Assembly: GCA_963693365.1 (NCBI GenBank)
Contig: CAVNZM010000007.1
Span: forward strand, 2,093,979 to 2,157,978
DNA length: 64,000 bases
Source: Amoebidium appalachense
Lineage: Eukaryota; Protista; Ichthyosporea
Reading direction: 5' to 3'
The position numbers were made by a program, and so were the translations under genes. Shown here piece by piece: positions 1 through 64,000 of the stretch. Each line of letters opens with the position of its first letter. Position 1 is the first letter of the stretch. The notes below the pieces were generated by a model. That model had not been told where the DNA came from. It worked only from the letters and a program-made list of their open reading frames with translations, and searched no databases.

Positions 1-265
1 GGACCACCCTTGCATCACACCTTCCACCCCCTATATCCTCATTAAAACTACATACGAGTTTCACACCAGTAGTTTGGATGTTCTATTCTGATATATGGTG
101 TATTCTGATATTGAGCACTGGTTCATTTCACGAATTGTTCCGGATGGCCCATGGAAGTCTGCCCCGAAGTAATGCCTCCGTGCGAGCAGCTCAAGCTTCA
201 TGGCTTAGTAGGTATAGGCACAGTACAGACCACGTCGATGCTCACACAACCTGGGTTGCGAATAG

Positions 266-982
266 GGTCTGGTCCAGCGATTAAGGTTGAGAAGAAGCGC
301 CACGGTCGCAATGTTGTGCTGGTTGACGGTGTCCGCACTCCCTTCCAGATGTCTGGAACTGGGTGGGTCCCCCTACGGTTTGCTGTTGGCACGTGTCGTG
401 CTTGCTGTCTGGGTGTTTAACTTGTGTCAAGACTGCTACAGTAACTTGCTTGCTTATCCTTGCCCCCTGTCGTCCTCCCTCCTCTCTCCCTCACCAAGCA
501 GCCCCCCACACCTTTTTTCTTTTCCTTTCTCTTTAGACCCCACCTAAGCCATTATGCCCTTCCCCCCCCCCCCCCCCCCCCCCCGCCCCCCATCTTCCTC
601 CTATTCACATGAAAGCACATGCGCACAGCGAATCACTGCCGAGTTCACAGCTTTCTTGGCAACATTCTTTCTACACTTCTTTTTGTTGCAACGACATCAC
701 ACACGCAAACCCCCACCCCCCATTCCCACTCCCATCCCCCTCCACATCTTCGCCCCCTCCCCCCCTCCCCCCCCCTCCCCCCCCCCCCCCCCCTCCCCCC
801 CTTTCCCCAACTTACCCATTGGCTGTGCAGGTACACCGACCTGATGGCCTACGATCTTGCCCGGATGGCTCTTGCCGGGCTTGCCGACCGTCTGGACCTG
901 GACACCAAGATTGTCGACTATGTGCTGATGGGCACCGTCATCCAGGAGGCAAAGACAAGCAACATTGCCCGCGAGGTCTGTT

Positions 983-1015
<33 letters not shown>

Positions 1016-1297
1016 TGCCTCCTCCTGCGTGTGCGGTTTAAGTGCTCCTTTTGAGTAATATGCAATTTTTTGACCGCCGTGAGTGTACTATACGTACTCT
1101 GTAACACATGCTAATCCCCCCCCCTTCCCCCCCCCCCCCCCTCCCCCCCCCTCGTCACCCCCCCCCCCCCCCCCCCCCCCCGACGTGGGCCCCCCTGAGG
1201 ATGGGCTCTGCTTATTATGCATACTCTTTATGTATGGTTTGCATTCTGCATCGTGTTATCCGTTGTTCTTGTGTACTTCGTACTTTATGACGCATTC

Positions 1298-1333
<36 letters not shown>

Positions 1334-2157
1334 GGAGTGTACAAACTCTTCCTATGTGCCTGAGCAATTGTTTGAATGTGCATCCGTATATTTGTTTTGT
1401 GTTTGCTCAATCTGAATGCTTCCCATGCTTTCCACCCTATATCAAGATACATCCCCCTCCCCCCCCCCCCCCCCCCCCGCTCTCCCTGCGCGCACCCGCG
1501 CCTGTCTCCTTACATACATCCATCCGCAAGCACATACACCACCACCAAACCCAAAATAACACATTTACGGGCAAGAAAATAAGTTCTTCCTTGTTTCGGT
1601 TGAGATAGCATTAATACGGGCCACTGAGTGATGGCTTCTTGGTGCTGGATCAAGTGGTTTTATGTGCGTGGTTCTGCAAATTAGTTAAGTAATAAACAAG
1701 GGCATGGAGCTAGGAGATTGGAGGAGAGCATGTGATAGTGGTTTGGTGATGGTGACTGGCTGGGACTACCGCAGGCATCCCTTGCTGCCGGCTACCCGCT
1801 GAACGTGCCGTCCAACACTGTCACGCTCGCATGCATTTCCTCCAATGTTGCTGCGTTCAATGGTTACACCCCCCCCCCCCCCCCCCTAACCCCCACTGAC
1901 CCCCCCCACACCCACCTCCACGCACACACGTGCGCGTGCGCGCACGCATGCACATGTGCAGCAATAGCTAAGTCATTCGAATTATTATCTGCATAACATT
2001 CTCCCCCCCCTCCCCCCTCCCCCCCCCCTCGCCCTCCGTTTACAATTTAAAAAAATCTGATATTGCCCACACATTGCTATTACCGAAAGGCACAAGGACT
2101 CGAAAGTTTCCCGTTTTGCCTCGATTCTGGTGCCCTCTGTGCAGAACCTAACCCCGT

Positions 2158-2203
<46 letters not shown>

Positions 2204-3471
2204 GGGTTTTAAAATGTTGCCTTTGTTCGGTTCACTTTTGCACGGCTTGTTGCTAGCCTCTGCCGCCAGGCAGTATACACATGTCACTGCAACCTTTGAG
2301 GTCCTTACATGAAGTTCCCACTTCCCTCCAACGAGCTTGGCTTCGTTGTGTAAACTTGATATCCGTTGGTGTGAGAGAGTTGGGCACACGGGCGCTTCCC
2401 ATCGTTTCCCTCCCTCCCCCCCCCCCCCCCCCCCCCCCCCTCTCAAACAGACGCGAAAGGGGGAGGGGGGAGGGGGGGTTCCCTTATGCCTTGTGTACCT
2501 CGTTCTCTTCTGTCTTTGCTGCTGCTGCATCTCACCCTCGACAAAGTTTTTGACATCATGCATGCTCGTTCCTTTTGCGCACTTACCTAGCCATTGGTGT
2601 TGCAGCGGCCAACATGATTGCTGCCGGGCATGCGGACTGTGTTGTTGCTGGGGGTGTAGAGACCATGTCGGATGTGCCCATCCGCCTCAACCGCGCCATC
2701 AGAAAGGTTGCCATTAACTCCAAGAAGGTAAGAACCAAGCCCCCGCCTCACGTTCCTCCTCCTCACCCCCCCCCTCCCCCAAGCAGCAGCCTGGGTGGTG
2801 CCTGACATAACCATATCCCTGTTTAAATAGCTCTAAAACTGTGGTTGCCTGAGTAACTTGTGCGGGGATTTCAAAGCGGAGATCATCCCAATCCCCACCT
2901 CGCCTTCCCCCCCCACAGACACACAGACACACACCGTCTCCCCCCGCCCACTCACCCATCTCCTCCCGCCACACACTTTACCCCAAGTAGATGCCTGAAA
3001 CCACACCCATCAGCGCCCTTTGCATGGGGTGCAGGTTGGGCGGTCAAGAATCATTAGCCTGCACCTATTGTCACAGTTTGGTTCCATTTCACACACTGAC
3101 CTCTATCTCTGTTCCCCATGATTGCAGTACCAAGGGTTTGCCGGGATGGTTCGTGCCTTCCAGACCATCAGCAAGGGTGGTGGAGTAGGCATCGAGCTGC
3201 CGGCCATTGCCGAGTTCAGCACGTCGGAGGTGATGGGCCACAGTGCTGACCGGTTGGCTATTGCTTTTGGCGTCAGCAGGAAGGAACAGGATGACTTTGC
3301 CCTGCGCTCACACGTCAATGCTAAGAATGCGCAGGATAAGGGGTAGGTTGGTGTTTTGTTTTTGTTCTTGTGAGAGGGAAGGTTGTTGTGGTGTTTACAT
3401 GTGACCGCAAAGAACACGTATAGTTTGAGGGAATGGTGGACTTTGATGCAAGACAGCTCTCGGGAGAAGGG

Positions 3472-3506
<35 letters not shown>

Positions 3507-4028
3507 TCACACTTGAGTGTAGGGAATGCTAATCGTTTGATTTGTATGTGCCCCGGACGAGGGGGGAAGGGGGGGGGGGGGGGGGGGGGGTAAGAAAGGG
3601 CTGGCTGACTGGGATTTTTGGGTGTGCTGCTGTTTTTGGGTGTTTTAGTTTTTTGTGTATGGTGGGGAGGGGGGGGGGGGAGGGGGGAGATGCACCAATG
3701 CTTATGGGAAAGGTGGTAAGATGTAAGCGCGGTTTGTGCGTAATCAAGCTGTGTAGGTTATTTGGGGAATTGGGAGAGTTAGTAACTCCCTGCACTTTAC
3801 CATATCCCTTCAATTATTGAGCTGACGCTGTTTTTAGGTACCTGAGCGACGTGATCCCCGTCAAGGTGCCTGGCAGCTCCAAGTACATCACGCAGGACAA
3901 CGGCATCCGGACAAGCACCCCAGAGAAGCTGGCCACCCTCAAGCCCGCATTCATCAAGCCCTATGGCAACGTCACTGCTGCAAACGCTTCATTCTTGGTA
4001 TGGTTCGAAGAGTTCAAGAAAGAGGGAG

Positions 4029-4090
<62 letters not shown>

Positions 4091-4151
4091 GGTAAAGTCA
4101 ACGCGCCATTTGGTGAAAATGGATGAAGACCGAAAGAAAAAGGGTGGAGAA

Positions 4152-4187
<36 letters not shown>

Positions 4188-4517
4188 GGTATGGAGGGCT
4201 GTCGGTTGATGTAATGGAGAATGAAGCTGAGTACTAGAAACAAGAGGCTAGACTGTATGGTTTGATGAGCCGGAGTGAGTCTGGTGTGTGTGGTGTGGCT
4301 GGGAAGGTAGGCTTGAGAGCGGGGGGAGGGGGGGGGGGGGGGGAGTGAGGCTTTTGAGGTTGGTTGGCAGCTAGGACGGTCAGGACTAAAATTTTTATAT
4401 TGGGCAGACGGATGGTGCGTCTGCCTGTCTGATCATGTCCGAGGAGAAGGCCCTGGCCATGGGCTACAAGCCAAAGGTACATTTCTCTCTCTCTCTCTCT
4501 CTCGCTCTCTCTCTCTC

Positions 4518-4558
<41 letters not shown>

Positions 4559-5126
4559 CCCCGCCCCCCCCCAAAAAATCCCTATCTCTACCCCTTAGTC
4601 ACTCTCCACTTCGTCCTCCCCTCTTCCCGCTCTCTTCACTGCCTCCTCGCTCCCCTCATCTTTTCCTTCCATGCACACTCCAAAAATGATCTGTTACATG
4701 GTATGAGTTGTGCTAGAGGTAGGAATGTGCAGTGTTTCGAGGGGGCAGCAAACCAACAGGTGTCCTCCACTCTTGGGTTGCTGCAGAGAATGTGTCCGTG
4801 CATTGAGATGCTTCTGTTAGTTGTCGTTTATCTCAGAAAGGTGACAACCTGGGCTCTTCCCTGTGCTCCCCTTGGTTATGCTTTCTTTCTTTCATACCTC
4901 TGCAGCATGAAGTTATTGGTGCCCATGTCGCCACATGCACTTGCATTCTCTGCCTGAACATGGCGCGCGCACGCACACACACACACACACGCCTGCCCCA
5001 TCCCGGCCCGCTGTATGAGTTGGGCCTTCCCATCATGTCAAAATTGCATGTGTTTTGCATGTTTGCTTTTGTGTTTCGTCATCTTTTAACCCTCCCCCTC
5101 CCCCCCCCCCCCCCCCAAAAAAAAAA

Positions 5127-5174
<48 letters not shown>

Positions 5175-6085
5175 CGTACCTGCGCGAGTGTGTGTTTGTT
5201 TCGCAGGACCCCAAGGAGGAGCTCCTTCTAGGCCCCGCCTTTGCCACAGCCAAGGTTCTCAACAAGGCCGGGCTTGGGATGAAGGACATTGACGTTGCTG
5301 AGTTCCATGAGGCATTTGCTGGTCAGGTCCTGGCCAACCTGACGGCACTCGACAGCCAGAAGTTCTGCACGGAGAAGATCGGCACCAGCGGTATGTCTTG
5401 ACACCTCCGTTACACATACACATGCACACGCCACATACACACAAACCAGGACTCAAACACAAAATTGAGACACACACGCACGTAAACACACACAAACACG
5501 TTTTATCACCACACCCCTCCCAGTCCCCAATCTGTGGCCTTTGTGAGCCCGCACACATGCAGGCGTGCTCTACGGAGCATTTAGGATGCCCCGTGTTTAT
5601 TTGGTTTCTCGTATCTCTTACATATCTCATGACCTACCATGTTGACCTCTTACACTGAAGCAATGTGTGCTTCACCCTAACTGCGTGCTCACTCATAAAA
5701 ATAATACGCGGTCAGAATTGCAGCTCAGTCCTGTTCCCCCCCCCCCCCCCCCCCCCCCCCCGGACTGCCACCCGCCTCTTTCTGCTCATACTCCGAAGTA
5801 CATGATCTTGCATTCCCCCTCCCCCTCCTCGCGGCGTCTCACACGCACTAACGCCTTCATTTGTTACAATGTGCAGACAAGGTTGGTGCGCCAGCCATGG
5901 ACAAGCTCAACAACTGGGGTGGTTCCCTCTCCATCGGCCACCCGTTTGGTGCCACGGGTGTGCGCCTGCTCACGGCGGCAGCAAACCGCCTGCAACATGA
6001 AAACGGACAGTATGCTTTGATTGCTGCTTGCGCTGCCGGCGGCCAGGCCGTGGGTGCTATTGTGGAACGTTACCCCAGCGCATAA
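266..6085 (+). CDS. HADHB: Mitochondrial trifunctional enzyme beta subunit / 3-ketoacyl-CoA thiolase, spliced; the N-terminal exon(s) probably lie upstream of the window
   Basis: GT-AG exons in consistent phase: ~266-362, 831-975, 1775-1862, 2606-2727, 3128-3342, 3838-3997, 4408-4476, 5174-5390, 5877-6085 (TAA). Thiolase motifs: [15 protein letters not shown], active-site [60 protein letters not shown] (HADHB-type), [13 protein letters not shown]. Confidence 0.93.
1061..1115 (+). repeat. Intronic repeat family A, 3' fragment followed by poly(C)
   Basis: Its reverse complement aligns by eye with 44107-44163 (gtgtt(a/g)cagagt...ca(c/t)tcacg(g/a)cgg(t/a)caa). Confidence 0.55.
1182..1300 (+). 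repeat. Intronic repeat family A copy (thiolase intron 2), followed by poly(C)
   Basis: Near-identical (about 5 differences by eye) to the reverse complement of 41986-42106. Confidence 0.9.
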
Positions 6086-6721
6086 ACTTGTATTGATGTT
6101 GATGATATATGTATGTGATAGAAGGAATGGAACCCAACAACCAAATATTCCACTGATATAGAAGTTTTTATGTGCGAGTTTATCAATAAGCCTGCAAATC
6201 ATCCACACCACTTTCCCTCTTTCCTATGTGTGCCGTCCCAGATATTCAAGGTTTCTCAAAGCACGTACATGCATAAGATACGGGGAGGACGGAGGAGGTA
6301 TATGTGAGATGGGAGCAGGGTTTGAAACACGGAATGCGTGAATGCCGCTGGCTTGGCATCATGTTCTGCTGTGCAGTCTGTGTTGTAATGTACATAAGTC
6401 ACCTGTGGCCCCTGTGGCTGAAGTAAAGTCTTGTACTAAGTGCACACACCCGTGCTTTTTGTTGTTCCCGGGAATGTGTCACAGGATAATAATTATCAGA
6501 GGTATCCACCCCCCCCCCCCTCTCCCCGCAGTACCACTCCCGGCCTCCCCTGCACCATCACCACCTCTCCTCCTCTACGGGGTCTAAACTGGTGGATGGC
6601 CATCTGATTCACCTAAGCGTGGAATATGTGCACGTATCTAAAGATTTCCTTTGCGCTCTTGAGGCCATACAGGCCAGGCTGTGTATTTCAAATTGCACAG
6701 TGGTGGCTTTTTTTTTTTTTT

Positions 6722-6762
<41 letters not shown>

Positions 6763-7341
6763 TCGAAAGAAGACTGACGGAGATAGGAGCACGCACCAGC
6801 AAGGAAGCCTGAACCAGGGCTGCTGTTTGGAAAAATAGGGAAAATATGGTGGTTGTTTTCAAAGGTCTATGCTTAGTGCGGCGCAAGTAATATTAGATCT
6901 TCGATCGAACGTCAATGTACATAATGATCTACCGTAAATGCGTCATAAGATCACAGTGTGTGCGTACCACGCCTCGCCGCCTGTGGCGCCTCCAAGAGCA
7001 ATGATGAATTATTCTAATCATGTGACGGTCTTTCCCCCCCCATATTTTAGGTGCACGTGTAGTCTCCCTATAGGCTTTGACAATGTACCCATGGCGCCAC
7101 TTGCTTACCGTGTGGCCGGGCCTTAGTAAGTAATAAAAGGTATGCTAAAAAAGTGGCCGCAGGGAGCACTAAATGTGGCTACAATGTCCACGTGCCGAAG
7201 TTACGAAACACCGACGTCATACACTTAGGCCCTTAGCCTATCTCATTCAGAGGCCGCCCCACATGCCATACGGTAACTTGTCTGTGCACATGCATGAAGT
7301 TAAACTTCAGAATCTCTAAGTTACTTCATGGCGGCGGCCCA

Positions 7342-7402
<61 letters not shown>

Positions 7403-7774
7403 TAACCCACCCCTGGCCCAACCCTCTTCCCCGGGGTGCGTCGTTAATTCAGAGCTGCAGCCTTCAGATTATCTGTATTGTACGTACTCTCCCTCCGAAA
7501 AATGTATCAAGTTCATTATTATTAAATATAATGTGACTGTAAGGTTGCAGTATTGACACATGCAGTCATTGACCCGTTGCATAATTATTGTCTACACACT
7601 CTAGACGCAATATTCAGTACTTTTTGGTATTACTAACCGTAACCGTAACCGTTGTTATAAAAAATTGTGTAATGTGTGCCTGTGCACGCACGCGCGTTTC
7701 CTCTATGTAGCTGTACTACATGAATGCATATAGTATTGGTGGTGTTGGTGGTGGTGTATGCATGCGTGCATGCG

Positions 7775-7825
<51 letters not shown>

Positions 7826-8258
7826 ACGCATGTCTGTGTGCGCGTGGGGAGGGTTGGAGGGGGGAGAGAGCTCGAGAGAGAATATCATGAGTGGCTGCCC
7901 GTTGTATGGTGCACTATTTTGGCAAGGTAATTTATGTATATTCTCACTCTGTGGTCACAGACCAACAGAAACACCGGATATGTAGGGCAACTACCATGAC
8001 AATATAAAACGACAGCATAAAACCATTGTACAGTACCATGATACATCATTGATCTATTGTGATTTGTACCCTTTCTTGCTGCAAATCTAGAATTTGTAGG
8101 TGTTGAAAATATCAAAAACTACCACAAATACAAATAATGTTCATTCTTTCTATCTGTCCCCCAACACAGATATCCCCACAATCGGAATGACATCCTAGAT
8201 TTCGGAAAATAACCAACACCATCATACATACACCGGTTAACTTAAATTTAAGTACACA

Positions 8259-8294
<36 letters not shown>

Positions 8295-8865
8295 AACACA
8301 CGCGCACGTGCACGCACACAAACAACCCAAAAAAAAAAAAAAAAAAAAAAAAAAGGGAAAGAGAACGAAAGGAGAGGAAAAAAAAAAAAAAAAGAGAAAG
8401 AAAAGCCGAAAACACAAACACACCCACAGGCAAACAAACACACACAACAAGACCGTAATGCAAAAACTATATAGCAGTCTAGGCATGTAGTGCGGACGGT
8501 CACAAAAGATCCGTCACCACAACACCAACATACTATTAAAACACGCCGCATACGAGATATATGTAAGCTCTGTTGAAAGTGAGGAGGGAGCAAACAAAGT
8601 AACAAGCAAACATATAAAACGTAGCAGTAGATAAGAAGGAAAAACAAAAAACACTGCCCGTAGTAGAGCAGAGCATACGACAGCAGGAATAATATATCCG
8701 CCGAGCAGGTAACCCGGTGTTCCTCATCGATAAATGGTCCCTTTCATACGAGCCTGGTGAAAAAGAAAATATTAGATGAAAGACTGAAGGATTTCCCCCC
8801 CTCCCCCTCCTCTCCCCGCCCTCCCCCCCCCCCCCCCCCCCCCCCCCCCTCCCCAACCCCCAAGA

Positions 8866-8980
8866 ACACGGACACCTATAGACACACACGGACACACACA
8901 CGGACACACACACGGACACACACACGGACACCTATAGACACACACGGACACACACACGGACACACACACGGACACACACA
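8866..8980. repeat. Minisatellite of ~12-nt acacggacacac units with a repeated gacacctata variant
   Basis: Tandem units directly visible; higher-order period of about 58 nt. Confidence 0.8.
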
Positions 8981-9327
8981 CAGGCACACGTGCACGCCTT
9001 CGCACACCCTCTCTTCCACCCACCCACCCACCCACCCACCCAAACCCACCACCACCATCAACTTCACGCAAGACCCCAAGCTTTCATCCAACCTCATTTT
9101 CCTTTCCTTCACAGACACATGCATCCCAACATTTGCTCAAAGCAACATATACCACAATCTTCCACACCATGTGTGCCAACAAATGGATAGCTATGTGTGA
9201 TGATTCACAAAATGTTCAAAGGTTGATCATATATGCAACTTGTGTGTGTTGAGTGTTGCGCATGAGCATGCGATTCTGACGTGCTTTACCCGCTCCCCCC
9301 ATCCCTGGCTCATCCTCGGGTTATCCG

Positions 9328-9363
<36 letters not shown>

Positions 9364-9701
9364 CCATCCCCATCCCCCCCTCCCCACTTCCCCCCTCCCC
9401 CCTCCCTGTGTCTGTGGATGCATGTTTGCGTTACTGAACGAAGAAGGGAAGGAGGAGTGGGGGGGTGGGGGAGGGATGGCATATGGACATTACCAGAACA
9501 CGCAGACACAAGCACAAAGAGGTTGGGTGTTTGTGTGTTTTTCTGCCCCCTTCCTGTCAGAACAACCACTGCCACACTCCGATTCACACCCACACATACC
9601 ACGTACATGCGTACATAACGCAACCCCCCCCCCCCCCAAAAAAAAAAAAAAAAAAAAAAAAACCACGAGCATAATAAGTGAAGAAAACAGAATGCTTACC
9701 C

Positions 9702-11246
9702 TCACGCATGCTGTGGTGCCGCGATATGCATCGAACTCCGCACAGGAACTTGCCCCTGCCCCTCCATTCCCTGTTCACCCCCCATGGGTTTTGGCGATGG
9801 AATTTGCTGTCCGATTAGCGATCTCCTACCGGGGGTTAACATATGTCCCGAATATTGATCCGTATGATGCGTCTCGTGAGTTTGAAGGGACGCTCCGTCA
9901 TCGGTGACATTTGTAAACGCCGGAGATCTCATCGATCCGTAATCGCTCCTCTGATCGATACTATCGGATCTCACAACGATCGGATCTTCCCCCTCCCGGT
10001 ACAGACCCGACCCCACCCTGCCCACTCCGAGGCGATGGAGTATACTGTGGGTTTTCTGCCCCGCTGTGCATATACACGTATTGGGTGGAGGGGTGGGGGG
10101 TGCGAAATTCCGTGGGGGGGTGCATGCGACAACGGGTTATTGTTCCCCCCAACATGCGAAATATTCGGGTTATTATGTCGCGAATTGTGCGAACTACCAT
10201 CGCTCACTTCGCCCGTGACGCTTATCCTCGGGGTGTTAGCGTTGGGGTTAGTGTTATTCATCGTACCGGCATTCGGGCTGTTCCCCCAAGACCCAACCTG
10301 TGGCAATCTGTGTGGAGCGAGGCCCCCGTTCTGATCGGTGGGTTGTGGGGGATTCCTGTGCTGCGGAGCCGGTTGGTATTGCCCGTTTTGTGGGTGTTGG
10401 TGTTGTGGTAGGTGGGGTGGTTGTTGGTAGCGTTGTGGTGGTGATGGTCTCTGAGCCATATTCCCGTGGGATTCGGAGTGTAACATAACTATGTTTTGTG
10501 GGTGTGGGGCGTAGTTTACACCCGGCATGTTTGGGTGTGTTCTAGGGCTGGGTGTGTGATTGGGGGGAGGATTAGACCCTAGGCCCGGCTCAGACAGACG
10601 ACCCCTTGGAACCATAACGACCGTGGATGGTTGGGCGTGAGGAGGGTAAGAGGAACGTCTCATTCCGTCGACTGGAACCATTTGCACCCACTCCGGCCCC
10701 CCATGATGATTGGGCGGCGGAGGTCCCGGAATGCGAACCACGCGGCGCATGGTGGGGGGAGGGCGATCGGGGGGATCCATGGTCCCTCGCAAATCCATTC
10801 GATGGTGGAAACTTGCATACGCCCGACGCCTATCAATCGCGTTTCCGGACCCGTCGACAAATCTCCGATACACCAAAATCCGCTGCGGAGGCGGGGGTCT
10901 TTCAGACCTCTGCACACTAATACCCCGTGGATAGTCACCTGGGTAGGGGGGGTTCATTTCCGGACCGTGGGAATTTTGCCAATTATAGCTGTCCGTAGGG
11001 GGGTTGGGGTCCGAGTAGTGTCTTGTGACAGCCGGCCGTGCGAGGTCTGGGGTCTGTGATGGATTTCCCGATCTCTGTTGTTGGTATGCAATATCTCCGG
11101 GTGGGGGGAGGGGGGTCTATAGCCCGGTCGGTATGCAAGCGGTGCGGAGTGGGGTCGGTGCTCTGACCAGTCGGGTGCCTGGGTGAATATAAATGTGTCA
11201 GTGTCTAAGCTATGGGATCAAACCCCCCCCCCCCCCCCCCCCCCCC

Positions 11247-11327
<81 letters not shown>

Positions 11328-12694
11328 ACAAAAAAAAAAACAAAAAAAAACCTGTCCCCACACCCACCCACACAAACAAAACAAGAAAAAAGAAAAAGAA
11401 AAAGGGAAACAAAAGCAGATGCTTCTTCAAGATCCTCCCCCCCCCCCCCCCCCCCCTCCCCTCCCAACAACCCTCCCCCTCCCCCTTCCCCTCCCCCCCA
11501 AACAACAACACCCACCCACCCACCCACCCACCCACCTGCACATATTCACCATCCATCGTTACCCCCTCCCCCTCCGCCTCCCACGGTCTCACAATAGGCG
11601 ACGGTGCCCCATACTGGTTCACATGTTGGCCGTAGGGGGAGGGAGACCTCCCCTCACTCCCCATAGACATCCTCTGGCCCCGCACGTGCGGGCTCGCATG
11701 CTGCGCGTGTTCTTGGGGGGGTCCGTAGAACAAAGAAACCCCCCGAGCCCTATCCCCACCACCCATACCACCAGCCCCGCGTGCGTCCCTCCCTTCCTGT
11801 GTGTGTCTATCTGGGCCGTCATCTGACCACCTTCTCTCCCTTTCTGATTGGACGGCGGAATAGTCCCACCCGTCTTGTTCATTGGTGTACTCGCCGTCCC
11901 TGGCATAGTTGACGGAATTGGGATTAAGGGCGCGCGGATCGTCGTAATCGGAGTGGCGATTGTACATGGGTCCGCGATTGTACGATTGTTGTTGTTGTTG
12001 TTGGCTGTAGTTGTTGGCTTCTTCATCTTCGCGCCGAACTTCACTCTCCTGCAATGGTTAAGGTAGTAAAATGTGTGAGTTTTGGAAGTTTGAGAAAATA
12101 GTGGCGGTGGTGTGGATACAGTGCATAAGCAACATGCCAAGCGGGGGTTGGGTTAGCTTCTGGTTTGATTTTATTCCTAATTCGTTGGTTTGGTGGTGTG
12201 CGTTTAACAGTTACAGCTAGTTCCCTCCTTCCCCCCTCCCCCTCCCCCCTTCTTTTCTCTCTCTCTCTCTCTCTGTGTGTGTGTGCGTGCGCTTGTGTTC
12301 CACGGCGGTTTAGGGGGAGGCATAAGGGAGTAACAATAAAAAAGGCGGAACAATGCCCCTCCCCCACCCCCCCTCCCCTCCACCCATCCACACACACACC
12401 CACACACAAAAAAAAACAAAAAACAACGGAAAGGCAACCAACACCTTTATAAAGCAAAGCAACGCTCGAACAAGGTGATGGTCGCGGCGGTGGTACTATG
12501 CGTGCCTGTGCGTGCGCGTATGTATGTGTGTGTTTTAGTGTGCGTGTGTTTATCTGCACGTGCTTTACTGATGGAGTGTGTATGTGTATTTTAGTGAGTG
12601 TGTTGTATGTATGCGTGTGTATCTCTATTTGTGTGTGTTTCTAGTTTGCGAACGTGCGCATGTGTGTGTCAGTGCATGCATGTGCTTGCACGTG

Positions 12695-12757
<63 letters not shown>

Positions 12758-14520
12758 ATTCATGTGCATGTGTGCAATCACCACACACCTGCTGGCTCTG
12801 ACCTTCCCACCGTTGTTGCTGCCACTCCCCTGCGTTCCCCCCCTCCACCTCCCCCTGCCCCTGCCCCCATCCCTCTTCCTCACGTGTCTGCCTTTCATCC
12901 TCTCTCCCCGTCCCCTCGTTTTCGTTTTGCATCTCTCCTTCCCTTTCTTTCCTTCCCTCCACACGTTCTCCTCCTTCACCCATCACGTCGCCGCTCACAT
13001 TATCCCCTCCTCCGCTCACATTTTCCAAGTTTTCCGAACGCATTCGTTTCGCCCCTTGCCCCATGGCACTTACGATGTTGGTCGAATTTGAGCGTTCTCG
13101 CTTTGAAACTTCGTTTTTATCCCCGCCACCGGTACCGCTGGTTACGCTTTGGGGGGGGTCTAACAGCCGGAAATTCCTCTGTTCCTGAAGTGTCCCCCCC
13201 GTCGTCATTTTCAGTTGTCGGTGCGGCGGGTTGTGCAGTGAGTGGGGAAGAAACACTTTTGTTTGTTACGTCAGGCGTATCGGCGAGGTTGGGGGTTGAT
13301 GCGGATTTTTCTTTGCGCGGTTTCTTGGTTCTGTGGGCAGGTGCCGAATTCGGCATTGACGTGTCCTGTTGGGAAGCAAAAACAGTGAGAAATTATGACG
13401 AAGGGGTGGGCGAGGGAAAGGTGACTGCTGGGGAGTTGTGCCCAAACAAAAAAGAGAAGGACAAGATTTTTTATGTCTTGCTTTACTTTTTTTTTCCTTG
13501 GGGCGGGGAGGGGGGAGGTCGTCGGCTGTAACCCCAAAACAACTGTATTCACTAGATTGCTTGGAAAACCATCCATACAGCCCACCCCACATACACCCAC
13601 ACGTCCACCCCACGTGCAAACACAACACAACACACACAACCCCCCCACAAGCACAAAAGCACACAAGAACCCCCCCCCCCCCCCCACACACACACACGTA
13701 CACCCACCCACCCACCCACCTGCTCGTTGCCCTGAGATGACCTTTCAGAATTCACTGCCCTTCTTATCCTCCCCCCCTCGGCCCTCACATGACTCGTGCG
13801 CCCGTTCGACGCAGTTTCACCCGTCTCGTTTTCACGTTCCCCCACCACACCGCTATCCTTTTGTCTCAGAGATTTTTCCTCTTCCTCCCTTCCCTTCTCA
13901 CCCCTCTCTTCCTCTTTTCCCTTTTGTCTTTCCCTTTTGTTTCTCTCCGTTCTCCCAACAGCACCCGCGCTCGTTCTGGGACTTTGCGTGTCTGCGTTCG
14001 GTTGAGGCATGTGTACGGCGCTGTCTCGTTTTCTTCGTGAAGAGTTCAATTCCGCCGTTTCCCTTTTCTCCTTTTCCCTCTTTTCCTTTGCTCTTTTCTT
14101 GGAACCAAACGTTAACCTGAGGACCAAATGTGGTGTTTTTTGTTGTGTTTCCTCTCCCTCTTCCCCCTCTTCCTCTTCTTCTTTCCCGTCTTCCCCTTCA
14201 CTCTCTCCACCAACCTCGCTTGCACGTTCCGACCCCTTATCCACATGCGCATTTTCACTCTCACTATCATTCGAAACCGGTTTTTCATCCACCAATTTCC
14301 CGGTTTTTTGTGTTTCCGTAAGCGGAGGTGACGGGGACCCGCTAACAGTTTCCCTCTTCGGCCCGGCAGACATGAGCGGACTCGGGTCAGGTTTCGGTTC
14401 GGAGGTTACCGGGTCGTGGGTCGGGAGGCCCGAACCGGGAGTCGACTCTGTGGGTGTGGAGGGAATGCTCCCTGATGCTTGAAACGCTAAGGAAGAGGGG
14501 GAGGAGTGGAGAATGGTAAT

Positions 14521-14562
<42 letters not shown>

Positions 14563-15411
14563 GTTGAGGGGAATAGGATGTGGAGAAGGGTGATGGGAGT
14601 GGAATGGGTGGTGGTGACGGGTTGTGGGGTTGGGGGGGGGGGGGGGGGGGGGGGGGGGTCGGGGTGTTGAGGGGAATAGGATGTGGAGAAGGGTGATGGG
14701 AGTGGAATGGGTGGTGGTGACGGGTTGTGGGGTTTGGGGGGGGGGAGGGGGGGGGGGGGGGGGGGGGTCGAGCATTGTCAGTTGAAAAATCCATCGACAG
14801 TTTCTTGGCCCTCAATCAACAGACAAGCAAACAAACAGAACAATAGAATAAAATGAAATAAATGAGAGGAAATGAAATGAAATGTATCAGAAAGAAACAA
14901 GAACCCAGCATAGCCACAGACACCCACGTAACAGGGCGTACCAGGAGAAACAACAAATTGCAACCACCCCCCCCCCCCCAAAAAGGCCCATCATCCCGCC
15001 CACCCCTCCCCACAACCCCTGCCCCAACTCACTCCTCCCTCCCGCTAAACCCTCCCTTTCCACACTCACCGCAACCACATCATCCCTTCTCCCCCCCCCC
15101 CCCCCCCCCCCACCACCTCCCGCTCCCCCCCCTTCCCTCAATCCCCCCTCCCCATACCCGCATCAACCACCCCACTTACCCGGTTTCTTAGCTGAAGGCC
15201 TACTGTTTGTCTTCTTTAGTGATCGCGGTGCACCATCTGTTGTTTCATGTTTGTGTGCGGTGGGTGGCGGTGCGGAGGAGTCTTCCAATTGGGTAACAAT
15301 CATGCCCTTGAGTTCACGCGCCTGCTCTACACTCACCACCTGTTGCTCCGTGATCCATTCGTCATACCTGTGTGTGTGTACGTGTGTACGTGTGTGTGCG
15401 TGTGTGTGAGT

Positions 15412-15445
<34 letters not shown>

Positions 15446-15770
15446 TGTGTGTGTGTGTATTATGTGTGTGTGTGTGTATGTGTGTGCGTGTGTGTGTGCG
15501 TTTTGGTCATTTGAGTCGCATTAAATGGTGGGAAAGAAAGGCAGAAAGGACATACACACATGTTCATGGAAAACATACCTAATGTATGCCGGAGAAGACA
15601 AGAAACAAAGAAATCAGTGCAGAAAAGAACATAAAACAACGAGCTGACATGATACTACTTGAAACAGGCTTGAACCATTGGTAAACCAGGAAATGGAGGG
15701 TGGGAGAGAAGGGTAAGTGTTGGTGTGTGTGTGTGAGTGTGTGTGTGTGAGTGTGTGTTCCGGGGGAAAA

Positions 15771-15809
<39 letters not shown>

Positions 15810-15893
15810 CAATATGCTTTACAACATACAGAATACACATTTATGACAGACAACACAATGCTAGCTTGCAAAACACATATAAACAGTATCCAT

Positions 15894-15941
<48 letters not shown>

Positions 15942-16494
15942 GACACGTACTTGCTATCCCAGCCACTGTAGTGCACGAGGTAGTGGGGCACTAGGGGGGC
16001 ATTGCGGCTCTTGTGCCTGCCTGCTGGCCGCATCTCCCTCTGGAGAATCTGTGATGTGCGCGTGATATACAATAGTGAGCTGTGAATTTCGGTGGATATA
16101 CTGTAGCAAGTGGGTGATATACGATGTTGAGTTACGAAATTTCATTGCATATACTGTACCGCATTGGTGACATACAGTCGTGAGACTCGAAAATTTGAAA
16201 AAAACAGTCGAAGTTCAGTGTAACCACGAGGATATACCACTAGAGATGCTCAAAGCTCGATAGACATATAGTTGTAATTGTCATATATTTGGAGAAGGGA
16301 ACCCAAAAAAGAATGCACTGTTGTATTTCAACGCATGTAAAAACAAACCATTGTAACTTTTAACCTTGGCCTAGCATCTCTCCACATTTTTGAGCAGATG
16401 TCCAACCCGCCACCAGAAAAAAAACCTACCCCCCCCCCCCCCAGAGCAAAGCAAAGACACCCCAAAGCAACCAAAGCCCAAGCACTTCCGTATT

Positions 16495-16562
<68 letters not shown>

Positions 16563-17208
16563 ACACACACACACTCCCCCGGAACCCACTCCCGTCTCCC
16601 GTCTCCCCTCCCTGCATCCCCCTCGCCCCCCATGCAGCCCAACGCTCGAGGCATATGAAGTATCATATACTATGAACAAAGTATTATCAGTATTACACAA
16701 CAGCACATCTGATCTACCCAAAAAAAAAAAACAAAAAAAAAAAGATTTATGTGTAATATCTTCCAGCATCTATTTCCTTACCTGTCCGCAGTAGACCTTC
16801 CCATCGTAGTAAGCAATCGCATTGACCAAGGCCGCCTGTGCGTACTTGTATCTCCCATCCTCCACCTCCGTCCCAGACACAACCGTACACCCCTCCCCCT
16901 CCCCCTCTCCCCCCACCTCCCCCTTCTCCCCCCCCTGCACGCCCCCCAGCACCATCCCATCCTCCCTTGATTGCCTTCTCTTCCCCATTCCCGCTCCCCC
17001 CGTCCCAACCTCCCTCTCTCCGTCTCTGTTCGCCCACGTTCCTGGGTTTTGGTGCCCTTCGGGTTCACCTCCCTCCCTCCCCCGTGCCCCCTCCGTACGT
17101 GTCTGTCTGTGCCTGTGTGCCTGTGTGTGCTTTGGCTGTTTCTGGTTGGCTGCTTCGTCGTCGTGCAGGTGCGCATGTCTGCTGCCCATGGGCCTCCTGT
17201 GTGTGTGT

Positions 17209-17239
<31 letters not shown>

Positions 17240-17380
17240 GGGGGGGAGGGGGGGGGGGGAGGGGGAGGGGGGTGGGTTAGAATGGGGAGGAGGGGGGGGG
17301 GGGGGGAGGGAGGGAGGGGAGGGGCAAATGTGAATGTGCTAATATTTCGTACGTAAAAAAGAGGTAGCAGGAGTGAGCGT

Positions 17381-17454
<74 letters not shown>

Positions 17455-17489
17455 TGTGTAAATGTGAATGTGTGTGTGTGTAAATGTGA

Positions 17490-17537
<48 letters not shown>

Positions 17538-17655
17538 ACGCGAATGTATATATATATCGTCTTTCGCTCTCGCTCTCTCTATCTGTGTGTGTGGTGTGCA
17601 TGTTTGCCTTAGTGTGTATGTATGTGTGTGTGTGTCTGCATCTGTGAGCAAACAG

Positions 17656-17696
<41 letters not shown>

Positions 17697-17764
17697 CGCG
17701 CGCGGGCTTCGTTTCGCTTCGCTTACGTGTGTAAATTTTTATTTTTTATTTTTTTTTTTTTTGT

Positions 17765-17799
<35 letters not shown>

Positions 17800-18041
17800 G
17801 ATGTCAACCGTACCAGCAAAGGTCGCAGGTGTGCAGGCAGTAACCCCGAGCCCAAACAGGTCAATGCGTCGTCTACGTGTTGACGGGCACAGAACCCACT
17901 GTCCTCTGCACAGGCACGTACAAACCACTCACACGTGCGCCTAAACTCGTGCACGTTACCGACACGTGATCGATCCCTGCGGGAAAAGCAGGTCGGGGTG
18001 TGAGGAGGGAGGGAGGAAGGGCGTGGGAAAGAAGGGTGTGT

Positions 18042-18111
<70 letters not shown>

Positions 18112-18184
18112 AGGGGAGGAAGGGCGGAAAATAGAGAGAGTGGGAGGGAGAGAAGGAGGGAGGAGGGGTATGAAGGCAGGGAAG

Positions 18185-18218
<34 letters not shown>

Positions 18219-18423
18219 GGATGGATGGTAGGGTGAGGTCCGGGGGGGGGGGGGGGGGGGGGGGGGGGGTCGAATGTATTATACAGTGCGATGTAACCTT
18301 AGCGATGGATACGGCAATCTCAGACGTGATGACACTTTACCACAGTCACATACATGTTGCCTTCCCCCCCCCTCCCCCGCCCCCTTCACGACCATTCACC
18401 CAGCACCTCCCGTTGCTGCGTGG

Positions 18424-18486
<63 letters not shown>

Positions 18487-19771
18487 GGGGAGGGGGAGGG
18501 GGTGATGTATGCGTTAGAGGGTTGGAAATATAGAGGAGACAACAAAGAGCAACAACAAAGCGTCACAAAGGTGGGAAATACAAAATTAAACAATTTAAGC
18601 GTGCAGGCAGAAGACACTTGAACAAAGCCTATCATCAAGGGGGTTCCTATGCCTCCACAAAAGCATGGGTTTCGACTCTTTAACCTCTCGTGCGTGGTTC
18701 CCAACGCATTCTTTGTTTCAACAGCAATAGGCGAGTCCACCCGTCTTGGCCAAAGACGAGCAGGGTTGTTCAAGGAGCAGCAATCTAAGAACGTAGAGTC
18801 TACAAAATCTGCAATCAGACAGACAAAAAAAAAAAAAAAAAAAAAAAAGAAAGCAAGCAGAGAGATAGAGCATAAGCCGGGCTTCTACAAAGCTCCCCGA
18901 TTCCCTAACCTATAGAGAAGGGGAGGGAGGGGGGAGGGGGGGGGGGGGGGGGGGGGGGGAGGGGGAAGAGGGGAGGGGGGAGGGGGGGGGGGGGGGGGGG
19001 GGGCATGGAGACAGGGAAAACAGGGGGGGAACTTAACCTGGCAACTATTGCTTTATTAGAGGGTTACCCCACGTAATAAACCAATAGGTTTGACCCATGC
19101 CACTGGGGGGCAGTGCACCTGACCGGGTGGAACTTTAACGTGTTCGAACGGGTGGGTAAGCCCCTGGCGGCCAGCCAGCATTCACCTCGTGCCCATGGGC
19201 TTTAGGAAGCCAAAACGGTAGCCAAATTGTATCACTACATGTGACACGCCATATGTCGAGACCCATTATGCACGGAGTGTAGTCTATATATGTGTGTGTG
19301 TGTATATGATATTGACATCGTGTGTGAGAGTAAGATTATATTGGTGTGCGAATTCTTCGAATGATGGATTTAAGAACAAATGAATAATGTGTGCCGCGAT
19401 ACATCGATGGATTGTTTCTAATGTATGATATGGCTTTATGAATGAGTTTATTGTAGATATATCCCTTAGCTAGTAGTCTAGATATTACGGTAGCTGCGTG
19501 AATGGATAAAGCATGCAATGAGGAGCACTTACGGTGATAGCTACATAGTTGACTAGTTATGATACCATATTTGGGGGGATGCGTTTTTGAAGGGCGGGCA
19601 GCATCCCAGCAACCACAACCACAAAGATAAAAACACAACAGACGTCTGTGTGCGCGCAAGTGGTGCGGGAGGCATGCAGGGTTTAAAGGGAGAGAGAGAG
19701 AGGTAGAGAGGGAGAGAGAAAGTGTGCGTGTATAGAAGGGAGGAGAGGGGGGGGAGGGGGAGGGGGGGGGG

Positions 19772-19803
<32 letters not shown>

Positions 19804-20043
19804 GCTGTACCAGGTATGGTCGTCGAGATAAAGCACCTCCACATTCGAATTTGAAACCCTGCGAAGACGACGGTTCCACGCCTCCTGACGCACCTAGAAA
19901 GAGTGCACGTTAGAAAAATATAAAAATATAGTATTATATATTTAGCACCCCTAAGAAACACAATCGTACTTAGAGGACATATATATTAGCTTATCCCCGA
20001 AGACAAGATTTCAGAGCCCAAGAAGGGGGGGGGCGGAAGAAGG

Positions 20044-20104
<61 letters not shown>

Positions 20105-20145
20105 TGGTGGTGGTGGTGGTGGTGGTGGTGGTGGTGTGTGTGTGT

Positions 20146-20195
<50 letters not shown>

Positions 20196-20389
20196 GGCTT
20201 TCTTGTTCACGCGCAGCAAATTCGGTGCTACCCTGCCGCGTACACTGCACGTAAACATAAAAACATGCACATATACAAACACGTTACACACCGCACAAAC
20301 AAACACAGTTTCGACCAACATACAACGTACGTGTGGACTTACATTTACAAAACCACCACGAAGCAACCAAGACCCATTATCACTGGCAA

Positions 20390-20425
<36 letters not shown>

Positions 20426-20578
20426 AAAAAAAAAAAAAGAAAGAAAGAAAGAAAGAAAAACATTCAACTAAATAACGCACGAACATACACAAGGACACCC
20501 ACACCACCCCCACACAGCACATATTTCGACCACATCTCTACGTATACAGATTCAGCATATGTGTGTGGACTTGGCAAC

Positions 20579-20641
<63 letters not shown>

Positions 20642-21221
20642 AAAAAAACACTTATCCAAATAACTCACAGTAAATTTTACAAGAACACCCCCCCCCCTCC
20701 CCACACAGCACACAGAACCTACCACTGCCAGACGAGGACTCGTGTCACTCCCTGCACTCACAGAGACCACTTTCCAGTCGGGTTGAACAGTCTCAGTTCT
20801 GCATCAACACTCAAGTTAATAAATTCGCACACGGGAAAAAAAAAAAGAAGAAACAAGAAAAATAGAAAGAAAGAAACAAAGAAAAGGAAAGAAGGGGAAA
20901 AGAAAAAACGGGAAAGGAGAGGAGGCACACACCTAGTTCAGATCACACACACACACACACACACATAATAATATTAAAAATAATAATAATAAGAAAAGAA
21001 AAAAAAGAAAAAAGAAAAAAGAAAATAAAGAAAGATAGAAAAGGAAAGAGGGAAAAGAAGAAAATAGGAGAGGAGGGAAGACACAATCCTAGTTTAGGAC
21101 ACACACAAATAATGCGTGCTACATAAACACCTCACACCCGTTTCCTCCATGTCCTGGTGTTCTGCTTGTATGTGCATGTGTGGGTGCCTATGAATGCCTG
21201 TGTGTGCCTGTGTGGGTGTGA

Positions 21222-21273
<52 letters not shown>

Positions 21274-21565
21274 CTCTCTCTCTCTCTCTCTCTCTCGGTT
21301 CTTCCCCCCCCCCCCCCCCCCCCCCCCCTCTCCCCCCCCCCTCCCCCCGCTCCACCCCCTCGCTCTCCCTCCCCGTGTGTGTTTGTGTGCGTGTGCGTGC
21401 ACGTGTGTGTCGATAATCACGTGCATGTGTGTTATCGCCTAAGTCTGGGTGTGCACATCATCCCACAGATCAGTCCACCACCGGCATGCGCATAATGAAC
21501 CACGATACATTGATTGGTAGACAATAAACACAACAAACACCAAACAAATCCACACCCGTTACCCC

Positions 21566-21596
<31 letters not shown>

Positions 21597-21706
21597 AAAA
21601 CAAAAAAACAAAAAAAAAAAACACACCCACCCAGTCCCAAAGGCATTTAGACACTCAAGGGAGCCCCAACCACCGACACATCTACCCCATGTGAAAAATC
21701 CTTAAC

Positions 21707-21737
<31 letters not shown>

Positions 21738-22303
21738 AATCATACAAACATGTAAGATGATCCCCCCCCCCCCCCCCCCCCCCCCCCTCCACCAAGCACA
21801 CACAAACACCAACCCACCCACACACACCCCCTCACCCCCCAACCACACCCACACCCATATCCACCCCCCCCCCCCCCCAACACACACACCCCACCTCACC
21901 TGCCTGTCTACCCCCCCCCCCCCCCCCCCCCCCAAACCCCTCCCCCCCCCCCCCCCCCCCCCCCCATCTTGCATTAACCAACCACCACCCACCCACCCAC
22001 CTCTCCTGCCCTTCCAACTGTTCCCCTCCTGTTTCTTCCTCCAATTCCTTATCCCGATTATTTTCGGACTTCAGACGGATACCAGCCCTGCGCATCTGCA
22101 CGACATCTCCATCGTCAAATTCTGCAATCAGACACAATCGGTGAGATTTTGCTCTAATCCCATTCAAAAAACATAACCCCCCTCCCCCCCCCCCATTCAA
22201 CAAAGGACCCCCCCTTAATCCCCCCCCCCCTCCCCCCCCCCCCCCTTTTACCCCCAGTCACCTAAACCCACAGATCATGCCGAACAAGGCGCCCATTCCT
22301 CGC

Positions 22304-22334
<31 letters not shown>

Positions 22335-22713
22335 GCCCCTCATCCTCTCCCCTCCCCCCATATGCCCACCCTACCTGCCCCTGCCTTCCCAACTCCCCAA
22401 CCCCCCTCCCTTCACTCCCCCATCCATCCCCATCTTCCCCCGCCCCCGCCCTCTCCCCCTCCCCCCACCCTTCCCCACACCCATCCATCCACCCACCCAC
22501 CCAGCCACCCACCCACCCTTCCCCCCTCCCTTCCCCTCCCCCAACACACACACACGTACACATACACGCACCCACAGTGTAGAGACTAGTGTCAATGATC
22601 TGGCGCACACTGGCTGGCCGATACAAATTTCCATCTGTCTGCTGCGGTAAAATCCCCCCATCCGAATTTGCCTCCCCTAATTGACTGTTTTCTGCTGTGA
22701 TGCAGTACGCCTG

Positions 22714-22772
<59 letters not shown>

Positions 22773-23350
22773 GGGGGGGGGGGGAGGGGGGGGGGGGGGA
22801 GAGGGAGAGAGGGGACGGGAAGGTTAAATGTGTACATACGAAGGTCGGAAATAGGGAAGGGTACGTGTTGTCTGTGTGTGTGGGGGGGGGGGGGGGAGAG
22901 AGGGGGAGGGGGGGAGGGGGGAGGGGGGCTTGAGCGGGTATTGTGTATCTGTGCATGTGTAAAGAGCTGTGTGTGTGTCTGTGTATATGCATGTGTGTGC
23001 GCGTGTGGGAGTGTGTGAAAACGTCCACGGGCAAAAGAAGGCTTATCCAAACAATGCAACGAAAAACGATCCCCCCCCCCCCCTCCCCCCCCCCAAAAAA
23101 AGGGGGGGGGGAGGGGGACGGAGAAAAAATGACCCTTCGCACATTGGTAACAAATCCTGCAGGTTTTTTTTTACACACACAAATTTATCTTACAGATATA
23201 CATTCCCCTCCCACCACCATCATTCATCCTCCCCTCCCGTCCCCCATCTACATCTGCCATACATCCTCCCCTCCCCCCCCCCCCCCCCCCCCACCTCTCA
23301 ACACCAAACCCATAAAAACCTGTATGAGCCTCCCCCCCCCCCTTTTACTC

Positions 23351-23433
<83 letters not shown>

Positions 23434-23709
23434 ATTTTACAGATATACATTCCCCTCCCACCACTATCATTCATCCTCCCCTCCCGCCCCCCATCTACAT
23501 CTGCCATACATCCTCCCCCCCTCCCCCCACCTCTCAACACACACACACGCACACACACACACACACACACAAATAAACGCACACACACACACGCACACAC
23601 AACACATCCACCGTTGACCCCCCCTCCCCCCCCCCCCCCCACACACACACACCCCGCGGGCCTCACCTCCCTTCCTCCCCCCCCCCCCCAAAAAAAACCA
23701 AACCCAAGG

Positions 23710-23743
<34 letters not shown>

Positions 23744-23990
23744 GTACAGGCTTTCCAATCGCAATCTTTCCTCTAATCTGCTCCGGATCAAGAACAGCCA
23801 ATCCCAGCTGCCGATCGTCAAACACAACCTTCACCTTAAAAGACGTTTCTGCCTTAAGGATTGTGGCCGCACAGAATGCACCCTTAAACCGCGCAATCAC
23901 CTGCGATGGGGAACGGGGGTAGGCCGGTGGGTAAGAACGTTGGTGTGTGCCGTTTGTGGGGGTGGAGTGGGGGTGGGTGGGTGTGTGTGT

Positions 23991-24025
<35 letters not shown>

Positions 24026-24113
24026 GGGGGGAGGGGGAGGGGGGACATGTCGGCATGGGGGTACAGGACGGGGCACAAGTACTTGCTCTTGTGTGCAACA
24101 TAGTGAAGGGTGG

Positions 24114-24146
<33 letters not shown>

Positions 24147-24252
24147 GGGGGGGGGAGGGGGGGGGGGGGGGGGATTGCATTGCAGAGTACTAAGTATAGC
24201 TTCACGACGGACAGCACATACATTGTGCTTTCCAATACTTGACAATGTATCA

Positions 24253-24283
<31 letters not shown>

Positions 24284-25151
24284 GGGGGGGGGGGTAGAAA
24301 GAGGGGGAGTTGGGGAGTTGGGGAGGGGGGGGAATCCGCATGGCATCCATCATAGAACATGCAGAGGCAGGCAATTAAACGGGGTGCGAAAACAAGGTTT
24401 GGGATGCAGAATGAATAGCAAAACAAACCACGACGACACAAAACGGTGAGCACGTTACAGCACAGAGAATGGCTAAAACAGGGAGAACACAGAGGGAAAG
24501 CCGGGGGCCGGGGGGGGGGGGGGGAGGCGGGGGGCTTAGACGAGGCCCCCCCCCCCCCCCCAGCACCCCAAAAAAAACTCCCAACACAGGAATTGACAAT
24601 ACAAACCGGTGGTGGAGGAGGGGAGAAAAACAAAGGGGGAGGGAGGGGAGGGGGAGGGGGGGAGAGGGGGGGAGGAAGAGGGAAAGGCTAGGACAAGGTG
24701 GGGAGAGGGGGGGGGGGGGGGGGGGGGGGATAAGAGGCGCGAAAGAACTGCATGTGTGGATGTTTCTACATGGGCGTACAGAAAGTGCGAGTTAGGTAAG
24801 TAAAGAAAAAACCTTGCCCTCACGTCTCCCCGCACACAAGGAAAGAGACCTAGGAGCACAGGACCGTATAAGTGAAATGCCTCAACCTGTTTTCGGGAGG
24901 GCTGGAAAGGACCACTGTTTCAAAAACGAGGGGATTTTTCTAGACGTGTGTGTGTACGCATACGTGTGAGCGTGCCTGTTTACAGTTGCAAGCTGTTAAA
25001 CGTGGTGAAAAATGATAGCATGTTTGCACAAGCGACTTTCATATGTGCCCCAACAACAGGGGAAATGTGACAAAAAGATTCGCAGCACAACAGAACGCAC
25101 CTCAGTCCCGGGCTTTAGAGTTGGGCTGTCACCCAGCTCCACATCACCCAT
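9702..25151 (-). CDS. ARID4/RBBP1-like chromatin protein: double Tudor, RBB1NT/PWWP-like domain, chromobarrel and a long disordered C-terminus; spliced
   Basis: Exons 25151-25101 ([17 protein letters not shown]), 23900-23742 ([24 protein letters not shown], cf. ARID4 VSAKYRGAFCEAKI), 22710-22572 (..IIDTSLYTV), 22121-22001 ([18 protein letters not shown], cf. VFDDGDERTLRR..LCLK), 20798-20723, 19893-19811 and 17976-17814 (RBB1NT-like), ~17197-16782, 16048-15951 plus 15367-15180 ([16 protein letters not shown] chromobarrel), 14486-13720, 13365-12789, 12048-11536, ~11178-9702. The C-terminal frame needs 1-nt corrections in homopolymer runs, so the 3' end is uncertain. Confidence 0.8.
14561..14734. 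repeat. Local tandem duplication of a ~70-nt unit separated by poly(G)
   Basis: gtgttgaggggaataggatgtggagaagggtgatgggagtggaatgggtggtggtgacgggttgtggggtt at ~14561 and ~14664. Confidence 0.85.
18504..18680 (-). repeat. Intronic repeat family B copy, followed by poly(C)
   Basis: Colinear ~165-nt homology with 32476-32640 (gatgtatgc(g/a)ttagag...gcaggcagaagacact...ggggttcctatgcc(t/c)ccacaaaagcatgg on +). Confidence 0.88.
23188..23530. repeat. Local intronic duplication of a ~90-nt unit
   Basis: ttacagatatacattcccct...catctacatctgccatacatcctcccc at ~23190 and ~23437. Confidence 0.85.
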
Positions 25152-27088
25152 ATCCCTCACTGTGACCTGTAGGCACAACACCCGGAAACGTAAATTTTCT
25201 ATGCTTTCCTCCAAAAAGTAACTTGTTTACAACAAAAAGGCTCGTTCAACAGCAGAACATCCCTTTGCAGAGCAGATTCAAACCACACCTCAAAATAACC
25301 AACAGGCCGTGGCTCTGTGTCTGCCTGCTGTGTGTACGAGCCAACTCAAACTTTGTCGAGTGTATATACACCTCTGTATTCGGTACGAGTGCAGAAGACA
25401 GTGAGAGGCAAACAGGGAGAGAACAGGCAAAAAATACAGAAAAAGTTACCTTAAAAGACCTGCCTGTGACCCTGGTGAAACCAGCACAGGGCATGTCTTC
25501 ATGACTATTTGATGTCCAGAAACTGCTTCTCTGCTGGCAAACATTGGTGTCACCGCGAAAAGGCAACCGCGCGCACGGTGTACACTTGCTGTCTGTAAGT
25601 GCTCTCGCCACGCCAAGGCTGCTAGAGATGCTATAATAAACTATAGCTACATACGACTACAGTTGACAGAAAGCTTGAGGATTTAGAAACATGGTTCAAA
25701 GCAGTATTCCGAGGCTTGGACTTGGATGTCTATACTACGTATACAGTGAGCTAGCTCTCACAAAACTCGCACAATTGTAGTTGCTCTTTGCTACCTACGT
25801 ACATGTCAGCTCCACAAGTTCCACAGAAGAAAAGCTCAGTTTTCTAATATGCATAGACGCATAATATCTCTAAACGACGTTACTATTACTACCTTTCCCT
25901 ATGTTTTCAATGTTTTTCTATGTTTTTTCTTCCCTCCCTCTCTCCACTTCGAAGCTACTTTGCCGCGGGCGAAAATGTACAGATCTGCGCCACAGCGCGG
26001 TCACCCGTCAACCACAAAGTCGATCAAAGCCTCGTGGATAACCCAAAATTTCAAAAACTCGCTTAATATTAGATTGATTGGTTGAACAATTAATTATTTA
26101 GTTATCGAGTAGAGTGACTGTTGATCTTTTTTAAAGCACCTATATTTGTTGTATTTCAATATAGAAATAGTATTTGGGTTTTGACAATTAAATAGTTGTT
26201 ATTCGGTTTACTTAGTATTACAAGTAGAAGCATGTAGTCACTCAAGTGAAAAAGGTTTTAGATTTATGTGAAATTCCAGATAAGAATTATTCACCCGTGA
26301 GCATGTACCGGTGGCTTGTAAATCGTTAGTTGATTGGTCCAGGTGCCAACCGCAATCACTCCTCTTTTCTGGATCCGAGTCCGCGGCTGCAGCCTGATAA
26401 AGCCTCTGATAATTACTTTACCATAGATAATAATATTCAAAGTCGAAAGCTTTTCTGCTACAGTCAGTTAGAGAGTGGGGAGGGGGAGGGGGGAGGGGAG
26501 AAGCCGGGATGGGGGAAATCGATGTGTTAGATGATCATGATGATCTACTATGAATAGTTATTCAATCACGCGCATGCAGGGCAAGCAAACATATATATAT
26601 ATGCATGCATGTTCTTGTACGTATACGTGAGTGTACTTATAAGTATTGCGTACGTCGACACCCTTCAAACATAATAAAGTTTTTTTTTGAGTTTTTCTTT
26701 TCCAGGCCTTTCTCTTTCATCTCTTGCTTTTTTGACGCACCATTTTGCTCAGGCACGTGGGCCCGGTCACCGTGTAACCGCCAGCGCTATGGCAGCGCGG
26801 GCACTGCCGCTGCGTTCGGGCAAATTCCATCTAATTCAAGACAGCCAATCAAAGAGTCACCATGACCTTTACCCAATTATACTCATGAAAATAAGCCCAA
26901 CCATTGGTCCCCATTTAGAAGATGCGTCTGATTGGCTGAACCCGCACTTATTGTGCAACATTTGCAAAACCACACACACACACATAAAGAACACACAAGT
27001 GACACAACGCCTTCGAGGATAGCTTGAGGAACATGGGCTCCAGAACAAACGTTGGAAATATTATCACCTGATTATAGACCATGTAAAC

Positions 27089-27122
<34 letters not shown>

Positions 27123-27469
27123 ATGCAAACCAGCCATGAAACCATTGTCCCTTATGGGGCCGTGGAATTTTCGCGTTTTTCTTGAGGTACACCAGACAAC
27201 AGTCTGCAAAGGTAATCGAGCAAGAAGAAATCACCACAATTGATGTTTTTGGCAGTGTCGATTGATGTTTTTGCCATGTGTGGGCATTGTTATTTTACCA
27301 ATTGCAATGGAATAAACATAGCGAACATTTAAACCGGCTAGATTGCACGAGCTCAAATGCTCTGCTTCGGTTCCTGGCCTGATGATCCATGGATTTCGTC
27401 ACTGTGTGTACATACCCGCCTGAATGACCCGATGACATATTACTTGCCTTCCTTCGTTTGTTATCTCTC

Positions 27470-27511
<42 letters not shown>

Positions 27512-28217
27512 CCCCCCCCCCCCCCCCCCCTCTCTCTCTCTCTCTCTAGCTCTCTCCTCGCTTTCCCCCCCCAGCTCTTTCGATTTTTTTTTGTTTTCGG
27601 GGAGTGGGCCGGGAGAGGGGGGGGAGAGGGTTGCAATGCATCAGTCCCTTGCATGCAAGTGTGTGTTCCGTTGCTATGATGGACTGCTAAATCAGATTTT
27701 GCCGTTGGTATTGGATGTCATAGTATTTTCCCTTATGCATACGCATTTGGGCCAAATCACCGCCGTAGAAAAGCAGTTCCACACCGAAACCGATGCGACA
27801 TCCCCACCACCAGACTGAGTTCACATTCAAAAGAGATTATTTATCTCTATTTCTACAAAAGCGAGAATCGTCCAAACCCGTTTGTACCAGTTTCATATAT
27901 ATTGCTACTAGAAACTCCACGTATCTGTGGCTAAAGGCCTACAGTAACCACTATCTGACTATGTGCAATTTTTTCTATATACACTTTCATATACATACCT
28001 ATAGAATGTTTTTACTACTATGGAAACATACACTGATGCTGCACCTCAACGGAACACTGCAATACATGTTCATTCATAAAACATCTGATTCATGCTGAAA
28101 GTCATCATTCGTTCATATATCACTATTTGCACTTTCAGTGAACAAAACGGCAGCCAGCAAACGTTACACTGCAAACAAAAATAGCCACGCGAAACAGCCT
28201 TCAAAAATATATATTTT

Positions 28218-28274
<57 letters not shown>

Positions 28275-28657
28275 TGATTGAACTTGGTCGATCTCTCGAA
28301 TGGAAACATAACGCTGAAGCTCCGATCTGTTTGCATTTTCTGTTTGCATTTCCAGGCCCCGATGCTCTGCAGATTTCAAATCATGAGAAAAAGATTTACA
28401 CGTTCTCAACACAATCACATGTTCTCAACACACGTGTAGTACTTGGGTTGTTCGAGGCCAGGTCAGAGAACCCAAGTCTTTCCAGCCCCAGCCCCCCCCC
28501 CCCCCCCCCCCCCCCTTCTGCCCCCCACTGTGTGCTTCCCTGCACAAACCAAAAAGAAGAAAAACAGAGTTCTACCCTCGCACACCCAGACCACCACTAT
28601 CACAATCGATTCACCTCGTTTCGTTACAATCCCCCCCCCCCCCCCCCCCCCCCCCCC

Positions 28658-28720
<63 letters not shown>

Positions 28721-29073
28721 CCACCCACCCACCCACCCACCACCACCACACACACACGCGGGAAAAGAAAAAAAAAAGAAAGAAAGAAAGAAAAGGAAAA
28801 AAGAAAGAAGAAGAAAGAAACAGAGAAAGAAAGAAAGAAAGGAAAATAAAAATGGGTTCCTTCACCACAAAAACCCTTCCAGGCCCATTATGCTTTCCAG
28901 ATACCAATACCCATCTAGACCGATAAAACTTGCCCCCTCCTCCTCCCCCCCCCCCCCCCCCTCCCCCCCCCCCCCCCCCCCCCCTCTCCCCTCCCACCCT
29001 CCTTATATCCCCCGACTCCAGTTTCCGCTTGCAGCACCATATCTCTCTCCCCCCCCCCTCTCTCCCTTCTCTC

Positions 29074-29191
<118 letters not shown>

Positions 29192-29310
29192 ACACATCCA
29201 CATCCCCCCTCCCCCCCCACACACAAGAGGGACAAAAATGGAGGGGGGGGGGGGGGGGGGGAGAATAGAACCTCCAGGAATCCATAGGCTCATGATGCCC
29301 AAATTAATTC

Positions 29311-48843
<19,533 letters not shown>

Positions 48844-49573
48844 GATGTCATGTTCTTAAACAAGTGTGTGGTTCAGAACCACAGACAGGCACAGCAATGT
48901 GGTCTTGGATGGACTCTCTGAAAGCCGGGTACGTTTCGTTCGGGCCTGTATCCCCAGCCACTTATACAGCAAAGTACACCACTCAAATCTTCGCTTGGGT
49001 GGTTGGCGCTGGATGAGAAAATGCGGGCAAAAACATTGGAGCTCAGCGGGCCAGCCTATATATAAAGGGAGCAGAAAAAAGTGCATGAAAATGAAAGGAG
49101 TTCGCTGTGGTGCCACTTTCCGAACGCTACACCCAGTTATAAAAATCACCAAAAGAGCAAGTTTTTGGTTGTCATCCAACTCACACTCACTAGAACACAC
49201 ATCTCAAGTGCCTGGTTGCCTCCTCTCCTAGAGCCTTATCTATACAACAACACTTGCTACTATTCCCCAGAAGTTGGGTGACTCTTTGACACAGCCTGTG
49301 TTCGGTGCTTGTTTCCACCACAAACGCAACGTCGCTTACCGTAGGCAATGCAAATCAGAAGTGTTTGTGCTGACGACACCAGGCCAGGGCTCGAAACTCA
49401 GAAATGCAGTTTCGGAATTCCTGAACTTTTTTGAACAGCCTCGGAAGCGGTTGTCCATCCTACGGTACTGTAAGCGATCCTCCTCTCCCCACCCCCCTCC
49501 ATCCCCCCTACAATGGATCCCTCCCCTCTTTTGATTTGTGCGTACCCACCCACAAGTCCCAGCTCAGCTTCGA

Positions 49574-49611
<38 letters not shown>

Positions 49612-50051
49612 CCCGCCGCCCCCCCCCCCCTCCTCCCCCTCCGTCGAGGCGAGGCCCTCCCCTTAGGCCTCGGGGCCAGGATTTCCCGAAAGTTTTGTGC
49701 AATGCCATGCAATTCCGAGAATCGAGCCCTGGGAGTACCTTGCATTTTAGACACCAAACTGCTTTTCGATTGCTTTATGGCCGGTCTGATGATGAGAGGC
49801 AGCACCCGGCCGCCGTCCCCGCAGGCCCCCACTGGGCCGCAAATAAATCACATGTACTGACTCCCGGCCCTGGGGCCTACACACGAGATCAATACAGATA
49901 AGGCCCTCGGGCCCGAAAACAGAAATCATCCCCCCCCCCCCCCCCCCCCTAAACCAAGCACTACTACCCTCAACCTACTTACAGCCCTGATCCATAAAGC
50001 TGAGAACAGCAGGCAAACAGCGAGGAAACAGAATGCGGGCGGGTGGGTGGG

Positions 50052-50207
50052 TCCTAAGAGAAGCGGCGAGGAAAAGACTGTTTGAGAGAAGCGAAAAACA
50101 TGACTTTTATAGTCGCTTCTACAGGAAGAGATGTGTGATGCCGATCATCACACCATCTGTTTTCTTCCGATTGGTGGATAAAATGAGTATTTACCAAATA
50201 TATCATT
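50052..50207. repeat. Repeat A2 of the RT unit
   Basis: Direct repeat of 52565-52716. Confidence 0.95.
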
Positions 50208-50294
50208 TTAGACACCAAACTGCTATCTACGTCCACTAAGACTCAGCAGGCTAACATGAACTATTATACATTTACGCTGGCTGGCTGGGGCCCC

Positions 50295-52232
50295 TCAGCC
50301 TGCCCAGGAACTGGGGGTGCCGTCCAGACGAAATGCTTGCATACGCCACGGCCGCACCCCGCGCGGGAAAATCACCTCAGAGGGGCGCAGAGGCACACTT
50401 GCCGAAGCCAACCCCTGAATGACGGGCCACCACGACGCCGTATCCCACACTGGAACGACGAGGATGCCCGCTGCACCTTCCCGCTGCAGCTTGGCCACCG
50501 TTCGCTTGATCAGCGGGAACGGAGGCGCCCACCAGCTTGGTGCCGTCCACGGCACCGCCAACCCGTCTGCCATCCCACCGGGGGCCCCTGCCTGGGCCCA
50601 CACATTAAACTCGGCCTTCACTGCCGAGGTGTGGGTGGCAAACCGATCGACTTCGGGCTGCATGCCCAGCAGCCACTCCACCCGCTCGACTGCCTCCGGC
50701 GTGACTTGCCATTCATGCCGGGGGTCCACCCGCGACAGCCAATCTGCTCGGTCGTTGAGCTCACCTGGGATGTAGGCCACCTCCTGTGGCCAAGGCAACC
50801 CGTGGTCGAGGCACAACTGCAGAAGCTGCCACAGAATGCGCTGCATCGAGGGGCTGCCGCTGCCCTTTTTCCGCACGGCCCCAAGGGCCGCCTGGGCATC
50901 GGCTTGCCACTGCACCCGCTGCCCACGGAGGGCTTCCTGCAGGGCAGGGCTCTGATAGGCCTCCAACAGGCCCTCACACTCCGCAATCGCCGCCGCCCGC
51001 GGAGCGTCGTCGGCTGCCCACCTGCCCGCCGCCTCAAGCGCAGGGGCAGGGGATCCCGCCACTTGAAGCACGGCCCCCCAGCCGTGTGTGGTGGCGGCAT
51101 CCGTGATGAGCGTAGCCGTGACCGGGTTGGGCCATATCTCCGCCCGAGGCAACCGGCCAATGAACTGGGGCGTCCGACCGATAATCCGTAACTGACGCCC
51201 CGAAAGCCGAACGAAACTGCGCCAATTTCCCCCGCGTAGGGCGGCATACACTGGCCGCACCAACGTCAGCACGTGGGGAGTGGCAGCCCGCAGACTCATG
51301 ACCACCCCCAACCACCGGGCGACTTGCTTCTTTTCCACCCATCGCTTGCCCTTGCGAGCCTTGGCCATCACCCGCTTGGTCTCCTCCACCAGCTTCTCCA
51401 TAGAGGTGGCGGTAGGGGCCAACACACCCGCGGCAAGGTCGACATGGATGCCTAGATGGTCGAGATGGTCGGTGGGTTCCCACTGGCCCTTCTCCGTATT
51501 TCGGCTCAGGCCCGTTGCCTCGAGCTCCCCCTCAACAACACCGCGAGTTTGCAGCGCCTTTAGCGGCCGTTCGACGACCAACCAGTCGTCCAAGAACGCT
51601 AACGTGCGCACACCGCGCCGATGAAGACGCCGACCGAACTCCTTCATGAGCCGCGTGAAGTAGTATGGGCTGAGGGAATAGCCGAAAGGCAGCACAGTGT
51701 ACTGATACAGCTGGCCGCCAACCCGAATCTGAAAATATTTACGCCACCGTGGCGCAATTGCCAGCGCAAAGTAGCCGTCCTCCAGGTCGAAACTGAAGCC
51801 GTGGTCACCTGGCTGAGCAATGACCTGCAGGTCACTGAGCGTCTCGTACTTGAGGCCCCGCTGTACGGCATACTCATTCACTGGGCGCATGTCGATTATC
51901 AGCCGCACTTTACCGTTTGGTTTCCGCACCCCAAACGTGGTCGACACGCAATGCTTCCTGGACTCGTCGATGGGTTCAAGTGCGCCCTTACCCACTAAAC
52001 GCGCAACTTCCACCAACGCCTCCTCCTCCGAAACTTCGCCCAAGTCTAGGTACCTCCCCATGTCGTGGGGAGGTGGCGGCCCGGCGCACCATTCGGGTGT
52101 GATGCCATACTTAATCCAGAAGAGCACGTCCTTGGCTGCTCCCCCGTGCGCCCACTCATCGTGGCACGCCCGCACCCGTTGATAGAGCGGTGCAGGTGCT
52201 ACCCCGCCCACTGGCTTACTGGGAGCACACAT
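50295..52232 (-). CDS. DIRS-type reverse transcriptase - RNase H - methyltransferase-like (MT) polyprotein, intact ORF
   Basis: RT: RLIIDMRPVN, FDLEDGYF, VLPFGYSLSPYYF, FLDD, HLGI. RNase H: ITDAATTHGWGAV, YIPGELNDRADWLSR. MT: VDRFAT, DGLAVPW, WAPPFPLI, LVVPVW..WWP. First ATG at 52232; the ORF track starts at GTG 52250. Confidence 0.93.
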   Translation of the reverse strand: MCAPSKPVGGVAPAPLYQRVRACHDEWAHGGAAKDVLFWIKYGITPEWCAGPPPPHDMGRYLDLGEVSEEEALVEVARLVGKGALEPIDESRKHCVSTTFGVRKPNGKVRLIIDMRPVNEYAVQRGLKYETLSDLQVIAQPGDHGFSFDLEDGYFALAIAPRWRKYFQIRVGGQLYQYTVLPFGYSLSPYYFTRLMKEFGRRLHRRGVRTLAFLDDWLVVERPLKALQTRGVVEGELEATGLSRNTEKGQWEPTDHLDHLGIHVDLAAGVLAPTATSMEKLVEETKRVMAKARKGKRWVEKKQVARWLGVVMSLRAATPHVLTLVRPVYAALRGGNWRSFVRLSGRQLRIIGRTPQFIGRLPRAEIWPNPVTATLITDAATTHGWGAVLQVAGSPAPALEAAGRWAADDAPRAAAIAECEGLLEAYQSPALQEALRGQRVQWQADAQAALGAVRKKGSGSPSMQRILWQLLQLCLDHGLPWPQEVAYIPGELNDRADWLSRVDPRHEWQVTPEAVERVEWLLGMQPEVDRFATHTSAVKAEFNVWAQAGAPGGMADGLAVPWTAPSWWAPPFPLIKRTVAKLQREGAAGILVVPVWDTASWWPVIQGLASASVPLRPSEVIFPRGVRPWRMQAFRLDGTPSSWAG

Positions 52233-52564
52233 AACCGGCCGCCCCCGCACAGACCACTGCTGCCGGGGCCCACACTAGGACTAGAGAGCAGCACACGTTG
52301 CTGCTGTACATGCTCACGCGAGCAGCCCACACGGGCTAACGTTGCCAGACGTGCCTAGGTGCTTATAGCTACACAAACAACCCCAAAACACAACCCCACT
52401 TGTGTTTTGCAAAAACTCATGAGCGCATCCGGTCTCAATGATCTGCGGTTCCTGGGCCTATTATTATAGCTAAAGTCTAGGGACCTACACGACTGACTAT
52501 AGCGCTCACTGCGCTCAAAAGCTTTGGTCTTGGTCACTAGACCGGCCTCACTAACGCGCGCTTC

Positions 52565-52716
52565 TCCTAAGAGAAGCGGCGAGGAAAAGACTGTTTGAGA
52601 GAAGCGAAAAACATGACTTTTATAGTCGCTTCTACAGGAAGAGATGTGTGATGCCGATCATCACACCATCTTCTTCCGATTGGTGGATAAAATGAGTATT
52701 TACCAAATATATCATT
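52565..52716 (-). promoter_or_regulatory. Repeat A1 of the RT unit, with a putative promoter facing the RT ORF
   Basis: Direct repeat of A2. On the minus strand, CCAAT (ccaatcgg) precedes a tgtgatg/catcaca hairpin and TATAAAAG. Promoter function is inferred. Confidence 0.6.
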
Positions 52717-52763
52717 CCTAGAGATAACAATTTAGATGTATGGTTGCTTTCGATTGCTTTATG

Positions 52764-53688
52764 TGTTGTAATACGTAGTATTTACATATGGTAAGATCTT
52801 CTCAGTTTGTGTTATGTTTCAGTTCATATGCTTAGTGTAAATGCCACACTCCTATTATGTAAAGTGTAGCATCGATCTCCGATATGCTTGTATACTTGTA
52901 ATCGTGTTGTATCGGCTTTAATCGTGTATTGTAATATCGATTAGAATATTTATATGTGTGTACACGGATCCACCCACTCAGGGAGAGATGTGTACATGTT
53001 CGTGTGTACATAAATATCTCTGGTTATAGTTATGCTATTACTATCTTGTTTGTTGATCTGTGCTCTCTTTTCCTTCCTCTTTCTCCTTCCTTATTTTCTT
53101 TTCTTTCTCTCCTTGTCTTCATGTGTATAATCGTATTTCTTTTCTACTAATATATGTTAGGTAGATTTGTGTTACTTAATACGTGTTCATTGGACGGTAA
53201 CACACTTAGGCTACACTTAGAATAGCATGTGTGTTTAGACTTCATTAATTCACTTTAGTTTTCATGTGTTGCCGGGCTTTAACCAATCATCAAGGTTAAG
53301 TGTGATATGTCTGAGTCTTTGCAGTATGTCATAGGTTAGAACTTCCTTGATGATGACACGAGTTGATCCTAACTAGTGTCTGTGTCCTATCGTGTACGCC
53401 TCCGCGTACCGGATCTCTCTGAAAGCAATTGGTTCTTAGTGATTGGTTTCTATTAGAGATGGATCTGATTTCCGACTGGTCGGAAATCATGTATGGATTG
53501 GACTTAGAGGAATTTCAGGTATTTATTCGAAGATCAGAATAAATTCAGTTGAGTCGTGTCTAAACATTGATGTCTGTTGTGTACACTGCTCCGATCGTTC
53601 CGTGTTTTGTTGTTGTGTGTGTCTGTGGTGTTTTCACACTGCACCACTGTGTCTCTGCTTACATCCCAAATACTTATAGAAATTAACA
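52764..53688 (+). repeat. Copia 5' LTR
   Basis: tgttgtaatac...aattaaca, repeated at 58604-59528. Confidence 0.96.
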
Positions 53689-53750
53689 GGTTATGCAGCC
53701 CTTTTGTACGCTCCCTACACACATCTAGAACTCGCGCTCGTTTTTCAATC

Positions 53751-56700
53751 ATGGATCCAAACAAAACTGGCGTAAACAAAATCACCATGTGGAAAGGTGA
53801 AGGGAAGACTGGTCCCTATAGCAAAACTACCTATTTTCAATGGGAAATCATTTTTCTCGGCATGATGACCGGCACTAAAGGTGTCCGACTCGTGGATGTT
53901 GTCCTTGCTGACAACTACGTCCCCCCTACCACCGTCGCGGTTGACGGTGAACCCCCCTTCTATGGCTACGGCACTACCGCGGAACTCAAAGAGGCCCGCA
54001 ATTGCCTCCTGCTCCATATGATACAGAACATCGACCCTTCCGTCCTCACCACCGTTGCCCAGTACCGTATTGGCATGGACCCTGAACGGGCCATGTGGAA
54101 ATTCCGTCAACACTATCTCCAAGGCAAACCCGATCAGATCCGCATCCTTCACCGTCAGTGGGATGCCTGTGCCCTTCAGCCCGGTGAATCATTCACCACC
54201 TACCTGAGCCGTCTGCAGACCATCGTGAACCAGCTCCAGTCTCTCCAAGATGAGTCCATTCACTTCACTCGTCTAGCTGAGAAGTTCTTCAATGAACTCA
54301 CCACCAGAGACGACCTCACCCCTGAGTTCAATCGTCTTATCGAAGACTATCACTTCGGTGATAAGCTATTCCCCGACTTCGAGTCCCTCCATAACCACGT
54401 CAAGGGCATCGAGTTACGTCAAGACCTCAAGATGCAACTCCGGAACAACCGTGCCCACCGTGCCTCCAAGTCCAGCATGGCATTAAATGCCAGTGCTCCC
54501 CCCCGTGATCTTCCTCGCCGTGACTTACGCACCCGACTTGACCGTACCTCTGGCACGGACCTCCGAACTCGTCTCTCCCGTCAGCACACCCGATCCCGTT
54601 CCCCCCACCGGCCTGCCTTCCGGTCCACGTCTCGTTCCCCCAGTCGTTCCCGTTTCTCGGGTTCCCGTCGTTCTGATTCCCCGGCTCGTTCTAACACCCC
54701 GTCCGTGAAAGAATGCTCCTACTGCCACGAGCCTGATCACACGATCATCGATTGCCCTGAGCCGAAATGCCGTATGTCCAGACACAACCGTTCCCGTCAA
54801 GGCAGTGAGAAATCTGTCTCCTTTGCTTTCTCGGCATACAATGCTAGCTCCGTCCCCGTGTCCTCCGACCCTGCCTGGGATTCCGGGTGCAACATGACTG
54901 TTTGCCCCACCCGTGAGTTCTTCCATGACCTCACTCCCCTTCCGACACCGACTCCCGTTGCTGCCTTCAATGGCACCCCCGTCTTGGCCACTCACACCGG
55001 CCATATCGTCATCAACACCACCACCGACCATGGCACTACCACCCTAACCATTGAAGCCTACTACACCCCGTTAGGCCAAGCCTTCCTCATTTCAACATCC
55101 CAAGCTGCTGCCGAATACATCAAGGGTGATTTGAACGATGCCTCCACTCCGTCATTCCTCTTCGACCGACTCACCGGCCGTCATCTCGTCAACCTCCGTC
55201 TACACAACGGTCTGTATTACTTCAAGGACTACACCATTCAACCACCCACTCGTCCTGTGGCTCTGGCTGCCACTACCAGTGTTAACCCATCCATCTGGCA
55301 CCATCGTCTGGGGCACCGAGCTATGACCAGCATCAAGGACATGGTGAAACACGACCTTGTTATTGGTCTCCCCTCCTCTGTCCTCGACTGTGATGTTCCT
55401 GATTGTCATGGCTGCATTATGGGTAAGACCACCAAGGCTCCGTTCAGGGGTGACCGTCCTCACTCCAACATCCCCGGTCATGAATGGCATTGGGATTTTT
55501 TTGAGCCTACCACAACATCGTACGGAGGTTCCAAGGTTGCTCTCGTCACTGTCTGCCGTGCCTCTGGCCTCGTCAAGATCTACCCGATGGCCGACCGTAC
55601 CACCACCCTGGATATTCTCACAGCTCACACCAACCTCGTTGCCACCCATGCCCCCTCCAAAGTTGGTGTTTACCACTTCGACTCCGGCTCTGAGTTCACC
55701 TCCAAGGATACCCGTGCTTTTTGCCTCTCCCAGGGCATCAAGGCCAGCTATGCTCCGGTGGACTGCCCTCAACTGAACGGCTATGTTGAACGACGTATGC
55801 GGTTCCTCCAAGAGATTGTCCGTTGCCTCCTCCATCAAGTCCAAGATCAGTCTCTGTCTCCCAAACTGTGGGCTGAGGCCCTCCAACATGCCGCCTACAT
55901 CATCAACGTCACCCCGTCCACGACTGCCAATGGTCGTACACCATTCGAGGTTTTCTACGGTGTCAAGCCCGACATCTCCGAGCTCAAAGTGTTCGGTTGC
56001 CCTGCCTACACTCACGTGCCAGCCTCTAAACGGAACAAGCTGGCCCCCACCGTCAAACTCGGCATGTATATCGGCTATGATCTTCAATCACACTGCCACC
56101 GGATCTTCAATGCCACCACCCATCGTGTCGGCCTCTTCCGTGATGTGATTTTCGACGAATCAGCTTATCTCCCGTCCGACATTCCATCAACCCTTCCGAC
56201 CCCCGACACCACTGCTACCTCGACCACCCCACCCCCCACAGTTGACACTGAAGATGATGTTTGTCTGGTGTACTCTGGCCCCCCTCCTGCCATCGTCGTT
56301 CCCCCGACACCCCCCCCCCCACCGGCCCCCCTGCCCCCGTGCCCGTCCAGCCTGCCGACCCTCATCCTGGCCCTGGCAACGTCACACCCATCCGACCCGG
56401 CTCCCCCGACAACTTCCACTCGGCCCCGTCCAGCCCGGATGTTGCCCCCCCTGCACTTCCGAACTTCCAAGTTCCCCCCCCCACCGTCTCCACCTACCCC
56501 GGTTCCTGCACCCCGTCGTTCTGCCCGTCTCCAGGGCAAGGTTGGACTTCAAGCCACCACCACCCTGCCAGTCCCCCCCGGTCCCCCCATCAACATCGAC
56601 CAACTACCCAAACTTGTCCGTCAACTCTGTTCCGGACCCAATGGTGATCAGGTCAAGTCAGCCCTGACTGCTGAGTATCAAGCCTTCGTCGACAAAGACA

Positions 56701-58160
56701 TCTTTGAACTTGTTGACCCTCCCCCTGGTGCTAACATCGTCGGCTTCAAGTGGATTGTCTCCGAGAAAACTCTCAACTCGGCTGGTGACACCAAGATCAA
56801 GGCACGTGGTGTTGCTCAAGGCTTCAGTCAGCAATACGGTGTTGACTATGAGTTGATTGAGAGCCCTGTCATCCGTCCGGCTGCTCTCCGTGCCATCCTA
56901 GCTCTGGCCGTTGTTGAAGGTCATGACATACATCAACTCGACGTGTCTACGGCCTTTCTCAACAGCCCACTCACCGAGACCATCTACATGAAACAACCCC
57001 CGGGATTCATCACCATGGCCACACTTGGCAAGGTCTGGAGACTCAAGAAAGCCCTGTACGGCCTCAAGCAAGCCTCCAAGGCTTGGTACGACTTCCTCGA
57101 CGGCATTCTTCTTGCCCATGGCCTGACCCGTACTAAGACCGACCCGTGCATCTACCTCCGGTTCTTCCCCAACAACGATGTGGTACGGGCTGGTAACTAC
57201 GTCGATGACTCCACCATCACCAACACCCGGGGTTCTACTGCTGCCAGTGACCTGGCTGCCCACATCAGCAAGATGGCCAGCTGTCGTATGAGTCCATTTG
57301 ACCGTATGCTCGGTGTTGATTTTAATCACTCTGATCCCCATCACCTCCACATGCACCAGAGGTCTTACATCATGGATATCATCCACGACTTCAACCTCAC
57401 CGATGCCAAGTCCAAGTCTACCCCCATCCCTGCAGGCACCACCGTCTCCCTGGCTGATTGCCCCCCCCAACCGTTCACCGTGCCCTACCGTGAGTTACTC
57501 GGCCGTCTCCTCTGGGTGGCACGGTGCACACGTCCCGACATTGCCTATGCCATCGGCTTCCTTGGTCGGTTCAGCACCAACCCCGGCAAGACTCACTGGG
57601 ACCTTCTCCGTCGTGTGGCCCGGTACCTGCTCGGCACCATTGACCTTGGCATTGACTACAAGTACTCGGCCACCCAGTCCCCCATACTCGAATGCTACAC
57701 GGATGCTGACTTTGCTGGTTGTGCCGACAGCAAGAAGTCTACCACCGGCTACATTATCGTGTTTGCTGGTATGCCCGTCATCTGGTACTCCAAGCTCCAG
57801 CCCATCACGGCCACCAGCACCACTGAAGCTGAGCTGATTGCTCTCAATGCTGGCACCCAAGAAGTTGCTTGGGTCCGTGACCTCTTCAAGGAACTCGGCT
57901 GTCCCATGCTTGCTCCGACTCCGGTGTACTGTGACAACCAGTCGACCATTGCCATCGTCAACTCCACCGGCATCAAGCACCGTACCAAACACATTGCCGT
58001 CCGGTATCACAACACCAAGGACTACATTGCCAGTGGGGACGTGGTTGTCCACTACGTTGAGTCAGCCCACAACTTAGCTGACATACTCACCAAACCCCTC
58101 CCCGGCCCGAGTCATGTCCACCATCGTGCTCGACTTTGTTTACCGGATATTGTGGATTGA
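53751..58160 (+). CDS. Copia gag-pol polyprotein (1469 aa from ATG 53751), intact
   Basis: Zinc knuckle CSYCHEPDHTIIDC; protease WDSGC; WHHRLGH..CHGC; integrase HWDF/FDSGSEF/NGYVERRMR; RT LKKALYGLKQA and YVDD; RNase H YTDADFAG and ADILTKPL. Order is PR-IN-RT-RH. Confidence 0.97.
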   Translation: MDPNKTGVNKITMWKGEGKTGPYSKTTYFQWEIIFLGMMTGTKGVRLVDVVLADNYVPPTTVAVDGEPPFYGYGTTAELKEARNCLLLHMIQNIDPSVLTTVAQYRIGMDPERAMWKFRQHYLQGKPDQIRILHRQWDACALQPGESFTTYLSRLQTIVNQLQSLQDESIHFTRLAEKFFNELTTRDDLTPEFNRLIEDYHFGDKLFPDFESLHNHVKGIELRQDLKMQLRNNRAHRASKSSMALNASAPPRDLPRRDLRTRLDRTSGTDLRTRLSRQHTRSRSPHRPAFRSTSRSPSRSRFSGSRRSDSPARSNTPSVKECSYCHEPDHTIIDCPEPKCRMSRHNRSRQGSEKSVSFAFSAYNASSVPVSSDPAWDSGCNMTVCPTREFFHDLTPLPTPTPVAAFNGTPVLATHTGHIVINTTTDHGTTTLTIEAYYTPLGQAFLISTSQAAAEYIKGDLNDASTPSFLFDRLTGRHLVNLRLHNGLYYFKDYTIQPPTRPVALAATTSVNPSIWHHRLGHRAMTSIKDMVKHDLVIGLPSSVLDCDVPDCHGCIMGKTTKAPFRGDRPHSNIPGHEWHWDFFEPTTTSYGGSKVALVTVCRASGLVKIYPMADRTTTLDILTAHTNLVATHAPSKVGVYHFDSGSEFTSKDTRAFCLSQGIKASYAPVDCPQLNGYVERRMRFLQEIVRCLLHQVQDQSLSPKLWAEALQHAAYIINVTPSTTANGRTPFEVFYGVKPDISELKVFGCPAYTHVPASKRNKLAPTVKLGMYIGYDLQSHCHRIFNATTHRVGLFRDVIFDESAYLPSDIPSTLPTPDTTATSTTPPPTVDTEDDVCLVYSGPPPAIVVPPTPPPPPAPLPPCPSSLPTLILALATSHPSDPAPPTTSTRPRPARMLPPLHFRTSKFPPPPSPPTPVPAPRRSARLQGKVGLQATTTLPVPPGPPINIDQLPKLVRQLCSGPNGDQVKSALTAEYQAFVDKDIFELVDPPPGANIVGFKWIVSEKTLNSAGDTKIKARGVAQGFSQQYGVDYELIESPVIRPAALRAILALAVVEGHDIHQLDVSTAFLNSPLTETIYMKQPPGFITMATLGKVWRLKKALYGLKQASKAWYDFLDGILLAHGLTRTKTDPCIYLRFFPNNDVVRAGNYVDDSTITNTRGSTAASDLAAHISKMASCRMSPFDRMLGVDFNHSDPHHLHMHQRSYIMDIIHDFNLTDAKSKSTPIPAGTTVSLADCPPQPFTVPYRELLGRLLWVARCTRPDIAYAIGFLGRFSTNPGKTHWDLLRRVARYLLGTIDLGIDYKYSATQSPILECYTDADFAGCADSKKSTTGYIIVFAGMPVIWYSKLQPITATSTTEAELIALNAGTQEVAWVRDLFKELGCPMLAPTPVYCDNQSTIAIVNSTGIKHRTKHIAVRYHNTKDYIASGDVVVHYVESAHNLADILTKPLPGPSHVHHRARLCLPDIVD

Positions 58161-58437
58161 CCCGACCTACTTCAAGAGTGATTTTCTCATGTGTACTACT
58201 TACTTTATCAACATCATTATATCATATGTATTGCCTTTGTGGGTATGCCCACTTAGGGTTTATATATAAGGTTTGACCTGTACCATCACTCTACTCTATC
58301 TTTCACTGGTTTAAAACCCAGTTAATCAAACACCGCCTATACACGTTATATATATTCGTTGTTTTTGCCCCGGTTCCTTCCCCCCCCCCTCCCCCCCCCC
58401 CCCCTTCCCCCCCCCCCCCTTCCCCCCCCCCCCCCTC

Positions 58438-58469
<32 letters not shown>

Positions 58470-58603
58470 TTCTCCCCCCCCCCCCCCCCCCCGGGAAAAG
58501 TACACACTTTAATTTTTTTTTTTCCGTTTCTGTTCTCAAGTGGGGAGATTTCACTAGTTCAGTGGGGATATGATAACACAAACTTCAAAGTCTTAAGTGG
58601 GGA

Positions 58604-59528
58604 TGTTGTAATACGTAGTATTTACATATGGTAAGATCTTCTCAGTTTGTGTTATGTTTCAGTTCATATGCTTAGTGTAAATGCCACACTCCTATTATGT
58701 AAAGTGTAGCATCGATCTCCGATATGCTTGTATACTTGTAATCGTGTTGTATCGGCTTTAATCGTGTATTGTAATATCGATTAGAATATTTATATGTGTG
58801 TACACGGATCCACCCACTCAGGGAGAGATGTGTACATGTTCGTGTGTACATAAATATCTCTGGTTATAGTTATGCTATTACTATCTTGTTTGTTGATCTG
58901 TGCTCTCTTTTCCTTCCTCTTTCTCCTTCCTTATTTTCTTTTCTTTCTCTCCTTGTCTTCATGTGTATAATCGTATTTCTTTTCTACTAATATATGTTAG
59001 GTAGATTTGTGTTACTTAATACGTGTTCATTGGACGGTAACACACTTAGGCTACACTTAGAATAGCATGTGTGTTTAGACTTCATTAATTCACTTTAGTT
59101 TTCATGTGTTGCCGGGCTTTAACCAATCATCAAGGTTAAGTGTGATATGTCTGAGTCTTTGCAGTATGTCATAGGTTAGAACTTCCTTGATGATGACACG
59201 AGTTGATCCTAACTAGTGTCTGTGTCCTATCGTGTACGCCTCCGCGTACCGGATCTCTCTGAAAGCAATTGGTTCTTAGTGATTGGTTTCTATTAGAGAT
59301 GGATCTGATTTCCGACTGGTCGGAAATCATGTATGGATTGGACTTAGAGGAATTTCAGGTATTTATTCGAAGATCAGAATAAATTCAGTTGAGTCGTGTC
59401 TAAACATTGATGTCTGTTGTGTACACTGCTCCGATCGTTCCGTGTTTTGTTGTTGTGTGTGTCTGTGGTGTTTTCACACTGCACCACTGTGTCTCTGCTT
59501 ACATCCCAAATACTTATAGAAATTAACA
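58604..59528 (+). repeat. Copia 3' LTR
   Basis: Direct repeat of the 5' LTR, preceded by a PPT and followed by the TSD. Confidence 0.96.
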
Positions 59529-59787
59529 TTATGAGCTCGGGTCAGGCTGTGATCCCATCAGAGATCGTCGACAACACTTACATACAGCTACACACGTCAC
59601 TTACTATAGTATCAGGCTTACCACAACCTCGTTCTCATATTCTTACCAAAACCTCACTCCCTCACCCACCACCCGTGCGCAGGGGGGCATGCGTGTGTGC
59701 GTGTATGTGCGTGTATATGTGTGTTTTGTGTGTGTATGTGTGTGTGCGGGTGTGTGCGGGTGTGTGAGTGCACGTGTGTTGTGTGTG

Positions 59788-59820
<33 letters not shown>

Positions 59821-60174
59821 ATGTGTGTGTGTTGTGTTGTGGGGACGTGCGCATAAAGCTCGGAAGTTGTGCATGCAATTGTTGGGATGCAACCCTAGAG
59901 CTCGGGCGGGTGGGTGGGTGAATTAGTGGGTGCGATGTTGGGAAATGAGCTAACGACGTAGGAGTTCGCTCCTTATATACCAACGGACTCACTCAATGGG
60001 CTATCATTGTTAGAAACACCATTTCAACCAATGATTGCCCTAGAATACACTCTAAATAGTGCTTGATGGATTTAAGCTAAGTATTTAGATGTATGGTTGC
60101 TACCTGCGTCCACTGCTGCCTTCATGATCAGACAAGTACTAGTATTGCGCCGTTACAAGCTTATTAGAGATCCT

Positions 60175-61099
60175 TTACACAATCAACTGCAAACAAGCTG
60201 TATGTTGGTGGCCGGTGCCGTAGGTGGTTGGCTTCGCGCCAAGCCAGGTGCCGAGCCAATCAATTTGCTGGTCAGAGACCCCCGCAGCCTTGGCCGCGCC
60301 GAACATGCCATGACGGAGGCAGTGGAAGGTGACGGCGTTGGCTAACAGGGGCTCCACGCCGATAGCGCACAACTCGCGCTGCATCCACTCGGTCTGGTGG
60401 TTGACGTTACCGGTGGGGAGGATGCAGTGGGGGGCGTCGGGGGGACGGGGAGTGGCAGGCACTGCTGCCTGTAGGGCCGGGACACAGATGGTGGGCACCA
60501 CTCGCGTGCGCACGACGGGGTCACGCAACTTGCCCGCGCCTTGCTTGATTTTCCGCAGCCGTAGAGTGATGCGGTGGCCTTGTGGGTACGGGCCTTCAAA
60601 ACCACGTGTTCTGCGAGCAGTTCGGTTACCGTGGTCCACCGCAGGCCCCAGAGGTAGGCCAACAGGAGCACTCCCAGGCGCCGCTGTGTGTTGGCGGTGG
60701 TCTGGGGCTGGTGGGTCAGGATGAGGGACACCCATTCGGCATCGAACCGCCGCGGGTCGGCCAGCTTGTCGGGGTTACGCTGCATATGGGTGCGGGTGTA
60801 CCCCTGGGTGAGGGCGGACATGACCGATGGGGGAGGGTATGGGAGCCCCCAAAGTTCGTGTACCTTGCGCAGGGCAGAGAGCTTGCCGACCACCGTGCCC
60901 GGCGCGTAATTTCGCTCCATCAACTTGGCCACAAACGCAGTGGCAACCGTGCCGGTGAGGGGCCAAGGGGCGAAGGCGGACTCTTGACAAAACTGAAGGT
61001 AAAACCGAATTTTCATCTGGTAGCGCTCCCAGGTGGTGGCGGCAAGTGGCCTTAGGGTGTTGCTGATCAAAACATCCACATTTGCCCTGAGGGTTGGGG
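60175..61099 (-). pseudogene. DIRS-type tyrosine recombinase; one frameshift near 60600 and N-terminus cut by the Gypsy LTR
   Basis: SAM-like N-domain (TWERYQ..FC..WP..AFVAKL..APGTVVGKLSALR). Catalytic residues R (WGLR), K (RKIK), HCLR, LGTW and Y (TTYG). The two frames join if one T is added in the T4 run at 60598-60601. The frame is open up to the LTR edge at 61099. Confidence 0.88.
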
Positions 61100-61714
61100 T
61101 GTTGTATAATATGATCGTGTGTCTGTGACAAACAATATGTTTATAAATGAACGGGGTTGACTAGACCACGCTTTGCTTAGTTACGTGCTAGTCCTACTTA
61201 CACCTAGTAAGCCGAGCACACTGAGTGAGCTCTGAAGCCCCCAACATGCCCTTATATCGGAGCTCGCACAGCGGCTCAGACATGCGCATCGGTATGTGCT
61301 TTTTTGGCTACGAGCCAATCACATACGGTTCACGGTCCTGTCCCATGGCTAACACGGTTCCAATAAACTTAGTGAGCCAATCGGGTGACAGTACTTGACT
61401 ATCGATGCATTCCACAGTCATACCTCACGGCTACTTGCATATTTTCCCATGATAAAACTATAACTTAACGCTCATGGTTCCTCTGCTACGTGTCGGTCCC
61501 ATGTGACTATTATATCTGTTTTCCCATGAATAATTCTGCAAGCTGCACGTGCACATATGTTTAACTTCTTGCTCATGCGCACAAGACTGGGGGGAGACAT
61601 GCATACTGGCCTACCTAAGATCAAACACAGTGGTATATATACATGTACACGTGTGCGTATATCTCAACCTGTGTACATCCATACTAGATATCCGGTATAA
61701 TATAGTATACCACA
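61100..61714 (-). repeat. Gypsy 3' LTR (615 bp)
   Basis: Terminal inverted ends tgttgtata / tataccaca; PPT-like ggtggggcg (minus strand) at 61715-61723. The partner LTR is outside the window. Confidence 0.75.
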
Positions 61715-61754
61715 CGCCCCACCGTAAAAAGAAGTATGTCGTCCTCGACATACG

Positions 61755-64000
61755 TCACCATGCTCCACACAATGAGTCAATGTATCCGTGGAACGATGCA
61801 AGGTCACCTCTGCGTTGGTGGAACTCTCGGATCTTGTCCGGGCAGGCTAAGTCTTTCTCACACTCCCAAGAGGTGAATGAATCATCTTTGCCTGCCCACT
61901 TGATCTGGTACCACTTGTAAGGGGTGGATTGCTTGCGCCGTTTCTGAATTCTTACGTCAAGCACCTTTTCCACCACCCACTCGTCCGGCAGAACCTTGTT
62001 GAAGTTGTGACTATCGCCCGTGTCCGGGAGGTGAGAGAGATCTTGAGGCCGAATTCTATTTTGCTCACTCAATTCAAGCTGAATATCGTCCACGTGCCAC
62101 TTAGATTTCTTCATAGTTGCGAAGCTTCGGATCTCGTACGTGACCGGGCCGACCCTTTTGACGATTTCTTAACCCGTAATCCACCGTACATCCCAGGCAC
62201 CGATATTTTTGGCTTGATTCCGAACACGTATCCGTGCACCCTTCTTAAATTCACGAGCCACCGAGGGGCCTGGGCGCTCTCGTACGGCACGTTGCTGGAC
62301 CACAGCACGGAGCAGAGGCAGACGGGCTAATAACTCTCGCCGGTATGCCTTCCACTCTGGGTCCTTGAGTGCCGGGTGGTTACTGCTAAGAAGGGCAACG
62401 TCAGGGAATTGTGTTGCTTCTTGCCCGTACACAAGATAATACGGTGTACATTGCAAAATTTTGTGTGTTGTTGTGTTGTATGCATGTGTAACCACCGGCA
62501 ACAGAGTGTCCCAATTAGTGTGCTCATAATTAACGTACTTTGAGAGTGCATTATTAATAAATCTATGAGACCGTTCATTGGAACCGTTGCTTTGTGGGTG
62601 ATATGCAGAGGTGCTCACTTGTGCAATATTTGCTATACGGCAAATCTCAATAATTAGCTCATTGAGAAATTCTGATCCTTGATCACTCAAGAGTGTACGA
62701 GGGGGGCCGTGTATATAGCAAATTACATTCATGAGTGCATGTGCAACATTAACGGCATGCTTAGATTGGATGGGCACAGTGATTAAATACTTCGTTGCCA
62801 TATCCATAAACACACAAATGAAAGTATTACCATTTTTCGTTTCTGTGAACGGACCCATAAGGTCAACAGAAACACGAGAGAACATTTTTAAATTTTCGTA
62901 TCTCTGTTCAAATGGCCTACTTCTCAAGTGTGGGTTATCGTTACGGCCTTGGCACTGTGTGCAGGCATTCACATAAGCAGTGATATCTTTGTGCATGCGT
63001 GGCCAATAATAATTGTATAATCTTTCGTAAGTTCGTTCAATGCCAGTATGAGCCCCCCCGTCGTGCACACTTCTTAATAAATCAGCACGAAGGATTTCGA
63101 GCACATACAGGCAACGACGACCATCCTTAGCCACATGATAAAGCACGTCATCCTCTATCACACACATTTGTGCTATTTTCTTAACCTTTTTGTATCCGAA
63201 ATACTCAAGATTAAGACCGTGTGCAGCTCGTTCCCCCCTGCCTGCCATTTTCGTTTGGCCTCGGAATCGAGGGAGGCAAGCCACCGTAGCCACGTGATTA
63301 TATCCTTACACATTTTGTCCCCCCCTGTGCCATCATAATTGCTTCCTTCTGATAGCCGGCACCACCGAGTGCAGAAAGGGAGGGCAGGCCGGCTTGACTG
63401 AGTGCAGAAATTTGTGCACATTTCAAGCGGTCTGGATCGAAAATGTGTGTGAATTCGAGTGCATCACCCCAATCAACAAACACTTCGGCTGGTTTCGAGC
63501 TAAGCTCGGATAAATCTGCTGTGAGAACCTCTTGTAATTCCTTTTTCACATCCCACCTTTCCAGTGGTATGTTTTCGTTCTCATGCAGAATATATCCTAT
63601 ACGGCTTAAGCCATCAGCATCGTGCATGGTAGGGCCAGGACGGTAGTATAGATCGAAATCATACTCCTGCATTTCCAAAGCCCACCGTTGCATCCGTTCG
63701 TTTGCTATCCGTTTGACACCTTTAAGAGAAAGACAGGGCTTATGGTCACTTTCCACAATAGTATTCACTCGACCATACACGTACACCCTAAACTCTTTCA
63801 GTGCCCAATAGATTGCATGCGTTTCTCGTTCGATGTTGCTCCACCTACGTTCGGTAGGTTGAAACATCCGGGAGGCATATGCCACCGTGCGGAACTTGCC
63901 ATCTTTTTGTTTTTGATACAGGCAAGCCCCTTCCGAGAACCGACTAGCATCACAACGAATAAGAAACTGACCCCCCGTGGGGGAAAGATCGGGCAGGGCA
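61755..64000 (-). pseudogene. Gypsy pol (RNaseH-integrase-chromodomain), disrupted
   Basis: Frame breaks around 63200-63325 and an in-frame TAA at 62169-62171 (..RWITG*EIVKRVGPVTYEI..). Confidence 0.85.

Follow-up and report, generated by a model that had tools for sequence, protein, structure and literature searches.

A multi-copy, pol-only PAT-like family in Amoebidium appalachense and its probable partnership with a neighbouring recombinase-bearing family

A stretch of 64,000 nt from the ichthyosporean Amoebidium appalachense (assembly GCA_963693365.1, contig CAVNZM010000007.1; hereafter the window) carries two elements in the same orientation which lie 13 nt apart, as the first-pass annotation had reported. 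The left-hand element, unit 1, is best explained as a copy of a multi-copy PAT-like family that encodes pol alone, and was likely inserted by the recombinase, probably together with the Gag, of the family to which its neighbour, unit 2, belongs, the two families having end signals in common; we give this reading a probability of about 0.72. The unit 1 family would thus probably be semi-autonomous and mobilised by the family of unit 2. The coordinates of all features are collected in Table 1.

Table 1. Features of the two units and of the elements inserted into unit 2 (positions in the window; repeats named in coding sense).
Feature	Position	Strand	Remarks
Unit 1, pol-only split-direct-repeat element	49744..52716	-	A1-ORF-B1-A2-spacer-B2 in coding sense; ATT at both ends
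Unit 1 B2	49744..49763	-	20 nt including ATT core; identical to B1
Unit 1 R1, shared 16-mer	49764..49779	+	last 8 nt complementary to cataaagc
Unit 1 cataaagct	49993..50001	+	predicted to pair with R1 and close the spacer
Unit 1 G-rich 17-mer	50036..50052	+	four GGG runs, directly before A2; coding strand C-rich
Unit 1 internal junction copy A2/B1	50053..50224	-	ATT core 50205-50207; three predicted hairpins
Unit 1 R2	50225..50237	+	adjoins B1; 11/13 nt common to both units
Unit 1 ORF, RT - RNase H - adenine-methylase-like	50295..52232	-	intact, 645 aa
Unit 1 5' leader	52233..52565	-	~330 nt; stops in all three frames
Unit 1 A1	52566..52716	-	one 4-nt indel relative to A2
Stretch between units 1 and 2	52717..52729	.	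13 nt, likely host target DNA
Unit 2 B2 and R1	52730..52763	-	B2 19 nt including ATT core
Copia LTR retrotransposon, complete	52764..59528	+	in unit 2 spacer, not part of the system; identical 925-nt LTRs, TTATG duplication
Unit 2 cataaagct and G-rich 17-mer	59852..59919	+	cataaagct 59852-59860; 17-mer 59903-59919
Unit 2 A2/B1 junction copy and R2	59920..60114	-	ATT 60083-60085; R2 60102-60114
Unit 2 tyrosine recombinase gene	60175..61099	-	5' end removed by Gypsy; motifs LRW, HCLR, W, Y present
Gypsy LTR retrotransposon, 3' part	61100..64000	-	inserted in recombinase 5' region; RNase H, integrase

Unit 1 has the split direct repeats A1-B1-A2-B2, the RT-RNase H with methylase-like domain and the trinucleotide core of a PAT-like element, but neither a recombinase beside the RT in the same element nor a gag-like ORF before it. 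The ATT core lies at 49744, 50205 and 52714 with no longer target duplication, and the left boundary is also marked by loose ends of public contigs at 49743/49744. In place of the long inverted terminal repeats plus ICR of DIRS1-like elements there are direct repeats, the sole inverted feature being an imperfect arm of ~14 nt at the junction. The ORF gave a single Pfam match, to RVT_1 (E 2e-16), with none to Dam, and covers positions 2-614 of a 625-position profile built from 51 control DIRS pol genes (E 4e-125); its methylase-like tail is unlike the Ngaro and VIPER groups, which are defined by having no methylase domain. No gag was found in unit 1, whose leader is closed throughout, and no recombinase or remnant of one, only 58 nt lying between the ORF stop and R2. 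The same arrangement is seen in public contigs, which span RT, leader and A1 at family depth (X5, 51581-52594; X15, a run only guessed to be RNA, 52428-52670) and are contiguous from the stop to R2 (X4, 50178-50289; X5, 50230-50351). A joint in X15 leading from A1 to A2/B1 was not taken as a circle, since the assembly may have been joined there across the repeat. Amongst the control DIRS loci, a recombinase lies downstream in 55 of the 58 with a full RT and 600 nt or more of downstream sequence, and a long open frame precedes the RT in 51 of 53; two controls that have lost the recombinase (L003 and L028) keep a remnant of it, whereas unit 1 keeps none.

The first-pass annotation had held that its proposal would fall if unit 2 had its own gag and RT upstream and unit 1 were a single-copy deletion derivative of a full-length element. 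The second of these points fails: unit 1 is multi-copy, has several left flanks and, to judge from its variants, carries a gene that is under purifying selection. The first concerns sequence beyond the Gypsy. In the public runs its main contigs are ~9-19 times deeper than minor variants, a depth which is not a copy number (2367-2992 in X3, 174-244 in X4 and 290-449 in X5, against 156-269, 16-20 and ~20 respectively for contigs of minor variants or flanks). Four contigs in X3 and four in X5 exit the window at the B2 end, and their flanks agree with one another at only 0.53-0.55. The loose ends listed, besides which there were 117 more, include no right-end flanks of unit 1, and the varied flanks are those of the left end only. 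Silent changes account for 14 of the 23 unit 1 coding variants among those listed, compared with 25% expected (p 3e-4), and there are no stops; the 23 rows, with 40 others lying outside them, were pooled from four runs and possibly include a sister RT subfamily. If such a family moves in the manner of DIRS elements, it would have to obtain its recombinase in trans. Loose poly-A ends at 49916 were rejected as a tail, being on the wrong strand and likely low-complexity matches.

The sister subfamily is a match to P0002, a protein of A. parasiticum. It is plentiful in these runs, at a joint depth of 160 in X4 and 333 in X5, and has loose ends at 52089 and 52121. In a quick tree of 84 rows, with 5 loci left out, no named PAT references and the careful search unfinished, the unit 1 RT formed a long branch with P0002, loosely near L002, L040, L060 and L079 among other long branches. 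No relatives of the RT were found in viral contigs. Similarity to the control loci was uncorrelated between RT and recombinase (rho -0.11, 55 loci), the recombinase scores being near noise.

In unit 2, B1 and B2 enclose an A-like stretch and A1 falls outside the window; ATT cores lie at 52730 and 60083. A single frameshift near 60600 interrupts the recombinase gene of unit 2; the N-terminus fits the N-terminal profile of DIRS recombinases (E 1e-12), with only ~33 codons visible before the core of that domain. Word-based protein searches returned no relatives of the recombinase, a HMMER scan with the N-terminal piece gave 33 matches, at most 39% identical and none close, and a single-sequence fold of the piece (pLDDT 47) was unusable. 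Other Amoebidium recombinase genes are described as sitting in Plavaka-linked clusters (PMC11244446), a point against taking the unit 2 recombinase as the one that serves unit 1. The Copia insertion, with its boundaries and duplication, agrees with the earlier description, and unit 2-like ends without it exist among public contigs (loose ends behind 52763). As for gene content, it had been claimed that one unit encodes only RT-RH-MT and the visible part of the other only a recombinase; the former holds for unit 1, whilst a recombinase-only content of unit 2 cannot be read from the window.

The five motifs which the first-pass annotation placed in both units were recovered, to within one base. 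TTTAGA-N8-TGCT, the B core, occurs four times in the window (49746, 50207, 52731 and 60084) against 0.02 expected, and R1, cataaagct, the G-rich 17-mer and R2 twice each, once per unit. The longest exact words common to both units are of 16 and 17 nt, with words of at least 15 nt arising in 0 of 2000 shuffles. The distance from R2 to the ORF stop, given earlier as ~60 nt, is 58 nt in unit 1 and 61 nt in unit 2. The supposed lack of similarity outside the motifs stands for the A regions (308 of 500 shuffles as good) and the 3' UTRs (90/500), the spacers being borderline (18/500). B comprises only 19-20 nt including the ATT core, and cataaagc is the reverse complement of the R1 end. In both units a hairpin is predicted at the A/B junction, on either strand and with different sequence: the third predicted hairpin of unit 1 (50171-50218) spans it, as does one at 60045-60094 in unit 2, the junction copies giving z -5.0 and z -3.45 respectively as ssDNA.

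A similar G-rich tract and junction hairpin are found in ordinary DIRS/PAT elements (L002/L077, L060 and DIRS1-type loci), and because they occur in autonomous elements they are no proof of partnership; this leaves R1, R2, the B core and cataaagct as the only signals that point to a special pair. Neither R1 nor R2 marks the 81 control loci, R2 having 0 matches and R1 a single match with two mismatches in 373,572 bases, and the B core plus R1 pattern had 0 matches in metagenome contigs. Going by the shared end signals, the recombinase of the unit 2 family would probably act on unit 1. An R2-like word at 7152-7168 did not rise above background (72 of 242 tiles scored as well), and seven R2 matches in viral contigs, with no RT or recombinase nearby, were taken as chance. 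The idea of a hammerhead, formed by eye, was dropped, as the four weak Rfam matches all fell short of the gathering score and lay outside the repeats.

The anatomy, missing genes, flanks, silent excess and shared signals are observations; the cycle that may connect them is modelled on that of DIRS-1. A transcript starting from A1 would be copied by the RT into antisense single-stranded cDNA, with the predicted R1-cataaagc stem keeping the RNA 3' end close to A2. A strand jump to the internal A2/B1 copy, bracketed by the G-rich tract and R2, would restore the B/A junction, which is predicted to form a hairpin whose stem contains the ATT. By exchanging this ATT with one in host DNA, the recombinase would then insert the element so that each end carries ATT, without a longer target duplication.

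Two versions of this best explanation differ in what lay upstream in unit 2. It is a little short of an even bet that unit 2 was, before the Gypsy cut it, an ordinary PAT-like element with the autonomous set gag-RT-MT-YR, perhaps with the second RT subfamily as its own, and that unit 1 is an old semi-autonomous offshoot which kept its RT since an RT favours its own RNA. Such a layout is standard, as in control L002 (A1-gag-RT/RH/MT-YR-A2) and the relative L077, where B1, a G-rich tract and B2 lie behind the recombinase; the abundant P0002-like subfamily of the public runs could be the RT of unit 2, and partnerships of autonomous and semi-autonomous elements are known from wheat LTR elements (PMC9744471; PMC11302176). 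However, the semi-autonomous wheat partners described there keep gag, not pol, and the RT of DIRS-1 works in trans (PMC7192593), which weakens cis-preference as a reason for keeping one. The other version, which we regard as a tentative possibility of somewhat lower standing, is true segmentation: the unit 2 family would have no RT, being recombinase-only or gag plus recombinase, and the two mutually dependent families would form a multipartite retrotransposon whose pol segment and recombinase (or gag-recombinase) segment replicate and insert separately; the two segments would have RT signals in common and a hairpin attachment site each. A pol under apparent purifying selection with neither gag nor recombinase is most easily explained by such a need, both ORFs stop ~60 nt before R2, and unit 1 is without the remnant seen in recombinase-deleted controls; a weak hint comes from four consecutive EukProt entries of the sister RT transcript group, in which only RT appears and no gag entry intervenes. 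Against this, the 5' part of unit 2 is hidden behind the Gypsy, outside the window. The methylase-tail motif precedes the start of the recombinase profile by 107-134 nt in 47 of 50 control elements; unit 2 shows 98 nt, the Gypsy having cut it 10-35 nt short of the expected position of an upstream RT tail. From the cut, the frame that carries this tail in controls runs on for 10 codons and stops ~65 nt before the profile start, a position inside the range of 41 of the 55 controls; this is consistent with an upstream RT, although chance often gives the same. A split or RT-only DIRS system was not found in the literature searched, a coverage which mostly excluded subscription papers, Repbase reports and theses. 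One-way dependence, in which the unit 2 family has its own RT, is slightly favoured over mutual dependence because it has precedent.

That the units do not interact at all appears improbable. On that view the two would be cousin PAT-like families, their shared words would be general DIRS signals retained by descent, unit 1 would use some other recombinase, and the 13-nt spacing would mark either a target hot spot or a joint within one compound element. The generality of the G-rich tract and junction hairpin is in keeping with this, as are the A repeats, which cannot be aligned between units, and the loose ends listed, with none at the right end of unit 1; yet exact identity over 16 and 17 nt, together with four ordered motifs amid unalignable DNA, points to shared selection, R1 and R2 are not a feature of the control loci, and the varied left flanks show unit 1 ending at B2.

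A selected pol-only family is already unusual, in that the semi-autonomous wheat LTR partners reported in PMC9744471 and PMC11302176 keep gag. If the partner truly has no RT, a retrotransposon would have been split into mutually dependent genomes, offering a natural test of how multipartite genomes originate; it would resemble the segments of multipartite viruses, but within a eukaryotic chromosome. In either case, two families with unalignable repeats single out the key bases, namely the ATT-core hairpin, the G-rich tract, R1, R2 and one long-range stem, and these motifs make the primer, strand jump and recombinase substrate of split-repeat elements directly testable. Pipelines which demand RT and recombinase on one fragment would overlook such elements.

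Amongst known systems, the PAT-like elements PAT, Toc3 and kangaroo, of the order DIRS, are described with the same A1-B1-A2-B2 repeats, an RT-RNaseH-methylase pol, a trinucleotide core without a longer target duplication, and a recombinase of the DIRS type found in unit 2 (PMC4157794, PMC6681497, PMC3266345); NTT/ATT cores are given as the DIRS norm (PMC3266345). Unit 1 differs in having no gag or recombinase and being nevertheless a selected multi-copy family, in a B of only ~17 nt beyond the ATT core, and in that two families share short signals whilst their repeats cannot be aligned. DIRS-1 of Dictyostelium supplies the model of the cycle, with antisense single-stranded cDNA, a required internal junction copy and proteins acting in trans, but has inverted repeats plus an ICR and all three genes in one unit (PMC7192593); in control DIRS1-type loci, too, a C-rich tract follows the same kind of hairpin junction. 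The wheat LTR retrotransposons Wilma/Sabrina/WHAM and Cereba/Quinta are long-lived partners with only diagnostic motifs in common, the semi-autonomous member encoding one protein; they differ in belonging to the LTR/integrase class and, as reported, in that the dependent member keeps gag and the other is complete, whereas here the dependent member keeps pol (PMC9744471; PMC11302176). Split-repeat elements which persist with genes missing are known in the ORF1-deleted Ngaro 2b of Cafeteria (PMC8547959) and in SIRE, derived from VIPER (PMC6681497), but by these accounts Ngaro 2b lost gag only, SIRE codes for nothing and Ngaro/VIPER have no methylase. Finally, Cryptons, recombinase-only DNA transposons (PMC4157794), would match unit 2 in gene content if it is recombinase-only, but lack retro-type split repeats, whereas unit 2 has the retro-type B1-A2-B2 layout and signals in common with an RT element.

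Aligned with a 625-position profile derived from 51 control DIRS pol genes, the intact ORF of unit 1 (645 aa) covers positions 2-614. Its sole close homologue is an Amoebidium parasiticum protein (72% identical), so an Amoebidium-like ichthyosporean is the probable host. In the coding sense the unit reads A1, leader, ORF, 58 nt, R2, B1, A2, C-rich tract, spacer, R1 and B2; a single 4-nt indel distinguishes A1 from A2, B1 and B2 are identical, and ATT occurs at each end and at the internal junction, the usual DIRS core being NTT, mostly ATT (PMC3266345, in part). No gag was found in unit 1, the leader being closed by stops in all frames, nor any recombinase, for which the gap between ORF and R2 leaves no space. 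Folding in unit 1 is strongest (z -6 to -9) in a 150-nt stretch that takes in the A1/leader hairpin together with most of A1.

Features of the window and of the control loci (window positions unless a locus is named)
Feature	Position	Strand	Description
R2-like word	7152-7168	-	directly preceded by ATTTAG
Host gene	about 40000-48850	-	intron-rich, by eye; apparent start about 0.9 kb left of nested insertions
Inverted repeat	49384-49408, 49708-49732		25 nt, 84%; flanks poly-C tract; ends 11 nt left of unit 1
Unit 1	49744-52716	-	13 nt left of unit 2
Loose contig ends, second RT subfamily	52089-52121
Hairpin	52559-52578		small, perfect-looking; A1/leader boundary
Unit 2	from 52730		truncated by Gypsy at 61100
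Copia	52764-59528		complete, within unit 2; LTRs 925 nt, identical; TTATG duplication
Recombinase frameshift	near 60600		unit 2
C-rich tract	L077 2600-2900		PAT-type
C-rich tract	L060 4089-4610		PAT-type
Recombinase remnant	L003 3769-4340		DIRS1-type; inverted repeats and ICR retained
Recombinase remnant	L028 1867-2264		DIRS1-type
DIRS element	L001 1-4525		gag-RT-YR

A metagenome scan for DIRS-type RT gave 255 loci, of which the best 80 (24-35% identical) served as controls together with L001, giving 81. A recombinase lies downstream in 55 of the 58 with full RT and 600+ nt downstream, and a long open frame, of a kind that GC-rich DNA yields by chance, precedes RT in 51 of the 53 with 1000+ nt upstream; the layout of unit 1 is thus exceptional. 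Among the three without a full recombinase, L003 has lost most of the gene and keeps a remnant, L052 has a visible diverged start and L057 nothing, while L028, too short for this count, also retains a remnant of a mostly deleted recombinase. L001 and L018/L019 (protein P0003) are ordinary gag-RT-YR DIRS elements in bacterial metagenome bins labelled Propionicimonas and Lentisphaerae, likely through eukaryotic contamination.

Unit 1 is a multi-copy family. In the contig comparison (4 of the 24 listed runs), its main contigs have depths of 2367-2992, 174-244 and 290-449 in runs X3, X4 and X5, against 156-269, 16-20 and about 20 for minor-variant and flank contigs, a ratio of roughly 9-19, depth not being copy number. 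At the left (B2) end, four X3 and four X5 contigs exit the window into long, mutually dissimilar sequence. All listed flanks belong to this end, and copies of unit 1 may still often adjoin unit 2. Some contigs join RT, leader and A1 without a break and others join the stop codon, R2, B1 and A2, and therefore the pol-only form is the abundant one. Among the ORF variants listed, pooled from four runs and drawn from a table with 40 further rows, 14 of 23 are silent, against an expected 25% (p 3e-4) or 35% (p 0.01), and none creates a stop.

The five motifs that the first-pass annotation had reported as common to both units were all recovered at their positions; outside these motifs the A regions of the units align no better than shuffles (308/500 as good). 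The B core occurs four times in the window against 0.02 expected, and the two 3' regions have words of up to 16 and 17 nt in common, a length of at least 15 being reached in 0/2000 shuffles. Across 373,572 control bases R1 and the B core matched once each and R2 never; these three motifs are not general. The R1 end is complementary to cataaagc, and their pairing would close the spacer. In a tile test the R2-like word near the left of the window did not stand out from background, and it was rejected as a further R2.

The G-rich tract and junction hairpin, by comparison, are general, being found in control elements also. In the autonomous split-repeat element L002/L077 there is a junction hairpin as well as a G-rich tract with the same 12 end bases directly before A2, a G-rich tract is also present between the B copies of L060, and 8 of 11 hand-picked control junction stretches form a single long hairpin with a C-rich tract after it. 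This tract, G-rich on the cDNA strand, immediately follows the internal junction copy both in the PAT-type loci and in DIRS1-type L003, L013, L019, L025, L027, L030, L039 and L073, and may be a general DIRS signal; a literature search found no paper linking DIRS, tyrosine recombinase retrotransposons and G-quadruplexes. Three hairpins, unrelated in sequence between the units, are predicted at each A2|B1, with z of -5.0 (unit 1) and -3.45 (unit 2) as single-stranded antisense DNA and -2.4 and -1.9 as sense RNA; the third is predicted to span the junction, a short A arm pairing with ATT and B around a 20-25-nt extension.

Unit 2 shares the 3' anatomy of unit 1 but has its own A and B. The N-terminal piece of its recombinase fits the DIRS recombinase N-terminus profile (E 1e-12), and the C-terminal piece is collinear with the same family in a different frame, hence the frameshift; protein searches found no close homologue. 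The Copia within it, with identical LTRs and a single open frame of 1529 codons, is a very recent insertion; the stretch 3' of its 5' LTR does not start with TGG, as the usual primer site does. The inverted repeat beside unit 1 is possibly a small unrelated element. Contigs in X4 and X5 carry the B2/R1 end of unit 2 without Copia and with a slightly different spacer, so other copies or relatives exist.

We consider it likely (probability roughly 0.7) that unit 1 represents a PAT-like family that is pol-only, multi-copy and under selection and that depends on the unit 2 family. DIRS-1 cDNA is mostly linear, single-stranded and antisense; the internal junction copy is required, and the RT of DIRS-1 acts in trans, as its other proteins probably do (PMC7192593, in part). 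By analogy, RT would copy unit 1 RNA from B2 towards A1 and then jump to A2|B1, rebuilding the junction, and a recombinase, acting on either folded single-stranded or double-stranded DNA, would exchange the ATT core for an ATT of the host. Recombinase and Gag would come from elsewhere, the natural donor being the family with R1, R2 and the B core.

Whether that donor needs unit 1 in return is a closer matter. The first-pass annotation had proposed a segmented retrotransposon, a reading that is partly supported: unit 1 is pol-only and probably dependent, whereas mutual dependence of pol and recombinase units is rated below a partner with its own RT. The latter falls just short of an even chance, and true segmentation is somewhat less probable, the two being nearly equal. 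A methylase-tail motif was detected in 50 of 55 control loci, in 47 of these at a distance of 107-134 nt upstream of the point where the recombinase profile begins; in unit 2 only 98 nt are visible between Gypsy and that point, and the frame expected to hold the tail is open for 10 codons before a stop within the usual control range, so that an RT could still lie upstream. The runs that contain unit 1 also abound in another RT subfamily, which matches protein P0002 of A. parasiticum and could be the RT of unit 2.

No pol-only or segmented DIRS system was found in the literature searched, which left out most subscription papers, and the available parts of PMC12477816, PMC7245038 and PMC5890265 hold nothing on split systems. 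The Amoebidium genome paper (PMC11244446, in part) describes recombinase-rich Plavaka clusters, and the word 'DIRS' is absent from the main text and two supplements as available. Among eukaryotic Dam proteins, 46% were without detectable TE features and were read as remnants (2026 preprint 10.64898/2026.05.21.726589, in part). Like PAT, Ngaro and VIPER elements (PMC4157794, PMC6681497, both in part), unit 1 is ordered A1-B1-A2-B2, yet it differs from PAT in having neither gag nor a recombinase in the same unit. Precedents for partial elements are provided by wheat semi-autonomous LTR elements, which, unlike unit 1, retain gag (PMC9744471, PMC11302176, both in part), by Ngaro without gag (PMC8547959, in part) and by the non-coding SIRE (PMC6681497, in part).
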